IMG/VR virus record: IMGVR_UViG_3300009093_000034
Coordinates: 1-64,000 of that record
Direction: 5' to 3' (one strand)
DNA length: 64,000 bases
The position numbers and the translations under genes were made by a program. Below the pieces are notes generated by a model. The model saw nothing but the letters and a program-made list of their open reading frames with translations, did not search any database and had not been told where the DNA came from. Positions 1 through 64,000 of the stretch are shown piece after piece (within the stretch, counting starts at the first letter, position 1; every line of letters begins with the position of its first letter).

Positions 1-1029
1 CTGATCTCGATAAGCTTCGTAGGCTTCTTTCTTTGAAAAACCGTACTTCATCAAGTGTTGGATGATATCGTCAGTTGTTAGGTCTTTGTTAGCCATCATG
101 TGGATGGCATGTTTGATACCAAAAGATCTCGCGTCAGACTCGTTCAAGTTCTCTCCTTCTCCGGTATACCAATCTTCGTCCTTTACATCTTTGGCAGAGT
201 CAGACTCGGTCAAAGGTTCTTTAGGATTTAGACTCTTGATTCTAACTTGGGTGTAAGGAACTCCAGTCGCCTTAGAGAACTCAGACTTAGCATGTCCAGC
301 TGTGGAGTTATTGTAAACGATTGGAGTGATGTCTTCTCGGCCAAGAGCTCTTGCTTCGTAAGAACCGACCTTTCCGACTGGTGTCTTAGGAGTGGATCTG
401 CTGACAAGAGACTTGTAGGACTTGTCAACAACGTCTAGAGCTGAGAGTCTGATGAAGTCGTCTTCTGTCTTTCCATACTTTGAGGTAAAGATGTCGAAAA
501 GATCTTCGTCTGAATATCTGTTTGTGATCCAGAAGTAAGCTTTCTCTTGGTCGATTCCAAAGTCGTTGGTAAGATAAAAAGAAGCAAGTCTTGCGATCTT
601 GTCTGCGATCTCCATGTCTCTGTTCTTTAGGATAGCTTCTTCGATTCTAGGAAGAGGAGATTGTTCTAACCACTCTCCAAGAAGTTGGACAGCAAGCCCT
701 TTGATGAACTCTTGGTCTTCTGGGTCTTCTATCTTTTTACCGTCACCGACAGCTTCAACAGCTCCAGTGATGACAGCGGACATGTCGTCTTCATTCTCGA
801 TCTTATCGGGATCGAGCATACCAAGGAGATTGGTGATCTTTTCTTGAGCTTCTTCACGAAGGTCTTTTCCAATGATCTCGAAGTCTTTGACTTGAGAAAA
901 ATCGACGAACTGTCCTCTTTCGTTAACGATGACCAATCTGTCATCTTTCTTTCTAAGAAAGCCAACAAACTCCTTTTCAGTAAGAAAAGTTTTGTCAGTG
1001 TAAACAGCTTCTAACAATTGACCTATCAT
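1..1029 (-). CDS. Hypothetical protein, probably virion head-associated; 3' end runs off the window
   Basis: Not in the ORF track because it has no stop in the window. Manual translation from ATG at 1029 (MIGQLLEAVYTDKTFLTEKEFVG...KKEAYEAYRDQ) is open to base 1. Acidic, with LTES/LNES motifs; ACTAACT motif upstream on the minus strand. Confidence 0.8.
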   Translation of the reverse strand, partial: MIGQLLEAVYTDKTFLTEKEFVGFLRKKDDRLVIVNERGQFVDFSQVKDFEIIGKDLREEAQEKITNLLGMLDPDKIENEDDMSAVITGAVEAVGDGKKIEDPEDQEFIKGLAVQLLGEWLEQSPLPRIEEAILKNRDMEIADKIARLASFYLTNDFGIDQEKAYFWITNRYSDEDLFDIFTSKYGKTEDDFIRLSALDVVDKSYKSLVSRSTPKTPVGKVGSYEARALGREDITPIVYNNSTAGHAKSEFSKATGVPYTQVRIKSLNPKEPLTESDSAKDVKDEDWYTGEGENLNESDARSFGIKHAIHMMANKDLTTDDIIQHLMKYGFSKKEAYEAYRDQ

Positions 1030-1065
1030 GAGACGGTGGTTCATAGGGACTCCCTGCATATGAAT

Positions 1066-1088
1066 AGTTAGTGTCGAAACCACTAATT
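1066..1088. promoter_or_regulatory. Back-to-back ACTAAYT motifs (candidate divergent phage-sigma promoters)
   Basis: AGTTAGT at 1066-1072 (minus strand) and ACTAATT at 1082-1088 (plus strand) lie between divergent genes; the plus motif is 4 nt before ATG 1093. Confidence 0.6.
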
Positions 1089-1092
1089 TCTC

Positions 1093-2025
1093 ATGGCTGA
1101 ACAACAAGGCTCTATCAGATTCAACGCGACTTCTCTTCTATGGGAAGCTTCCTCAAATACGGCAGGAGGCGATGGTTCATTCGTCAACATCTCATTGTTT
1201 GGCCACCAACACACATCAGCAGACATAACTGATGCTACCAACGCCCCTACTCCAGAAGTCATAGCCGAGAGAGACAGTTTGGGTGGTATCTCTTTTTCCT
1301 ATATCAACATAGGAGCAACAGCAGAGAACCTTTCTACGGCTTCCATCGGTCCAAATAGGTTAACGTTAGGACCTCAAGACCCTTCCATGATCACCCAAAA
1401 CCAACAGGGACTCTCCTTGAGAGTGGGTGGAACAACGCCTCCCCTAAAGACCTTGTTGAACGATGGTTCTAACATCACTCAAGTCTTGAACGCCACAAGA
1501 GGAACCACTGTTGTTGTTGGTACCTCGACTTATAACCCTCAGTACGTAGTCACAGGGACAGCAGCAATGATTGAGTTTGGCCCTACTCTTTGGAGATTCT
1601 CCACAGCACCTTCTGGAACTGCAGGAAACCCAATCACTTGGACCTCTCAGATGAGTTTTGAGTCTGGTGGCTTTAACATTGGACCGGTTGGTTCTCCTAC
1701 CTTCGCAGTAGCCGTAGGTGGAGATGCAGTCTTTGCTAACAACGTCACCGCTGTTGCATTCAAGACAGTTTCTAAGATGTCTTTGAAGGAGAACATCAAG
1801 AAATTTGAAGAGTCTGCTCTATCTGTTATCTCAGATCTTAAGATCGTCTCCTTCAATTACAAAAAAGACAAGAAGAAGGTTCCAAGAGTCGGTATCATCG
1901 CTGACTGGACTGATGATACTAGAATCTCAGGCCCTAAGAAAGACTCTTTTGACCTTGCCAACACTGTTGGTCTTCTTCTCAAAGCAGTTCAAGAACTTAA
2001 TGAAAAGATCGAGACAAGGAGATAA
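1093..2025 (+). CDS. Tail fibre/spike-like protein with C-terminal Peptidase S74-type intramolecular chaperone
   Basis: Gly/Thr/Ser-rich beta region followed by SKMSLKENIK...LKIVSFNYK...RVGIIAD...LLLKAVQELNEKIE, typical of S74 chaperone domains. Confidence 0.75.
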   Translation: MAEQQGSIRFNATSLLWEASSNTAGGDGSFVNISLFGHQHTSADITDATNAPTPEVIAERDSLGGISFSYINIGATAENLSTASIGPNRLTLGPQDPSMITQNQQGLSLRVGGTTPPLKTLLNDGSNITQVLNATRGTTVVVGTSTYNPQYVVTGTAAMIEFGPTLWRFSTAPSGTAGNPITWTSQMSFESGGFNIGPVGSPTFAVAVGGDAVFANNVTAVAFKTVSKMSLKENIKKFEESALSVISDLKIVSFNYKKDKKKVPRVGIIADWTDDTRISGPKKDSFDLANTVGLLLKAVQELNEKIETRR

Positions 2026-2028
2026 ATT

Positions 2029-2298
2029 ATGTCAGATTCCGATAATACTACACCACAGCAGCCTACTAAAGCTCATGAGGTCTCACCTGGAGTGATCTCC
2101 ATGATGAGAGTTCAGGTTCGTAAAGCTGTGAACGTAGGTATTTTTCTATCAGTTGCAGGAGTAGCTTTGGCAGGAGCCTTAGCTATCATCGGTTCTCGTT
2201 TTGAACTTGTTCCTGTGGCCTTAGCTTTGATCGCAGGAGGACCAGCTCTTATATCAACCGCTCTTGCATGGAAAGCATGGCAAGCTCAGGCTGAGTAA
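2029..2298 (+). CDS. Small two-TM membrane protein (holin-like possible)
   Basis: Two hydrophobic segments (VGIFLSVAGVALAGALAIIG; LVPVALALIAGGPALISTALAW). Confidence 0.55.
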   Translation: MSDSDNTTPQQPTKAHEVSPGVISMMRVQVRKAVNVGIFLSVAGVALAGALAIIGSRFELVPVALALIAGGPALISTALAWKAWQAQAE

Positions 2299-2310
2299 GA
2301 AAGGAACTTT

Positions 2311-2535
2311 ATGGGTGAATGGATGATTCAGTCGGATTCTGGTGAGTTCGACGAAGCTTTTATAGACGCGGTGAGAGACATAGGAAGCATCGACGAGTTA
2401 TACTCTATGACAGATGGAGACATCGATGATGCTGCAGAAACCATAGTTGGTACTGCTCATTTCCTCAGCAACATCCCAACTGATAGGTCTGTTGTAGAAC
2501 AGGCCATCGATTTTCTTCTAAACAATGGTTTTTAA
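2311..2535 (+). CDS. Hypothetical acidic protein
   Basis: AAGGAA RBS, phage-like codon use. Confidence 0.6.
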   Translation: MGEWMIQSDSGEFDEAFIDAVRDIGSIDELYSMTDGDIDDAAETIVGTAHFLSNIPTDRSVVEQAIDFLLNNGF

Positions 2536-2548
2536 CGGAGAATCTTTA

Positions 2549-2559
2549 TGAGATATTAT
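2549..2559 (+). promoter_or_regulatory. TGAGATATT-class motif (candidate early promoter)
   Basis: TGAGATATTAT; the same motif recurs at about 10 intergenic sites. Confidence 0.6.
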
Positions 2560-2591
2560 CTATAGATACGTAAACATGACGGAGGTAGGAC

Positions 2592-3218
2592 ATGACAGAC
2601 ATTCTCAACACCCCTGTGCTTGTCTTGAACAAGCACTACGTTCCTATTGATACCACCACTGTCAAGGATGCCTTCGTTAAGCTCTGGGGCGAGATCGCCG
2701 AGGCCGTCATTGTTACGGAGCACGGAGCTTACGAGAGCTACGACTTCAAGTCTTGGGCTGATTTGACAGCTTACAGGGAGATGTTCGACGAGGCTGAGTT
2801 CATCTCAACCCCTTCGATCGAGTTGATGATCCCCAGGATCATTCGTACGATTCACTACGATCGTATGTCCCAGAAGAAACTTCAGCCTTCTCGTAGGAAC
2901 ATCTACGAGCGAGACGGATACACTTGCCAGTACTGTGGAAAGAGGAAGCCGACCAAGGAACTCAACTTGGACCACGTTCTTCCTCAGGCTCAGGGTGGAA
3001 AGAGCACTTGGACCAACTTGGTCTGTGCTTGTATCAAGTGTAACTCCAGGAAGGACTGCAGAACTCCTGCTGAAGCTCACATGCCTTTGCTTCGTCAGCC
3101 CTTCATGCCTCACGTTTCTTTCAGGATCGGGGTTCCCCTTACTGCAAGAAAGCACTACAAGTCCTGGGACCACTTCATCAGTACGATGTACTGGGAGACT
3201 CCTCTCAAAGAGGATTAG
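2592..3218 (+). CDS. HNH endonuclease (McrA/HNH_5 type)
   Basis: VLVLNKHYVP N-terminus; RRNIYERDGYTCQYCG...LNLDHVLPQAQGGKSTWTNLVCACIKCNSRK. Confidence 0.9.
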   Translation: MTDILNTPVLVLNKHYVPIDTTTVKDAFVKLWGEIAEAVIVTEHGAYESYDFKSWADLTAYREMFDEAEFISTPSIELMIPRIIRTIHYDRMSQKKLQPSRRNIYERDGYTCQYCGKRKPTKELNLDHVLPQAQGGKSTWTNLVCACIKCNSRKDCRTPAEAHMPLLRQPFMPHVSFRIGVPLTARKHYKSWDHFISTMYWETPLKED

Positions 3219-3242
3219 GTTTCAGATAAGGAAGGTCCATAA

Positions 3243-3752
3243 ATGGGATCGATGTCGGACAGCCATCTCCAGTTTCTTCTTCACGAAGAGCTGGAGACCT
3301 CACCCGGCCACATGTTGATCGTGATTCGTGGTCTCCCTGGTTCAGGGAAGTCCACTCTGGCTAAGAAGCTGAAGAGCTACTTCGACGGAGCCGCTGTGAG
3401 TGGTGAAGATGCCTTCCACAAGGCCGAACACTTTGAAGCTGACATGTTCTTCACCAAGCCTGACGGTTCGTACAACTGGACGCCTCAGGCCGTGGGCTAC
3501 GCTCACAAATGGTGTCAAGAATCCGTGTCCAAGGCTCTTGAAGATCATCAGGTCGTGATCGTGAGCAACACCTTCACTCAGATGAAGGAAATCAATCCTT
3601 ACTTGGAGATCGCGAGCAAAGCTTCGGCTAAGGTCGTAGTTCTGTCTAAGGACTTGAACGTCAACTACGGTAACGTTCATGGAGTTCCTTCTGAGACCCT
3701 GACGAAGATGAAAGAGCGTTGGGTTCCGTTCAAAGGGGAGATCATCCTCTAA
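3243..3752 (+). CDS. P-loop kinase (AAA_33 / polynucleotide-kinase-like)
   Basis: IVIRGLPGSGKST Walker A, EADMFF, VIVSNTFT, HGVP motifs. Confidence 0.8.
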   Translation: MGSMSDSHLQFLLHEELETSPGHMLIVIRGLPGSGKSTLAKKLKSYFDGAAVSGEDAFHKAEHFEADMFFTKPDGSYNWTPQAVGYAHKWCQESVSKALEDHQVVIVSNTFTQMKEINPYLEIASKASAKVVVLSKDLNVNYGNVHGVPSETLTKMKERWVPFKGEIIL

Positions 3753-3774
3753 ACAAAGTTTTCTTTGTTACCAT

Positions 3775-3804
3775 AAAGGTCGTCGAAAGACGACCTTTTT
3801 CTTT
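3775..3804 (+). terminator. Intrinsic terminator
   Basis: AAAGGTCGTC-GAAA-GACGACCTTT followed by a T-tract. Confidence 0.85.
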
Positions 3805-3816
3805 TATATTACCTAT

Positions 3817-4938
3817 ATGCAAAATTGGACAATTTCAAAACGACCCACAAAACTCTCAGAGCTTTGGGGTCTCGAAGGTCTGAAGACTTATCTATCAGAC
3901 AATAAATTTCCAAAAGCCCTACTGTTCCGTGGACAGTTTGGGTCAGGAAAAACTACCGTAGCAAAGATCATCGCTTCAATGTTGGTCTGTCAAAACCCTG
4001 GTGATCATGGAGATCCTTGTTGTGAGTGTGCCTCGTGTAAGGCAGTTATCAACGAGACTTGGGATCGTGACGTTCAGATGATCGACGGAGGAAACTCCGG
4101 AAAGTCTGATGTTCAAGATAGGATCTCAGAGTTCGTAGCAACTGGACCTTTCTATGATCGAAACAAGGTCATGATCATTGAAGAGATTCAAGAGCTATCA
4201 GACGCAGCAAGGAACTCTTTGCTCAAGTACCTAGAAGCTCCAAGAGAGAAGATCTACTTCATCCTCTTGTCCATGGAACTCTCTAAGAGTTCAGGCTTCA
4301 ACTCAAGAACAGTTCCTTTCAACTTTAACCCTGCTCCTGTCAAAGACATCATGCTCTACCTTAAGACCATGATGGAATCAGAAGGTCTTTGGAACGACGA
4401 GAACATTCCAAAAGAGTTCAAGATCAAAGGTCTTGCTACCATCGCCCAGACTTCGTCTGGTAGTTATCGACAGGCTCTTCAGACTCTTGAGCAAGCTCTT
4501 AAGGGAAAGTTCTACACACCTGAGTCCATCAGAGACAACATGGGATTGGTGGACGATGAAGAGGCTGTCGAGGTTCTTCTTCAGTTGATGGATCTTGATG
4601 TTGAGGTCTTCACCAAGATCTACAAGAACAAGAACCTCTTCCAGTTCTTTGGAATCGCTATCAGAATTCTTGGAGATGCCAAGGTCTATAAGACTCTTGA
4701 CTTCCTCCCATACGAGGACAACACTCCTTTTGCTGAGAACACCAAGAGAGTTGCTGGACACAAAAACCTAAATGCTTTGGTCAAGACCTTTATGGATCTT
4801 GAACCTCTTTCAAAGCCCTATCTCAGAGATGCCGAGTTCATTCTCCATCTTGTGAAGTTCTTTGAAGATAACCAAGGACCTTCTGGAGTTACAAGAATCC
4901 AAGAACCTGTGGTTAGAACAAGGGCGGTAAAGCAGTAA
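3817..4938 (+). CDS. dnaX: DNA polymerase III gamma/tau-like clamp loader subunit
   Basis: RPTKLSELWG, LLFRGQFGSGKTT, C4 Zn site (CQNP...CCECASC), IIEEIQEL, NSLLKYLEAP, SRT sensor, SGSYRQALQTLEQ. Confidence 0.85.
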   Translation: MQNWTISKRPTKLSELWGLEGLKTYLSDNKFPKALLFRGQFGSGKTTVAKIIASMLVCQNPGDHGDPCCECASCKAVINETWDRDVQMIDGGNSGKSDVQDRISEFVATGPFYDRNKVMIIEEIQELSDAARNSLLKYLEAPREKIYFILLSMELSKSSGFNSRTVPFNFNPAPVKDIMLYLKTMMESEGLWNDENIPKEFKIKGLATIAQTSSGSYRQALQTLEQALKGKFYTPESIRDNMGLVDDEEAVEVLLQLMDLDVEVFTKIYKNKNLFQFFGIAIRILGDAKVYKTLDFLPYEDNTPFAENTKRVAGHKNLNALVKTFMDLEPLSKPYLRDAEFILHLVKFFEDNQGPSGVTRIQEPVVRTRAVKQ

Positions 4939-5246
4939 TGAAGACCACAGTCAAGGCTCTTGAGAAAGAACACCAAGAATCTGAAGAGATGGATCAATCG
5001 TTCGAGAAGAATCCGGCCAAGAGAGCCATTCAAGAACTCTTCTCAGGTCCATTTCATGGAAATGCTTACAAACGATACTCTTTGGCACAGATCAAGGACA
5101 GAGTTGTAGAAGCTCTAGACAAGGCCATTGAGGATCCAAAGATCATGATCTACAAGGCCACAGCAACCCGTCTTCTTGCTAAAGTCAAGAAGATCAAAGA
5201 CTCCAATGAGCTCCTACTCGTATTGAACGAGTATCTGTTTACCTAA
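4938..5246 (+). CDS. Hypothetical protein
   Basis: Translationally coupled to dnaX (TAATG overlap). Confidence 0.65.
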   Translation: MKTTVKALEKEHQESEEMDQSFEKNPAKRAIQELFSGPFHGNAYKRYSLAQIKDRVVEALDKAIEDPKIMIYKATATRLLAKVKKIKDSNELLLVLNEYLFT

Positions 5247-5247
5247 A

Positions 5248-6105
5248 ATGTCAGAAAAAATAACCAAATATTCCTCGTCCAGGTTGGGAACCTTTGAATC
5301 CTGCAAGTTGAAGTATGATCTTTCATACAATCAAGGTTTGTACGCAGATGATTCCCAGCAAGCTTTAGTCACCAAAAAAGGAACAGCGTTCCACGATTTC
5401 GCAGAACGTTACACACCAGATTGGACCGAAGAGAAGATTGAAGCAGAGAGACTTGCCATCGAGACAAAGTTCTCTCTTCCTCCAGAGTTCTCTCTTAAAA
5501 ACCCAGTCAAGAGGTTCATCGAGTTCTACAATCTTGTGATCCAACCAGTCATCGATTCGGGTGGAAAGTTCCACAGAGAGATCGCATTTGACTTCAGCTT
5601 GGATGGAAAAAGTTTCACAGGTCGATTGGACATCTTGCTTGAGAAAGCAGATGGAACCTTTGTGATCCTTGACCACAAGACCAAGAAATCTACTTCTACC
5701 TCGTACTACGCAGACCAGATGCTTCTTTACGTCTGGGCTCTTCATAAGCAATTTGGGATCCCAGAGAACGAACTCGCTAGACGAGTCTCTATCTCGATCT
5801 TCTTCCCCTTTGCAAACCCTGATGAACCTGAGGTTTCAAAGTTGATCAAGGCCGTGAAGTTCACGGATGTTCAACTTAATCAAACCAGAGAAAAGAAGAA
5901 AGAGTTGATCCAGATCATTGAATCTGGAGAATGGGAACCAGAACCTACCATCTCTAAGATCTGTGAGTTCTGTTCCTTTGCAGGTATGAAGAAGTACTGC
6001 AAACTATCCGCCGACGTAGGAATTGTCCCTACTAGGGGAATCATCATAAAGACAAGAGAGTGGGCTCTAAATGTTGAGAAGACTATACCTGTTCGACGTA
6101 GATGA
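5248..6105 (+). CDS. PD-(D/E)XK nuclease, Cas4/AddB-like
   Basis: KGTAFHDFAE, GRLDILL...VILDHKT, QMLLY; one N-terminal Cys plus a C-terminal CEFC...C consistent with an Fe-S staple. Confidence 0.85.
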   Translation: MSEKITKYSSSRLGTFESCKLKYDLSYNQGLYADDSQQALVTKKGTAFHDFAERYTPDWTEEKIEAERLAIETKFSLPPEFSLKNPVKRFIEFYNLVIQPVIDSGGKFHREIAFDFSLDGKSFTGRLDILLEKADGTFVILDHKTKKSTSTSYYADQMLLYVWALHKQFGIPENELARRVSISIFFPFANPDEPEVSKLIKAVKFTDVQLNQTREKKKELIQIIESGEWEPEPTISKICEFCSFAGMKKYCKLSADVGIVPTRGIIIKTREWALNVEKTIPVRRR

Positions 6106-6646
6106 TACTTTAGTCATCTCTAAATCTCAAGTTCTTGTTAAAGTCAAGGGAGAAACCTTAAGACTTCCAACAACCAGATGGAGACATTTCAAAGCAGAGA
6201 ACCCAGATGCTGAGGTCTCTTATGAAGAGTTCATGGGTGTAGAGTCTTTGACAGAAGGTGAGTTCGGTCCTGCTTTTTCTCTCTTTACCTATTGGTGTTC
6301 AAGAAAGTACGAAGATATTGATGTCGGGATCTTGACAAATAGGTCTACAGAACCTGGAGTCATCTTCCAAGGTCTTACTGAGTTGTGTCAAAAGTTTAAT
6401 GATTCTGAATGTCATGTCAATCCAAACTTGATCTTTGCAACCAATAGTGCTTTCTACTATCCTCTGTTAAAGCACATGTCTCCATCTGAACAAAAGGCAG
6501 AGATCGTAGAAGCCATGATTCCTGAATATTCTACCATTTTTTTCATTGATGATGACCATGCTAACTTGGCTGCAGTTGGAAAGCTTCATCCTAAGATCAT
6601 CACGGTTGATCCTCATAGGTATGCCAAAGATTACTTGGCGTCTTGA
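6071..6646 (+). CDS. HAD-superfamily phosphatase
   Basis: LYLFDVDDTL (motif I), ILTNR (motif II), FFIDDD (motif IV). Confidence 0.8.
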   Translation: MLRRLYLFDVDDTLVISKSQVLVKVKGETLRLPTTRWRHFKAENPDAEVSYEEFMGVESLTEGEFGPAFSLFTYWCSRKYEDIDVGILTNRSTEPGVIFQGLTELCQKFNDSECHVNPNLIFATNSAFYYPLLKHMSPSEQKAEIVEAMIPEYSTIFFIDDDHANLAAVGKLHPKIITVDPHRYAKDYLAS

Positions 6647-6698
6647 GACGTAATCGTGGATTTTCCACTAACTATCCTATCAAAGATAGGAGATCTTC

Positions 6699-8594
6699 AT
6701 GGCAGAATTGAAGCCCGGCATTTGGCCTGTCAAACCCACTCAGTTTAAGCAAATTGACCCCAACTATCCTCATAGTGGTTTTCTACCAGCAGAACCTGGC
6801 GAGCAAGAAGGCTTTGTAACTCCTTTCAAACACAGGTATCCATCTGATGGTGGTTCTCAGAACATCCATCCTTCCCAAACCAGCGAGATCTGGAAGAACA
6901 GAGGAAAGGACAAGTATCGAGACATCAACCCAACTGAAGCTCCAGACTTTGACCGCTATTCAACTCCTCAGAGTGCCATTCAGGCTGCTAACAAAGGTGT
7001 AGCGGGAATGGGAAACCCTAACGAAGCTGATGCCTCAAACCTAGGAGCAATTGTGCAAAAGAACGATCTAGCTGTAAGGTCCAAGAGACCATCCGGTTCC
7101 TTCAAGGAAGCCATCGACATCGCCTTAGAGTATGACTCTGAACAAGACGATGAAGACTCAGAAGGTCTTGATACCCTTGAGCATGCTCACGAGCATCCTC
7201 ACACTGAGACTGAAACCACCGAAACTTACAAAGAAAGAGTTAAGAACACCGCCATCAGACTTGTTGAAGCTACCGCAAAACAGGAATCTGTTGCTGAGTT
7301 CGTTAATATGAACCCACAAGGAACTCTTGACGACTACTTGGCTTGGGCCAAGAAGAACGGAAAGCCTCCTGTTTCTTACGTCTCTTACAGAGTCATGAGA
7401 CAGAACATTCTTTCTGGAATGGCTAGTTACTTGACTCCAGAAGCTCAAGCAGCTTCTCAGAGACCTGAGTTTGACAGATCTAAGGCAACCGGTCCTCTTG
7501 CTGACCTTTTGAACCTAGTTGACACAGCAACTGATGAAGAACTCAGAACCGAAGCTTCGGTTGCTGAAAAGTTCTCTTCTATCTGGGCAACTGCTTACAA
7601 CTGTGCTAGAGGAAAGTCCATCAAGAGACACGCCTTCATCTGTGGTGCTCCTGGTGTTGGTAAGACCTTCACCTTGAAGACCGCTATTGAGAAAGGTCTT
7701 GCTCAAACCTCCGATACTCTAGTCAAGAGACGCGGTTCTATCGGTAAAGCACAATCAGACATCCTAGCCTTCCTCTATGAGAAGAAAGATGGCCACGTTA
7801 TCGTTCTTGATGACTGTGACGGCTTCCTTACCGGAGCTGATGACGACGTTATCAACATCCTCAAGGCCGCAATGGACCCAGACGATCCTGAAGTTTCCAT
7901 CTCCAGCACGATGAGAAGAATGGTTGCTAAGAAGCTTGGTCTTCTTGGTGAGTCTACTCGTCATGATGGTGTTAAGTTTCTCCAAGACAGACTTTATGGT
8001 CGTAGATTCACCGAGGACGAAGATGACCTTGCCGGCGGTGATGAGGAAGAAGAAACCCCAGAACAACCAGAGAGCGAAGACATCGAGGCAGAAGGAGAAG
8101 AGGACTTTGGAGAACTTCCAGAGACTTTCAAGTTCCTTTCTAGGATCATCTTCATCTCTAACCTCCGCAGAGCAGACGTTCCAGAAGCCATCATTGACCG
8201 TTGTAAGGTCGATGAGCTTGTTCTTTCTAGAACTGAGATCATGGAAAGAATCCGAGAGGTTCTTCCTGAGCTCTTGAAGAACGAAGACAAGTATACTCCA
8301 GAAGAACTTGATTGGGCAAAGACCAACGTTTACAAGTGGTTAGCTGCTACCGTTCAGGCAGATGCTGAAGGTGCTTCTATTCCAACTCCTCAAGGAGCTA
8401 TCGCTCCGGACATCAAGGTCAGCATTACCTTCCGACTCTTTATTGACTTGGTTGATACCTGGTTGTTCATGTCTACTCAAGGCTACCAAGAAGGATTAAC
8501 TCTTGAAGCTCTTGAGAAGAAGATGACCCTCCCATTTATCATCAGAGTTATCTTCCCAGCTCTTAAGGGTGACGCAAGACCAAAAAGGCGCTAA
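6699..8594 (+). CDS. AAA+/P-loop ATPase with long acidic N-terminal extension
   Basis: FICGAPGVGKT (Walker A), VIVLDDCD (Walker B), IIFISN sensor, AIIDRC Arg finger; ACTAACT motif at 6667 and AGGAG RBS. Confidence 0.8.
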   Translation: MAELKPGIWPVKPTQFKQIDPNYPHSGFLPAEPGEQEGFVTPFKHRYPSDGGSQNIHPSQTSEIWKNRGKDKYRDINPTEAPDFDRYSTPQSAIQAANKGVAGMGNPNEADASNLGAIVQKNDLAVRSKRPSGSFKEAIDIALEYDSEQDDEDSEGLDTLEHAHEHPHTETETTETYKERVKNTAIRLVEATAKQESVAEFVNMNPQGTLDDYLAWAKKNGKPPVSYVSYRVMRQNILSGMASYLTPEAQAASQRPEFDRSKATGPLADLLNLVDTATDEELRTEASVAEKFSSIWATAYNCARGKSIKRHAFICGAPGVGKTFTLKTAIEKGLAQTSDTLVKRRGSIGKAQSDILAFLYEKKDGHVIVLDDCDGFLTGADDDVINILKAAMDPDDPEVSISSTMRRMVAKKLGLLGESTRHDGVKFLQDRLYGRRFTEDEDDLAGGDEEEETPEQPESEDIEAEGEEDFGELPETFKFLSRIIFISNLRRADVPEAIIDRCKVDELVLSRTEIMERIREVLPELLKNEDKYTPEELDWAKTNVYKWLAATVQADAEGASIPTPQGAIAPDIKVSITFRLFIDLVDTWLFMSTQGYQEGLTLEALEKKMTLPFIIRVIFPALKGDARPKRR

Positions 8595-8598
8595 TTCC

Positions 8599-9900
8599 AT
8601 GCAAGAAAACGGTGCCATCCTCGTCACAGACGTCAGGTACAAGTCTAATCCTTTCCTAGTTAAGCAACTTAACTGGTGGAAAGAAAAGACCTTGTACGAC
8701 GTTCTGGTGAATGGAGACCTAAACTCATTGGTGTCTCATGCCTTCAAAGAAGGATATGAGCACCTCATTGTCTTGTCTCCTGAGAATGACATTGATCTTC
8801 AGGAACAAACCATTTACAGATCCTATGATAGGATGTTCGAGTCCATCAGGTTTGTAGAAGAGGTTGGACCAAGAGTTCACATGAGAGAAGCAGACCCTGC
8901 TCAGGCTCAACAACCTGGAACTCAGCAAGCTGCTCAGCCACAGCCTCAACCAGCTCCTGCCAACAGTCCAGCATCTCTAACTCTGTTTGCTATGAACGCC
9001 AACCCTCCATTGAAGGGTTTTAAGAATGTCATCAGTTCTTTCTCTGGTTTGAAACTAGCACAAGGAACCAAACTTCTTAAGGTCTTGATGCCTCCTGAGG
9101 CTAACACCCTTGGAGCAGACTTCAGATTCAGCATCCTTCCAGAGTTCTATCCAGACGCAGCAAAGTCAAAAGCTTTTGATGAAAAGGATTGGTTTCCACT
9201 AGGAACTGATCAACCAATAGCCACAACCATCCAGGGAATACTCACAGCCATGAAGGTGGCTAACCCAGCGGCCTTCCCAATCTATGTAGGTGGTAGCCAA
9301 GTTGCTGCAGCCAAGTTGATTCAGGCTCTTCAAGCTGGAGGGTTTGCTCTTCAACAAGGTCCTCAAGTCAACGGTTCTGACAATGTAGACACGACCATTG
9401 GACCAGCAGCTGTTAAGATCTGTGACCAAGCCAACATCACTGGAAAGAAACCAGAAGAGGCCAAGAAGATCAGAGACACAGCTACCAAAGGTAAGGCTGT
9501 TAAGATCGATGAGAAGCAGAAACTTGCTGTTAAGTTGTTCTTAGGATATTGGTCTTACGCCAACAACCTCATTGACCTCAAAGCTAACCCAAGATCTGGT
9601 AAGAACCTTGCTTACTTCAAGAACCTTCTTTCTGCTGAAGACAAAGCTGTTGTGGATGAAGTGTCTGATGCCATTGGTATCAAGAACGCTGTTACTGCTG
9701 CTCAGAACATTGGTAGATTGGTTGGATTGGGTCCTAACGACGAAAAAGATAAGGACAAGGACAAGAATAAAAAAGAGGAAGACAAAGCTCCCTCTCAAGA
9801 TACCACCATCTCTCCAGATGGCGGAAAACACGTATTCGATGTTGCTGCTATTGTTCTTGCTCCAGAGTTTCAATCACTCTACTCTAAGCTTGACCTTTAA
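8599..9900 (+). CDS. Hypothetical protein, probably virion-associated
   Basis: Long ORF with a Q/P-rich linker after MREA; the ATG at 8599 follows the upstream stop. Confidence 0.6.
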   Translation: MQENGAILVTDVRYKSNPFLVKQLNWWKEKTLYDVLVNGDLNSLVSHAFKEGYEHLIVLSPENDIDLQEQTIYRSYDRMFESIRFVEEVGPRVHMREADPAQAQQPGTQQAAQPQPQPAPANSPASLTLFAMNANPPLKGFKNVISSFSGLKLAQGTKLLKVLMPPEANTLGADFRFSILPEFYPDAAKSKAFDEKDWFPLGTDQPIATTIQGILTAMKVANPAAFPIYVGGSQVAAAKLIQALQAGGFALQQGPQVNGSDNVDTTIGPAAVKICDQANITGKKPEEAKKIRDTATKGKAVKIDEKQKLAVKLFLGYWSYANNLIDLKANPRSGKNLAYFKNLLSAEDKAVVDEVSDAIGIKNAVTAAQNIGRLVGLGPNDEKDKDKDKNKKEEDKAPSQDTTISPDGGKHVFDVAAIVLAPEFQSLYSKLDL

Positions 9901-10574
9901 AGCTTGAATCTGTTGGAGATCTCTTCAACTAGAGACTCTAGAGCTTTGATCTCTTTGATCCCCAAAGTATACACTTTCTCAAAAGACTCTTTCCAATTCT
10001 TGAGTCTAGGCTTTCTGATGTACATCAAGATGTAAGGTCTAGCTATCATCCTTAGATGATAAGGAGCGATCTCGTCAAAGTCCTTCAAGGTCTTTTGAAC
10101 CACTTGAAAGAAGTCTTGTTCTGAGTTGTGATCAAACTCAGGTTCGTAACTCTCATTGTGAGAGTTCACAGCACTCAAATGGAACCGCTCTGTCAACTCG
10201 CCTAACTCTGTGCTATGGTCTGTGCCATCTCCAAGAGCTGCATTGAGTGATAGTTCGCTATCCACATTTCGTTGCTTACTGCTGTAAAGAGTCTCAAGAA
10301 CCTTCCACTTTAACAGACCACCAAATGATGCTGTGACGATGAAGTCATCCTGTTCTAGATACCTAGACATGAACTTGCTGGCAGCATCGATAGCGACAGC
10401 CTGAACGTGGTCAGGATCAAGAAATTTCCTGTTCTTCGTCATCTTCAAAGCCAAAGATCTTGCGTACAAGATCAAGACCTCATACATCTTCTTCCAGGCA
10501 TCAGGATCCTTGGTTTTGAGATAGATGGTTTGGAGATTTTCTAGATCAACTTCAGTCTTAGGCTTAGCTGCCAT
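9897..10574 (-). CDS. Sigma-factor-like protein (candidate phage late sigma, gp55-like role)
   Basis: Region-2-like pattern (AWKKMYEVLILYARSLA...AIDAASKFMSRY...FGGLLKWKV) and SLNAALGD resembling region 3; size fits; co-transcribed with the clamp and recA. Confidence 0.55.
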   Translation of the reverse strand: MAAKPKTEVDLENLQTIYLKTKDPDAWKKMYEVLILYARSLALKMTKNRKFLDPDHVQAVAIDAASKFMSRYLEQDDFIVTASFGGLLKWKVLETLYSSKQRNVDSELSLNAALGDGTDHSTELGELTERFHLSAVNSHNESYEPEFDHNSEQDFFQVVQKTLKDFDEIAPYHLRMIARPYILMYIRKPRLKNWKESFEKVYTLGIKEIKALESLVEEISNRFKL

Positions 10575-10576
10575 CT

Positions 10577-11569
10577 TTACTCCGTCAACTTTGCAAACAC
10601 AACGTCAAGGTCTCTTTGTCCTGAAGAGTTCTCAAGATAGAATCTAACACCCGCTCCGTTCTGTTCATCTGGTTTTGCATCGTTAAACTCAAGAGTGACT
10701 TGGTCATCATCGCTGAGTGGTTCAATAGTTGTCTTGAGTGCATCACTGATGAGGATGAACTCTGCGTTCTCAATCTCTGGTTGAGTCTGTTCAATGATCT
10801 CTTCTACATCAAGAACCTTGTTGATGTCTGTGGTAGGATGTTGATACTTGAGGTTCAAGATCTTTTGATCGGTCCACTCAAACGTGATTGGCTTCCAGAT
10901 GCTAGCCTCGTACATGCCTGAGAAGAACTCAATAGCTTCCTTGAGCTTAGAAACCTTGATACCTAGTCTGGTTCGTCTAAGAGCATCAGGTGTGATTGCT
11001 TCAAGGTCTGAGTCACTAGGGATTGAGATGTTACAGGTTTCCACCATGATAATGAACCTGAAGTTCTTCACATAAGGGTGTTCCCAACAAACTGTTCTAG
11101 TAGCTTCGTCATAGTAGACAACGTCTGTCTGCTCTAGAAACTCGAAAAGACTGAGAACGTTCTTATGTAGAGAAAAGAAATCCAACTTGGAGTTTCCATA
11201 GTTAGCTGTCCCGTTCTCTCTGTAGATGATCGTTCTGTCAGCGTAAATCAAGTGATCCGGATAAACAGCGATCGAGTTGTTCTTGATGTTCACCCCCATG
11301 AAAGACATGGCTTTCTTAGAGAAGGTCATGAACTCAGGAGAGAGTTGAAGCTGAACACCCTTGTCCTTGATCGCAGGAGATCTGTTGTCATAGAATGACA
11401 TCAACTCCACTAGATCTGGATTGGTGAGTTCAATGTTGTTGACACTCAAGGTGATCCTATCATCCACAGCACCCTGAAGTCTCAGGGTGGTAGGAGTGAA
11501 GGTATAGATCATTTGAAGGTCGCCTTGTCCTGCGGTCTTCTTTGCTGCGTTGACAAACTTAGATGTCAC
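10577..11569 (-). CDS. Beta-type sliding clamp, C-terminal approx. 330 aa
   Basis: YADRTIIYR resembles clamp ATDGxRL; C-terminal repeat KVSKLKEAIE...FILISDALKTTIEPL..DQVTLEFND; clamp loader and recA nearby; GTG start has no clear RBS. Confidence 0.55.
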   Translation of the reverse strand: MTSKFVNAAKKTAGQGDLQMIYTFTPTTLRLQGAVDDRITLSVNNIELTNPDLVELMSFYDNRSPAIKDKGVQLQLSPEFMTFSKKAMSFMGVNIKNNSIAVYPDHLIYADRTIIYRENGTANYGNSKLDFFSLHKNVLSLFEFLEQTDVVYYDEATRTVCWEHPYVKNFRFIIMVETCNISIPSDSDLEAITPDALRRTRLGIKVSKLKEAIEFFSGMYEASIWKPITFEWTDQKILNLKYQHPTTDINKVLDVEEIIEQTQPEIENAEFILISDALKTTIEPLSDDDQVTLEFNDAKPDEQNGAGVRFYLENSSGQRDLDVVFAKLTE

Positions 11570-11783
11570 ACAATACAGCGAAAGGAGTCTCTACCTTTTC
11601 CTTGAGAGGGATCTCATAGGAGAACATGGACTTCACTCCCTTCAAGTAAACCTTGAGGGAGGTGTCCTGTAGAACGAGGTAAGATTTAGAAAAGGATGAC
11701 ATGAGGTAACTGAAAAGCTTGTTCTTGAGGACGATAGCTTTTACAGAATCATTTGATAGAGTTGTTCGTACTATGTTAGCCAT
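11559..11783 (-). CDS. Probable N-terminal segment of the sliding clamp (out of frame with 10577..11569)
   Basis: ATG 6 nt after a TATATT -10-like element; overlaps the next ORF by 11 nt in the +1 frame. Confidence 0.5.
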   Translation of the reverse strand: MANIVRTTLSNDSVKAIVLKNKLFSYLMSSFSKSYLVLQDTSLKVYLKGVKSMFSYEIPLKEKVETPFAVLCDI

Positions 11784-11803
11784 TTGATTAATATAAGATC
11801 TAG

Positions 11804-12895
11804 TTAGTCTTCAGATGAAGCATCACTTAGAACTTCTTCAGGGTTGATCTCAGGAGGAAGTGTTTCATCCTCGTCATCGTAACCAGTAGCTCCCTCAACG
11901 TCAAGAATCGTGGTTCCCATCAACATCTGGTTGATTTGATCCTTGATCTCTTTGTACTCTGCTGGGTGAGCATTGAGCCAATCTTGAACCTTCTCAAGTC
12001 CATTTAGGTTGAATCCGTACTTCTCAGACTTGTACCAAGCACCTGCACGAGTGATGACTCCTAACTGAGTAACAAAGTCAATGTACTCACTGTCGACATC
12101 AAAACCAGTTTTGAAGTTCAAGTTGAGTTCAGCATCTCGGAATGGAATGCCTGCTTTGTTCTTACCGTTTCGAACACGAATGACGATACCAACGATCTCA
12201 CCCTTGTCCTTGATGGTATCGATCTTGGTGATTCGGTTTCTAACTGAAGCGTAGAACTTGATGGCCTTTCCATCAGCAACTCTGAAGTCTGGTCCTGGTC
12301 CAAAACTCTGGTTCTCACGTTCCTGGCTGACGATGATCATTCCAACGTCGTATCGTTCCAGAATAGGGTTGAATTTCTTAAGTCCAGCTGCGAACAGACG
12401 TGCCGTTCCGCCGAAGTCAGCTTTTCCAAACTCTGCTGCCATAACTGCTGCAGAAGGAGTGGTAGAAGCACTGTCCCAGATGATCAAACCAATGTCGTTA
12501 GGGTTGGCTTTTAAGATCTCTTCAACAACTGCGAAACCCTCCTCTCCATTTTCAGGACGAATGAAGACGAACTTGTCTTCACTGATATCAAGACCTAACT
12601 TAACAGCAAAATCCTTGTCAAAGGTTCTCTCAAAGTCAACATAGATGATGACATTGTGGTCTGGCTGCTTCTGAATCTCAGCTGCGATGTAGGTAGAGAG
12701 AGTAGACTTTCCAGAGGACTCAGGTCCGTGAAACTGGAAGATACGTCCAATAGGAAAACCACCACCGAACAAGAAGTTCAATCTAGGTGAAGATAAGAAC
12801 ATTCTCTTGACAACACCTGAGACATTAACGTCTCGAATGGTAGACTGGTAGTTCTTTTTAATTTTTGCTAGGCTTGCCTTAAGATTCGAGGCCAT
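11804..12895 (-). CDS. recA: RecA/UvsX recombinase
   Basis: GGGFPIGRIFQFHGPESSGKST, YVDFE, IIWDS, VSQERE, GKAIKFYASVR, KNKAGIPFR, AGAWY. Confidence 0.95.
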   Translation of the reverse strand: MASNLKASLAKIKKNYQSTIRDVNVSGVVKRMFLSSPRLNFLFGGGFPIGRIFQFHGPESSGKSTLSTYIAAEIQKQPDHNVIIYVDFERTFDKDFAVKLGLDISEDKFVFIRPENGEEGFAVVEEILKANPNDIGLIIWDSASTTPSAAVMAAEFGKADFGGTARLFAAGLKKFNPILERYDVGMIIVSQERENQSFGPGPDFRVADGKAIKFYASVRNRITKIDTIKDKGEIVGIVIRVRNGKNKAGIPFRDAELNLNFKTGFDVDSEYIDFVTQLGVITRAGAWYKSEKYGFNLNGLEKVQDWLNAHPAEYKEIKDQINQMLMGTTILDVEGATGYDDEDETLPPEINPEEVLSDASSED

Positions 12896-13682
12896 GGATT
12901 CTCCTTAATAATAGATCCGTGTATGCGTATTTTTGTTCTGAGTAGTGAACCTCAGGAGTGGTCTTTGAGTTAGACAAGAACGAAGAGATGAACTTGTCAA
13001 AAGAATGGTAATTGAAACCGTGCTTAAGAACGTCGATGTCAAGAGTTCTTGTGACTAGAGAAAAGTCAAGAACCTTTCCTGTCGTTCTGTTTCTCACCCA
13101 ATTGATGATCTGTCCAGTGAGCTTAGAATCCCACTTCAGTGGGTTCTTAGACTGACTCAACCATGAGTGGGAGAGAAGAGTGATAACTCCACGAGCGTCT
13201 GTTCTCATCTTATCAAAGAGTGCATCGAGAGTAGGAACTGGATCAACCATCTCAAAGGCCATGGCCATTCCAAGGTTGATCTTCTCATAGAAGGACTCTT
13301 TCTTGTAAGCTTCAAGTTGAGCCACCTGCTTGGCGTTAGCAAAGACACTTAACATCGTATCAAAGTTGATCTTGATGTATCGAGCTGCTGGGAAGCCACG
13401 AGTGGATGAGTTGATTAGACTTTTCTTTTCAAGGAGTTCGAAGGCTCTCTTTTGACGAGCAGCTGGAATTCCTAACTGCTTTTGAAAGAGCCTAATTGGA
13501 CAAGGAAAAGCACCATCAGGCTCAAGTTGGTCCTGATTCTTGTTCATCTTGTGGAGGCCAATTAACTCTCCAAACAAGATTGCTGCTGTGCCAGAGTTAA
13601 CATAGCACAGCAGCTTTTTATTTACCTTTGTGAAAGCATCTTCATCAAACGCTAAAACGATATCTTCGACGTCTGTTACCAT
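12879..13682 (-). CDS. Hypothetical protein with N-terminal winged-helix (replication-initiator-like)
   Basis: FQKQLGIPAARQKRAFELLEKKSLI...RGFPAARYIKINFD resembles phage replication-protein wHTH domains. Confidence 0.5.
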   Translation of the reverse strand: MVTDVEDIVLAFDEDAFTKVNKKLLCYVNSGTAAILFGELIGLHKMNKNQDQLEPDGAFPCPIRLFQKQLGIPAARQKRAFELLEKKSLINSSTRGFPAARYIKINFDTMLSVFANAKQVAQLEAYKKESFYEKINLGMAMAFEMVDPVPTLDALFDKMRTDARGVITLLSHSWLSQSKNPLKWDSKLTGQIINWVRNRTTGKVLDFSLVTRTLDIDVLKHGFNYHSFDKFISSFLSNSKTTPEVHYSEQKYAYTDLLLRRIHGLES

Positions 13683-13705
13683 TCAAAGTAGTATAACAGA
13701 CGCGA

Positions 13706-14653
13706 TTATTCTTTCATTGAAGAGACACTTCCGAAAACAAATGACTTTTGAGCTTGTTTAATTCCAAGTGCTATCTCGACAGAGTTTGTGATAATTGATG
13801 AGTTTCTACCAATACAAACTCGAGATAAGAAATGTTTCTCGCCAATAGGCTGAGCTTCAACAAGTTGCAAGTTAATCTGGAATTGACTTGGATCATTTTT
13901 AATTGCAGATAAGATCTTGTAAGAATCAGCATCTTTGTGAGATGCAATCTCTAGATAAGTCTCTGCAAGAGGGTTTCCATAAAGTTTGATCAACTCTTTG
14001 AACTCTTCAACATTGTTTGTGTTATGAGGAAGAAGATGAGGAATGTTGTCCGCGTCATCTCCAAACACAGACTTGTAAAAAGTCACGCTGTTCAAACTTG
14101 GAAGATACCCTTTTTCTTCTAAGAAATCTGAAGGAGTCTTTGGTTCTCCATCTAAGTAAGGGAGATAATGAACTTGACTAGACAAGTATCTTGTCCAATC
14201 TGAGTCATTTGTCACCAACAACGCTGACTGTTCTTTCTCTAAGTAAGAGAACACTGGAGCAACAAGATCGTCAGCTTCTCTATTCTGAATCTGGATGGTG
14301 ATGTAATGAGGATCTTGGGCCAAGAAATAGTAACGAAGAATCGACAAAGAGTTGATGAACTCTTGTGATGCTAATCTTCTATTTCCCTTATAGTTCTCAT
14401 AGATCTGTTTTCTTCCAGAGAAGTTCTTAAAAGGTTTCTTTACAGAGGTGGAAGGCGAGAAGTAGTCAAAAAGAAGGTAAACCTTGGACTTTTCATCTCC
14501 AAACTTTTCTTTAAGTTCTTTGATCTTTTGGATGATCTTTCCAACCAAGATTGGATAGATCTCCTTTGGTCCTACGGTCTCACTAGTCTCAGTTCTGTCA
14601 TACAGTTTGTGAGCTAGGTTAAAAACATCGAGAAGAAGACAACTATAGCGCAA
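13706..14653 (-). CDS. 5'-3' exonuclease / flap endonuclease (T4 RNase H-like)
   Basis: LLLDVFNL, YKGNR, READDLVA, VTNDSDW, GDDADNIP. Confidence 0.9.
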   Translation of the reverse strand: MRYSCLLLDVFNLAHKLYDRTETSETVGPKEIYPILVGKIIQKIKELKEKFGDEKSKVYLLFDYFSPSTSVKKPFKNFSGRKQIYENYKGNRRLASQEFINSLSILRYYFLAQDPHYITIQIQNREADDLVAPVFSYLEKEQSALLVTNDSDWTRYLSSQVHYLPYLDGEPKTPSDFLEEKGYLPSLNSVTFYKSVFGDDADNIPHLLPHNTNNVEEFKELIKLYGNPLAETYLEIASHKDADSYKILSAIKNDPSQFQINLQLVEAQPIGEKHFLSRVCIGRNSSIITNSVEIALGIKQAQKSFVFGSVSSMKE

Positions 14654-14654
14654 G

Positions 14655-14840
14655 TTAACCTCTTATTCTGGTCAAGACTTTGTTAACGCCTGGTGACACT
14701 TCCATGATCTTTTGGTTGCCAGCTAAGTTCTTCTTAGCTTCTTCTAGCTGCTCAGGTGTAAGACCTGGCTTGCTAGGAGCTGGAGCTTCTACTGGCTTGT
14801 GTTGCTCTGCAAACTTTGGAGTAGCAGTGGGTTCGCTCAT
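14655..14840 (-). CDS. Hypothetical protein
   Basis: AGGAGG RBS. Confidence 0.7.
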   Translation of the reverse strand: MSEPTATPKFAEQHKPVEAPAPSKPGLTPEQLEEAKKNLAGNQKIMEVSPGVNKVLTRIRG

Positions 14841-14853
14841 ACGTTCCTCCTAA

Positions 14854-14991
14854 TCAATATGGATGGTGATCTTCCTCACCATCATCATAAAAGTCATCGG
14901 TATCAATACCGAAAACATCCTCGACATAGTTATCATCCCAGATCTCAGAAGGATCTAAGGTTTCATCTATATCTTTTTCTTGTTCACTCAA
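14854..14991 (-). CDS. 45-aa highly acidic protein (below the ORF-track cutoff)
   Basis: TTG start overlapping the upstream TGA, GGAG RBS 7 nt upstream; MSEQEKDIDETLDPSEIWDDNYVEDVFGIDTDDFYDDGEEDHHPY fills the intergenic gap. Confidence 0.65.
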   Translation of the reverse strand: MSEQEKDIDETLDPSEIWDDNYVEDVFGIDTDDFYDDGEEDHHPY

Positions 14992-15449
14992 GACTTTTCT
15001 CCAAAGCATTCCTTAGGACCAATGAAGTTGGTAACCGGAGGGTCCTTAGGGTTCAAGAGATTTAGTAGCAAACCGTATCTGGAGAGATCTTTTCCCTTTT
15101 TCACAGTGATAACGTACTTTTGCTTGTACCACATGACATCGTGGTAGATGATTGGTATGACCGCAGAGTACACGGTTTGATTCAGAAGAAGGGGCTTCTT
15201 TACTTTCTTGTTCTCATTGGTGACCCAAATTTCTGAAGTTGGATCAAAAGAACCAGGATGCAATGTGAAGACAGCTTGTTCGTATCTTTTGTCTCCTGGA
15301 AAGTCAATAGAGGAAGGGTAATCTAACTTAAGTGTCTTGAATAGATCCAAACTGAGGTTTGAACTTTCAGATCCACTTACGATTAATTCTTGGCCATCTT
15401 TAGACTGAAGCTCTATGTAACCTAGTGTCAGATCCACTAAAAATGGCAC
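14988..15449 (-). CDS. Hypothetical protein
   Basis: In operon; overlaps the upstream gene. Confidence 0.6.
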   Translation of the reverse strand: MPFLVDLTLGYIELQSKDGQELIVSGSESSNLSLDLFKTLKLDYPSSIDFPGDKRYEQAVFTLHPGSFDPTSEIWVTNENKKVKKPLLLNQTVYSAVIPIIYHDVMWYKQKYVITVKKGKDLSRYGLLLNLLNPKDPPVTNFIGPKECFGEKS

Positions 15450-16395
15450 GTCTTTCCCCTTTTGTAAAGAATTTGAGTCCTTCTGGACAGATACTTAGTA
15501 GGAACCTACCCCAATACTTCATGTACCGATTCCACTTAAATCGGTTCACGAGGTTCCACCACTTCGTTCTCTCCCACTTTTCAACATCTACCTTTCTCAT
15601 CCAAAGGTGAAACAAGTATTGAGTTTTTGTGACCCTGAACTCTTCTGGACCTTCATTTCTCCAACTAAGGAGAGTGGTGATCGGAAGATTGTGAAGATCA
15701 GCGACTTGACACATCAAACCCTGTTCTGCATAAACAGAAGGCCAACCACCTAAACCGTCTCTTTCTTTTTGGGTCAAACTGGCCTTTGAAACAACCGTGT
15801 TGTCCTTCACAAAAGAGTCGAACAAATAGAAGAAGTGTTCTCTAGCTGAACCAGGAGGGAAATAAAAGAGAGCTGTGTTTTGTGGGTTCACCGACCAATC
15901 TAACTTCACATCCATAGGAAAGTGTGGACCGAATGGGATTCCATTCTTTCTAGGATACATTCCTCTAGGGTCTTTGTGGAGAAAGAACGGTGGTTTTGGA
16001 AAGAGGAAAGAGGTCTCGAAGTCTTGGAGAAGCCAAAGGTCTGTGTCCAAACCAATGGACTCTCCATTGTTCTTAAGAGAATCTCTCCAGGCTTCAATCT
16101 TAGGAGCTCCCCATAACCCGTTAGGATATTCAAGATCTCCAGTGAACTCTTTTTTGTACTTTGTAAGAACATCGGAGTCAATCTTATCCCAAAGCTCTAA
16201 AAGACCAGCTTCGGTGATTTGACTCAACGACTCTTTGTCAGTGTAGAGAAAGACATCACCGATCCCAAACTTCTTCCAAGATATAACAGAGAGAACATAG
16301 CCAAGCTTGGTGTTGAGAAGAAGCTTCTTTGGCCTGTTGTGGTACTTGTTCTTTTTGCTGTTTGGAATCTTGTAGATTGATTGTGTTGCGTTCAT
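15400..16395 (-). CDS. Glycosyltransferase-like (GT-A, DUF6734-like) protein
   Basis: LSVISWKK...VFLYTD, WGAPKIEAW, LDTDLWL (DxD), VYAEQGLM, LFHLW. Confidence 0.55.
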   Translation of the reverse strand: MNATQSIYKIPNSKKNKYHNRPKKLLLNTKLGYVLSVISWKKFGIGDVFLYTDKESLSQITEAGLLELWDKIDSDVLTKYKKEFTGDLEYPNGLWGAPKIEAWRDSLKNNGESIGLDTDLWLLQDFETSFLFPKPPFFLHKDPRGMYPRKNGIPFGPHFPMDVKLDWSVNPQNTALFYFPPGSAREHFFYLFDSFVKDNTVVSKASLTQKERDGLGGWPSVYAEQGLMCQVADLHNLPITTLLSWRNEGPEEFRVTKTQYLFHLWMRKVDVEKWERTKWWNLVNRFKWNRYMKYWGRFLLSICPEGLKFFTKGERRAIFSGSDTRLHRASV

Positions 16396-16401
16396 TTTAT
16401 T

Positions 16402-17208
16402 TTATGAGAGTTTCTCTTCCAATGCTGGGAAAAGTTCCTTAAATCTAAGAGTTCCTTTTGTTCCAAAAGCTAGCTCAATCTTTTCTTTCAGTTGACTATC
16501 TTTTAACAGATACTCTTCTACGATAAAAGTTACCTCTTCTTTAGTAAGTTGAGCACCAAAGAAGACAGCGTTTTCCCAAGCAGTCACAGCAACTGGAACA
16601 ATAGGCTTGATGAGTTCCAAGACCTTTTTGGCCAAGTCTCGAATCTCCAACTGAGCATGGTGATGCAATCTCAAACCTAAGAAGTGAAGCAAGTTATGAA
16701 GGTCAATTGTCCACATCATCTCTGTCATCGTTGCGACAGGAAGGTTGATTCTAGACAATTCCTTAGCAGCGTTCATCGCTGTCATCTTCTTGTACAAGGA
16801 GAAAGACTCTGCCATGTTCTCATTGTACTCTGCAACCATCTCGTCAGAGTTTTCTAAGAACTCTTCTTTTCTCCCTTGCTTATTCTTGTCGGACTGAATA
16901 GGGAACGAGTCTGGAAGAAAGTAATCCTCAGGAAGATCTACGTAACGTCCGCTGATCTCATTGAAAGAACTTGTCCTGTGTCTCATCAACTGACGAGCTA
17001 CAAAGATAGGAAGCTTTACTCGGAAAGTAAATTTCACACTCTCAAAAGGAGTGGTGTGTCTGTTTCTCATCAAGTAGTTGATGAGACCCTTGTCTCCCTC
17101 GGTCAAAGAGGCAGAGTGTTTTCCATAAGAAACTCTTGCACAATTGACAATTCGAAGGTCATCGCCCATGTGATCTACGAGCTCGACCTTGATCTGATCT
17201 AATCCCAA
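16402..17208 (-). CDS. thyX: Flavin-dependent thymidylate synthase
   Basis: ARVSY, HTTPFE, PIFVARQLMRHRTSSFNEISGRY (RHRx7S), ELSRINLP, DLHNLLHFLGLR, HAQLEIR. Confidence 0.95.
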   Translation of the reverse strand: MGLDQIKVELVDHMGDDLRIVNCARVSYGKHSASLTEGDKGLINYLMRNRHTTPFESVKFTFRVKLPIFVARQLMRHRTSSFNEISGRYVDLPEDYFLPDSFPIQSDKNKQGRKEEFLENSDEMVAEYNENMAESFSLYKKMTAMNAAKELSRINLPVATMTEMMWTIDLHNLLHFLGLRLHHHAQLEIRDLAKKVLELIKPIVPVAVTAWENAVFFGAQLTKEEVTFIVEEYLLKDSQLKEKIELAFGTKGTLRFKELFPALEEKLS

Positions 17209-17247
17209 AATTTTCTCCTTAATTCTTTAGTATAAAAAGAAAAGTTA

Positions 17248-17258
17248 TGAGATATTGT
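17248..17258 (+). promoter_or_regulatory. TGAGATATTGT motif upstream of rIIA
   Basis: Exact copy of the recurring motif. Confidence 0.65.
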
Positions 17259-17288
17259 AGTCATACCTATCAGGAGTCCTATACTCGT

Positions 17289-19466
17289 ATGAAAGACCAT
17301 GTGATCACCGACAACGTCATTACAAACATGCCTTCGTCAGGTCGAAACTTTACCATCAAGGCATCGAGAAAATCCTTCCAGGTTTTGTCCAGCGGTCTTT
17401 ATGAAGACAAGATCAAGGCCATCATCAGGGAGATCTCTTGTAATGCTATCGATGCACACGTTGCCGGTGGACAAACAGAAAAGAGATTTCAGGTCCATCT
17501 TCCTACCAACTTTGAACCTTGGTTCTCGGTCAAAGACTTCGGTATCGGAATGGATGAAAACACCGTGAATGATGTTTTTACTTCTTATTTTACATCCACC
17601 AAAAGTACTTCCGATGATTACATCGGAGCTATGGGACTCGGTTCAAAGAGTCCCTTTTCTTACACGGACTCCTTTACTGTCACGTCAATCAAGGATGGGA
17701 TCAAGGTCAAGTTCGTAGCCGTTATCAACAATGAAGGCGTCCCTGATCTTCTTCCTCCTTTGGAGAATGGTCCCACGGATGAGCCTTCTGGAACGGAACT
17801 TTCCTTCCCTGTTGATACCACAGATTGTGAGACTTTTGCTGAAAAAGCTGTTAGAGTCTTCATGCACTTTGATGAAGATAAGCGTCCCGAGGTGAACACC
17901 AAGATCTATCACGACAAGCTTGCCTTCTTTGAACAGAAGTTTCAAAACTTCTACTCTGGAAAAGCAAAGAACTGGAAACTTTTCAGCATCAATAACTGGA
18001 ACATGCCTGATGGAACTTACCAAGGTTCCTGTGTATTCGTTCGAATGGGACAGATTTTGTATCCTTTCGCTGAAGATCGGATTCAGGATGACTTTATCCG
18101 AAAGACCCTTTCCAACCAGTATCAGATGGTTCTTGATGTTCCCATCGGAACCTGTGACGTTGCTCCTTCCCGTGAGAAGCTCAACTACGACGCCGAAACC
18201 ATCTCCAATGTCAACAGTCTTCTCAAAGACGCAGTCGATGAGATGATGAGCATCTTCGACGAAGATCTTAAGACTAAGACTCTTTGGGAACAGGTTTCGT
18301 TCCTTCGGGACAAGAGAACCAAGTCAAATCACCCTGCCATCGTAGCTCTTCTTCACATGCCTGAAAGGGAGAAGTTCATCACCTCTTCTACCGGCATCGG
18401 TGTGAAGATGCTCAACGCAAGCGAACAGTGGAGACCTGTGAACTCCGTCATGGCCTACAACAGAAAGACCAGAAATGATGGGTCTGTTCAACTTGGACGA
18501 AATGTGAACGCGTTCTCTGTTTATCCTGGTTCAGAAACCGTGGTAATGGACTTAACCGTTGACTTCTTAGTCAAGGGAAACAAGAAACCTCCGAAGACTC
18601 TTCCAGTTCCTCTTAGAGGAAGTCTTCGTGCTTACCTCGCCCAGAATCCTGGGGTCGAGAACATCATCACAGTTGTTAACGGCGACCAGACCGTCTTTGA
18701 CGAGATGGGAAACCCTCCTACGATCAAAGGTTCTGACCTTCCTAAGCCTCTTAAGACTACTTACGTCAAGAGGATCAAGGGTGGAAAGGACAAACCTTCA
18801 GTTGACGTTTGGGGAAGTCCAATTGAACAGGCTGTCATCGACGATGCAGATGAGATCGTAGTTCTTGAGTGGAATACTACCACTCGCAGAATGGTGGTTG
18901 GAAACACGACTTGGAAACTTGGTGACTTCAGCGGTATGAACAACATGTTTCGGGATGTTGCTCATGTCACGAAATTGAAGACGATCTTCACTCGTAGAAC
19001 CACCTTGGAGATTGAAAAGGATGCCAAAAATCCTGTCAAGAATCCTAAAGTTCTGACTTACACTGAATGGGTTAACAAACACTATGACAGTGTTTACAAG
19101 GTTCTTGAGATCGCTTATGGTGAATCTAGAAATAGTACCATCCGAAATTCTTGGATTGGTAAGATGGTTTTTGAAAACTTGGTCGTTGCTAACTCTCACC
19201 CCATCTTGATGGCCATCAAGAACATGGATGATTCTCAGATCACCAAAAGAAACAACAACATCCATGGCCTGACCATGATCTTGAATAACTCAAACCTGAA
19301 GCTTCCTGAGGATTATCAGCCCAAGATCCTTGAACAATTGGAAAACATTCTTCCCTTGCTTCATGTAGCTTCCAGAACACTTTACAGTGTGAGCATTTCT
19401 GTTGCTCAAGACATCGCTGCTTACATCAGATCCAAGAAGGATCAATTAGATACTTTGACTTTGTAA
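17289..19466 (+). CDS. rIIA: rIIA-like protein (GHKL ATPase N-terminus)
   Basis: IIREISCNAIDAH, VKDFGIGM, STKSTSDDYIGAMGLGSKSPF, GTELSFPV, VAPSREKLNYD; start moved to 17289 because of the AGGAG RBS and the promoter motif over 17247. Confidence 0.85.
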   Translation: MKDHVITDNVITNMPSSGRNFTIKASRKSFQVLSSGLYEDKIKAIIREISCNAIDAHVAGGQTEKRFQVHLPTNFEPWFSVKDFGIGMDENTVNDVFTSYFTSTKSTSDDYIGAMGLGSKSPFSYTDSFTVTSIKDGIKVKFVAVINNEGVPDLLPPLENGPTDEPSGTELSFPVDTTDCETFAEKAVRVFMHFDEDKRPEVNTKIYHDKLAFFEQKFQNFYSGKAKNWKLFSINNWNMPDGTYQGSCVFVRMGQILYPFAEDRIQDDFIRKTLSNQYQMVLDVPIGTCDVAPSREKLNYDAETISNVNSLLKDAVDEMMSIFDEDLKTKTLWEQVSFLRDKRTKSNHPAIVALLHMPEREKFITSSTGIGVKMLNASEQWRPVNSVMAYNRKTRNDGSVQLGRNVNAFSVYPGSETVVMDLTVDFLVKGNKKPPKTLPVPLRGSLRAYLAQNPGVENIITVVNGDQTVFDEMGNPPTIKGSDLPKPLKTTYVKRIKGGKDKPSVDVWGSPIEQAVIDDADEIVVLEWNTTTRRMVVGNTTWKLGDFSGMNNMFRDVAHVTKLKTIFTRRTTLEIEKDAKNPVKNPKVLTYTEWVNKHYDSVYKVLEIAYGESRNSTIRNSWIGKMVFENLVVANSHPILMAIKNMDDSQITKRNNNIHGLTMILNNSNLKLPEDYQPKILEQLENILPLLHVASRTLYSVSISVAQDIAAYIRSKKDQLDTLTL

Positions 19467-19529
19467 ACTTTGTTTTCGCCTTAGGAGCGAAACGTATATT
19501 ACTAAGTGAATTAGGAGGAGCACACCAAT

Positions 19530-20591
19530 ATGATTCGATTTGTGCAGACCCCGAAGGGAGTCTCAATCTATCTTGGCAATGACACACTCATTGTCTCGAA
19601 GACCCATGAGAACTTCCAGGCGGTCATCAATGCCTTGGCCGACGATAAGACGACCGAGGAACAGGTTCGCGAACTCGCTGACCTGAAGAAGAGCGTCGAC
19701 CTATGGTCGAAGGGAGAGCTCAAGGTAGGAGACGACGATGTCGTTACCTACAAGGCCCGCGGCCTGAGTCCCAAGCTCACGAGCAGGATCCTCAAGTTGG
19801 TCAAGGAAGTTTCGGCTAAGCCCGACAACGCCAAGACCCTCGAGATCCTCACCGCATTTCTGGGAAATCTTTTCCAGAACCCTTCAAGGACCGCTGTCGA
19901 AGGTCTCTATGGCTTCTTGGAAGCCTGTGATCTTCCTTTGACCACTGACGGTTTCTTCCTCGCCTACAAGAAGGTTCGTCCGGACTACGGTTCGATTCGC
20001 GCCACGCCTGAAGGCATCCACCTGGACAACACTCCAGGAAAGGAAGTGACCATGGATCGAAACCTGGTTGACGAGAACCCCAACAACACCTGTTCTACCG
20101 GACTTCACGTGTGCTCGTACAACTACCTCACTCACTACGGTGACAGCGAGCTCGATCGTGTGGTTGTTGTCAAGGTCAATCCGAGAGATGTTGTGGCGGT
20201 TCCTACCGACTACAGCAACCAGAAGATGCGCACCTGTGGGTACAACGTCATCGACGAGATCCCCAACAACGAGGGCGAGGTTCTTACCTCTTGGACCTAC
20301 AGCGCCAAGCCTATCAATTGGATCCGAGACACTGTCGAGGAACTCAAGAAGGCTTACGCAGAAGCGTTCAAGATCAAGATCGCCGATCTTGAGGTCAACA
20401 CGGCTCTCTTTGGCTACGGTATCACCGATCGCCAGAAGAACGAGTTCCTCATCGGTCTAGTCAAGCAGTTCAAGCTCTCTACCGGTCTTACGGACTCCAG
20501 TGCCGAAAAGATCATCGAGTGGGGTGCCAAGAACACCGGCTTTGGAAACATTCGAAGCATCCTTAAGTGGATCTCGAACTTCGCAGCCTAA
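19530..20591 (+). CDS. rIIB: rIIB-like protein
   Basis: NPSRTAVEGLYGFL, TTDGFFLAYKKV, TCSTGLHVCS, VKVNPRDVVAVPTDY, KMRTCGY; directly follows rIIA. Confidence 0.9.
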   Translation: MIRFVQTPKGVSIYLGNDTLIVSKTHENFQAVINALADDKTTEEQVRELADLKKSVDLWSKGELKVGDDDVVTYKARGLSPKLTSRILKLVKEVSAKPDNAKTLEILTAFLGNLFQNPSRTAVEGLYGFLEACDLPLTTDGFFLAYKKVRPDYGSIRATPEGIHLDNTPGKEVTMDRNLVDENPNNTCSTGLHVCSYNYLTHYGDSELDRVVVVKVNPRDVVAVPTDYSNQKMRTCGYNVIDEIPNNEGEVLTSWTYSAKPINWIRDTVEELKKAYAEAFKIKIADLEVNTALFGYGITDRQKNEFLIGLVKQFKLSTGLTDSSAEKIIEWGAKNTGFGNIRSILKWISNFAA

Positions 20592-20708
20592 AAAGTAAAG
20601 GTCTGCTACGCCTTTAGTAGAGACCTTGATTAAGTTGCCTCCTGGGAAACAGTTTAGACACCCAGGAGGATTTTTTATCTTCTGAGATATTGAGATTAGG
20701 AGACGAAA

Positions 20709-20987
20709 ATGAAGACCCTTCTTTTGCTCATCGCTCTTGGTAACGGCCACTTTCAAGAACAGATCGTCTATCCTGACCACACGGTGGAAGGAGTTGTTTC
20801 TTTCGAAAAAGAGAACAAGGTCAATGTTCAGTTGAAAGGAAACACGATCCCGTCAAGCTACAAGGTCAAGAATGACATCTTGGTCGTGGAAGAGATGGGT
20901 TTTGCTGTGGAGAATCATGGCAAGGAGATCTGGTTGATCCCGTTGACTGAAACTCACTACAACAAGATCATCCTGAAGAAGAATTAA
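20709..20987 (+). CDS. Hypothetical protein
   Basis: AGGAG RBS; TGAGATATTG motif at 20683. Confidence 0.7.
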   Translation: MKTLLLLIALGNGHFQEQIVYPDHTVEGVVSFEKENKVNVQLKGNTIPSSYKVKNDILVVEEMGFAVENHGKEIWLIPLTETHYNKIILKKN

Positions 20988-21472
20988 CGAGCGAAGTTGA
21001 TAGGAACGATAGTGGCTCCGATCGAACCTTCTTTGCTGGTGAGTCGGAGTCCTTCTTCCATGAGTAAGAAGAGTTGTTCTTCAGAATCAACTTGGTGTTG
21101 GAAAGAATCAACGATGATTCTGAGGCATCGATTGACTTGGTCTGTCAACACAGTTTTTTGTTCTTGAAGTTCCTTGATGACAGAACCAAGGCTCTCAAGA
21201 TTAGCGGTGTCTGTCTTGACACCATTGATGTCCATGCTTGGAGTGTACATCAATCCAGGCAATCCAAGGTGAGCAGTGCCAACGTTGGCAGGTTTTGAGT
21301 ACTTGTAGGTCAACTCTGCATACTTGGTCTCAGAATCAAGAAGGTCCTGAACTGCTTCATTGTACACAGGAAGAAGCTTAGAGACAAGCTCTAAGTTGCT
21401 GACAACATTTCCGTGATGTTGGTTGAACTCTGTCTTAAGTTGAGCAAGAAGCTCCTTGGCATTGACTGTCAT
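20984..21472 (-). CDS. Hypothetical protein
   Basis: Last gene of a coupled three-gene minus-strand operon. Confidence 0.7.
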   Translation of the reverse strand: MTVNAKELLAQLKTEFNQHHGNVVSNLELVSKLLPVYNEAVQDLLDSETKYAELTYKYSKPANVGTAHLGLPGLMYTPSMDINGVKTDTANLESLGSVIKELQEQKTVLTDQVNRCLRIIVDSFQHQVDSEEQLFLLMEEGLRLTSKEGSIGATIVPINFAR

Positions 21473-22011
21473 TACTTTACCTCGTAAAAGATCTTGGTTC
21501 CAGCTGGGTACTCAACACCTTCAAAGAAGGTAGATTGATTTAGTACCAAAAAAGGCAACTGAGGTTCGTGCTTAGGGTACGGAGCCACAGGAGAACCAAC
21601 GACATTGGCGAGATTTTCACTAGCAGATTGAACGTCTTCCAAGTTCTTCTTGGGATAGACAACGTTTAATTGAGCACTACGATCATTCACCCCATCTCCA
21701 CCAAACTCTGGTCCTAACTTTGCACCTTCAGGTGTGAAGAGGAAGTAATTGGCCCAAAATGAAAGGTCAGCTGCGTCAGAGTCAAAAGCTGTCTGTAGAC
21801 CCTTGAGAGCACTCACGAGAGGGTTCTCTTGGATCATACCAAACTCTTCGCTGGTAGTTCCTTGTGAGGAATTTTGAGGAGATCCTGGGATCTGAGATGG
21901 TCGATCTACAAAGTATCGCTGAGCAAACTCATCAACGTTCTCTCCTGTAGGAGGAAGAAAGTTGACGTCTTTCAGGAACTCAGCGATCGTAGATTCCTTA
22001 AAGCCTTTCAT
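21472..22011 (-). CDS. Hypothetical protein, possibly head-associated
   Basis: Starts MKGFKES; coupled by a TAATG overlap. Confidence 0.65.
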   Translation of the reverse strand: MKGFKESTIAEFLKDVNFLPPTGENVDEFAQRYFVDRPSQIPGSPQNSSQGTTSEEFGMIQENPLVSALKGLQTAFDSDAADLSFWANYFLFTPEGAKLGPEFGGDGVNDRSAQLNVVYPKKNLEDVQSASENLANVVGSPVAPYPKHEPQLPFLVLNQSTFFEGVEYPAGTKIFYEVK

Positions 22012-23693
22012 TACTTGTAAGCTCCAGCCTTTCCTAAGAGTCCTTGACCTTCGAACTCGTCCTTGTATGCTTTGAAAGCATACTGATCAAGTTCCTTGAG
22101 CCAAGCGTCATCGATCTCGTAGTACATGTTGTCAAGGCGATCTAACCATTTGTGATCTAGCTCACCTTCTTTGGCGTCTTCTTCTAATTGACCTTCTTCG
22201 TTACAATCATAGCAAGGAGCAGTTCCTTCACCGTGGCATTCTTCACAGTCGACTTGATCGATGTTTCCATCTTCGTCCTCGTCTTCAACTGTTCCTTCAC
22301 CATCGCATTCTGGACACTTTACATATCTTTTGTTGTGGCAAGAGTAACATTCTTCATGAACACCTTGAACAACATCAGCAATACTTTCAAAAATAGTGAA
22401 AACCTTTACTCCAGTATCGGTCTTAAAGATACCTTCTCTAGAAGCTAGTTCTAACATCTGGTCTTGAAGATCTGTGTCATAAGAGTTGTTGCTAAAGTAT
22501 CCTCGTTTCTCAGAGGCATACCCGTTATCAAGATACTGCATGATTCCACCATTACCGATCTGGTAGTTAGCAGCTCCAAAGAACACAACAATTGCTGCTT
22601 CATCTCCATAGGTATGTAGAATGTACTCAATGAACTCTCCCCAACTCTTGTCTTTAGCAGGACCGTTGTCTTGCCAATCTTCGTAACAAATGTCCATAAT
22701 GGTCTGGAGGAAGCCGTGTTCTTCACCACTCTTTGGGGTTGCCTTTAATTTAGAGACAAGGTTTTGGGTGATCTTTTCTTGAAGTCTTTTATCGTTCATG
22801 TTTGTTCCTTTTGTGGATTCTTCAAAATCTTCATTCAAAAACTCATTAGGATTCACTGCATTCAAGAAGTCTTGAGCCAAAAGAGTTGCTGCAGAATGAA
22901 CAATGCTTGCGTGGTCTTTTGCTAAGTGCCATCTTTTAGCATCTTCAATGAAAGAAACAATGGTTTCTAAGCTCACCATATTGTTGATCCAATTTCTAGT
23001 TTTGTCTTGGTTGTAGTCATCTTCTGAAAGAAGTTCAACTGCGTCATCAATAACTTCATCGACAATTTCATCATGCTCATGTCTAAATGAAGATTCTTCA
23101 AATCTAGTCTCGTGTTCAAAATCTTCAATCATGTCTTTTGGATCATTTAAGACTTCAAGAACTACTTCAGATAGCTCATCTGCATCAGACATGTTAGTAA
23201 TTCTTTCTACATAACTTTTAACAAAACGATCCAAACTCTTAGAGTTTTTAACCTTAGTTTTGTTTTTTATGATCATCTTGAAAACTTTTTTAACGTTTCT
23301 AATGATGTCGGCCATGTAGTTATTCCACTCATCATTCCATTCATTTACATCGTCTTCGTCTTGCTCAAAGTCCATGTTTTCAATTTTTCTTTCATGAGAC
23401 TTAAAGGCTTCGAGATCATCCTTAAGGGACTCGATAGCTATTTTGTCCAAGTTAGGTTGCATTCCGCCTCTAGCCTGCATAAGGTTCACCATAGAGTCGG
23501 AACCAAGTGATTCTGAAAGGAGATTAGAAAGAAGAGAATCTAAGGTGTTAAGTGCTTCATGAGCCTTGAAACCATGTACAAACATAGCCTTTCTTTGCGC
23601 GTCAGCTTTCTTCTTTGAACGGAATTTGTGTGGATGTTTTGGAGGATTATCTCCAACATTTTCGTAGCCACCGTCAACTTTCTCTGTGCCCAT
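22011..23693 (-). CDS. Acidic multi-domain protein with DMP19/DUF4375-like domain and DnaJ-type Zn finger
   Basis: ANYQIGNGGIMQYLDNG; four CxxCx(G)x(G)-type repeats; LDRLDNMYYE; ACTAATT motif and AAGGAG RBS upstream. Confidence 0.65.
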   Translation of the reverse strand: MGTEKVDGGYENVGDNPPKHPHKFRSKKKADAQRKAMFVHGFKAHEALNTLDSLLSNLLSESLGSDSMVNLMQARGGMQPNLDKIAIESLKDDLEAFKSHERKIENMDFEQDEDDVNEWNDEWNNYMADIIRNVKKVFKMIIKNKTKVKNSKSLDRFVKSYVERITNMSDADELSEVVLEVLNDPKDMIEDFEHETRFEESSFRHEHDEIVDEVIDDAVELLSEDDYNQDKTRNWINNMVSLETIVSFIEDAKRWHLAKDHASIVHSAATLLAQDFLNAVNPNEFLNEDFEESTKGTNMNDKRLQEKITQNLVSKLKATPKSGEEHGFLQTIMDICYEDWQDNGPAKDKSWGEFIEYILHTYGDEAAIVVFFGAANYQIGNGGIMQYLDNGYASEKRGYFSNNSYDTDLQDQMLELASREGIFKTDTGVKVFTIFESIADVVQGVHEECYSCHNKRYVKCPECDGEGTVEDEDEDGNIDQVDCEECHGEGTAPCYDCNEEGQLEEDAKEGELDHKWLDRLDNMYYEIDDAWLKELDQYAFKAYKDEFEGQGLLGKAGAYK

Positions 23694-23853
23694 TAGTGCC
23701 TATCTCCTTGCCAATGGTGAATTAGTACTTCAGATTCGTATATTATTAGAATCCGTAAATTGTGCAAAATCAGAAAAATCTAATCTAGAATTTTGGAATT
23801 TTGCACTCCACAAAACACTAATTAAGACTCGTGCACAGGAGCAAAAGTTCACC

Positions 23854-26178
23854 ATGCTGATCACCAAAAAAGATGGTTCTAACCAGCCTTTTGATGAGAA
23901 CAAGGTTCTCAAAACCCTCAAGATAAGATCTGAGGGACTATCTGGAGTTAATCAAGATAAAATTTTCAAAGAGTTCACCAAGAACATCGCCGAAGGAATC
24001 TCAACGTCTGACCTAGAGAAGATGCTGATCCTTTCCGCGTCTTCATTGGCTGAAACTCACTTGGATTATGACAAGCTTGCCACTAGACTCTTCCTTCAGA
24101 AGATCTACAAAGAGGTTCTTGGCGGAACAGCTTCAGATGAAGAAAGAGACTCTGCTCACAAGCACGCTTTCATCCATTTCATTGACTCCTCTCCTCTTCT
24201 TGACGATAGAATGAGAAACTGCTTCGACTTGGTCAGACTCTCCAATGCTCTTGATCTTGAACAAGACAAGAGGTTCAACTTCCTTGGTCTCACAAGCATC
24301 TACGAGAAGCTTCTCATTCGTGATGAAAACGGCTTCGTCAAAGAAACTCCACAGATGTTTTTCATGCGCGTCGCTATGGGTCTTTGTCTTGAAGACGTGG
24401 ATGATTTCGTCCTTGATCTTTACGGGATCTACTCTCGTCATGAAGCCATCAGTTCAACCCCAACTCTCTTTGCTTCCGGCTTGAAGAAGGCTCAATTGTC
24501 TTCTTGTGCTGGTGGAGTCGTTACCGATACCACGGAGTCCATCTTCGGAACAGCTGAAGACTCTTTCAATCTTGGTAAGTGGAGCTATGGAATCGGTACC
24601 TCTGTTTCCAAGCTTCGTGCCATCGGAAGCACAGTTAAGTCCACAAGAATCCAATCCAGCGGAATCATCCCATTCCTTCAGATATACAACGCCATCTGTA
24701 ACTCGGTCAATCGAGGAGGTCGTAAGAGAGGAGCCATGTGCTTCTACCTTGAGAACTGGCACTATGAGACTGAGGACTTCATCAAGCTTCGCAGAAACTC
24801 TGGTGATGAGAGAATGAGAACCCACGATCTCAACACCGCTCTTTTCATCTCTGATGAGTTCATGAAGAGAGTTATGAGAGACGAGCAATGGATGCTCATC
24901 GATCCTAAGGAAGCCATTGACAACGGTTACGACCTCACAGAGCTCTCTGGAAGAGCTTTCTCTCAAGCCTACAAAGAACTTGAGAACCTAGCTAAGGCCG
25001 GTAAGATCAAGCTCTTCAAGTTCATCAAGGCTAAGGACCTTTGGAAGCAACAGCTCCTTAGCCTCTTCGAGACCGGACACCCTTGGGTCACGTTCAAGGA
25101 TGCTATGAACGTCAGGAACCCAAACCAGAACTCAGGAAACATCTACTCCAGCAACCTCTGTACAGAGATCGCTCAGAACGTTCTTCCAGATGCCTCGGGA
25201 GCAGGAGAGTATTTCAACTGTTTCTTGGCTTCTGCTAACCTCGGTGAGATGTTTCATCCAGAGACCCAGTTCGATGTTGAGAAACTTACCCACGCTGTTC
25301 GAATCTTGGTACGAGCTTTGGACAATGCAAATGATTTGAACTATTACCCCACAGAAGGTGTAAGAGCCGGTTCACAACGATACCGTTCTATCGGTGTTGG
25401 AGTTATGGGATGGCAAGACCTTCTATTTAAGAACAAGATTCCTTTTGATTCTCCTGAAGCTGTTGATCTTCTTGATCGAGTAGCTGAGGTTTGGAGTTAC
25501 GCTGCAATTGATGCTTCTGCGGCTCTTGCTGTTGAAAGAGGAAGTTACCAGAACTTTGAAGGAAGTCTTTGGAGTCAAGGAATTCTTCCAGTTGACACCT
25601 TGGCCATGCTCTCAGAGTCAAGAGACCTTCCATTGACCGTAGAGTCAACCACTCGTCTGGATTGGGACGTCTTGAGAGAGAAGGTAAAGAAGGGCATGAG
25701 AAACGGTTACGTTATGTCTCCTGCTCCTAACGCTTCCACCGCTCTTTACTTGGGAGTTTATCCAGCTACTGAGGCTCAATATGCCAACATGTACTCCAAG
25801 GAGAACATGCTCGGTAAGTTCTCTATCATCAACGAGTATCTTGTAGATGATCTAGCTAAACTAGAGGGAATTGACGTTGAAGAAGTAGTTCAGAAGATCA
25901 AGAACTCTCGAGGAGATCTAGCAAAAGCTGGAATCAAGGACGAGAAGATCCTTGAGCTTTACAGAAATGCTTTTGAGGTAGATCCATTGGCACAGGTCGA
26001 ACAAGCCAAGGTGCTTGCTAAGTGGATCGACCAATCACACTCCAGGAACATCTTCCTGGACACAAACAGTGGCAAGGTCTTGAATGATGTGTATCTTCAA
26101 GGTTGGTTGGGAGGTGTTAAGACCTTCTACTACTTGAGATCCAAGGCCGCCACATCAGCAGAGAACTCGACAGAATAA
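23854..26178 (+). CDS. nrdA: Class Ia ribonucleotide reductase alpha subunit with ATP-cone
   Basis: ITKKDG cone, TPQMFFMRVA, STPTLF, QLSSC, GGRKRGA, SSNLCTEI, NCFLASANL, PAPNAS, KTFYYLRS; the likely start is ATG 23854, not 23686. Confidence 0.95.
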   Translation: MLITKKDGSNQPFDENKVLKTLKIRSEGLSGVNQDKIFKEFTKNIAEGISTSDLEKMLILSASSLAETHLDYDKLATRLFLQKIYKEVLGGTASDEERDSAHKHAFIHFIDSSPLLDDRMRNCFDLVRLSNALDLEQDKRFNFLGLTSIYEKLLIRDENGFVKETPQMFFMRVAMGLCLEDVDDFVLDLYGIYSRHEAISSTPTLFASGLKKAQLSSCAGGVVTDTTESIFGTAEDSFNLGKWSYGIGTSVSKLRAIGSTVKSTRIQSSGIIPFLQIYNAICNSVNRGGRKRGAMCFYLENWHYETEDFIKLRRNSGDERMRTHDLNTALFISDEFMKRVMRDEQWMLIDPKEAIDNGYDLTELSGRAFSQAYKELENLAKAGKIKLFKFIKAKDLWKQQLLSLFETGHPWVTFKDAMNVRNPNQNSGNIYSSNLCTEIAQNVLPDASGAGEYFNCFLASANLGEMFHPETQFDVEKLTHAVRILVRALDNANDLNYYPTEGVRAGSQRYRSIGVGVMGWQDLLFKNKIPFDSPEAVDLLDRVAEVWSYAAIDASAALAVERGSYQNFEGSLWSQGILPVDTLAMLSESRDLPLTVESTTRLDWDVLREKVKKGMRNGYVMSPAPNASTALYLGVYPATEAQYANMYSKENMLGKFSIINEYLVDDLAKLEGIDVEEVVQKIKNSRGDLAKAGIKDEKILELYRNAFEVDPLAQVEQAKVLAKWIDQSHSRNIFLDTNSGKVLNDVYLQGWLGGVKTFYYLRSKAATSAENSTE

Positions 26179-26200
26179 AGGAAAAGGAAGGAGAAGAGGT

Positions 26201-26494
26201 ATGGTTAAGATCTACACCACCAATAGCTGCGCTGTTTGCAAGCGAGCTAAGACTGATATGCTAGTTAAGGGCATTGCATATGAGGAGCACAACGTCGAAG
26301 ACAACGAACAAGACTTTGACGTGATGATTGAGGCGACTGGAAAAACTGCCGTTCCTCAATTTGACATCGATGGAGAGTGGGTGGTAGGTTACAACTCTTC
26401 GGTCATTGAGAAGGCTTCACGAGATGAAGACGACTTTGAACTTGTTGGAGTAGGTGGACAAGAGTACGCAACTTGCGAATCTTGTGAAGGTTAA
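26201..26494 (+). CDS. Glutaredoxin/NrdH-like redoxin with C-terminal CxxC tail
   Basis: KIYTTNSCAVC, TAVPQFDIDGEWVVGYN, then an acidic linker and terminal CESCEG; strong RBS. Confidence 0.85.
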   Translation: MVKIYTTNSCAVCKRAKTDMLVKGIAYEEHNVEDNEQDFDVMIEATGKTAVPQFDIDGEWVVGYNSSVIEKASRDEDDFELVGVGGQEYATCESCEG

Positions 26495-26495
26495 C

Positions 26496-27497
26496 ATGGG
26501 AATTCTAGATATCCGAGATGAGATGGAGAACAAAGAACTCCATCGAAATCCATACCCACAATTTCTCAAACACTTTACCAACGGTGTAGCCAACAACTGG
26601 ACAGTTGCTGAGATCTCTCTTCAAGACGATCAAGAGCAATGGAACGTTCCTGGAAAGTTGACTGATGAAGAGAAGCAACTTGTTCTGAAGAACCTTAAGT
26701 TCTTCGGAGTTTGTGAAGCTCTTACCATGGACAACGTTGCTGTTGCTATCCTTCCTAGAATTCAAGACGGTTACGTGAGAATGGCATTGATTCGCCAAGC
26801 TTATGAAGAAGCTCTTCACTCTCAAACCTTCTTGACCATCGCTGAGTCTCTTTCCATTAAGATCTCCGACATCTATCAAGAGTACAAGGACACGCCTTCT
26901 GTTAAGGCCAAGATTGATTTTGTTAATTATCTGATTGGACAAACAGAGAAAGACGGTTTTGATATCACAACGATTGAAGGTAAGCAAGATCTTCTTCAAG
27001 ACATGATCGGGTTTTTCCAGATCCTTGAAGGAACCTTCTTCTTCACCAACTTTGCTCAATTGTTCTCTCTTCGTCGAAAGAACAAGATGAAAGGACTATC
27101 CAGCTTCATTGACTACATTGCAAGAGACGAATCTGTTCACATTGCTATCGGCCGAGACCTGATCAACATCATCATCAAAGAGTATCCCGAGATCTGGACT
27201 CCATCTTTTAGAGAAAAAATGAGTACATCTTTTGCAACCGCGGTTAGATTAGAAGATGCTTACTTAAACGATACTATTCCAGAGACTCTTCTAGGTCTTA
27301 ATCGAGAATCGTTTAAGGATTACATTCGATTCATTGCCAATCGAAGAATGAAAGGTATTGGTCTAGAAGGTCTTTGGCCTAACATGAAAAATCCTTTCCC
27401 TTGGATGAGTACAGAGAATGATCTCCCTACTGAAACGAACTTCTTCGAGTCTAGACCAAAAGAGTACAAAACTGGCGATGTCAACATGGACTTCTAA
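26496..27497 (+). CDS. nrdB: Ribonucleotide reductase beta subunit
   Basis: NNWTVAEISL..D, QAYEEALHSQTF, LEGTFFFTNF, YIARDESVH, ETNFFESRPKEY. Confidence 0.95.
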   Translation: MGILDIRDEMENKELHRNPYPQFLKHFTNGVANNWTVAEISLQDDQEQWNVPGKLTDEEKQLVLKNLKFFGVCEALTMDNVAVAILPRIQDGYVRMALIRQAYEEALHSQTFLTIAESLSIKISDIYQEYKDTPSVKAKIDFVNYLIGQTEKDGFDITTIEGKQDLLQDMIGFFQILEGTFFFTNFAQLFSLRRKNKMKGLSSFIDYIARDESVHIAIGRDLINIIIKEYPEIWTPSFREKMSTSFATAVRLEDAYLNDTIPETLLGLNRESFKDYIRFIANRRMKGIGLEGLWPNMKNPFPWMSTENDLPTETNFFESRPKEYKTGDVNMDF

Positions 27498-27529
27498 CTC
27501 AGACTAATTGAGAAAATAGGAGAAACATT

Positions 27530-27796
27530 GTGAAATACACATTGACCTTAGACATGGCTTATGACGAAGCTGAAGACATCTTTGAATTTTTAGCACAAAT
27601 TGCTCCCTTAGGAGTTTGGACAATTCTATCTGAACGTCATAGTGCAGGTGGAGGTTGGCCTTCTTTTACTTTCGCTGCTGAAGATAAAGAAGCCTTGAAG
27701 AAACTTTATAGGATCTACAACGGTGGAGAAGCTGATGAAGAAGATGATGATTTCGATTCAGACTTTGAAGAGTTTTTTGAACAAGAGAACTCTTAG
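27530..27796 (+). CDS. Hypothetical acidic protein
   Basis: AGGAG RBS before GTG; ACTAATT at 27503. Confidence 0.7.
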   Translation: MKYTLTLDMAYDEAEDIFEFLAQIAPLGVWTILSERHSAGGGWPSFTFAAEDKEALKKLYRIYNGGEADEEDDDFDSDFEEFFEQENS

Positions 27797-27824
27797 TTGA
27801 GATATTGAATCCACGGAGGAGTTA

Positions 27825-28025
27825 ATGCCCGAAGAGACATTGACCGAACAGGACATCCGGAAAGCCTTCTCTGAAGGTAAGGTTGTCCAGGTGAAGATCC
27901 CCGGAGATTCTGGTGTGATCGATCAGCGACCTGGTTTCAAAGGGTCGGATCTGAACATCAAGTGGAACTCCGGAATGCGAACGCCGTTCTTCATGAACAA
28001 AGACACGGTCTTCACGATCAAGTAA
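27825..28025 (+). CDS. Hypothetical protein
   Basis: GGAGGAG RBS; TGAGATATTG at 27798. Confidence 0.7.
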   Translation: MPEETLTEQDIRKAFSEGKVVQVKIPGDSGVIDQRPGFKGSDLNIKWNSGMRTPFFMNKDTVFTIK

Positions 28026-28027
28026 AA

Positions 28028-28055
28028 GAAAAGGTTCCCGAAAGGGAACCTTTTT
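28028..28055. terminator. Bidirectional intrinsic terminator
   Basis: AAAAGGTTCCC-GAAA-GGGAACCTTTT between convergent genes. Confidence 0.85.
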
Positions 28056-28058
28056 CAT

Positions 28059-30278
28059 TTATGGTCTTCGAAGACCCATGGTTTGTAATCTTTTCATGGT
28101 ATCGATCTTGGCTTGTTCTGCCGTCTTTTCAACGATCTTGTCAGGGTCAAAGATCTCGTGCCCCAAGAACTCATACTTTCGTAAGAGCTCACAGTTGGCA
28201 GCTAGAACGTCTGCACCGTCTTTTGCATGGATGCCAATCATGCTGGTCAACCAGTTCTCGTCACCTTCGTAGACCAAGTCGCCGTTCGTGTGGTCGATCT
28301 TCATCGTACCAGTCTTGTGTCCTGTGGCATCTTTTCTCTTAACCATCTGAAGACTTCTCATGTTGTTCTTGGCGTGGATGTTGTGTCCCATCTTGAACCG
28401 ACCCGTCTCAACTAGACCGACAAAACCAATGTAAGGCTCAATGGTCTTGTCTACTGAGAGAAACTCAACCTCAAGACCGCGACGAAGAAGACTTTGTACA
28501 GCGGGTTCAGATTGGAACCGGTCGAAAGAGACTTTGCTGATGGTCAACATTCCCTCATCGATCAAGTCTGTGATGAAACATCTGATGGCGTCCAAGTTGA
28601 TACGTCCACCAGCAGGCGTGATCATGATCAACATGTCGTTGATGTACACGTTCTCGTACAGATCTCCACCTGAAACCTCTGCTCCAGCTCGAATGGTCTT
28701 CATCTGTTTCTCAACATGAGAGACTCCAATAGCTGCAACGTCTCCAGAGATGGATTGGTCAACAGAAACCACACGAGGAAGGTGAGGGTTTCTCCAAAAT
28801 CGATATCTATCCAAACTTCTGATGAAGAAGATGTCTTTCACTTGATTCCAGATCAACTTCTCAGGAGCATCCATAGAAGGAGCGGTCAAGTGTTTGTAGA
28901 AGGATCTAAGTTTTGGAACGAACACCCTATCCACCACACTTCCGTCGTAGAAGATCTTATCAGATGAACCAGCTGGGATACCAGCTTGGTCCTTTAGAGC
29001 CTCAAAGAGGTTTTCTTCAAAGGTAGCTTGATAGTCCTTTCTAGCTCCGTCCTTCTCTTGAAGGATCTTAGGAACCTTGATGACGTCAGGCATGTACTCA
29101 GGAACTGAGGCTCTGTCAATAACGATAGGTGGTTTACCTTTACCTCCGATGAACACGAAGAAGGCCTTGTCGTCTTTTACTTCTCCCTTTTCATCAAAGG
29201 TGTCTTCAGGAAAGTCTCTTTTGTTGAAGTGCCAACGAGAACCTCGGACGATGTAGTTCTCAGGGTTCTTAGGAGCATCATTGACGATCCAATCATCGAT
29301 TGGATTCTCAAGGGAGTTAGGAGAGGAGTCTAGAACGAACCTACCAAAGTAGTTGCTCTTCATACGAGACTCAATACGAGATCTGAGCTTGGTGAAGAAC
29401 TTGAAGACGAAGTCGTCAGACTTTCCGGCATCAGAGAAGAAGCTCAACTCGGTCATGTTTCCAACGGCGATAGTCTGTCCCAAGAGTCCGTTAGGGTTTG
29501 AGATCAACTTGAAGTTGGCACCGCCAGAGAACTGAAGAGCAGAGGTTGGAACTGCCGTTGTCCAGTAGATCTTATCGATGTTTCCCATTCTTGAGAAGTC
29601 TCGGTCCCTTTCAAGCATGGCATCTTTTGAGTGAACCTTCTCAAAGAACTCTGAGGCTTGGAGCATGTTGAGCATTGGTTCAAGAAGCAACTCAGAAGAC
29701 TTCTTCAAAGAGGTTGCTGCGTAAACTTGGGTGTAAACGGTAGCTGGAGAATGGCCTAGGTATCTCCAAGGAGCTCTCATCATGGAGAAGTTCATCCCCA
29801 AGAAGAGGTTGACTAGAACTACCATGAAGGACTTACCGAAACCAATGTAAGGGTTCAGAACCAAAGTTCTGTAAGGCTTGAGAGGATCAAGGAACTCAAT
29901 GAAAGCTTTTCTAACCCAAGGATAGATCGTGTTAGCAGTCTCTCCTAGGTATCGTGATGTCAAGAACTCTTCAGGCGTTGGTGGTTTATCTCTGAAGTTA
30001 ACCCTCCAGCTGTTGGAGAGAAGATCCTGCTTCTCAGCGTTGGACATGTGAGGGTCTGTCAAGATGAAATCAAGAGCAGCTTTGATCTGAGGAAGGCTGA
30101 TGCCTTTTACCTCTGGTCGTTCAAGTAGCGATGTGTCTCCAGCAAGGAGATCCTTGAGCATGAAGTCTAGTTCTTTCAAGACACTAGGATCAATGGAAGA
30201 CAGAGGGGCGGAAGGAAGTGCATCCAATAAAGTAGGATGCGGATTGACCAAATTTATTGGTTCTCGTTCTACATTCAT
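28059..30278 (-). CDS. Terminase large subunit
   Basis: Walker A-like LNPYIGFGKS, Walker B-like GNMTELSFF, VLDSSPN motif III, RNase H-fold VSVDQSISGD, SFDRFQSE, KDGADV. Confidence 0.75.
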   Translation of the reverse strand: MNVEREPINLVNPHPTLLDALPSAPLSSIDPSVLKELDFMLKDLLAGDTSLLERPEVKGISLPQIKAALDFILTDPHMSNAEKQDLLSNSWRVNFRDKPPTPEEFLTSRYLGETANTIYPWVRKAFIEFLDPLKPYRTLVLNPYIGFGKSFMVVLVNLFLGMNFSMMRAPWRYLGHSPATVYTQVYAATSLKKSSELLLEPMLNMLQASEFFEKVHSKDAMLERDRDFSRMGNIDKIYWTTAVPTSALQFSGGANFKLISNPNGLLGQTIAVGNMTELSFFSDAGKSDDFVFKFFTKLRSRIESRMKSNYFGRFVLDSSPNSLENPIDDWIVNDAPKNPENYIVRGSRWHFNKRDFPEDTFDEKGEVKDDKAFFVFIGGKGKPPIVIDRASVPEYMPDVIKVPKILQEKDGARKDYQATFEENLFEALKDQAGIPAGSSDKIFYDGSVVDRVFVPKLRSFYKHLTAPSMDAPEKLIWNQVKDIFFIRSLDRYRFWRNPHLPRVVSVDQSISGDVAAIGVSHVEKQMKTIRAGAEVSGGDLYENVYINDMLIMITPAGGRINLDAIRCFITDLIDEGMLTISKVSFDRFQSEPAVQSLLRRGLEVEFLSVDKTIEPYIGFVGLVETGRFKMGHNIHAKNNMRSLQMVKRKDATGHKTGTMKIDHTNGDLVYEGDENWLTSMIGIHAKDGADVLAANCELLRKYEFLGHEIFDPDKIVEKTAEQAKIDTMKRLQTMGLRRP

Positions 30279-30392
30279 AATCACTTAGTAGCGCCACATT
30301 GAATAGTTATTTATTCAATAAAAAAATTCAATCTGTTTACTAGCTCCAAGCTGTACACTAATTATTTTACCCCATTTTAGAGGTTAAAAACC

Positions 30393-31433
30393 GTGTCTGA
30401 CAGCAAAAAGGTAGGTCCAAATCGTTGGACCCGAAGGTTCTTTACAGCAGGAACCGCCGTGCTTGGATTCATTCTCATTCTGTTCACAGTCTTCTATGCT
30501 AAAACTGTGTCCTTGAAGGCTCAAGAAGAGGATTCTATCCTTAAACTTAGAAACCTTCAATTCAACTACGTTTCTGGTGTCTTAGCTGAAGAGTTAAGAG
30601 ACGCTGACAAGTTCTCCAAGGAACTTACGTTGAACATCAGAAAGGACATTGTTTCTTACTACAGAGACCACCCTGGAAAAAGTTTGGCCTACGACTTGAC
30701 CAACCTTAACCAGAACAACAACCCAGTTACCAACGCTATCGCTGATAACTTCAGGGGACAGTGGTTGAACAACATCGAGAACGACAACAACGATCCATGG
30801 TCTGCTATGTCTGGTGTTGGTATCATCTCTGACTTGAGTGTTAACTGTTCTGCAGCCGGAAGAACAAGAAGCTTTGACGAAGAGTACAAGCTTCATGCTG
30901 TTCCAGAGCTTGCTAAGAAAGCTGTTGCAAGGATTCTTGATCAAGATCCTACTCTTGCATCAGAAGGTAGATTAGATCACATCATTGGTTGGAGCTTCTT
31001 GAAGCCAGCCAAACCTGAGTATGTAGTTGAAGACTTCACTCTTAAGAACTTAAGAGAAAAGTTTGTAAAGTATGGAACCCTGGACACTCTAGCAAGTTAT
31101 GAGTTCTTGGTTCCACAATATATCGATCAAGATCAAGACTTGGTCGGAGTCAGAACGGTCTCAAACCGAGGTCTCAGAGAGGCTAGAGTTCATCAGATCG
31201 TTATCGTTTCTGGATTTAATTTGGTAGATCAGTTTAAAGCTGTCGACGCACACCTCTACGCATACAACAACTTTGAAACTGACATCGCGACGATCAAAGA
31301 TCATTATGACTTTGATATCTTCATGGAACAGATCTTCAGTTTCATCATCGCGGTTGTTTTCTTCATCTGTTTTGGTGCAGTTTACTCTTTGGAAGGTACG
31401 CTAGAAGACAAGCTTCGCTCATCTGACGAATAA
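30393..31433 (+). CDS. Membrane protein with N- and C-terminal TM helices and a large extracytoplasmic domain
   Basis: TM at approx. aa 17-37 and 317-336; GAGGT RBS, GTG start; ACTAATT at 30357. Confidence 0.7.
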   Translation: MSDSKKVGPNRWTRRFFTAGTAVLGFILILFTVFYAKTVSLKAQEEDSILKLRNLQFNYVSGVLAEELRDADKFSKELTLNIRKDIVSYYRDHPGKSLAYDLTNLNQNNNPVTNAIADNFRGQWLNNIENDNNDPWSAMSGVGIISDLSVNCSAAGRTRSFDEEYKLHAVPELAKKAVARILDQDPTLASEGRLDHIIGWSFLKPAKPEYVVEDFTLKNLREKFVKYGTLDTLASYEFLVPQYIDQDQDLVGVRTVSNRGLREARVHQIVIVSGFNLVDQFKAVDAHLYAYNNFETDIATIKDHYDFDIFMEQIFSFIIAVVFFICFGAVYSLEGTLEDKLRSSDE

Positions 31434-31458
31434 CTAATTTTTGCTTGAGGTGAGCAGT

Positions 31459-31794
31459 ATGATAAATCTTGATAGTTTCCTACAGAGTTTTTTGTGCGTT
31501 ATGTTCACCTTGGCTGGAATTGTCATTCGAGACTTTTTTCTAAAGTCTAGCAGAAAGAAACACTGGCGCCACAAGATGGTTCTTAGTTTTGTTCTAGGCC
31601 TTCTTCTTTTTTTCGGAAAGAGCTTGATGTTCCCTCAAGTTAAGGATGAGTTTGCCATAGCTTTTGTTGCTGTGCTCGTAGGTCTAATTGGAGATATGCT
31701 CTTCTTAACCTTCCTTAACAAACCTTTCAAGTTCTTTGAGTTGATGAAAGGGATGAAGGAGCTCTCGAAAGACGAAGATGAAAAGAAGAAATGA
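31459..31794 (+). CDS. Three-TM holin-like protein
   Basis: Three hydrophobic segments and a highly charged C-terminus (ELSKDEDEKKK). Confidence 0.55.
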   Translation: MINLDSFLQSFLCVMFTLAGIVIRDFFLKSSRKKHWRHKMVLSFVLGLLLFFGKSLMFPQVKDEFAIAFVAVLVGLIGDMLFLTFLNKPFKFFELMKGMKELSKDEDEKKK

Positions 31795-32546
31795 CCCTTT
31801 TAGAAATAACAGAACCTGTCGTCACAGCAGCCACCACAACCAACACCGACGTTAACTCGGCTCTCACCTCTATCTGGAATGGGTTCAGTGCCCTTTACAA
31901 TTCTAGTCCAGCCTTTCAAACCATCATTCTCGCGAGTTTTTGGGGTATAGTTCTACTCATCTTGTTAGGTGTTATCTCGAAAAAAGACAAGGATAAGAAA
32001 ACAGCTTCTGGTCCAACAGATCCTAAGAACATCTACTGGAAGAACAAGAAAGACCTATACGACAAGCTAAGAAAGACCACAAGAGATTTTGGAAACTCTT
32101 ATAGTACTTTGTTGAACTCTGAGTTTTACAGACGAGCTCTTGAGGTTGGGGTTCCATCCAAGTATCTCTTCTCGTGGGAAGAAGCAAAAGACTGGAACTC
32201 CTTTTTCTCTGCTCTTGGAACAAGGGTCTTGACCCAACTCTTTGATGATATCGAGAACAATGGCTTCGAGACCATAGCTGATGAAGAGGTTGAAAGTTTC
32301 CTGTCGCATAAGGTAGCTCTTCAACGAGGAAAGATCTACCAAGCTGTGACCGAAGAGTTTCAACAGGAGATCTTTCACAGAGGGCCTCAAGGCGACTTCT
32401 ACTCAAGAACAAGGATCATGACTTACGGAGAGATCTCATTGATCATAGAGAAAGCCATGTCTTTTCTTGAACTTGAGGTCAGAAAGATCTATAAGACAGC
32501 CATCGACGAGGCCAAAAAGGTCCAAAGACTGATCGAAGAAGACTAA
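31791..32546 (+). CDS. Single-TM protein with soluble C-terminal domain
   Basis: TM FQTIILASFWGIVLLILLGVIS followed by KKDKDKK; ATGA coupling. Confidence 0.65.
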   Translation: MTLLEITEPVVTAATTTNTDVNSALTSIWNGFSALYNSSPAFQTIILASFWGIVLLILLGVISKKDKDKKTASGPTDPKNIYWKNKKDLYDKLRKTTRDFGNSYSTLLNSEFYRRALEVGVPSKYLFSWEEAKDWNSFFSALGTRVLTQLFDDIENNGFETIADEEVESFLSHKVALQRGKIYQAVTEEFQQEIFHRGPQGDFYSRTRIMTYGEISLIIEKAMSFLELEVRKIYKTAIDEAKKVQRLIEED

Positions 32547-32782
32547 GCACTTTTTGATCATTTGACACTAATTGAACATCTTAAGGTAAGCGCTTTAGTC
32601 CTTAAGAAATCTTGGAAAATATGCCGAATATGCCAAACCTAAATGAAGAGGCCAATGGTGCTGGCCAAACGTCTCGACCCTTATATGTTGAGCAAAAACC
32701 AAGCAACTCCGTATGGTGTTGCATACACTTTCATCGTCCTCTAATCTTATAAGCGCAAAAGATCAAGACACAAGGGAAACTA

Positions 32783-34033
32783 ATGAGTTTCAACGTAAAA
32801 GAATTTAAGGAGCGCGCAAAGGCCGCTGCTCTTAAGGAAGCTGCTGCCGCTGGCAGAGCTCCAGCACAGGCTCCTGCTCCTGCAGCAAAGCCTACTAACG
32901 ACAAGATCGCTTCTCTCAAAGAAAAGATCCAGACCAAGCTCGCTGAGAAGAAGGCTGCTCAAGCCGCTGCACCAGCAGGAGATGCTGATCGACAAGCTAG
33001 ACTCAAGGCTTTCAAGGAAAACTTGATTACTAAGAGGAGAGCCGCTAAGCTCCAAGAGAATCGTGTTGCAAGAAACACCGCAGCCAAGGAAACCGGACGC
33101 AACCTCAAGGAAGAGACTCTTCTTCTTAAGAAGAGAGTTCAGAACTTGAAGAACTGGTTCAAGGAGAACGAAGGAGTTCTCGGAGCCGGTGTAGATCCTT
33201 ACGCAGCAGGAACCATCCCAGGTCAAGCTGTTCCAGGTCTAGAACCTTCCATGGATCCTAACGCTCCAGCTCAACCTCCTGTTCAGCTTCCTCCAGAAGT
33301 CGTTGCAGAGATTCAGAGCATCGCAACCGCAGCAGAGTCTTTGGCTCAGCTCGCCGGTATCGAACCTGCTACCAACCTCGGTGCAGAACCTGGTTCTGAT
33401 GTTCCAGCAACCACTGCAGATGGAGAAGGCGGAGCTCTTCCTCAGGCACAACCTGGTGTAAACCCTGTTCTTGAGTCCATCAGGAAGAGAAAGATCGACT
33501 CTATCAAGGAGAAGCTTGCTGCTCGTAAGGCAGAGAGCCTCGCTGAGAAGAAGACCACTGAAGATGACGAGATCGCCGCTCTTCAGGAAAAGGCTGCAAA
33601 GCGCAGAGCTGCTCTTCAAGAGCTTCGTGCTAAGGTCATGGCAGAGTCTTTCAATGATCAAGAAGCAACTGATGACCTCGTTCAGGCTCTTGAGATCAAC
33701 CCTTCTTACCCTTACCCTACCGCTCCAAAGTACACCGACCGCTCTGAAGTTCTTCCAACCGCAGGAACTAAGAGAGGCAACGAGACAGGTTCCTTTACCC
33801 CCGGTAAGAACACTCTCAAGCCTGGTCATGTCTGGAAGCCTGGCACCTTGAAGGTCTCTGGTTCTACCAAGGAACTTCAGATCCACAACCAATCCGCAGA
33901 CGCTCCTGAGGGAACCGCTCTTCGTGAAGATGGTCAGTTGGATCCTGAGAACTGGGCAGATCGCCACGTTCTTAAGATGACTGAGAGCAAGGTTGACTTC
34001 CAAGCTCTTCTTAAGAAGGGACTTCTCGGTTAA
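32783..34033 (+). CDS. Head scaffold / prohead core-like protein
   Basis: Ala/Lys/Glu-rich coiled-coil with Pro-rich linkers and many L/M-x-E-S motifs; lies just upstream of the protease. Confidence 0.55.
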   Translation: MSFNVKEFKERAKAAALKEAAAAGRAPAQAPAPAAKPTNDKIASLKEKIQTKLAEKKAAQAAAPAGDADRQARLKAFKENLITKRRAAKLQENRVARNTAAKETGRNLKEETLLLKKRVQNLKNWFKENEGVLGAGVDPYAAGTIPGQAVPGLEPSMDPNAPAQPPVQLPPEVVAEIQSIATAAESLAQLAGIEPATNLGAEPGSDVPATTADGEGGALPQAQPGVNPVLESIRKRKIDSIKEKLAARKAESLAEKKTTEDDEIAALQEKAAKRRAALQELRAKVMAESFNDQEATDDLVQALEINPSYPYPTAPKYTDRSEVLPTAGTKRGNETGSFTPGKNTLKPGHVWKPGTLKVSGSTKELQIHNQSADAPEGTALREDGQLDPENWADRHVLKMTESKVDFQALLKKGLLG

Positions 34034-34053
34034 TCAATCGTTAGTCTGATGTT

Positions 34054-34088
34054 AAAACCTCCACCCTAGGGTGGAGGTTTTCTTTTTT
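34054..34088 (+). terminator. Intrinsic terminator
   Basis: AAAACCTCCACC-CTAG-GGTGGAGGTTTT plus T-tract. Confidence 0.85.
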
Positions 34089-34118
34089 CAAAGCACTAAC
34101 TAAGAATAAGGAATCATT

Positions 34119-36110
34119 ATGGGACAACTTCAGAGATTTAGAGAATCCTTCACCATGCAACAAGGTCAATTCGAAAGAATTCCTTTGACCGAAGCTCTCC
34201 AAGAAAAGTATCACATTCCTGAGACCGTCAAGAGACTTACTGAATCTACCAAATATCAAGAGGCTACGACTAGACTTGTTGAAAAGGCTTTCAAAGACCT
34301 TGAGGAATCAGGTACTTCAGTAGAACTTATCTCTAGATTACGAGAAGCTCTAAAAGTAACACTTCCTGAAAACAGGAACCTTTACAAGTTTCCAGTCTCA
34401 AAGTACGACAACCTAAACATCAACAAGCGCCGATACCCAAAGAAACTTTGGGAAAGAGTTATTCATGATCAAGAAGATCGTTGGAAAGGACTCTCAGGTC
34501 TTGCTGACCACCCATCTGACGATTCTGATGGAGAGTTCAAGAACTCATCTATCGTTTGGTTGGACATGGAGATCGACCCAAAAACTAACCTAGTTTGGGG
34601 TGTGGGTGTTTTTGTTGGTCCTTACGGAAGACTTGCACAAGAGATCATTGACGTTGGTGGACGTGTTGGATTCAGCTCTTCAGGTTTTGGAGAGCTTGGT
34701 TATGACGGTGAGACCGTTGATCCAGAGTCCTACATCATCGAGCGTGTTGCAGACCTAGTTCTAAACCCTTCTCAAGGTGTTTATGGTGCTTCTGACAACA
34801 ACTTGAATGTAGAGTACTCGTCTCAGAAACCTGTTAAAGAAAATTCTACTAATTCTCTAGAAACCCTTTCTCGGGTGGAGGAAAAACACCGAATGTCTGA
34901 ACAAACTAAACCTGCTATTAGCAAGATCGAGGAGAAGAAGTTCCGAAGAGACGTTGAGTCTCTCTTGAACGACGCTTCTAAGTTAGCCGACCCTCAGGTT
35001 CGTCTTGTAGAACTCACAGAGATCCTCGACGCCTTTGAGGAAGGAATTGCTCCTGATCTTAGAGAAAAGGTTGAGACCGAGATCTTAGCTGAGAAGCTCA
35101 AGATCGAGACCATGCTTCGTGAAACAAGCGAGACCCTTTCCGCTTTTGGAGCTACTAGCCCTGATGCTATCAAGGCCGGAGTTGCTCTTCTTGCCGAAGA
35201 GGTTAACCTAGTCGCTGCTGAGGCAAAAGACTGGGAGAAGATCGCTATTGCCCTAAGAGACAGCAACAAGTCTCTTAAGGAAGAGAACCAGAAGCTCTCT
35301 GCAGAGCTTTCTATCCGTCCTTCTGTTGATGCTTTCGGAAAACTCACTGAGAAGGTCAAGGTTCTTGAAGAACAAAAGCACAAGTTCGCTACTAAGTATC
35401 TTCAGGAAGCTGAAGAAGAGAACGAAACATCAGAAGAGATGGAAAAGAAGATGGAGTCTCTTAACAATGAGATCTCTGGTCTTAAGTCCAAGATTCTTGA
35501 GTTCGTCTCCCAAGAGAAGAAGTTCGCTTCTGCTCATGCTGCCGAGATCACCGAGTCCAAGAAAGAAGTTGAGTCAGCTAAGAAGTTGGCCGAGGAATCT
35601 AAGCTTGCTCTAGAAGAAGCCGAGACCACCATCGACCTTCAGGAACAACAGATCACCAGACTTCAGAACAGTCTCAAGGAAACTAGAGTCGCTGCTCAGA
35701 AGCTTGAGGAAGAATACGTAAACTTCCAGAATCAAGTTAAGCTTGAGAGTGCACCTCCTAAGATCGTTCCTCGCTTTGAGGAGAGAGTCAATGGACTCTT
35801 GAACTTCAGAGAGAACAACGGTGTTGAAGTTGAAGCTCTTTGGCAGACCTTGACCGATCGTCACGGTTCTGCTATTAAGCCTTTTGAGAAGAACATCAGA
35901 GGAGCCAAGACCATCAGAGAGGCTACCTCAGCTTACTACCGAGCACTTCCTGAGTTTGAAGAGAACAACATCGCTCTTCACGAAGCTGAACTTCCAGATT
36001 CTACCTCTGTTACCAGACAAGAAAGAGTTGAGATGTTCGAGCGCCAAGGTGTTAAGTTTGGTGGAAAGACCTTGATCGACAGAGTCCTTGAGAGAAAGGG
36101 CTACCAGTAA
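34119..36110 (+). CDS. Prohead protease (T4 gp21/S77-like) fused to a long coiled-coil scaffold
   Basis: NINKRRYPKKLWE, GLADHP (His), GPYG, VGFSSSGFG (Ser), ADLVLNPS; C-terminal approx. 400 aa heptad-rich. Confidence 0.85.
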   Translation: MGQLQRFRESFTMQQGQFERIPLTEALQEKYHIPETVKRLTESTKYQEATTRLVEKAFKDLEESGTSVELISRLREALKVTLPENRNLYKFPVSKYDNLNINKRRYPKKLWERVIHDQEDRWKGLSGLADHPSDDSDGEFKNSSIVWLDMEIDPKTNLVWGVGVFVGPYGRLAQEIIDVGGRVGFSSSGFGELGYDGETVDPESYIIERVADLVLNPSQGVYGASDNNLNVEYSSQKPVKENSTNSLETLSRVEEKHRMSEQTKPAISKIEEKKFRRDVESLLNDASKLADPQVRLVELTEILDAFEEGIAPDLREKVETEILAEKLKIETMLRETSETLSAFGATSPDAIKAGVALLAEEVNLVAAEAKDWEKIAIALRDSNKSLKEENQKLSAELSIRPSVDAFGKLTEKVKVLEEQKHKFATKYLQEAEEENETSEEMEKKMESLNNEISGLKSKILEFVSQEKKFASAHAAEITESKKEVESAKKLAEESKLALEEAETTIDLQEQQITRLQNSLKETRVAAQKLEEEYVNFQNQVKLESAPPKIVPRFEERVNGLLNFRENNGVEVEALWQTLTDRHGSAIKPFEKNIRGAKTIREATSAYYRALPEFEENNIALHEAELPDSTSVTRQERVEMFERQGVKFGGKTLIDRVLERKGYQ

Positions 36111-36142
36111 TAGATAAAAGAGACAGCGCCCAAGTCGTCTCG

Positions 36143-36172
36143 AGCCTTCTCGTAAGAGAAGGCTTTTTTTTT
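36143..36172 (+). terminator. Intrinsic terminator
   Basis: AGCCTTCTC-GTAA-GAGAAGGCT plus T-tract. Confidence 0.85.
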
Positions 36173-36199
36173 GCTCTTAACTAATTACCTAAAGGAACA

Positions 36200-37714
36200 A
36201 TGATGCAAAAGAAAGCTTCATCATTCGATGAACTCTGGGACAGGGTTTACTCACAGTACCAAGAAGACGCTGCCATAGAGCTCGGACACAACCCTCAAGC
36301 AAAACCTGGGGATGAAGAAGCTACCGCTTGGTTCAGAAACACGAAGAACGGGCAGTATGACATCCCAAGCTCTGAGAACTACATCAAGACCGTTGCCAAT
36401 CAATTGAAGATGGGTCCAACCCCTTTGCCACAAGACTTTGTGGCCTTTCTTAACTCTGCTGTCAAGCAATTTGGTCCTCAGATGCCTGATGTCATTGTTT
36501 ATGACCAGTTAGACCAAAAGACCATCAACAACATCAACTCAAGATTCCCTAATTTCTTCATCACAAGTGTCGTTCAGATCAAGGACCATAACACAGGAAA
36601 ACCTGTTGGTGTTTGGGGAGTCTTCAAACCTTCTAGCAACGCTACCGCAGCTTATGACAACACTAGAGTCATGAAAAGACTTGACACCATGAAAGAAGCC
36701 GGAGGCCCTTTGAGCATTGGAAACAGCTTCTTAGGTTCACTCTATGGTGCAGCAGGAAACATGATCACCAAAGGTGTTGGAAAGCTCTTCAATAAAGACG
36801 CAAGCAAGCCAACCACTCCAGTCAGTCCTCAACCTCAACAAGTCTCTACTGCTCAACAAACCGACAACCCAGCTTCTCCTAACAGACCTGGTATCTCCGT
36901 CCAAGGTGTGACCGCTGGTCCTGAAGAGTACCAGAAGGTTGATCAACTTGTTCAAGCTTTGATCAAGACCTTTGGTTCTCAACCAAAGAAAGAAGACTTG
37001 TCCTCTGAAGCCAGAGAGTTCATCAAGGCTTATGGTCTTGAAAAGATGTTTGAAGCAGACCTTCGTTCTGGTCTTCAAAGTGTCCAGACCTTCTTAAGAA
37101 CCCTTCAGGGAAAAGGAAGCTCTCAAAAGTGGGGACTTCAAGATTTCCAGAACCTCTCCACTCTTCTTGATGATCCAGATGTTCAAGCTCTTCTAAAACA
37201 AAAGAAGATCGTCTCAAACTTGAACAAAGCTGACTTCCAGATCTTGATTCAAACTGTTGAACAAAAGACCGGTAAAGATCAAGGCAACAAACAGAACCAA
37301 GCCATCAAAACAAGCTCAGACCCTAGAGTTGTGGCAGCTGGATACACGGATCTCTTCAAGAAACTCGCTATGGATCCAAAAGCCAAAGGTGAAGCCGTCA
37401 ATCTTTGGAGAGCTAACCACCAATCTACAGATTTAACCACTTGGTCTGTTAATGACCTCAAGACAATCGACAACTTAGCTGCAACCTTCTTAGGTCCTAA
37501 CATGGTGATCAACGCTAATCTAGTTAAGAACTCTGAGAACCCATCTTTGACTCTTGGTGGAAAACAAGTTCAATCAGCACCTGTTCCACAAGCAACTCCA
37601 GGAGCAAATAAAGCTACAGTTGATGCCATTACTAAATACATGAATACACATAAGATGATAGCTGCAGACAAAGAAGCCTTTTCTAGAGTTCTTAGATTGT
37701 TGAAATCTAATTAA
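36200..37714 (+). CDS. Hypothetical virion protein
   Basis: Lies between the protease and MCP; ACTAATT at 36180; YQEDA/MKEA/MFEA motifs. Confidence 0.6.
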   Translation: MMQKKASSFDELWDRVYSQYQEDAAIELGHNPQAKPGDEEATAWFRNTKNGQYDIPSSENYIKTVANQLKMGPTPLPQDFVAFLNSAVKQFGPQMPDVIVYDQLDQKTINNINSRFPNFFITSVVQIKDHNTGKPVGVWGVFKPSSNATAAYDNTRVMKRLDTMKEAGGPLSIGNSFLGSLYGAAGNMITKGVGKLFNKDASKPTTPVSPQPQQVSTAQQTDNPASPNRPGISVQGVTAGPEEYQKVDQLVQALIKTFGSQPKKEDLSSEAREFIKAYGLEKMFEADLRSGLQSVQTFLRTLQGKGSSQKWGLQDFQNLSTLLDDPDVQALLKQKKIVSNLNKADFQILIQTVEQKTGKDQGNKQNQAIKTSSDPRVVAAGYTDLFKKLAMDPKAKGEAVNLWRANHQSTDLTTWSVNDLKTIDNLAATFLGPNMVINANLVKNSENPSLTLGGKQVQSAPVPQATPGANKATVDAITKYMNTHKMIAADKEAFSRVLRLLKSN

Positions 37715-37946
37715 AATAGAAGAGTTTTTATCTTTTTCGAAAGCTGCTACTAACTTATCAGGATTAGCGATACTAACTAAATCGTAAGCTAATAATTCGG
37801 CTTTATATGCCGAGAATTGATAATGGGATACCTTAAACTGCCCAACAACGGATCTGTCAACAACATATGGACAACGAGAATTGCCGGATGTGCTTCGAGT
37901 CACTTTTACTCAGACGTTTTTACAATACACGCAAAAGGAAAACATT

Positions 37947-39725
37947 ATGTCAGGTGGAATCACCGGAAGAATGAACAGCGAATTGCGCGAAGCTATCACT
38001 GATAAGCTTTACCGCGATGAGCGCTCCTACCGCGACGACAAGCTCGTTGAAAAGTGGAACAGAATTCCCGAGGTAGGAAAGAATATTAAGAAGCTCGACG
38101 AAGGAACCGCAAGGCTCTTGGCTCGTCACTTGGAAAACCAAGCTCGCTTCATGGGTCGCTTGACTGAGGCCCAACTCTCTAGCGGATTCCAGGGTTTCTC
38201 CCCTGAGAACATGCTTCGTTTGGTTCGTTTGGCATACCCAAACACCATCAGAAACAAGCTCTTCACCGAGTTCGCAATGGAATCCGCAAAGGACTCCATC
38301 AAGTATATCCGCCCTGTCTACACCACCACCGCTAACGGTCAGAACTTGAACGATCGTACCTTCGGTGTTCCTGGTTGGTCAAACGCTGGCGATGCCTACG
38401 ATCCTGCCGATCCTTGGAACCTTAACGGTTCGAACGACATCAACAACAGCGACTACCGCAGAGCAATGTACGAAACCAACGAAGATCGTTACACCAACCC
38501 AATGGCTAACGCTCTTGTTGCAACTTTCGACGGAACTCACACTTGGACCGTTTACGACTCTGTTAAGGCAGTTCAGACGTTCTCTGCCGTTACCGACACA
38601 TCAGCTGTTGCTAACGTTGGTGGAACCACTCTAACCCTTAACACCACCGGAACTTGGGTCATCTATGGTACTCTTACCATCGGTACCACCCACGCCGCAG
38701 TCGGTTCTTCTGCCTTCTCTCTCGGCTACGTCGATGGATACGCTTCTCTCTTCACTGCAGCAGACAGCTATCCTCCTTCCGCCGGAACTGGTTGGCACCT
38801 TCAGGAGCAGAACGTCATCGCTACTCAGAACAAGACTGGCGCTGCTCTCTCCGTTAACGGATCTTGGATGATCAAGTCTGGATCCACTCTCACCATCACC
38901 GCAACCTCCCTCGTTGGTGTGTTCGCTCTCGGTGGTGCAGATGCCGCAAACGTCCGCGGTGGTTATGGCCGTTTTAACCCAGAAGGTGACTTCCAGGGTA
39001 ACTTCCTTGGTGAAGTTGAGTTGATCATGACCGACTACTGGTTCAGACCACAGCCAACTACCATTGGTGTTACGTGGAGCCAGTTGACCGAGCTTGTTCT
39101 CGACACCTCCTTCGGAGTTGCCGCTGAGGAGCTCTTGGTTGACTACGCTGGCCAGGAAATCAAGAGATCTCTCGACGTTCGCGCCGTAAAGATCGCTTAC
39201 CAAGCCGCCAAGATGAACCCAAGCTACTACACGATCACCTTTGATGCATCCTCTGGAAATAGCACGGACGACTCTTACCTCTCTACCGCTCAGACCTTCA
39301 CTCAGGCTATCGCCCGTGTTGCAGACGTTCAATTGAACGATATCAACCGTGGTGGAGTTAGCCGAATGGTTGGTGGACCTGCAGCAATGACTTACCTCCG
39401 CATGGTCGGTGGTTTCTCTGCTAAGGGCCAGATGACCCCAGTCGGTGGTCACCAGATTGGAGAGCTTCAGGGCATTCCATTGTTCAAGGTTCCTTCTAAC
39501 GTCATCCCTGATGACGAGATCCTTTGTGTTTGGAAGAACGACGAGAACGAGGCAGACGTTGCAGTTGCCTTCGGTACCTTGGTTCCTTTCTTCAGCACTG
39601 GTATCATCCAGAGGAAGAACTTCTACAAGGAAGCAGGTCTTTCGACCTACGGTGACTGGAACGTTCTAAACAGACGTTACCTTGGTCTTATCAAGATCAC
39701 CGGTCTCCGCCAGCTCCAGAACTAA
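37947..39725 (+). CDS. Major capsid protein (T4 gp23-like, HK97 fold) with large Thr/Gly-rich insertion
   Basis: LVEKWNRIP, LENQ, LTE-AQ maturation-like site, MLRLVRLAYPN, GEVELIM, QEIKRSLD, strong codon bias, followed by a terminator; likely start is ATG 37947 (AAGGAA RBS). Confidence 0.9.
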   Translation: MSGGITGRMNSELREAITDKLYRDERSYRDDKLVEKWNRIPEVGKNIKKLDEGTARLLARHLENQARFMGRLTEAQLSSGFQGFSPENMLRLVRLAYPNTIRNKLFTEFAMESAKDSIKYIRPVYTTTANGQNLNDRTFGVPGWSNAGDAYDPADPWNLNGSNDINNSDYRRAMYETNEDRYTNPMANALVATFDGTHTWTVYDSVKAVQTFSAVTDTSAVANVGGTTLTLNTTGTWVIYGTLTIGTTHAAVGSSAFSLGYVDGYASLFTAADSYPPSAGTGWHLQEQNVIATQNKTGAALSVNGSWMIKSGSTLTITATSLVGVFALGGADAANVRGGYGRFNPEGDFQGNFLGEVELIMTDYWFRPQPTTIGVTWSQLTELVLDTSFGVAAEELLVDYAGQEIKRSLDVRAVKIAYQAAKMNPSYYTITFDASSGNSTDDSYLSTAQTFTQAIARVADVQLNDINRGGVSRMVGGPAAMTYLRMVGGFSAKGQMTPVGGHQIGELQGIPLFKVPSNVIPDDEILCVWKNDENEADVAVAFGTLVPFFSTGIIQRKNFYKEAGLSTYGDWNVLNRRYLGLIKITGLRQLQN

Positions 39726-39749
39726 TCTAGACTAGATTCTTAAGTCAAG

Positions 39750-39780
39750 AAAAACCCTCTCGAAAGAGAGGGTTTTTTAT
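39750..39780 (+). terminator. Intrinsic terminator after MCP
   Basis: AAAAACCCTCTC-GAAA-GAGAGGGTTTTT. Confidence 0.9.
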
Positions 39781-39807
39781 TTTATACTTAGACATAAGGA
39801 AAACTAT

Positions 39808-40338
39808 ATGACACACTACTTCAGCACAGAAGATCTAGAACGACTCATGATGAATCAGATCCAATACCAAAAGGATCTAGATGAAGAATTTAAGGTTCCT
39901 CTTCTTGACATTGGTTCAACTCTTGAACGTCACCTTCGAAGCATTGAGATCCCATCGGATAGAGTCAAGATCTTGGTGATGAACACCTCTGTTGAGAAGT
40001 TCACCATCAACAACACTGAGGTGATCATCCATGCAAAGCCGATCCCAACTCTGGAGTCAAAGGATCTCGAGTTCTTTCCAGAGCAAAAGAGATACATTGA
40101 AGAAAACATTCAAGACGTGTTTGATACTCTGACAGAGTTCGACTTCTTGGTCTTCGGTCTTTTCATCCCATATGTGTTGAATGGAACCATGACTTGGAAC
40201 ACTGACATCAATGAACAACCTAACGCTCTTAAGACCTCAGCCTTCTTGGGAGGTTACATGGTCTTAACCACAAAGACATCTCCTTACTCGTTGGATGCTT
40301 ACTCCAAGGAATGGAGAAAGATGCTTGACAATAGTTAG
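39808..40338 (+). CDS. Mini MCP-paralogue 1
   Basis: LERLMMNQIQYQKDL and DFLVFGLFIPYVLNG resemble MCP LARHLENQARFMGRL and DVAVAFGTLVPFFSTG. Confidence 0.55.
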   Translation: MTHYFSTEDLERLMMNQIQYQKDLDEEFKVPLLDIGSTLERHLRSIEIPSDRVKILVMNTSVEKFTINNTEVIIHAKPIPTLESKDLEFFPEQKRYIEENIQDVFDTLTEFDFLVFGLFIPYVLNGTMTWNTDINEQPNALKTSAFLGGYMVLTTKTSPYSLDAYSKEWRKMLDNS

Positions 40339-40367
40339 GTTTATACTATGTTGATTAGGAGATCCTT

Positions 40368-40910
40368 ATGATCGAAGTTCCAGAAACAGAACTCTATGGA
40401 ATGTTTCAAAACCAACTTAAGTTCCAAGAAAGACTTCCTGAGACTAACACTTTTCTAAAGTTCCTTCCTCCGATCGATGTGGGAACTAAGATTAGAAAGG
40501 TCTTTGGAACTCTAAATGTTCCTGAGAATACTAAAATCATCTCTTTGGATACAGCCAAAGCTGCCTATTCTTACAAAAAAGATGCTCTAGATAAAGCTCT
40601 TTTCTTTCCAGAAGAAGGAGATTCTGTCTACTACTTCAGAGTTAGACCAATCTCCTTACTAGGTGAAGTTTACACCCATCCTTCAGATCAAGAAAGAGAC
40701 TTTTTCTTAGATTTCAAGAACAATCTAGAAAACTTCATTAACGAGATCTCAAACAAAACAAATGATCCTTCTAAAAAGATAGTTCTAGGAATTCTAGTTC
40801 CATTCTTCCTTACTGGAGCTATTCAAAGAGAGAACTTCTTCAAGGACTCTCAATTGGCTCTGTATGGGGATTGGACCACTATTGATGTTCAGGTAAAATC
40901 AGATGATTGA
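40368..40910 (+). CDS. Mini MCP-paralogue 2
   Basis: IVLGILVPFFLTGAIQRENFFKDSQLALYGDWTTI vs MCP VAFGTLVPFFSTGIIQRKNFYKEAGLSTYGDWNVL; FQNQLKFQERLPE vs LENQARFMGRLTE. Confidence 0.8.
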   Translation: MIEVPETELYGMFQNQLKFQERLPETNTFLKFLPPIDVGTKIRKVFGTLNVPENTKIISLDTAKAAYSYKKDALDKALFFPEEGDSVYYFRVRPISLLGEVYTHPSDQERDFFLDFKNNLENFINEISNKTNDPSKKIVLGILVPFFLTGAIQRENFFKDSQLALYGDWTTIDVQVKSDD

Positions 40911-41409
40911 AGAGACTTTGATAAAGGTGATCTCCCAATCTCAGCTTGATCAACTTTACGAGAACCAAAAAAACTATTACTACACCCTAAACGACCATCA
41001 TCCTTTGGTAGATGCTCTCCCTCTCTATAAGGTCAAAGAAGCCTTGGAACAAGTCTTTCAAGGTCTCAATGTTCCAAATAATGTTGATTTTCATGTTGTA
41101 AGTAACCCAAACGGATTGAATGATCCAGGAGATTGGTACAACTATGATAGGTTTACCGATGAAGGAGAGAAGGTCTCAGTTCAATATTGGTTTAGACTTT
41201 ATCCTGGAAAGGTCATAGTAGAGTTGACTCCATCGTTCTTAGATGATTACAAGAAAGAGTTTCAGAACTACATCAACAAGAACTTAGCAGAGATTAAGAG
41301 ATGGCATCCTAGAAAAAAGATGGTCATGACGATTGCCATTTGGATTCCTTTCTGGTTTAACACTTCAAGTAGAAATGTGAACTTGTTCGGCGACCATCTC
41401 ATTCATTAA
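40903..41409 (+). CDS. Mini MCP-paralogue 3
   Basis: LYENQKNY, VFQGLNVPNN, YWFRLYP, KKMVMTIAIWIPFW..LFGD shared with paralogue 2. Confidence 0.6.
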   Translation: MIEETLIKVISQSQLDQLYENQKNYYYTLNDHHPLVDALPLYKVKEALEQVFQGLNVPNNVDFHVVSNPNGLNDPGDWYNYDRFTDEGEKVSVQYWFRLYPGKVIVELTPSFLDDYKKEFQNYINKNLAEIKRWHPRKKMVMTIAIWIPFWFNTSSRNVNLFGDHLIH

Positions 41410-41418
41410 GGAAAAAGT

Positions 41419-42372
41419 ATGAAACTATCTTATGAACAAAAGATTCAAATCTTAATTGATAATCAACTAAAGTACATGAAAACTCTTAAAGACGAAGACA
41501 AGAAACGTTTTCCCTTTAAAGAAGAACATGTAGAAAAGATGGTAAGAACCATCTTCAAAGAAGATGGTGTGATCAATCAAATGTTTGATTGGACAACTTC
41601 TCCTGTAGGAGAACCATTAACCACAGATTACCTGGTAACATCTATGTCTGGTCCAGAAGATGGGATTCCAGAAGTTACTCTTGATATAAAAACCCATACG
41701 TTCACAAAGGGTCATCATTCTTATCTAGTAACATCGTCATCTAAACTTGACGAGATTAAAGAAAGTATGAAAATATGGGGAGAAGAAGTTCTTATTCAGA
41801 TTGTAGCTGAAGCACTACGAAACAGTTTAGGGTCTCGTTTCATCAAAGAGATTCAAAAAATCATTGAGTTGAATCCTTATTACAAAAGCCTATTTGATAT
41901 ACCTTTCTCTATAGAAGAGACAGAGGGAAGATCGTTTGTTAAATCGGTAGACGTTTCATTCGTTCAAAATTATGTTCATGCTGAAGCAAGTATGTACAGA
42001 CAACTCACTAGAGGTGGAGTTACTCATATTTTATCAGGTGTTTTAATGGATTCTTATTGGAGAGTCCACCAGCAATTTGATTGGAGATCTGCTACTCAAC
42101 CAGTTTTTATTCATAGAACGGGATCTATCCAAGGAATCCAGATGTGGAGAGGCCCAAAACATCTTATTGAAGAAAGTTCTGGTTATTTTCTTTGGAAAAA
42201 TCCAGATATAGAAGAAGATAAGCTAATGACTCTCGCTATTCAAACCCCTTTTATTTTAAGTAACAGATCAAACGATTTCTCTTCTAACGAGTTCTTCTTT
42301 GACGGAGACTTAGTAGTCTTTCAACCAGGATACGTAAGAGAGATTAAACTCTTAGGTTTGCCATCCATCTAA
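41419..42372 (+). CDS. Compact MCP-paralogue (near-complete HK97 core without the insertion)
   Basis: Collinear matches to MCP: LIDNQLKYM; PEVTLDI; EEVLIQIVAEALRNSL; NPYYKSLFD; LTRGGVTHILSG; GSIQGIQMW; WKNPDIEED; TPF; GDLVVF..GYVREIKLLGL. Confidence 0.8.
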   Translation: MKLSYEQKIQILIDNQLKYMKTLKDEDKKRFPFKEEHVEKMVRTIFKEDGVINQMFDWTTSPVGEPLTTDYLVTSMSGPEDGIPEVTLDIKTHTFTKGHHSYLVTSSSKLDEIKESMKIWGEEVLIQIVAEALRNSLGSRFIKEIQKIIELNPYYKSLFDIPFSIEETEGRSFVKSVDVSFVQNYVHAEASMYRQLTRGGVTHILSGVLMDSYWRVHQQFDWRSATQPVFIHRTGSIQGIQMWRGPKHLIEESSGYFLWKNPDIEEDKLMTLAIQTPFILSNRSNDFSSNEFFFDGDLVVFQPGYVREIKLLGLPSI

Positions 42373-42389
42373 CTATTAACTAATTTAAC

Positions 42390-42641
42390 ATGCCACTAAA
42401 ACCTCGAATCGGTGTCCACTACGAAAGCATCAGGCCACAAGAAACCGCTGAGATGGCCATTCAACGACTTAAGATCAGACCTAAGGATTGGGTCATTCTT
42501 CCTATCATCAAACTTTCTGGATCTCAAAAGATCCTTCCACTTAAGTTCTCAGGTATCTCAGACTCGATGACTAAGATCGAAGGACCTGGTTTTATCATTG
42601 AAAAAATGTACGATCTTTTGACTAAATCCCAAATCTCTTAA
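42390..42641 (+). CDS. Hypothetical protein (candidate leaderless)
   Basis: ACTAATT-N4-ATG. Confidence 0.65.
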   Translation: MPLKPRIGVHYESIRPQETAEMAIQRLKIRPKDWVILPIIKLSGSQKILPLKFSGISDSMTKIEGPGFIIEKMYDLLTKSQIS

Positions 42642-42659
42642 GATATTGTAAGACGAGAG

Positions 42660-42962
42660 GTGAACATGATCGGAAAACTGATTGGTGGTGTGGTCCTCGT
42701 GATCATCGCTGCTATTCTGTTCTGGCTGATTTGGGGTCTTCTGACCCCCTGGATCGTCAATTCCATCCCCGCTGGGGAGTGGAAAGCTTTCATGGGTGTG
42801 GTGGTCACCATCGTCGTGGGTTGGTTTGGAGGAATCGTTCTTCCTCTGGTCCCCCTGATTGCTGGTATCGTCTTCATCTTCAAGTTCTTCGGTCAGGCTT
42901 TTGCCTTGGCCACCGGTTCGAACATCGGTAAGTATCGTTACCGTGGTCGTCCCTACCAGTAA
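42660..42962 (+). CDS. Membrane protein
   Basis: Two to three TM segments; GAGGTG RBS; AAGATATTGT motif upstream. Confidence 0.75.
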   Translation: MNMIGKLIGGVVLVIIAAILFWLIWGLLTPWIVNSIPAGEWKAFMGVVVTIVVGWFGGIVLPLVPLIAGIVFIFKFFGQAFALATGSNIGKYRYRGRPYQ

Positions 42963-42983
42963 GAACTTTCAGTTTTGTTAAAG

Positions 42984-43008
42984 ATCCTCCCGAAAGGGAG
43001 GATTTTTT
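42984..43008 (+). terminator. Intrinsic terminator
   Basis: ATCCTCCC-GAAA-GGGAGGAT plus T-tract. Confidence 0.85.
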
Positions 43009-43029
43009 ATTGTCTTCTAGATATACTAC

Positions 43030-43040
43030 TGAGATATTGT
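43030..43040 (+). promoter_or_regulatory. TGAGATATTGT motif heading the accessory gene array
   Basis: Exact motif, 7 nt before ATG 43048. Confidence 0.65.
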
Positions 43041-43047
43041 AGCCATC

Positions 43048-43272
43048 ATGGATGAACTTACTTGGGAACAGGTGAAAGACGGTAAGCACGAAGAGTGGAA
43101 CGCCGTCCAGAAAGATCACGTTCAGGCTTACATCAAGAGACTCTCTGCTTTTCGTCTCGATGTGAAGTTTCGGAACCCGACCATTGAGGACTTTGAGTTC
43201 CTCGGTTCTTTGGGAGAAGCTAAGTCTTTGACCCGAGAAGAACTGGCTAAGGTCGAACCCATCTCAAAGTAG
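43048..43272 (+). CDS. Hypothetical protein
   Basis: First ORF of a tightly packed array. Confidence 0.7.
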   Translation: MDELTWEQVKDGKHEEWNAVQKDHVQAYIKRLSAFRLDVKFRNPTIEDFEFLGSLGEAKSLTREELAKVEPISK

Positions 43273-43279
43273 GAATAAC

Positions 43280-43492
43280 ATGGCCGAAGTTCACGCCGAG
43301 ATTGAATATATCCATCCCACCGAAGGACACTCTGTCCACAGTGACATCTGTCCTCCTGATTGTGACTCTGAAGGACTTTCTGATCTTGAGTATCGGAAGT
43401 TTCTTCATGATTGTCTTGACGAGTGGTTGGACAAGTCCAAAGGCACTGGCATCTTCTACATCAAGAATGTCGATGCTAAGATTGATTTTTAA
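43280..43492 (+). CDS. Hypothetical protein
   Basis: AGGA RBS, packed. Confidence 0.7.
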   Translation: MAEVHAEIEYIHPTEGHSVHSDICPPDCDSEGLSDLEYRKFLHDCLDEWLDKSKGTGIFYIKNVDAKIDF

Positions 43493-43512
43493 CCTGTAAA
43501 GGAACTAGAAGA

Positions 43513-43761
43513 ATGAGTCAGTATGTCAACGAAAACGTTGCCATTGAGTTTGCCCAGACGGGTACCTTGATTGGCAAGACCGAGCCTTCCAGGGAAACCA
43601 AGTGGACCTGGTGGGAAGTTTATACCAAGGACGACAGAATCGTCGCTTGTGTTGTCGATGAAGAGAACGGAATCATCTGCGGAGAAGAGATCTCCAGGCA
43701 GGAACTCCCTGGATACGTTGACGATATCGAGAATGCCCTAGAGACCCTCGTGGAGGCCTAA
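43513..43761 (+). CDS. Hypothetical protein
   Basis: AAGGAA RBS. Confidence 0.7.
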   Translation: MSQYVNENVAIEFAQTGTLIGKTEPSRETKWTWWEVYTKDDRIVACVVDEENGIICGEEISRQELPGYVDDIENALETLVEA

Positions 43762-43762
43762 C

Positions 43763-44044
43763 ATGCCCGCAGTTCGATTTGAGTCCAATCTGGACGTCCT
43801 GAAAGGAAAGATAGGTGGAACCTTTGATCATTGGGAAGGAGAACTTCCTAAGGTTGGAGATCAACTAAGGATCACCACTCAGAAAGGAGAACTCAGATTC
43901 GAGATCTTGTCAAAGACATGGTTTCTTGGATCCTCTCCTACTTGTGTCTTTTACGTGAGTGTTCCTACCGATCTCTACAAGGAAGAAGGAACTTCTAAGA
44001 TGAAGACTCTTCCTAAAGAATGGACTGACGTCTACTACAAGTAA
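43763..44044 (+). CDS. Hypothetical protein
   Basis: GGAGG RBS. Confidence 0.7.
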   Translation: MPAVRFESNLDVLKGKIGGTFDHWEGELPKVGDQLRITTQKGELRFEILSKTWFLGSSPTCVFYVSVPTDLYKEEGTSKMKTLPKEWTDVYYK

Positions 44045-44053
44045 GGAGATTCT

Positions 44054-44254
44054 ATGGACTTCGGAAAGTACTTTCAGAGCATGTTGGACATCAATGCACA
44101 ACGATGGAAGTTGGCTCTTACTCCTGAAGGGATCGTAATAGACATTGCCGCAATCCTTTTGATCGTAGGAATCACACTTTGGATCAAGTGGGATGACGTT
44201 CGAGATGTCTTCAGTACTCTTAAGAAGATGAGAGATCTTAAAAAGAAAAAGTAA
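44054..44254 (+). CDS. Small single-TM protein
   Basis: IVIDIAAILLIVGITLWI; AGGAG RBS. Confidence 0.7.
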   Translation: MDFGKYFQSMLDINAQRWKLALTPEGIVIDIAAILLIVGITLWIKWDDVRDVFSTLKKMRDLKKKK

Positions 44255-44261
44255 CAACATC

Positions 44262-44753
44262 ATGAAAAAATTTATCTTCCTCGATATTGACGGAGTTCTC
44301 GCAACCACTTGGCACAAACGCCTTGAGGATGGAGAGCTCTGTTTCAATGAGGCACCAGTCAGAAACTTTAACGATCTTTGTACGGCGGTACCTGATGCAA
44401 AGATCATCATCACCTCAACATGGCGTCTTGGTAGAACTGTTGATGAGTTGAGAGCTATCTTCAAGTTTAGAGGTTTTCTTTATCCTGAGAGGATCATCGA
44501 TAAAACTCTCAGATTCTTCTACAACTACGACCTCAGCGATGGAACCTCTGCATCTAAAGGAGTTCCTAGAGGTGTTGAGATCGCTCATTGGATGGATCAT
44601 CATCTCATTGATGAGGATGAGATCTCCTACTTGATTCTTGATGACGACTCAGACATGATGCTCCGTCAAGGCAACCATTTCCTTCGAACCAATAGTTCTA
44701 GAGGTTTGACTTCGACAAACGTCAAAAGAGCGATTAAGATCCTAAATGGCTAG
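44262..44753 (+). CDS. HAD phosphatase, Swiss-Army-Knife RNA-repair-like type
   Basis: FIFLDIDGVL, IIITSTWR, RGVEIAHWM, YLILDDDSDM, GLT. Confidence 0.85.
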   Translation: MKKFIFLDIDGVLATTWHKRLEDGELCFNEAPVRNFNDLCTAVPDAKIIITSTWRLGRTVDELRAIFKFRGFLYPERIIDKTLRFFYNYDLSDGTSASKGVPRGVEIAHWMDHHLIDEDEISYLILDDDSDMMLRQGNHFLRTNSSRGLTSTNVKRAIKILNG

Positions 44754-44940
44754 AACGATCCTCATCACCGGAAATTTTCCTATCTACAAAAACGGTCACA
44801 AGACTGGAAAGACTGAGTTCGTTGTCTCTCATGGAGTCAACGAAGAGACAGGAAGGAACGTGATTCTTCCCTGTGAACACCCTGCCATGCTCGGTGCAAA
44901 GTTCGACTCACAACTTCAAGAGTGGGTGTTGGAGAATTAA
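44746..44940 (+). CDS. Hypothetical protein
   Basis: Overlap-coupled. Confidence 0.65.
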   Translation: MARTILITGNFPIYKNGHKTGKTEFVVSHGVNEETGRNVILPCEHPAMLGAKFDSQLQEWVLEN

Positions 44941-44941
44941 T

Positions 44942-45136
44942 ATGCAAAGTCTCTACGATTGGTTTGATCCCAGTCTTATTACTCATCTTCGTGCTTTACG
45001 GTATGCAGATGAACATGGCCATTTTCCTGAAGATTTCATCGTAAATGGTGTTGAGGTCGGGCCTACTGACATCATTGGTATCTACGCTAAGGTAGCTCAA
45101 GCTCACCTTACCGAGAAGCTTGGACCAAGGAAATAA
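44942..45136 (+). CDS. Hypothetical protein
   Basis: GGAG RBS; likely start MQSLYDWF. Confidence 0.65.
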   Translation: MQSLYDWFDPSLITHLRALRYADEHGHFPEDFIVNGVEVGPTDIIGIYAKVAQAHLTEKLGPRK

Positions 45137-45138
45137 CC

Positions 45139-45585
45139 ATGTTCAGATTTTCAAAACCAAAAGAAGCTCCTACTCGTCACGAAGTAGAAGAAGCCCAAGA
45201 ACTTTACGACAAAGATCCTGAAGGTTTGGTCTTTTTCCGTAAACTCCAGTCCATGGAGCCACCCTACACTCTTAAGAGACACTTTGGATTTTTCTTCGGC
45301 GGAAACTCTTCCATCATGTACCAAGATACCCGAATTCATACTATGCAGGACTTGAGTGCTAAGGCAACAGTTCTCATAGCCAATGGTGCTTACAGAGAAG
45401 GTATGCTCCATCAATGGAATGAGACTCGAACCAAGGTTGATGAACTCATCTCTACTTTGAAGAAGACAGCTAAGAATCTCAAAGATGATACTTTGGTCTC
45501 AATGGCCGAAGGAATGGCCAACGAGATAATTGCCAAGACCATTGAAGAAGTGATCATTCAAGAGATCAAGAAACTTCGATCATGA
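45139..45585 (+). CDS. Hypothetical protein
   Basis: Packed array. Confidence 0.7.
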   Translation: MFRFSKPKEAPTRHEVEEAQELYDKDPEGLVFFRKLQSMEPPYTLKRHFGFFFGGNSSIMYQDTRIHTMQDLSAKATVLIANGAYREGMLHQWNETRTKVDELISTLKKTAKNLKDDTLVSMAEGMANEIIAKTIEEVIIQEIKKLRS

Positions 45586-45962
45586 TGGCTCCTGTGTTTC
45601 CTTTTTTTATGTTCGCTGGACTCTTTTCTAAAAAGAAAGAAGAGACTAAGGTACCAGAGGTTCAAACTTATCCTGATCGATTCTTCGCTTTAGATCAATC
45701 AGAGACTGAAAGACTCATGAAGGATCATGAAAATGGAGATCCTCATATCTCTTTCCGGGTCTACAAGAATCTTCAATACTACCGAAAGTTGGTAGCTAAT
45801 TACAACGAAAAGTACCAGATGTCAGTAGTCATTTCTCCTAACGAGATGAAGTTATTCAAGAAAGAAAGAGACGATGATCTAGAAGTACTCAGGGAGTACT
45901 CTCGTCAGATCATTGCTCATTTACGGGAAGAAGCTTTTACAGGATTTTATTGGAAAAAATGA
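45582..45962 (+). CDS. Hypothetical protein
   Basis: ATGA coupling. Confidence 0.65.
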   Translation: MMAPVFPFFMFAGLFSKKKEETKVPEVQTYPDRFFALDQSETERLMKDHENGDPHISFRVYKNLQYYRKLVANYNEKYQMSVVISPNEMKLFKKERDDDLEVLREYSRQIIAHLREEAFTGFYWKK

Positions 45963-46103
45963 TGTCTAAAATTAAAACGTGTGATGAAAAAATTGTCTTT
46001 TGAACGATTTTTGCTCTTGTAGCAAGATCCAAATCTCTCCTCTTTATCTAGTTGTCATAGCAATCGGATTAGCTATAGGAATTGCTTTGATCAAGGTTTT
46101 TAT

Positions 46104-46532
46104 ATGAGATTCACTCAAGAATGGTTTAGAAACTCACCACAAGAAGAAGTCAAGCTATTGAATGGTGAGGAAGTTTGGGTCTGCGATTACAGATTCACCT
46201 CATTAGGCAACAAGCCTATTCGAGTCATTGTTCCGACTCTTTGTATCATCCACGTCAGTTTTTACGTGGACAAGTACTATCCTAGAGGAAACCCGATTCC
46301 TGTTGTAGAACTCAAGATCAAGAAGAACGGAAAAGATCTTAAGGTAGAAGACAACACAACGGCCTACAACAACTGGCTGAAGATCTTTAACGATGAACAA
46401 GAGTGCAGAGCTTTCTTCAGAGAACAAATGACCGAAAACCTTGATGACCTAGACGAGTGGGAAAAAGGTCAGATAGAAAGAGCTGCAGAACTCAGAGCTA
46501 CAATGCACAAGCTCCTAAAGGAACACGGATGA
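46104..46532 (+). CDS. Hypothetical protein
   Basis: Packed array. Confidence 0.65.
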   Translation: MRFTQEWFRNSPQEEVKLLNGEEVWVCDYRFTSLGNKPIRVIVPTLCIIHVSFYVDKYYPRGNPIPVVELKIKKNGKDLKVEDNTTAYNNWLKIFNDEQECRAFFREQMTENLDDLDEWEKGQIERAAELRATMHKLLKEHG

Positions 46533-47329
46533 GCAACAAATTTAAGAACGATTCACTTGGAACAAGGATGAAGGAGAACTATGAGAACAGATCAAAGATC
46601 TTTCTCCCTCGTAGAACCTACATCATCCTTCGTGTGGATGGCAAAGCTTTTCACACATACACGCGTGGTCTATTAAGGCCTTTCGACCAGGGTTTGGTCG
46701 AAGACATGGACGCTACGGCAATCTACCTTTGCAAGAACATCATGGGTGCTCAGTTCGCCTATGTACAGTCTGACGAGATCTCTATTCTTCTCACAGACTT
46801 TGACACCAACGAGACCCAATCTTGGTTTGACAACAATGTCCAGAAGCTTGCCTCAGTCTCTGCTTCTATGGCAACCTCAGCTTTCAACAAGGCCAGGATT
46901 TCAAGGTTCATGGCTACTACGACAGCAGTTCCTCTCGAGGATGCTGTGGACAAATTGACTTGGGCAGAGTTTGACTCTCGTGCCTTCCAGATCCCTCAGA
47001 AAGTTGAAGTAGAGAACTACTTCATCTGGCGTCAGCAGGATGCTACAAGAAACGCCATCTCCAGTGCTGCTCAATCTGTCTACTCCCACAAAGAACTTGA
47101 GGGAAAGTCTGGAGATGAGAAGCAAGAGATGATGTTTCAGAGAGGCATCAACTTCAACGACTATGATCCTAAGTACAAAAGAGGTCGTTTGATCGTTACA
47201 GAAACTTTTCCAAGTATCTCAGTTACATCAGGTGACATGGCAATTAGAACAAAATGGGTCTCCACGGCCGCTCCTATCTTCACTCAAGATAGAGATGATC
47301 TCTCTGATAGAATTCCAGAAAGTAGGTAA
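46529..47329 (+). CDS. thg1: tRNA(His) guanylyltransferase / 3'-5' polymerase
   Basis: RMKENYE, IILRVDGKAFHTYT, YVQSDEISILL, WFDNNVQKLASVSAS, FDSRAF, YFIWRQQDATRNAI, YKRG. Confidence 0.92.
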   Translation: MSNKFKNDSLGTRMKENYENRSKIFLPRRTYIILRVDGKAFHTYTRGLLRPFDQGLVEDMDATAIYLCKNIMGAQFAYVQSDEISILLTDFDTNETQSWFDNNVQKLASVSASMATSAFNKARISRFMATTTAVPLEDAVDKLTWAEFDSRAFQIPQKVEVENYFIWRQQDATRNAISSAAQSVYSHKELEGKSGDEKQEMMFQRGINFNDYDPKYKRGRLIVTETFPSISVTSGDMAIRTKWVSTAAPIFTQDRDDLSDRIPESR

Positions 47330-47332
47330 GAC

Positions 47333-47662
47333 ATGGAACGAGACACAGGTCCATTTAGGATCGAAGACGAAGAAGAACCAGACCTCGGACCAACCTCTGA
47401 GATTGAAGTAGTTGAAGGAGCTAGTTCTTCTGCTGAAGATAGCGAAGATTACTCCCCAAATGTCAAGATCTTCATTGACAAGGACTACTCTGGAGCCCTT
47501 TGGGTTCCTGAGAGAGATCTTCTTGAGAACATGAGTGTGGACCAGTTGGTTCTTTATTGGAGTGATCCTTATGCTCCTATCGAAGTTCCTGCTCATGTGG
47601 TAGCTCAGCTTAAAGCCAAGGCTCACAGCCAGCTAGGATACTTGAACAAGAAACGAAGGTAA
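47333..47662 (+). CDS. Hypothetical acidic protein
   Basis: Packed array. Confidence 0.65.
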   Translation: MERDTGPFRIEDEEEPDLGPTSEIEVVEGASSSAEDSEDYSPNVKIFIDKDYSGALWVPERDLLENMSVDQLVLYWSDPYAPIEVPAHVVAQLKAKAHSQLGYLNKKRR

Positions 47663-47666
47663 GAAC

Positions 47667-47900
47667 ATGAGCTGTTTAGTTTGTGGCCAAAATGCGTTTG
47701 ATAGGATTGACATCACTATCCCTGGAGTTCCCAGAGTATATTTGAAATCCTCTAGAGGAGAAGTTGATCTTTCATTTTGCACGATCTGCGGAACTGTCAA
47801 AGCTGACGTGCCCTTCCCATCTACAACTAGAGCTGCTTTGTTAGAAGATAGATATAAAAAGATCTTAGAAAGAAACAGTGGTTTGTCCACAGATCCTTGA
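47667..47900 (+). CDS. Small Zn-ribbon protein
   Basis: CLVCG...CTICG. Confidence 0.65.
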   Translation: MSCLVCGQNAFDRIDITIPGVPRVYLKSSRGEVDLSFCTICGTVKADVPFPSTTRAALLEDRYKKILERNSGLSTDP

Positions 47901-47931
47901 GATATTGTAGTCAACTCAAGGAGGTTTCATC

Positions 47932-48162
47932 ATGCCCGCTATTTCGGATATGGTCGAGAAGTACAAGGAACGAGTGATCGTTCTGGAACGGAAGATCTCG
48001 AACGCTGGTTACGGTGGATCCTCTGACTACACGTCGGAGACTGAACGTGAGACCTTGATTGAGGTCATCAATGATCTCGAGGCCATGTCTGGTCTCGAAA
48101 GAACCATCTTCCCTGAACCCTTCAAGGAAGGTTGGCACGGAATGATTGGAGGTCCGAACTAA
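47932..48162 (+). CDS. Hypothetical protein
   Basis: AGGAGG RBS; TGAGATATTGT at 47898. Confidence 0.75.
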   Translation: MPAISDMVEKYKERVIVLERKISNAGYGGSSDYTSETERETLIEVINDLEAMSGLERTIFPEPFKEGWHGMIGGPN

Positions 48163-48546
48163 ATGGACGACACTGCTAAGGCATTTTCAGGACTTGCGAT
48201 TCTTCTTCTGCTCATCTTGTGGTGTTGTGGAAGTTGCATCGGGACGGTCAGCAATCAGGCTGACATGACCGCTACTGTTATCAAAGCAGAACGGATTAAC
48301 AATAGGTCCAACAACGGATCTCGTTACTTGGTCTTTACCAAGGACGTGAAGAGTCTGAGCGGAGACAGCTCTGCAACTGAAGAGGTCTTCGAAGACACCG
48401 ATGAGTGGGTCTTCGGAAAGTTCAACTCTTCGGATCTGTACGGAAGCCTGACTCCCGGTACTCGTTATCAGTTCCACGTGTCTGGTGTTCGTAACCAGAT
48501 GTTCTCGTGGTATCGCAACATCATCAAAGCTGAAGAGGTGAAGTAA
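48163..48546 (+). CDS. Membrane-anchored/secreted phage protein
   Basis: N-terminal hydrophobic segment, then YLVFT...FEDTD..FGKFNSSDLYGSL...WYRNII. Confidence 0.7.
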   Translation: MDDTAKAFSGLAILLLLILWCCGSCIGTVSNQADMTATVIKAERINNRSNNGSRYLVFTKDVKSLSGDSSATEEVFEDTDEWVFGKFNSSDLYGSLTPGTRYQFHVSGVRNQMFSWYRNIIKAEEVK

Positions 48547-48547
48547 C

Positions 48548-49006
48548 ATGTCCAAGACTCCTGCTGAACAACTTTCCATTGCGATCTCGATCGCTTCGAA
48601 GGGCCATGAAGGGGTCTTGGATAAGGGCGGCTCGCCCTACATCCTTCATCCTCTTCACGTGATGAACGCTGTTGCCCATCTTGGCTATCTGTGCATGGCT
48701 GCTGGTGTTCTTCATGACACTATTGAAGACACTGACACCACTGCTCAGAATCTGCGTGACGCTGGTCTCGAAGAGAACGTGGTCATGACTGTCTTGGCCG
48801 TCTCTCGCCCTAATGGAGTTCTCTATGATGACTTCATCAAGGCGATTGGAGCTACCCCCGGTATCGTAGGAACTTGGGCTCGGGCCATCAAGTTGGCTGA
48901 CATCGAACACAACTCTACCGTCACTCGCCTCAAGGGTGTGGCTAAGAAGGACTTCGATCGTCTTCAGAAGTATGTCTATGCATACCAGTATCTGAAGGAA
49001 GTGTAA
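48548..49006 (+). CDS. HD-domain small alarmone hydrolase-like (SpoT HD/Mesh1 family)
   Basis: HEGVLDKGGSPYILHPLHV, AGVLHDTIEDT, IKLADIEHN. Confidence 0.85.
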   Translation: MSKTPAEQLSIAISIASKGHEGVLDKGGSPYILHPLHVMNAVAHLGYLCMAAGVLHDTIEDTDTTAQNLRDAGLEENVVMTVLAVSRPNGVLYDDFIKAIGATPGIVGTWARAIKLADIEHNSTVTRLKGVAKKDFDRLQKYVYAYQYLKEV

Positions 49007-49007
49007 G

Positions 49008-49190
49008 ATGAGTTTCAACTCTGTGGTTACTGCTGTTACTCCTACCTCTCCTCTCAACAAGAAGAACAAGACCAACTTTGGTTTGGAATTCTGGAAGAAG
49101 CTAGCTTCCAAACAGAAGGAAGCAGATCCTGAACGTCACGAATCCAAAGAATACCTTCAGCAACACACCGAAGGATGGGAGGATCTCTAA
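49008..49190 (+). CDS. Hypothetical protein
   Basis: Packed array. Confidence 0.6.
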   Translation: MSFNSVVTAVTPTSPLNKKNKTNFGLEFWKKLASKQKEADPERHESKEYLQQHTEGWEDL

Positions 49191-49432
49191 TGAGTAAAGG
49201 TACTCTTTTCATCCAAGGTAGTGTTGGCCAGGTCTCTGATGCTGATAAGGCTTGGGACCTCGTGGTCAAGGCTGGCGAAGAGAAGATGGATTTAGCTGAT
49301 CGTCTTATTGGCTACAAAGAAAAGTCCATCATGTATGGCTTTGCTTTGAAAGAGATCCGTAAGCTCATCGCTGGTAAGAAAGATACTACCTCGATGGCCA
49401 TCCGAAAGATCATCCTAGAAATTCAATCATGA
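49190..49432 (+). CDS. Hypothetical protein
   Basis: TAATG coupling, GGAGG RBS. Confidence 0.65.
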   Translation: MSKGTLFIQGSVGQVSDADKAWDLVVKAGEEKMDLADRLIGYKEKSIMYGFALKEIRKLIAGKKDTTSMAIRKIILEIQS

Positions 49433-49740
49433 GTTCTGCTACTATTGACGTAGATCCTAAAGATTTGAAAGTCATGAACTCTCATGGCTATGACAACGTT
49501 TTCTTCTGGGATGAAATTCCTTGTACGTGCGACGCCTGTCGACATGTGGTCTCACGTAAGACTCTTGTGAGATCCCAAGAACAAGGGGTCTTTCTTTTGA
49601 TCCACCCTACGAAGTACAGTGAGTACAGCACCATTGTGAACTCCATCTTTCTCAACAGAGTTTTCACTGGAAATGAGATCTGGTTAAGATCTGAGTGCAA
49701 ACGATATGGGATCAAGATCCTCAAAGAGATTCGACTATGA
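49429..49740 (+). CDS. Hypothetical protein
   Basis: ATGA coupling. Confidence 0.65.
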   Translation: MSSATIDVDPKDLKVMNSHGYDNVFFWDEIPCTCDACRHVVSRKTLVRSQEQGVFLLIHPTKYSEYSTIVNSIFLNRVFTGNEIWLRSECKRYGIKILKEIRL

Positions 49741-50069
49741 CAAACAAAAAGAAAAGTATCAAAGATCAAATGAATGATTTGATTTTATCAGACTCTAACA
49801 CCATTCAAGGAAAGTTCAAGATCATCAAAAGCATCAATTGGGATAAATTCCAAGATCATCTTCGACTTGGAATCTTTATCTTTTTGGGAGTTTGGTGTGT
49901 CTTTTCTTTTGTCTGGTGGTGCTTTCACATTCATGGTTGGGGACAAGACCGATCCTTCTTTGGGTTTGCTTGGGCCATTACAGTCAGCATGGAAGGCGTA
50001 ATAGCTGGAATTGGAGCATTCGTTCTTTTTGTCATGTTTGTTCTGTGGCTATTTAAGGTAAACAAATGA
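49737..50069 (+). CDS. Two-TM membrane protein
   Basis: Two hydrophobic segments; ATGA coupling. Confidence 0.65.
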   Translation: MTNKKKSIKDQMNDLILSDSNTIQGKFKIIKSINWDKFQDHLRLGIFIFLGVWCVFSFVWWCFHIHGWGQDRSFFGFAWAITVSMEGVIAGIGAFVLFVMFVLWLFKVNK

Positions 50070-50542
50070 AGATTGCAGAAGCCCGTGAAAAAGTCAAAGA
50101 TCTCATCTGGAACCAAGCTAATGTCTATGGTGACCAGATCATGAGTCGAGATACTCTCGACGCCATTCGTGCTGTTTTGAAAGACAGCCAGAGAAACGCA
50201 AAGAAGACTCCCAAGATTGTCAAGACTCCTAATTTCATGGTAGGTCTTCCTAAGTTTGAAGGAAAGATCGGTGAAGAGATTCCTGTAAAGTTTGGAAACA
50301 AAGTTTACAAGACTAGAATCGACCACATGGGAACTCAAAGATTTCTCCCCATCCCCGGCTACGAAAAGTACGCTGAAGACTTCATGATCGATGGTGGACC
50401 TAACGAGTGGATAGCCCGTATGTACAAGGGAGAACTTACTAGTCAGGAAGTTTTCAATCGTAGAATCGGTGGTTATAGTATCAGTGGTTTCTGTGATTGC
50501 TACCCTAGCTACCAGTGCATCAATCCTCTTTGGGAGACCTGA
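50066..50542 (+). CDS. Hypothetical protein
   Basis: ATGA coupling. Confidence 0.7.
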   Translation: MKIAEAREKVKDLIWNQANVYGDQIMSRDTLDAIRAVLKDSQRNAKKTPKIVKTPNFMVGLPKFEGKIGEEIPVKFGNKVYKTRIDHMGTQRFLPIPGYEKYAEDFMIDGGPNEWIARMYKGELTSQEVFNRRIGGYSISGFCDCYPSYQCINPLWET

Positions 50543-50548
50543 AGTTCA

Positions 50549-50791
50549 ATGAGAATCAAACCTCCTGTTCCAGACCCTTACGAACACATTCATGGAAAGT
50601 TCGTCCCCTTCTTCTACAGAACTTGTTTAGATTGTAAAGACAAGGTTAAGGGAGAACCTGTGTGGCAGGTTATCATCCATGAGTTCCACGGTTTCGAAGA
50701 TCCTCGTGTACCAAAGACAAAGTACATTTGCTTTCAATGTGCTCCTGACATTGCCAAAGCTAATAAAATAAGAAAGGAACATAGCAGATGA
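50549..50791 (+). CDS. Small Zn-binding protein
   Basis: CLDC...CFQC. Confidence 0.65.
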   Translation: MRIKPPVPDPYEHIHGKFVPFFYRTCLDCKDKVKGEPVWQVIIHEFHGFEDPRVPKTKYICFQCAPDIAKANKIRKEHSR

Positions 50792-50991
50792 AAGATCTTA
50801 TCGAAGCTCTCCAGATTTTCCTAAAGTACAGTGATACAGACTACCCAACTAACTGTACTCATGATTGTCTTTATGTCGATGTGGATCCTGAACTTGTATC
50901 AGATGAAGACAAAGTTCATCTTAGCGAACTAAGCTTTGATCCTGATGAGGATAGTCCAGGATTTTACTCTTATCGTTTTGGGTCTTGCTAA
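50788..50991 (+). CDS. Conserved-type small phage protein
   Basis: DLIEALQIFLKY...PTNCTHDCLYV...SYRFGSC. Confidence 0.7.
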   Translation: MKDLIEALQIFLKYSDTDYPTNCTHDCLYVDVDPELVSDEDKVHLSELSFDPDEDSPGFYSYRFGSC

Positions 50992-51426
50992 ATGACTTTA
51001 GTTTGGAAGGACCTAGGTCCCATCGATGATCGTAAACCTAACGCTGTAGATCGTTGGGATGCTACTAAGGTTTATACTCTTGGTAACATCGTAAACTATC
51101 AAGCTCACTTCTACAAAGTAAAGTACTTTATGGAAGGAGAGGAAGAACCTCCTGAAGCTACAGTTGTCCAAGTAGGTCTTCCTCCTGGAACTAAGATAGA
51201 GAAAGGTCCTCTTCTTGGACTATTAGAGAAGATGAGAGCCGAGGCCATGAACTCCTTAACTTCGAGTTCCAAAGTGCTAGAACGTCTCACTTCTACCAAT
51301 CTCAACTTTCCTAGACTTGGTGCGATCAACGACATAATGATTGAACGAAGTAATGTCTTGGAAAGAATCAGAACCATCGATGAGATTGTCATCGAGGCAC
51401 AATACTTAGGATTGATCAAAATATGA
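50992..51426 (+). CDS. Hypothetical protein (N-terminal carbohydrate-binding-like W-x-A-x-x-V-Y motif)
   Basis: WDATKVYTLGNIVNYQAHFYK resembles ChtBD3/CBM5-12 modules. Confidence 0.5.
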   Translation: MTLVWKDLGPIDDRKPNAVDRWDATKVYTLGNIVNYQAHFYKVKYFMEGEEEPPEATVVQVGLPPGTKIEKGPLLGLLEKMRAEAMNSLTSSSKVLERLTSTNLNFPRLGAINDIMIERSNVLERIRTIDEIVIEAQYLGLIKI

Positions 51427-51722
51427 AAGCACTAGATCAAAATTCAGAAGAACTTAATCCTGGAGACAGGATCGCTTGGGCCTCTCAGCATGGTCACACT
51501 TGCTATCTCAAGATTGGCAAGATCATCTCTGTCGAGATGAAGAAGGTTAATGAGTGGTCTGATCGGGTCAAGTGCGTGATCAAGGCCGAGACCACAATGG
51601 TTGAACCTTGGACCTGGAATGGTCAAGACCAACGTAAGACTTACGTTGGAAGAGTGGAGAGCACTCGACTTATTTCTGACGATAGCTCAGACTATTACTT
51701 TGCACAGGCGGTGAAACTATGA
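51423..51722 (+). CDS. Hypothetical SH3-like protein
   Basis: DQNSEELNPGDRIAW. Confidence 0.65.
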   Translation: MKALDQNSEELNPGDRIAWASQHGHTCYLKIGKIISVEMKKVNEWSDRVKCVIKAETTMVEPWTWNGQDQRKTYVGRVESTRLISDDSSDYYFAQAVKL

Positions 51723-52108
51723 AGAAGATTCTCTTAGCTCTTGCTGTCTTTCTTTTGGTCTCTTTTCAAGCTACGGCTTCTATTGCTCCGCCTGAGAAGT
51801 TGACCAATCCAAACCCAGATCCACAAACAGAAGCTCCTGAACCTCAAGTTCAAGGAGAAGATGATCAACAAGTTCCGGATGACGGAATAGAAGATCTTGT
51901 GGTTATCTGGGCAGAGAAGCTTGAAGATCTTAAGGACATGGTCCATGAGTTCTTCGACAAAGGTTATGTCGCTATCGACACGATAAAAGAAGCCATGATG
52001 GCTGAACGAGACGAGAATGGCAATATGACAGGAAACGTTCTGTACGTGTACATTCAAAAGATGGTGAAGTTCAAGACTCCACCTCAAACCCCTCCTGAGG
52101 TAGATTAA
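51719..52108 (+). CDS. Secreted hypothetical protein
   Basis: Signal peptide MKKILLALAVFLLVSFQATA. Confidence 0.7.
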   Translation: MKKILLALAVFLLVSFQATASIAPPEKLTNPNPDPQTEAPEPQVQGEDDQQVPDDGIEDLVVIWAEKLEDLKDMVHEFFDKGYVAIDTIKEAMMAERDENGNMTGNVLYVYIQKMVKFKTPPQTPPEVD

Positions 52109-52109
52109 G

Positions 52110-52448
52110 ATGGATCCTTCTGAAAAGTTCATCGATGAGTTCAAGTCTAATGCTCAAGACATCGTAAGGAAGTGGCTTCCTGGCCAGAGCTATGGTTACA
52201 ACGAAGTTGTCATTGAACTCGAAGAGATCCTTAGGATCACTATCGACAACATCGCTGGAGTTTGGCGCGTTGAAGATGACACCATCAAGTCAAAGCGTCG
52301 TGATATGGTCAAGATTCTTGCTCACTACTCTCAAAGAGATATGGACGTTGGTTTCTTTAACCAAGGACCACATGAATTGGCTAGAAAGGCCAAAGCTCTT
52401 GTAGATGAAGTGTACAAGATCACCGACCAAAAGTCTAAGCTAACTTAA
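52110..52448 (+). CDS. Hypothetical protein
   Basis: Packed array. Confidence 0.7.
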   Translation: MDPSEKFIDEFKSNAQDIVRKWLPGQSYGYNEVVIELEEILRITIDNIAGVWRVEDDTIKSKRRDMVKILAHYSQRDMDVGFFNQGPHELARKAKALVDEVYKITDQKSKLT

Positions 52449-52477
52449 CTCAGTTTACAAATTCTAACTAAGTTAAG

Positions 52478-53125
52478 ATGAGATTTACTATGAAAAAGCT
52501 ATTCATCACAGTGATGATCTCTCTTTTCTTGTGGGGTTGTACGGTAACCAAGACCGTTGAGGTCTCTCCTACACCTACACCAGATCCTATCGCAGTACAA
52601 CCTCCAACTTTCATTCCTCAAACCATCGAGATGCCCTTGGAGTTTCAACTTCCCATGAAGGACCCTATCGTTACAAGCCGTTTTGGATATCGAAATGACT
52701 TGAAGAAAGGTCCAATGGGTGGTGGAGACTCTATTCACATGGGACTCGACATGATCCCGAAGAATAGAAAGTTGATCCATGCTCCTATCTTGGCAGCAGC
52801 GGATGGAGAGGTTGTTATTGTTTATCCTCCTCCGAGCAAGAAGTTCAAAGGTCATGTCGTTTTTGGTGGTTGTATTCAGATCAAGAGTGACTCCGGCTGG
52901 AGAACCAAGTCTGGAAAGATCATTTGGGCGTACACCTTGTACGGACACATGAGTGATGTTTGGATGACAGAAGGCACCATGGTCAAAGCTGGTCAAGTCA
53001 TAGGTCTGATGGGAAACACAGGACAAGCTGAAGGCTATCACCTCCACTTCGAGGTCTCATTTGACCCTGAAGACTTTCTTCCAGAGCTTGATGCTCTTCC
53101 TACTCTACGAAAGGCTCAAGACTAA
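52478..53125 (+). CDS. M23 family peptidase, predicted lipoprotein
   Basis: Lipobox LWGC; VTSRFGYR, HMGLDM (HxxxD), YGHMS, GQVIGLMGNTG, YHLHFEV. Confidence 0.9.
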   Translation: MRFTMKKLFITVMISLFLWGCTVTKTVEVSPTPTPDPIAVQPPTFIPQTIEMPLEFQLPMKDPIVTSRFGYRNDLKKGPMGGGDSIHMGLDMIPKNRKLIHAPILAAADGEVVIVYPPPSKKFKGHVVFGGCIQIKSDSGWRTKSGKIIWAYTLYGHMSDVWMTEGTMVKAGQVIGLMGNTGQAEGYHLHFEVSFDPEDFLPELDALPTLRKAQD

Positions 53126-53126
53126 C

Positions 53127-53621
53127 ATGTCAGACGAAAAGAAAGTCTACGAAGAAAAGAGAGTTTACATCTACGTCCAAGAACCTGGTCAATATTGCAT
53201 GAGATGCCCAGAGTGTCATGAAGAACATGATCTTCTTTGGTCGGAGTTCAAGAGCTCTATCTGGTGTAACAAGTGCCAGAAGGATCAGTATCTTCCATTG
53301 GACTCTACAGATAGTGGAGTCTTCTCTGGTCCGATCATGCTTCATACCTCTGAGCTCTTAGGCATGCGATTTGATCGTCTCTACATTGAACAAGACAAGA
53401 TCCTTGTTCAAGAGGTCTACATCGACATGACAGACTCAGAGGATGAGATCGTAGAGAAGATCAAGAAGGGAGAGATCGAACTTCTTGATGGACCACAGTA
53501 CCTTGAGTACTTGGACAAACGAAGAAAACATCTTGAGAGCCAAATGTCTACTGGACTGAAGGCTGAGATCAAGGATACTAGGGAACAACAAAATGACACC
53601 GATGATTCAAAAGTTGATTGA
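53127..53621 (+). CDS. Zn-ribbon protein
   Basis: CPEC...WCNKC. Confidence 0.65.
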   Translation: MSDEKKVYEEKRVYIYVQEPGQYCMRCPECHEEHDLLWSEFKSSIWCNKCQKDQYLPLDSTDSGVFSGPIMLHTSELLGMRFDRLYIEQDKILVQEVYIDMTDSEDEIVEKIKKGEIELLDGPQYLEYLDKRRKHLESQMSTGLKAEIKDTREQQNDTDDSKVD

Positions 53622-53904
53622 GAAAAGAGATCGTCAACTCCAACAAAAGAAAGACAAAGATAAGAAAGACAAGCAAAAGGGAACCATCAAGGTTATCAAG
53701 ATGATTGAGAAGATCATCCGAAAAGGACGATTTCCACTACCTGATTGGAACCCAAATTACTTGGGTGGGTTCGATCTTTCTAATCTTCCTAAGTTTAGTT
53801 TGAAGAAGGTTCAGGAAAAGTTTCCTGATCTTAATCTTTCATGGAACTCTAATGAGACTAGTAGTGACGAGTATTCTTTAGACATCTATTTGAAGAGAGT
53901 CTAA
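53593..53904 (+). CDS. Hypothetical basic protein
   Basis: Packed array. Confidence 0.55.
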   Translation: MTPMIQKLIEKRDRQLQQKKDKDKKDKQKGTIKVIKMIEKIIRKGRFPLPDWNPNYLGGFDLSNLPKFSLKKVQEKFPDLNLSWNSNETSSDEYSLDIYLKRV

Positions 53905-54081
53905 ATGAAAAAACCAAAAGAACAAAAACCTAAAGTTGAAGTTGAAGAACATGTAACTGGATCCGTGTTCTCTTTCCAGTTACCAGACTCTTTCTATGAG
54001 TCTGAGATCTACAAGAACAACTCTGGTGGTACAATGACCACAGAACAGTGTCAAAGAGCCAGAGAGAACTATCGTTGGTAA
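53905..54081 (+). CDS. Small hypothetical protein (below the ORF-track cutoff)
   Basis: MKKPKEQKPKVEVEEHVTG...RARENYRW fills the gap. Confidence 0.5.
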   Translation: MKKPKEQKPKVEVEEHVTGSVFSFQLPDSFYESEIYKNNSGGTMTTEQCQRARENYRW

Positions 54082-54082
54082 C

Positions 54083-54412
54083 ATGAAAAAACTTTATCAC
54101 AGAATCAAAAAAGTCTATGGTGTTTTTCCCAAGTATGATCTTCACACCTTTCAATTTGAAGGTTCAGAAACTACTATTTTTTTCAGAGTAGTTTCTGATA
54201 GTCCTAGAGTCAATGGAATTTTCACTTTCTTAGATTTTCTCCAAAAGAATGGAGATCTTTTGGTGATTGAAGAGATCACCAAGAAAAAGTTCAAACCTCT
54301 TCCTGATCATCTTTGCGATGGTTGTGGGGAAGAACGAAAATATCACCATGCTGGAACTTTGTGTAGTGATAACAACGGTGGTTTCACTCTTAAAGAAGAA
54401 GATATGATATGA
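54083..54412 (+). CDS. Hypothetical protein
   Basis: Packed array. Confidence 0.6.
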   Translation: MKKLYHRIKKVYGVFPKYDLHTFQFEGSETTIFFRVVSDSPRVNGIFTFLDFLQKNGDLLVIEEITKKKFKPLPDHLCDGCGEERKYHHAGTLCSDNNGGFTLKEEDMI

Positions 54413-54675
54413 GTGGTCCAGCTCCAAAGCATGGACAACCTACCCACCATGAAGCTGTTCATCACGTTTATCTTACTGTAGAACAGATGGAGAAGATGAC
54501 AACTCAACGTCTTCTAGCTTACTTCAAGAAACACTTGATGCATGATCCATTCTATCCTTCCAGTGAAAAAGAAAAACATGACGAGTGGGAGATGGTTAGA
54601 GCTAAAGCTCAAAGTATACTATCAAGTAGAGAACATGTTCCTTCTAAGAGGGAACTCCAAAAGAGAAAGAAATGA
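54409..54675 (+). CDS. Hypothetical protein
   Basis: ATGA coupling. Confidence 0.65.
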   Translation: MSGPAPKHGQPTHHEAVHHVYLTVEQMEKMTTQRLLAYFKKHLMHDPFYPSSEKEKHDEWEMVRAKAQSILSSREHVPSKRELQKRKK

Positions 54676-55094
54676 CACGATACGTTTTAGGTTTTCTTTT
54701 TGATGACGAAAAGAACACGGTCGTCTTGATCAAGAAAAACAAGCCTGTTTGGCAAAAAGGTCTCTTGAACGGTGTTGGTGGGAAGATCGAAGAAGGTGAA
54801 CTTCCTATAGTCGCTATGGTAAGAGAGTTTGAAGAGGAAACGTCTGTGAAAACAGACAACCTTGATTGGAAGCACTTTGCTGGTGTTGAAGGCGAAGGTT
54901 ACTCCATCGCTTGTTTCTACACCATCAGTTCTGACTACATGAAAAACGTCAAGACCATGGAAGAAGAAGTGATCGAGATTCGTAGGATTCGAGATCTTCA
55001 AGATCTTCCTATAGTCTCCAATCTTCTTTGGTTGGTTCACCTTGCAAAAGATGAAAACAATGGTAACCATCCTACTGTTCAAGTAAAGTACTAA
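54672..55094 (+). CDS. Nudix hydrolase
   Basis: LNGVGGKIEEGELPIVAMVREFEEETSV (Nudix box). Confidence 0.9.
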   Translation: MTRYVLGFLFDDEKNTVVLIKKNKPVWQKGLLNGVGGKIEEGELPIVAMVREFEEETSVKTDNLDWKHFAGVEGEGYSIACFYTISSDYMKNVKTMEEEVIEIRRIRDLQDLPIVSNLLWLVHLAKDENNGNHPTVQVKY

Positions 55095-55128
55095 ATGACT
55101 GTTATTCTTCTGTGTGTACTAATTGTAC

Positions 55129-55590
55129 ATGAGAAGAACCTATAGAATAGAAAAGTCTTTAGATATTGAGGAGTTCATTAGAATAACTAATGAATCGTTA
55201 ACCATGAAACAAGCTGCTGTGAAACTTGGTCTTCATTTTAATAGTTTCAGAAGAATAGCAGTAAAGTATGGAGTTTATCGACCTAATCGTGGAGGCAAAG
55301 GAACCCATAAGCATAAAGAAAATGGGACTACACCTCTTACTGAAATTTTGGAAGGAAACCATCCATCATATCAAACGTTTAGATTAAAACTTAGATTAAT
55401 TTCAGAAGGAATTTTTATTCCAGAATGTTCTGAATGCAAAAATACTCAATGGAATAAAAAAGAAATTCCTTTAGAGTTAGATCACATAGATGGAAATTCT
55501 TCTAACCATCTTTTAGACAACTTACGATTGTTATGTCCAAATTGTCATGCACAAACTGAGACGTATAGAGGAAAAAACAAAAAGTTTTGA
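55129..55590 (+). CDS. HNH endonuclease (homing-type)
   Basis: CSECKN...LELDHIDGNSSNHLLDNLRLLCPNCHAQT; AT-rich; ACTAATT-N4-ATG. Confidence 0.9.
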   Translation: MRRTYRIEKSLDIEEFIRITNESLTMKQAAVKLGLHFNSFRRIAVKYGVYRPNRGGKGTHKHKENGTTPLTEILEGNHPSYQTFRLKLRLISEGIFIPECSECKNTQWNKKEIPLELDHIDGNSSNHLLDNLRLLCPNCHAQTETYRGKNKKF

Positions 55591-55610
55591 GATATTACTC
55601 AAGCAAGTGA

Positions 55611-55721
55611 GCGGGAGTGGAGAAATGGTGAGACTCAGCGGACTTATGAATGCATTCTAACTAGTGCATTGAATAAATCCGCTGCTTAAGAGGCGTGCCG
55701 GTTCGAGTCCGGTCTCCCGCA
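55611..55721 (+). tRNA. tRNA-Leu (UAA if spliced at 35/36) with a 28-nt anticodon-loop insert; no encoded CCA
   Basis: Acceptor GCGGGAG/CTCCCGC-A73, D stem GAG/CTC, anticodon stem GCGGA/TCCGC, long variable arm, T-arm GCCGG-TTCGAGT-CCGGT, A15:U48; insert at 55647-55674; TGAGATATT motif at 55588. Confidence 0.8.
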
Positions 55722-55769
55722 GAAGTTGGACCGTAGAGTTCAACGATTTCCCAAAGAGGAGGATAACCA

Positions 55770-56222
55770 ATGAGTTATCTCACTGCTACTACTCAGGACA
55801 TTCAGGACGTCGCTAAGACCCTGATTTATGCCACTGACAAGACCACGTCCCGCGACATTCTGGAGAAGATGCGCGCCGACAATTACTGGATCAACCAGAC
55901 CGAGGTCGCTGCTGCGCTTCGTGATCTTCTGGCCACGGATCCTTCCTACGTTCGGACCTTTCAGCCCGATGCCTCGGTTCCTACCGGTGGCTACTTCATC
56001 TACGGCCTTGCGAGCGTGATCAAGACCACGGCCTCTGCCCCTGTCTACCCTGCGAAGGTGAAGAAGGTTCAGACTGTTGGTGACTACGAAGCTCGTGACA
56101 AGAACGATCCCAACTGGACCCTCGTTCGTTACGACAACGTCACCGAGAACCAGGCCAAGCATCTCTTCTCCGAAGAGTACGGCGTCGCCTACACTGACGT
56201 TCGCGTCAAGAAGGCTGTCTAA
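55770..56222 (+). CDS. Hypothetical protein, two-domain
   Basis: GAGGAGG RBS, strong codon bias; C-terminal module shared with the ORF at 1..1029. Confidence 0.8.
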   Translation: MSYLTATTQDIQDVAKTLIYATDKTTSRDILEKMRADNYWINQTEVAAALRDLLATDPSYVRTFQPDASVPTGGYFIYGLASVIKTTASAPVYPAKVKKVQTVGDYEARDKNDPNWTLVRYDNVTENQAKHLFSEEYGVAYTDVRVKKAV

Positions 56223-56261
56223 GAAAAAAGTTTCTCTTGAAAAGAGAGGCTGAGATATTGT

Positions 56262-56370
56262 ATACGTAATGACCTAGAGCTTGAGCATAGGTTAAGCCAA
56301 ACGGTAAAGTAAAGGCCGCCAAATAGCAAAAGGGAGGGTTTCTATCTTCTAAAGATCTAAACCACTATAT
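56262..56370 (+). ncRNA. Candidate small structured RNA
   Basis: Lies between the TGAGATATTGT motif (56251) and a terminator-like hairpin (approx. 56398-56430); no ORF; stems ACCTA/TAGGT and GGTTT..ATCTT/AAGAT..AAACC. Confidence 0.35.
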
Positions 56371-56397
56371 TTTGTTTTTTTAATAGATTGTTTTTCG

Positions 56398-56430
56398 AAA
56401 AGGGAACCTGTTGGTTCCCTTTTCCTTTTT
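56398..56430 (+). terminator. Terminator-like hairpin
   Basis: AAAAGGGAAC-CTGTTG-GTTCCCTTTT. Confidence 0.75.
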
Positions 56431-56440
56431 GTGAAGAGAA

Positions 56441-56451
56441 TGAGATATTGT
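56441..56451 (+). promoter_or_regulatory. TGAGATATTGT motif upstream of PARP
   Basis: Exact motif. Confidence 0.65.
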
Positions 56452-56480
56452 AGACAACTTATAGTTCATGGAGACTACAG

Positions 56481-57692
56481 ATGGCCCGTATTGAAAAGCT
56501 GATCATGGTGACCGGTGAAGAGAATCACAACAAGGTCTATGAGCTGATCGACAACGAGAACGGTACTTGTACCGCCAAGTGGGGTCGGGTTGGCGCTGCT
56601 CTTCAGGAGTGCAACTACCCCATCAGCGAGTTTGAAAAGAAGCTCAAGGAAAAGGTCAAGAAGGGCTATCGCGTGATCACCGATCTTCTGTCTGTCGAGA
56701 AAAGTGATGGTAAGACCACCACTACGGACGACGAAGAGGTAAAGATCCAGAACATGTCCCGTGAGGCCATGGAGTTGATCAACTTCCTCCAGAGTTGTGC
56801 TAAGGGCATCGTCAAGCAGAACTACACCGTCAAAGTTGCCGACGTTACTCAGAAGCAGATCGACGCTGCTCAGGCCATCCTGGACGGACTGGTTGCTCTG
56901 TCCAACCAGAACTGGTCTCGTGAAGAGGCCAACAAGATCCTTTTGGATCTTTACAACACCATCCCCCGGAAGATGAGCAACACCAAGAACTTCCTCATCC
57001 AGATCGACAACATCACGAAGAAGCGCCTTCAGGAGTTGATCTCCAGTGAAGCCGATCTTCTTGACGTTATGCGCGGTCAGGTTCAGACCACGAACGTTGC
57101 TCCCAAGTCTTCCACTGGCGAAGTCAAGTTGGATATTGAGATTCGTCTCGCTACTCCCGATGAGATCGATGAGATCTCCAAGAAGACTGACTTTGATGTT
57201 CGTAGTGCTGCAAGGATCTATCGGGTGGAGAACACCAAGACCAAGAATCGCTACGAAAGTATCAACAAGCAGAATGAACAGCTTCTCTACCACGGTTCTC
57301 GCAGCCAGAACTGGTGGTCGATCATCAACGGCGGTTTGAAGATTCGTCCGACCAACGCCGTTCACACTGGCTCGATGTTCTCCGATGGTATCTACGCTGC
57401 TGACAAAGCTCAGAAGTCTCTCGGTTACACCGACGGTGGTTATTGGACTGGTAGCAGTGGTTCCTCGAAGAGGTTCCTCGGCATCTACAGTTTCAACCTC
57501 GGTCGTCAGTGGGATCTGTTCGCTGGTGGTCAGCGTCATGCCAGCTGGATGATGCAGCTCAACCTGAAGAAGATCAACGACAAGGGTTTTGACTCTCTGT
57601 TCGCTAAGGGTGGAGCAGATCTTCGCAACAATGAGATGATCGTGTTCGAAGAGGCTCGCTGCACCATCAAGTATCTGATCGAGATGCGTTAA
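56481..57692 (+). CDS. Poly(ADP-ribose) polymerase-like ADP-ribosyltransferase (WGR + regulatory + catalytic)
   Basis: NHNKVY...AKWGRVG (WGR); LYNTIPRK (regulatory); LLYHGS, GSMFSDGIYAADKAQKSLGY, NNEMIVF...KYLIEM (H-Y-E triad). Confidence 0.92.
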   Translation: MARIEKLIMVTGEENHNKVYELIDNENGTCTAKWGRVGAALQECNYPISEFEKKLKEKVKKGYRVITDLLSVEKSDGKTTTTDDEEVKIQNMSREAMELINFLQSCAKGIVKQNYTVKVADVTQKQIDAAQAILDGLVALSNQNWSREEANKILLDLYNTIPRKMSNTKNFLIQIDNITKKRLQELISSEADLLDVMRGQVQTTNVAPKSSTGEVKLDIEIRLATPDEIDEISKKTDFDVRSAARIYRVENTKTKNRYESINKQNEQLLYHGSRSQNWWSIINGGLKIRPTNAVHTGSMFSDGIYAADKAQKSLGYTDGGYWTGSSGSSKRFLGIYSFNLGRQWDLFAGGQRHASWMMQLNLKKINDKGFDSLFAKGGADLRNNEMIVFEEARCTIKYLIEMR

Positions 57693-57694
57693 CC

Positions 57695-57931
57695 ATGTCA
57701 AAGTTTGAGATCTCCATCGAAGCTGGTCTCCTTATGAAAGGTCAGGTTAGACGTCTCCTTGAAAAAACCAAGAGAGATCTTCTTTGGAACAATCCTCAAG
57801 CTTACGTTGAGATCTACGAAGAATCATACTTTCTTGAATCTGAATTTACCTTCAGGGTCAAGAACATCAACGAAGTCGAACGTCTTGCTCTTCTGAAGTA
57901 TTTTCAGAAGATCGACCAGGAGACCTTATGA
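57695..57931 (+). CDS. Hypothetical protein
   Basis: Packed array. Confidence 0.7.
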   Translation: MSKFEISIEAGLLMKGQVRRLLEKTKRDLLWNNPQAYVEIYEESYFLESEFTFRVKNINEVERLALLKYFQKIDQETL

Positions 57932-58039
57932 GAACTTCTTGGCAAAGAGGCTACGATGCCTATTGGGACTATCCTGAGATGGTTCCTGATTTGAGCTCTC
58001 CTAGAGAGTTCAGAATGGGCTGGTGGGCAGCCTACGACG

Positions 58040-58339
58040 ATGATCATGATTGGGGAGTTTGGTATGCCTACTGAAAAGATCTCTCATTTCCTTGTCTTCC
58101 ACCAAGAAGACGAACACTTCGGTATCTATGGAGTGTTTAACTCCATGGAAGACATCTTCGTCTCCATCAACAAAGAATCTCCGATGACCAAAGTTCGTTT
58201 GATCCACATGGGCCGAATCCATGAGATGGAAGGTACCGAGATCGTTGATGAGATCTACATCGACGAGGTGAAAGAGTTCATCGATGTTGGTCTTGAAGAA
58301 CTCACCATTGCTCAAGAGAATGGGATGGAGGAGATCTGA
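58040..58339 (+). CDS. Hypothetical acidic protein
   Basis: Packed array. Confidence 0.65.
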   Translation: MIMIGEFGMPTEKISHFLVFHQEDEHFGIYGVFNSMEDIFVSINKESPMTKVRLIHMGRIHEMEGTEIVDEIYIDEVKEFIDVGLEELTIAQENGMEEI

Positions 58340-58560
58340 TGATCAAGATTGAGATTGAAGGTTACGAACCTAACTCGGTTGAGTTCCTTCGTAAGGAACA
58401 TGGTCTCTACCATCATCTGAGAGATCTTTTCAACAAAGGTGAGCTCACCATTTGGGAGATGAACACGGTCGACAAGATCATGAATGGTCATCTCAGAGAC
58501 ATCAAGAGAGGCCTCATTGAAAGAGGTCTCATGACCGAAAAAGAAGTAGAAAAGGTTTAA
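58339..58560 (+). CDS. Hypothetical protein
   Basis: TGATG coupling, GGAGG RBS. Confidence 0.7.
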   Translation: MIKIEIEGYEPNSVEFLRKEHGLYHHLRDLFNKGELTIWEMNTVDKIMNGHLRDIKRGLIERGLMTEKEVEKV

Positions 58561-58562
58561 CC

Positions 58563-58802
58563 ATGCCTCTTGTTTTTGTTTACGTTCCGATCTTTCCTCA
58601 TCCAATGTATCGAAGTGGAGGTGGAGGCGATCCTAGGATCGTATTTGTTTGCCTTGGAGCTATTCTTCTTTCTGTTGTACTTTGTCTTTTGGCCAAATGG
58701 GCCTTTGACACGTACGAAAAAATGAAAGACAACAGAAAGTTCCGAAGGTTCTCTCCTCCTAAAAGGAACAACAAGAGAGTTCCTAGAAAGTGGTTGAGTT
58801 AA
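58563..58802 (+). CDS. Single-TM protein
   Basis: IVFVCLGAILLSVVLCLLA. Confidence 0.65.
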   Translation: MPLVFVYVPIFPHPMYRSGGGGDPRIVFVCLGAILLSVVLCLLAKWAFDTYEKMKDNRKFRRFSPPKRNNKRVPRKWLS

Positions 58803-58814
58803 GGAAGTTTTGAA

Positions 58815-59147
58815 ATGAGTCTTTTTCTTTCAGACAGTCGATCATCTTTTGATGAAAATTCTCCTGTCCAAGCCAACACCTACTCTCCCCGCCTTGGAAA
58901 GAAACTTAGCGGAAAGGTTCATGTTGGAAACCTGGAGATTGACAACAGCGATTTTTGCGAGTTGGTCCTTTACTTTTTGACCAACACAGACCTTGATCCT
59001 GAACATGATTCCAGAGAGTCTCTTTTGAAGACTCTCAAAGAGTTGAATATCACGGAACACGGCTACAATCAGGGCTATCGAAGGATCATCTGGAACCCAA
59101 CCAACGATCCTAACGCCGGTAAATGGGTCGACAACGAGAACCAGTAG
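58815..59147 (+). CDS. Hypothetical protein
   Basis: AAGGAAG RBS. Confidence 0.7.
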   Translation: MSLFLSDSRSSFDENSPVQANTYSPRLGKKLSGKVHVGNLEIDNSDFCELVLYFLTNTDLDPEHDSRESLLKTLKELNITEHGYNQGYRRIIWNPTNDPNAGKWVDNENQ

Positions 59148-59153
59148 TATACT

Positions 59154-59726
59154 ATGACCATGGAATTTTACGAAGCAAACTACCAAATCCAGATGGACCC
59201 AGTGTTCCTAGAGAACATCAAATGGGGAAAGCCCAGGTCTGGTCACGATGAAGGAACCATTCACGCTCACATCGACGAACTTTGTCGAAACCTTGAGAAA
59301 GTAGAGAAGATCTCTGATCTGGAGAAGAACAAGCTTCTCTTCATGATCCTTGTTCACGACACTTTTAAGAAGGATGCCACTCCGGACTCTGCGATTGAGG
59401 ATCCTAACTCTCATGCCTCTTTGGCTGTCCAGTACGCCAAGAAGTTCACAGATGACAAGGATGTTTTGACGATCCTTCAGTACCACGATCTGAACTTCTC
59501 TTTGTCCAAGTCTTTCCAGAAGACAGGCTCCTACAACGTAGGAAGGCTCTACAACCTTATTGGAAAGTTAACAGATGATGGAGTCAAGCTTCTTATCATC
59601 TTCACCTACATTGATGGGTGGACCAAAGGTAAGGACCATAGCAAACTTCCTTGGTTCAAGGATGAGATCCTGAACAAGAGGGCCATTCACTGGTCAGAAC
59701 AATGGATCGAACAATTTAAGGACTAA
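59154..59726 (+). CDS. HD-domain phosphohydrolase
   Basis: HDEGTIHAH, LVHDTFK, HASLA, QYHD, TYIDG. Confidence 0.75.
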   Translation: MTMEFYEANYQIQMDPVFLENIKWGKPRSGHDEGTIHAHIDELCRNLEKVEKISDLEKNKLLFMILVHDTFKKDATPDSAIEDPNSHASLAVQYAKKFTDDKDVLTILQYHDLNFSLSKSFQKTGSYNVGRLYNLIGKLTDDGVKLLIIFTYIDGWTKGKDHSKLPWFKDEILNKRAIHWSEQWIEQFKD

Positions 59727-59728
59727 CA

Positions 59729-60220
59729 ATGAAAACTGTAGCAGAATATACGAAGATTCGATTTAAGAACCCAATGGTTCCAGCATACGGAGACGTCATC
59801 TCTGTAGTCTTGTCAGATGCTAAGAACATCGCCATCGCTGACGGTAAACGAGAGGTCAGCAACAACGATCTTCTTGTTGCTGCTAGGAAGTATCTCATTG
59901 ATCTCTATGAGACTTGCCTCTCTATCTCTGTTGCCACTGGTCATCACGGAGCTCTTGGTCCTTCTGTTCCTGATGAACTAAAGTCCAAGATCGCAGTTGC
60001 CTATCATGTGTTCTTTCCTGACGTGAAGACGCCTGACGAGACCAACAAACTTGTGGAGTCTTACATGGCCTCCAATGGTCTCTCTTATGAGATCAAGAAT
60101 CTCAACCAGATCAAGAACGCTTTTGCTCTTGATGAAACCCTAGACTGGGTGGCCTTTAGACTTTGGACTAGCGCTAACCTCGCTATCCCTGAAAAGAAAG
60201 ACAAAAAGAAAAAGGAATAA
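59729..60220 (+). CDS. Hypothetical protein
   Basis: Packed array. Confidence 0.7.
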   Translation: MKTVAEYTKIRFKNPMVPAYGDVISVVLSDAKNIAIADGKREVSNNDLLVAARKYLIDLYETCLSISVATGHHGALGPSVPDELKSKIAVAYHVFFPDVKTPDETNKLVESYMASNGLSYEIKNLNQIKNAFALDETLDWVAFRLWTSANLAIPEKKDKKKKE

Positions 60221-60223
60221 AGT

Positions 60224-60460
60224 ATGGAAGTTAAGATCAAGCTCCTAGACGGTACAGACGTTACCTACGCTATCCCCGACGAAGGAAAGGGAACCCCAAA
60301 TTGTCAAGGTATCTGTGTGATCCTCACACCTGATGACAAGAAGAACATTGAGGCCATGCCTGCCGAATCAAGGAAGTATCTTCTGTTTGACAATGAGAAG
60401 ATGACCGAAGATGAAGCAAGAACTTTCATCGGTTCTGCCGGCTTCACAGAACTCGTATGA
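60224..60460 (+). CDS. Hypothetical protein
   Basis: Packed array. Confidence 0.7.
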   Translation: MEVKIKLLDGTDVTYAIPDEGKGTPNCQGICVILTPDDKKNIEAMPAESRKYLLFDNEKMTEDEARTFIGSAGFTELV

Positions 60461-60626
60461 CACATCTTGTCTGCCCAGCATGTGAAGCACTAGTAGAAGA
60501 AAAAGATTGGATTAAGGTTGAGATCAAAAATGCTCAGTATGAAAATTATAGTGACGTAGGTCCTATAGTTGCATGTCCAATCTGTGGGAGTATCAAACTA
60601 AAGTTCCTCCCAGATAGGAAACAGAA

Positions 60627-61556
60627 ATGAGTGACGCAGTAGAAAAGAAAGAACCCACGTATGATGAGATCGTCAAAAGCGCTAAAGAGTACTTTGAAGA
60701 ACTCAAAGCCAAGATCAAGGTCTCTAACGATGAGCTTCTTGACCAGATCTCCACAAACTCAGCTCAGCTCTTTGCTCAGCTAGAGAGAACTGGACAGATT
60801 CAGGCCATGAAGAAACTTGTGGCTCACATTGCCTTGATTGAAAAGGAACACGAGATCATCAAGTCTGGGATCAACACCTTTGTGACCACAGATGAGATCA
60901 AAGAGTTCATTGACAAGGTTGATGGACGTGTGGTGAATCTCATTGAGCTGCATAAGTATGAGCGTGAGGTTCCTGAGAACGTGATCCAGAAGTACGAGAA
61001 GGTCAAACATCTTTTCACCACCTTCTTCGTTCTTTTCACTGACTACACAAAAGAACACGCCAAAAAGATCGCCAAGGAAAGAGATCCTATTCTCTTTGGT
61101 ATGCTTCAAGACGCTGGAACCAAGGCCACGACTCAGCGTATGTATGTGATCGGTGACTGGGAAGATGAGTATTGTGATCTTACTTTGGACCGACTTGTGT
61201 CCGAAGCCGCTGGTCTCTTTGACAGACCGATCGCTATTCAGTTCAGAGATCCTTTGTCCCTTGACGAGATGAGAGCTAAGCTCAAGATGTTGGATGGAGA
61301 GTCCAAATCTGATAACTCTAGATGGGCAATGAACAATGTCGTGGTTACCGGAACCACTGCTTCCATGCAAAACATCTACGTTCCTGTAGTTCCATCAGAA
61401 CAGGATTTTAAAGATAAGAGCATTCCTGATGAAGTTCAAGAAGTCGCAAAAGACGTTGTTGAAGAGGAAGAAACTCGAAGTCTTCTCACTAAAGATTCTG
61501 AGATTGACACCATGATTCTCCAAGAGACCAAGAAGCCTTGGTGGAAGTTCTGGTAA
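60627..61556 (+). CDS. Hypothetical protein
   Basis: AGGA RBS; DPILFG and YVIGDWEDEYCDLTLD motifs. Confidence 0.75.
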   Translation: MSDAVEKKEPTYDEIVKSAKEYFEELKAKIKVSNDELLDQISTNSAQLFAQLERTGQIQAMKKLVAHIALIEKEHEIIKSGINTFVTTDEIKEFIDKVDGRVVNLIELHKYEREVPENVIQKYEKVKHLFTTFFVLFTDYTKEHAKKIAKERDPILFGMLQDAGTKATTQRMYVIGDWEDEYCDLTLDRLVSEAAGLFDRPIAIQFRDPLSLDEMRAKLKMLDGESKSDNSRWAMNNVVVTGTTASMQNIYVPVVPSEQDFKDKSIPDEVQEVAKDVVEEEETRSLLTKDSEIDTMILQETKKPWWKFW

Positions 61557-61559
61557 ACT

Positions 61560-61976
61560 ATGCTCTCAGACGTAGACCTGACCAGAGATAGAATCTTAGG
61601 TCAAGAACCTACATCAGCAAAGGACAACTTCATACAGATCTTAGAAGGGCCTTCTAGACATAGACTTTCAATTGGAAGAAAACATGCCTCAGTCCTTTTT
61701 TACGATCTTATTGGAGAAGAGCTCCCTAAAGAACAAGATCACTTTAGAACTGATGAAAAGTTTGGGGATTGGTGGCAAGGTGGAACTTACAAAGACATCT
61801 TGAAAAGACGCGTTGATCCGTTCCATGAACAGAAAGACGATAGTTGTTACCGATGTGGAACCACGTTACTCCTATGGGAGAAACACTCAGAACTTTGTCC
61901 AGAGTGTGAACGGACCATGTCCATTCAACCCAGAAGTTCTGATGAGACTATTGAAGGGATCTTAGGTTTAAGATAA
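61560..61976 (+). CDS. Hypothetical Zn-ribbon protein
   Basis: CYRCG...CPEC. Confidence 0.65.
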   Translation: MLSDVDLTRDRILGQEPTSAKDNFIQILEGPSRHRLSIGRKHASVLFYDLIGEELPKEQDHFRTDEKFGDWWQGGTYKDILKRRVDPFHEQKDDSCYRCGTTLLLWEKHSELCPECERTMSIQPRSSDETIEGILGLR

Positions 61977-61986
61977 GGAGAAGACT

Positions 61987-62199
61987 ATGTTCTTCAAGAT
62001 ACTTTGTGCAGTGTTTCTTAACATTGCTCTAGGAATTGCTTTCTATGGCGTGGCTGTTCCGTATGCAGTCAATGAGCTTCCAGGAGGCTCTGGTTTCATC
62101 TTGGTCGGAGTAGGAATCATCCTACAGCTCTGGATCAACTGGACCATTTTCAAGAAGCCTCTCAAGGCTCTTGGTGAAAAGATTAAGGAGGACTTCTAA
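61987..62199 (+). CDS. Two-TM membrane protein
   Basis: AGGAG RBS, hydrophobic; precedes the SPFH gene. Confidence 0.7.
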   Translation: MFFKILCAVFLNIALGIAFYGVAVPYAVNELPGGSGFILVGVGIILQLWINWTIFKKPLKALGEKIKEDF

Positions 62200-62202
62200 A
62201 AT

Positions 62203-63066
62203 ATGAGAAGTTTCAAGTTCATTTCGTTGCTGGCAGTTGTTCTGTTGGCACTGGCAAGCTGTTCTCAGCTCCAGGTTAAGGCAGGTCACGTTGGTATCAT
62301 CGTTGACCAGTACGGATCTGGTTCTGGTGTTGAACAGCAGGTCGTAGGTGTAGGTTATCACAGTCTTGGCTGGAATCAGCAAGGATATGACTACCCGATC
62401 TATAAGATCCAGTACCAGTTCAAGAACAATGGCAAAGAAGGAGTGGATGAATCGATCCCCTTCCAATCTAAGGAAGGTGTGAAGTGCTCGGCTGATGTGG
62501 CCATTCAGGTCCAGGTCGAGAACGATAACAAGTCGATCATCAACTTGTTCACCAGTTACCGAGAGGACATCGAGACCGTCGTCCATACCCAGGTTCATAA
62601 TCGACTTCGTGACTACATGGGTCTCTACGCATCCAAGATGACCGTAGATGATCTGTATGGAAACAAGCGCTTTGACATGTTGATTGATGTTACCAAGGCC
62701 CTAGCGGACGAGTTCTCCAAGCAAGGTCTGATCATTGACAACCTTAGCTTCTTGGGTGTTGTTGAGTTCCCTGAGACTATCAAGTCTGCCATTGATGCAA
62801 AGATGGCTGCTACTCAAAAGGCTCAGCAGAGAGACAACGAGATCGCGACTGCTCAGGCAAGTGCTGCTATCCAGGTCACCCAGGCTAAAGGTGAGGCCGA
62901 TTCTAACCGAATCTTGGCTGCTTCGATCAGTCCTGAGATCCTGAAGCTCAAGGAGCTCCAGAACCAAGAGAAGTTCATCGAGGCTCTTTCCACAGGAAAG
63001 GCTACGATGCCTACCACGTATGTGGCAGGTGGTTCTAACTCCCAGACCTTCATTCCTTTGAAGTAA
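62203..63066 (+). CDS. SPFH/Band 7 (prohibitin-like) protein
   Basis: VKAGHVGIIVD, SKEGV, AIDAKMAATQKAQQRDNEI, AKGEADSNRILAASISPEIL; N-terminal lipobox-like LASC. Confidence 0.9.
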   Translation: MRSFKFISLLAVVLLALASCSQLQVKAGHVGIIVDQYGSGSGVEQQVVGVGYHSLGWNQQGYDYPIYKIQYQFKNNGKEGVDESIPFQSKEGVKCSADVAIQVQVENDNKSIINLFTSYREDIETVVHTQVHNRLRDYMGLYASKMTVDDLYGNKRFDMLIDVTKALADEFSKQGLIIDNLSFLGVVEFPETIKSAIDAKMAATQKAQQRDNEIATAQASAAIQVTQAKGEADSNRILAASISPEILKLKELQNQEKFIEALSTGKATMPTTYVAGGSNSQTFIPLK

Positions 63067-63085
63067 GTCATTTGATTTACTGATC

Positions 63086-63113
63086 AAGGCCCTCGTAAGA
63101 GGGCCTTTTTATT
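63086..63113 (+). terminator. Intrinsic terminator
   Basis: AAGGCCCTC-GTAA-GAGGGCCTTTT. Confidence 0.85.
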
Positions 63114-63125
63114 TACTAATTGATC

Positions 63126-63464
63126 ATGCCATTCAAGAAATCTTTAGACGTTCCTATCATCATTCGAAGAGCAACCTCGCTTTATCATCAGATCTCTGAG
63201 AAATTTCCAAATGAGTCCGGAGTCTACAGCACAGCCTTCTTTCAATATGGTCTTCAAGTAGATGTGATGTTTGAGCCAGCTGAAGGTAAAGACTCTCCTG
63301 CAATTGAAGCTTGGGGAATTTATACTGTAAAGAGAAAGAATGGAAAAGGTTACACGTCTGGGACCTTCCCCATCTTCTATCCTGAAGCTTACAAGCTAGG
63401 TATAGTTCCAAGAGACGAGGCAGTAAATGTCCATGAACAGCTCCCTGTGGGAGCACACAGCTAA
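63126..63464 (+). CDS. Hypothetical protein (candidate leaderless)
   Basis: ACTAATT-N4-ATG. Confidence 0.65.
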   Translation: MPFKKSLDVPIIIRRATSLYHQISEKFPNESGVYSTAFFQYGLQVDVMFEPAEGKDSPAIEAWGIYTVKRKNGKGYTSGTFPIFYPEAYKLGIVPRDEAVNVHEQLPVGAHS

Positions 63465-63465
63465 A

Positions 63466-63894
63466 ATGAAAAAAGCTGCCGATAAATGGGCAGCTAAACA
63501 AAAACCCCAATGGGGTGATGAAAAATGGCAAAGAGATCTAGACGAGTTTGGTGGTCTTGGTTACGATATCGTTCAAGACATAGTAGATGATCTAGATCGG
63601 AAGCACCAAAAGAGTGAAGACAACAAGAAGAGCATCTTCTACGAGTCTAAGTTGATCCACAAACTTGATGATAGTTTGTTCTGGGCTTTAGATAATAAAT
63701 TACCTGTTGGATGGGTAGAAGTCTCACCTGATGTTTGGGATGGTTTACAACTAAGTCCTAACTTTGTTAGGCTTGATTCAACCATGGCCAATTATAGAGG
63801 CTTTGTCATTTACAGAGTGAATGAAGGAAAAGAGCTTTGTTCTCTTCATCCTGGAGATGAAGCTCCCCCAGGATTTCAATTACAGAAACAGTGA
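63466..63894 (+). CDS. Hypothetical protein
   Basis: Coupled to the upstream ORF. Confidence 0.6.
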   Translation: MKKAADKWAAKQKPQWGDEKWQRDLDEFGGLGYDIVQDIVDDLDRKHQKSEDNKKSIFYESKLIHKLDDSLFWALDNKLPVGWVEVSPDVWDGLQLSPNFVRLDSTMANYRGFVIYRVNEGKELCSLHPGDEAPPGFQLQKQ

Positions 63895-64000
63895 TTACCT
63901 ACTGAAACTTCTAGCTAGAACATCTACGAACCAATCGCAAGCTTGTTCATACTCACGTTCGTTAGAAACTTTATCTAGTCTCATTCTTAGTTGAGGAACT

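What the first reader, a model, noticed from the sequence alone, without database searches (positions are those of the whole stretch)
56481..57692. Phage-encoded PARP with WGR and regulatory domains and an intact H-Y-E triad
Seen: WGR, regulatory (NTIPRK) and catalytic domains in PARP1/2/3 order, with motifs closely matching PARP1 LLWHGS, GYMFGKGIYFAD and YNEYIVY. It has its own early-type promoter motif; a Nudix hydrolase lies 1.4 kb upstream; no PARG or macrodomain is recognisable in the window. Known: WGR plus regulatory domains confer DNA-break-dependent activation, the catalytic Glu is associated with chain elongation, and T4 Alt/Mod are mono-ARTs of a different class. Inference: a break-activated ADP-ribosyltransferase that may shield or flag phage DNA ends, modify host defence or repair proteins, or deplete NAD+.
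Basis: partly seen in the sequence, partly recalled or inferred. Interest (0 to 1): 0.7.

Follow-up and report, generated by a model that had tools for sequence, protein, structure and literature searches.

The report
Jumbo-phage PARP with winged-helix partner
A soil jumbo phage carries an intact, selected PARP enzyme like those that sense DNA breaks in animal cells, and the small gene beside it proves to be a previously undescribed partner that accompanies this PARP in many phages and Bacteroidota bacteria.

Summary
Window 56481-57692 (+) encodes a 403-aa PARP with WGR, helical regulatory and ART domains in PARP1/2/3 order. H271, Y305 and E385 are invariant in 48 relatives. The model (pLDDT 87.6) matches the PARP1 and PARP2 WGR-HD-ART chains on DNA breaks over its whole length. 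The gene lies in a complete 305.8-kb jumbo phage from rhizosphere soil and is under purifying selection: 11 of 11 strain differences are synonymous.

Phage PARPs were already catalogued by sequence (Perina 2014; Iyer 2021), so the enzyme itself is a new member of a known kind.

The new element is the upstream 150-aa ORF (55770-56222), a winged-helix protein with no Pfam model. It is a dedicated PARP partner.
- It neighbours the PARP in 43 of 78 bacterial loci and 14 of 47 viral groups, in either gene order.
- In 401 genomes of one phylum, exactly the same 4 carry both genes, adjacent.

A sister PARP clade instead has a TARG1-like macrodomain gene next to the PARP.

Related phages place the PARP among ligase and replication genes. 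This phage also encodes NAD+ salvage enzymes and a separate Alt-type mono-ART.

Most likely function: a nick- or break-activated ADP-ribosyltransferase in phage DNA metabolism, working with the partner. Activity, product and targets are untested.

The parts
56481..57692 (+). PARP gene, 403 aa. Approximate domains: WGR residues 1-65 (nt 56481-56675); low-confidence linker 66-93; helical regulatory domain 94-205 (nt 56760-57095); ART domain 219-403 (nt 57135-57689). Catalytic codons: H271 at 57291-57293, Y305 at 57393-57395, E385 at 57633-57635.
   Evidence: (PHROG 23333, E 6.9e-49, near full length). Intact in two independent samples, and 11 of 11 strain differences are synonymous.
55770..56222 (+). 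Partner gene, 150 aa (working label c10). N-terminal winged-helix domain (residues 1-80) and a small C-terminal alpha/beta domain (104-148). No Pfam, PHROG or PADLOC model.
   Evidence: Model pLDDT 90.6. Only fold-level winged-helix matches. Near the PARP in 14 of 47 viral groups and 43 of 78 bacterial loci. Exact co-occurrence in 4 of 401 genomes. Fused to WGR in long forms. Cellulophaga phage phi4:1 gp030 is a member.
56441..56452 (+). Promoter-like phage motif TGAGATATTGTA, 29 nt before the PARP start codon, followed by GGAG at 56470-56473.
   Evidence: 8 matches in the window against 1.1 expected. 39 genome-wide, 38 on the + strand, mostly intergenic before start codons. Also precedes rIIA, the ATP-dependent DNA ligase, the CCA-adding enzyme, a SprT-like protein and a transglycosylase. 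Function as a promoter is inferred.
56397..56424 (+). Intrinsic-terminator-like hairpin (12-bp stem, 4-nt loop, then a T-run) separating the partner gene from the PARP promoter motif.
56251..56262 (+). Second copy of the TGAGATATTGTA motif, just after the partner gene's stop codon. With the terminator it brackets an ORF-free stretch of about 170 nt.
   Evidence: Fold z-score -2.76. No Rfam family. Status as an RNA gene is unproven.
54672..55094 (+). Nudix hydrolase, 140 aa, MutT-like. Context only; a link to the PARP is not shown.
   Evidence: Pfam E 6.7e-11. NCBIfam best matches are MutT, far below their cut-offs. One of three Nudix genes in the genome.
55123..55590 (+). HNH endonuclease, 155 aa, lying between the Nudix and the partner gene. 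Probably a mobile homing-type insertion; context only.
   Evidence: Pfam HNH 22.0 bits against a cut-off of 21.4.

Best explanation
The gene encodes a minimal PARP2/3-like enzyme made only of WGR, helical (HD) and ART domains. It is expressed from a phage-specific promoter of the early or middle class.

By homology, the WGR domain binds a nick or break in double-stranded DNA. [quoted passage not shown]

The enzyme works with a dedicated small winged-helix protein encoded next to it. That protein most likely acts as a DNA-targeting or regulatory subunit, or as the main acceptor.

The pair acts in phage DNA replication, recombination or repair, marking or protecting nicks and ends until they are sealed. 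The phage's own NAD+ salvage genes make up for the NAD+ consumed.

Shown: the domain architecture, intact catalytic and NAD+-site residues, purifying selection, the conserved partner, and the replication/ligase context in related phages.

Inferred: DNA dependence, the product (mono- or poly-ADP-ribose), the targets, physical contact with the partner, and the timing of expression.
For: Architecture and catalytic site.

The WGR residues used by PARP2 at nicks are conserved or invariant (PMC6294510). Minimal bacterial PARPs are active, and Herpetosiphon PARP is DNA-dependent (PMC8120803).

Selection: the frame is intact in two samples and 11 of 11 differences are synonymous.

Partner:
- 43 of 78 bacterial loci, nearly always immediately downstream, while in this window it is immediately upstream.
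- 14 of 47 viral groups.
- It is the only conserved neighbour in otherwise variable bacterial contexts.
- It is single-copy, and the same 4 of 401 genomes carry both genes.
- Some forms are fused to a WGR domain.

DNA-metabolism context:
- A DNA ligase lies within 8 kb in 15 of 47 viral groups, and any ligase in 23.
- Pol III alpha, ERCC4 and RNR lie nearby.
- Cellulophaga phage phi4:1 has the gene order CCA-adding enzyme, PARP, partner, DNA ligase.
- In this phage the same promoter-like motif precedes the PARP, the DNA ligase, the CCA-adding enzyme and rIIA.

The phage has a separate Alt-type ART available for host takeover, and NAD+ salvage genes.
Against: - There is no biochemical evidence for any phage PARP.
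- The WGR is short, about 65 aa. Its equivalence to PARP2's 5'-phosphate-binding Y201 (Y63 here) is not resolved by the alignment.
- PARP1 Y986 is Asn here, so polymer formation is uncertain.
- In this phage the DNA ligase is about 240 kb away rather than adjacent.
- No eraser gene is adjacent. The only macrodomain is a weakly matched Poa1p/DarG-like type 20 kb away and may serve RNA repair instead.
- A two-gene cassette in variable bacterial contexts equally fits a conflict or toxin-antidote system.
- No RNA run was listed, so there is no expression evidence.
Confidence: 0.5

Rival explanations
1. The PARP is the toxic or effector half of a mobile two-gene conflict cassette. When triggered, it depletes NAD+ or ADP-ribosylates DNA or proteins. 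The neighbour restrains it. In one clade the neighbour is a TARG1-like macrodomain that reverses the modification. In this clade it is the winged-helix protein, acting as an inhibitor or autoregulator. In a phage the cassette would serve superinfection exclusion, competition between phages, or counter-defence.
For: - In bacteria, only the PARP and its partner are conserved in otherwise variable neighbourhoods.
- The cassette is sporadic, present in 4 of 401 genomes.
- The two partner types are mutually exclusive and follow the PARP tree. No group has both, and the two clades each have SH-aLRT support of 95. Swapping in an unrelated antidote is a pattern seen in toxin-antitoxin systems (general knowledge).
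- The PARP-adjacent macrodomain matches the PADLOC DarG model (3.9e-15) and TARG1 (1e-27).
Against: - Neither the PARP nor the partner matches any PADLOC model.
- The complete DNA-sensing WGR-HD apparatus is retained.
- Phage copies sit among replication and ligase genes rather than in accessory islands.
- The phage invests in NAD+ salvage.
- In this window a terminator and a separate promoter motif lie between the two genes, which does not fit tight co-translation.
Confidence: 0.2
2. The PARP is a host-takeover or anti-defence effector. It ADP-ribosylates host proteins such as RNA polymerase, translation factors, nucleases or defence proteins. Host DNA breakdown early in infection may serve as its activating signal.
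For: - Iyer et al. suggested that phage PARPs act like Alt/Mod but add chains (PMC7824862).
- The promoter motif is shared with rIIA, an early gene in T4.
- Host DNA ends would be abundant in a lytic infection (inference).
Against: - The phage already has an Alt/Mod-type ART.
- The same PARP-partner pair is conserved in bacterial chromosomes, where host takeover has no meaning.
- The linkage to ligase and replication genes points to nucleic-acid metabolism.
Confidence: 0.15
3. The PARP caps DNA ends. Its main substrate is the terminal 5' or 3' phosphate of phage DNA, as PARP2 and PARP3 do in vitro. Capping would protect genome ends or replication intermediates from host exonucleases, or prepare ends for ligation.
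For: - PARP1-3 ADP-ribosylate phosphorylated DNA ends in vitro, the modification blocks phosphatase, and TARG1 reverses the PARP3-type modification (PMC8385414).
- The sister clade pairs the PARP with a TARG1-like macrodomain.
- Ligase genes are linked to the PARP.
- The genome has direct terminal repeats, which implies linear ends.
Against: - DNA ADP-ribosylation by PARPs has not been established in vivo (PMC8385414).
- No TARG1-type eraser accompanies this clade.
- Nothing in the sequence distinguishes DNA acceptors from protein acceptors.
Confidence: 0.12
4. The gene is a decaying or functionless passenger recently captured from a bacterium.
For: A near-identical contig (L005) carries a 1-nt deletion in a GGG run that shifts the frame.
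Against: - The frame is intact in the source sample and in an independent 2024 soil sample that spans the GGG run.
- 11 of 11 differences are synonymous.
- All catalytic and NAD+-site residues are intact.
- The nearest relatives are viral, and bacterial matches reach at most 43% identity.
Confidence: 0.02

Closest known systems
Human PARP2 and PARP3 (and the WGR-HD-ART core of PARP1)
   Same: Same domain order and fold: Foldseek E about 5e-20 to PARP1 and PARP2 on DNA breaks, and profile E about 1e-29. The H-Y-E triad is present, along with the NAD+-site residues corresponding to G863, S904, Y907 and K903. The WGR nick-contact residues N-x-N-K, W-G-R and Q are present.
   Different: - No N-terminal region, zinc fingers or BRCT domain.
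- The WGR is about 65 aa and lacks the eukaryotic insertion.
- The ART is about 185 aa against about 225.
- PARP1 Y986 is Asn here and Y889 is Ser.
- Identity is only about 20-22%.
- The partner is a winged-helix protein rather than HPF1, PARG or XRCC1.
Bacterial PARPs of Herpetosiphon aurantiacus and Clostridioides difficile CD160, and the Cytophagales/Clostridiales 'Clade 1' of Garcia-Saura et al. 2018 (PMC5966428)
   Same: Minimal WGR-helical-ART proteins of about 400 aa. Pfam often misses the regulatory domain although models show it. HaPARP is DNA-dependent and both enzymes make PAR in vitro (PMC8120803). The window's relatives in genomes are Saprospiraceae, Cytophagales and Clostridia.
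   Different: The characterised enzymes pair with a PARG. This clade has no PARG and pairs with the winged-helix protein instead. Identity to bacterial genome copies is only 30-43%, and the window's copy lies in a largely viral subclade.
Annotated phage PARPs: Cellulophaga phages phi4:1 and phi17:2, Xanthomonas phage XacN1 (BBA65562.1), Klebsiella phage FBKp34; PHROG 23333
   Same: Same family: PHROG E 6.9e-49, and tblastn 23-36% identity over 96-100% of the length. Phi4:1 also has the partner gene directly after its PARP.
   Different: These are catalogued only by sequence (Perina 2014; Iyer 2021), with no function tested. XacN1 and FBKp34 have no detectable partner gene. FBKp34 has a macro-like gene 2.4 kb upstream instead.
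T4 Alt, ModA and ModB
   Same: Phage-encoded NAD+-dependent ADP-ribosyltransferases.
   Different: They are R-S-E class mono-ARTs without WGR or HD domains. This phage has its own member of that class elsewhere in the genome.
DarT-DarG
   Same: A two-gene pairing of an ART with a macrodomain that reverses its modification. The PARP-adjacent macrodomains of the sister clade match DarG and TARG1.
   Different: DarT is not a PARP and targets thymidine in single-stranded DNA. The window's clade has no adjacent macrodomain. Neither the PARP nor the partner matches a PADLOC model.

Membership tests
DNA-dependent PARPs (clade 1: PARP1/2/3-like) | ART fold with the H-Y-E triad and NAD+-site residues | tested here: met
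   Pfam PF00644 E 4.5e-22. H271, Y305 and E385 are invariant in 48 relatives, as are G272, K312, S313 and Y316. These align to PARP1 H862, Y896 and E988.
DNA-dependent PARPs (clade 1: PARP1/2/3-like) | Helical regulatory (HD) domain immediately N-terminal to the ART | tested here: met
   Pfam PF02877 gives no hit. However, PARP1's HD aligns to residues 96-243, the profile reaches E about 1e-29, and the model has helices at 94-205 with full-length Foldseek matches.
DNA-dependent PARPs (clade 1: PARP1/2/3-like) | WGR domain | tested here: met
   Pfam WGR scores 17.9 bits, below the cut-off of 22. The profile aligns the NNNK and WGRVG motifs to PARP2 and PARP1. The model has four strands and a helix at residues 4-60. 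Several relatives pass the Pfam WGR threshold.
DNA-dependent PARPs (clade 1: PARP1/2/3-like) | Catalytic activation by DNA nicks or breaks | not testable with these tools
   Inferred from conserved WGR contact residues and from the DNA dependence of HaPARP (PMC8120803; PMC6294510).
Poly(ADP-ribose) polymerases in the strict sense | Chain elongation, not only mono-ADP-ribosylation | not testable with these tools
   E385 and K312 are present, but PARP1 Y986 is N383 here. PARP3 and PARP4 also carry H-Y-E yet are named mono-transferases.
Phage PARP family PHROG 23333 | Full-length match to the family profile | tested here: met
   E 6.9e-49, residues 11-403 matched to profile positions 12-383 of 383.
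Reversible PAR system (PARP with PARG or a macrodomain eraser) | A PARG or ADP-ribosyl hydrolase encoded with the PARP | tested here: inconclusive
   No PARG of either type is found in the genome. ARH scores only 13.9 bits. One macrodomain gene lies 20 kb away, weakly Poa1p/DarG-like. None is adjacent, unlike in the sister clade.
T4 Alt/Mod-type ARTs (R-S-E) | ADPrib_exo_Tox-type catalytic domain | tested here: not met
   The PARP gives no such hit. The genome's PF03496 match is a different gene at 114194-114826.
Tpt1/KptA RNA 2'-phosphotransferase | Match above the family threshold | tested here: not met
   18.7 bits against a cut-off of 26 over 43 residues of the shared ART core. NCBIfam gives 20.2 bits against a cut-off of 231.
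Known anti-phage defence systems (PADLOC 2.0) | Match of the PARP or its partner to a defence-system model | tested here: not met
   No hits for either protein or for bacterial forms of the partner.

The most novel reading that the evidence does not exclude
The PARP and the winged-helix protein form a previously undescribed two-component module shared by Bacteroidota and huge phages. The winged-helix protein takes the place that a TARG1-like eraser holds in the sister clade. It would act as the PARP's DNA-targeting subunit, as its ADP-ribosylation-controlled switch (a damage-responsive regulator), or as its antidote. Either way it would be a prokaryotic counterpart of the accessory factors that direct eukaryotic PARPs.
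Probability: 0.35. Interest if true: 0.8.

Novelty: new variant of a known kind. Interest (0 to 1): 0.6.

Why it matters
PARP1-3 are central DNA-damage sensors and drug targets in animal cells, yet what their prokaryotic and viral relatives do is unknown. No phage PARP has been tested.

This locus shows that the minimal WGR-HD-ART enzyme is maintained by selection in huge phages. It also shows that the enzyme comes in two genetically distinct forms, one paired with a TARG1-like eraser and one with a dedicated winged-helix protein.

That gives the field a concrete two-protein system to reconstitute. A cultured model is available: Cellulophaga baltica phage phi4:1 gp031, gp030 and gp029.

Such work could show how DNA-break-coupled ADP-ribosylation operated before eukaryotes, whether it acts on DNA ends or on proteins, and how phages budget NAD+ while bacterial defences attack that same metabolite.

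Tried and rejected
- **Complex prediction of PARP with the partner.** No verdict, score 0.00. It counts neither for nor against binding.
- **Near-identity search of the phage database with 6 kb around the gene.** No match.
- **RNA runs holding the gene.** None was listed, so there is no expression evidence.
- **Rfam on the intergenic region.** Only a sub-threshold SraG match at 19 bits against a gathering score of 50, which I rejected.
- **Sigma-70 consensus scan.** Fewer sites than in shuffled sequence and none before the PARP, so the host-type promoter reading is rejected in favour of the phage motif.
- **N-terminal extension of the ~765-aa Microscilla-type PARPs.** I asked whether it is a fused partner domain. 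It is not: it is an all-alpha repeat with no similarity to the partner.
- **PADLOC for the PARP and the partner.** No hits.
- **Pfam, PHROG and NCBIfam for the partner and most small neighbours.** Nothing.
- **Structure search for the partner.** Only generic winged-helix matches, none at E <= 0.001.
- **First reading of the NAPRTase as NAMPT.** Corrected to PncB.
- **The phage's macrodomain as a dedicated PARP eraser.** Not accepted, because it is a different, weakly matched type and is not linked to the PARP gene.
- **The 408-aa antisense ORF 56475..57701.** Rejected as a gene. All homology lies on the + frame, and all 11 strain differences are synonymous in that frame.
- **The frameshift in contig L005.** It could not be resolved further, because these runs are held only as contigs.
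Full report

Yes. Window 56481..57692 (+) is an ATG-initiated ORF of 403 codons with GGAG 7 nt upstream.

Pfam finds the PARP catalytic domain (E 4.5e-22). WGR falls below its threshold (17.9 bits against a cut-off of 22), and the PARP regulatory model gives no hit. Three other lines of evidence recover the two weak domains.
- A single-sequence search of PDB chains aligns residues 58-317 to the helical and ART domains of human PARP1 (E 5.5e-14).
- A profile of 48 family members aligns to PARP1 from position 16 and to PARP2 from position 12, through to about position 346, and again over the catalytic-Glu strand (LrndEyivY against LLYNEYIVY), at E about 1e-29.
- An AlphaFold model (pLDDT 87.6, pTM 0.83) has as its best Foldseek matches the WGR-HD-ART chains of PARP1 and PARP2 bound to DNA breaks (E about 5e-20, TMq up to 0.68, about 483 aligned columns).

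H271, Y305 and E385 are invariant in the family. So are the counterparts of PARP1 G863, K903, S904 and Y907, the G-R-V of the WGR motif, and P162-R163 of the IPRK motif.

**2. What genome is it in?**

The window is the first 64 kb of a complete 305,833-bp IMG/VR virus record with direct terminal repeats. It is clearly a phage. The window holds an rIIA homologue (E 1e-110), a class I ribonucleotide reductase and a major-head-like protein. Public runs that hold the sequence are rhizosphere and soil metagenomes.

**3. Is the gene alive?**

A near-identical 111-kb contig (L005) differs from the gene at one position only. It lacks one G from a GGG run at about window 56804, which shifts the frame and explains two truncated gene calls in the protein databases.

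The intact form is present in the source sample's contig. It is also present in an independent 2024 soil sample whose contig crosses that run without a gap. All 11 substitutions seen in contigs from two other samples are third-position and synonymous.

The nearest relatives, at 53-58% identity, are viral or metagenomic. The best matches in bacterial and archaeal genomes are 30-43%. In a quick maximum-likelihood tree the window's protein sits in a largely viral subclade.

The 408-aa antisense ORF that overlaps the gene is an artefact.

**4. How common and how well known is it?**

The family is large.
- 2,683 cluster representatives at E <= 0.001, of which 388 are at E <= 1e-30.
- 271 IMG/VR contigs.
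- PHROG 23333 covers nearly its full length.

Homologues are already annotated as PARP in Cellulophaga phages phi4:1 and phi17:2, Xanthomonas phage XacN1 and Klebsiella phage FBKp34. Perina et al. 2014 (PMC4245714) and Iyer et al. 2021 (PMC7824862) list phage PARPs, and the latter suggests they act like Alt/Mod but add chains.

I found no experimental study of any phage PARP. Two minimal bacterial PARPs are active in vitro, and the Herpetosiphon enzyme needs DNA (PMC8120803). The enzyme as such is therefore a new member of a known kind.

**5. The neighbour is a dedicated partner**

The 150-aa ORF at 55770..56222, 259 nt upstream, has no Pfam, PHROG or PADLOC match. Its model (pLDDT 90.6) shows a winged-helix domain (residues 1-80) and a small alpha/beta domain (104-148). 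Structure searches return only generic winged-helix folds such as PadR, TFE-alpha and Z-alpha.

An HMM of this family (working label c10) gives the following.
- It finds the family within 8 kb of the PARP in 14 of 47 dereplicated viral PARP groups, adjacent in 4.
- It finds the family in 43 of 78 PARP loci from bacterial genomes. These are mostly Saprospiraceae, Cytophagales and other Bacteroidota. There it lies almost always immediately downstream on the same strand.
- In those bacterial loci nothing else around the PARP is conserved.
- In two large genomes the family has a single copy, the one beside the PARP.
- In 401 genomes sampled across that phylum, the c10 profile hits four genomes and the PARP profile hits exactly the same four. 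In each, the two genes are 21-239 nt apart on one strand.

The chance of that overlap under independence is about 1e-9. The four genomes may be related, so this is not a true probability.

Gene order differs between this phage (upstream) and the bacteria (downstream), yet the linkage is kept. Long forms of the partner carry a WGR domain of their own (Pfam 25.8 bits).

The short bacterial forms end in a conserved FSxN tail. Phage forms have a different conserved C-terminal module. This phage has a second, unlinked member of the family at 195333-196109.

**6. Two kinds of PARP module**

The tree splits into two clades, each with SH-aLRT support of 95 (quick search, midpoint root).
- In one clade (34 rows; Clostridia, Treponema, Absconditabacterales and their phages), 23 have a macrodomain gene abutting the PARP upstream, often overlapping it by a few bases. 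That macrodomain is a full-length homologue of human TARG1/OARD1 (E 1e-27) and matches the PADLOC DarG model.
- In the other clade (87 rows), 54 have c10 and none has an adjacent macrodomain.
- No group has both partners.

The window belongs to the second clade.

The phage's only macrodomain gene (77202-77753, outside the window) is a different type. It matches Poa1p-like ADP-ribose-1''-phosphatases and DarG only weakly. It may belong with the phage's RNA-repair genes: three RNA ligases and a CCA-adding enzyme.

**7. Context that bears on function**

In related phages the PARP lies among DNA replication and repair genes.
- A DNA ligase (ATP- or NAD+-dependent) lies within 8 kb in 15 of 47 groups, and any ligase in 23.
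- Pol III alpha, an ERCC4 nuclease and anaerobic RNR are also nearby.
- Cellulophaga phage phi4:1 has the contiguous order CCA-adding enzyme (gp032), PARP (gp031), c10 member (gp030; E 3.7e-16), ATP-dependent DNA ligase (gp029).

In the window's phage these genes are dispersed, but they share an upstream motif, TGAGATATTGTA.
- 8 matches in the window against 1.1 expected.
- 39 matches genome-wide, 38 on the + strand, mostly intergenic and 6-40 nt before start codons.
- It precedes the PARP (56441-56452), the ATP-dependent DNA ligase, the CCA-adding enzyme, a SprT-like protein, a transglycosylase and rIIA.

No transcript data exist. A strong terminator hairpin (56397-56424) separates the partner gene from the PARP's motif.

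**8. NAD+ economy and other ARTs**

The phage encodes the following.
- A PncB-type nicotinate phosphoribosyltransferase, above the NCBIfam cut-offs.
- A 357-aa protein with a nucleotidyltransferase domain followed by Nudix, the NatV/NadM architecture.
- Two further Nudix genes.
- A separate Alt/Mod-type ART (PF03496, 56.4 bits).

No PARG, convincing ARH or Tpt1 is present.

These findings argue against NAD+ depletion as the enzyme's purpose. They also reduce the need for the PARP as the host-takeover ART. The Nudix 1.4 kb upstream is MutT-like, matched only weakly.

**9. Most likely mechanism**

By homology, the WGR binds a nick or break. PARP2's essential contacts N127, N129, K130, W151, R153 and Q159 correspond to N15, N17, K18, W34, R36 and Q42 here. 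Most of these are invariant in the family (PMC6294510). Binding releases the helical domain's autoinhibition, and the H-Y-E site then transfers ADP-ribose.

Whether chains are made cannot be read from the sequence, because PARP1 Y986 is Asn here and PARP3 and PARP4 share the triad.

Given the ligase and replication context and the DNA-binding-type partner, I favour a role in phage DNA replication, recombination or repair. The partner would be a targeting or regulatory subunit, or an acceptor. Confidence in the whole picture is about 0.5.

Confidence is much higher for some parts: about 0.95 that this is a functional PARP-family enzyme, and about 0.85 that c10 is its functional partner.

The main rival is a toxin-antidote-like conflict cassette. 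The variable bacterial contexts and the mutually exclusive partners make it a serious alternative. Host takeover and DNA-end capping remain possible.

**10. Verdict**

The enzyme belongs to a catalogued but untested phage and bacterial PARP family.

The added value is the dedicated winged-helix partner, the two-clade partner dichotomy, and a cultured phage in which both can be tested.

Noticed in passing
window about 56804 (gene nt 324); L005:8324: A near-identical 111-kb contig from another assembly lacks one G of a GGG run in the PARP gene, which shifts the frame. Two truncated database gene calls (239 aa and 164 aa) derive from it. It is either an assembly error or a real knock-out variant. 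Two other samples carry the intact form.
   Followed up: partly
window 56475-57701 (-): A 408-aa ORF runs antisense across the whole PARP gene and is longer than the gene itself. A naive longest-ORF caller picks it. All homology and the synonymous-only variation lie on the + frame, so it is an artefact.
   Followed up: yes
window 305, 17249, 27799, 42640, 43031, 47899, 56252, 56442; genome-wide in G000: The motif (T)GAGATATTGTA occurs 39 times in the genome with at most 1 mismatch, 38 times on the + strand, mostly 6-40 nt before start codons of non-structural genes. These include rIIA, DNA ligase, the CCA-adding enzyme, a SprT-like protein, a transglycosylase and the PARP. It is probably a phage-specific promoter. 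The polymerase or sigma factor that reads it is unknown.
   Followed up: partly
window 56263-56434 (+): A copy of the promoter-like motif is followed by about 170 nt without an ORF and then by a strong terminator hairpin. This could be a small RNA between the partner gene and the PARP. The fold z-score is -2.76, largely from the terminator. No Rfam family matches.
   Followed up: partly
G000:C1:114194-114826 (+), outside the window: A 210-aa Alt/Mod-type mono-ADP-ribosyltransferase (Pfam ADPrib_exo_Tox, 56.4 bits). The phage therefore carries two unrelated ART classes.
   Followed up: partly
G000:C1:261773-262969 and 236832-237905, outside the window: NAD+ salvage genes: a PncB-type nicotinate phosphoribosyltransferase and a NatV/NadM-like protein with nucleotidyltransferase and Nudix domains. 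The 178-aa ORF after PncB has no family match.
   Followed up: partly
G000:C1:77202-77753 (+), outside the window: The only macrodomain gene of the genome (183 aa). It is closest, weakly, to Poa1p-like ADP-ribose-1''-phosphatases and the DarG macrodomain. It may serve RNA repair alongside three RNA ligases (87121, 155937, 222433) and a CCA-adding enzyme (163354).
   Followed up: partly
L046:9276-10016, L068:6889-7596 and relatives: A family of about 240 aa with no Pfam match lies directly next to the PARP in 5 viral PARP groups that lack both c10 and a macrodomain. It may be a third alternative partner.
   Followed up: no
G000:C1:195333-196109 (-), outside the window: A second member of the c10 winged-helix family (258 aa, HMM E 2.6e-8) that is not linked to the PARP gene.
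   Followed up: no
L118 (JBBACR010000001.1) and L059: A 425,361-bp contig filed as a 'Candidatus Pacearchaeota archaeon' MAG has the same length and the same PARP sequence as an IMG/VR viral contig. Some 'genome' PARP loci are therefore huge-phage contigs binned into MAGs, and taxon labels of short MAG contigs should be read with care.
   Followed up: partly
window 55123-55590 (+): An HNH endonuclease gene sits between the Nudix and the partner gene. It is probably a homing-type insertion, which may explain why the local gene order differs from related phages.
   Followed up: no
window 17247-19466, 23686-26178, 37881-39725, 52478-53125: An rIIA homologue (E 1e-110), the class I ribonucleotide reductase large subunit (E 1e-191), a weak major-head-protein match, and an M23 peptidase. 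These are ordinary phage genes that confirm the setting.
   Followed up: partly
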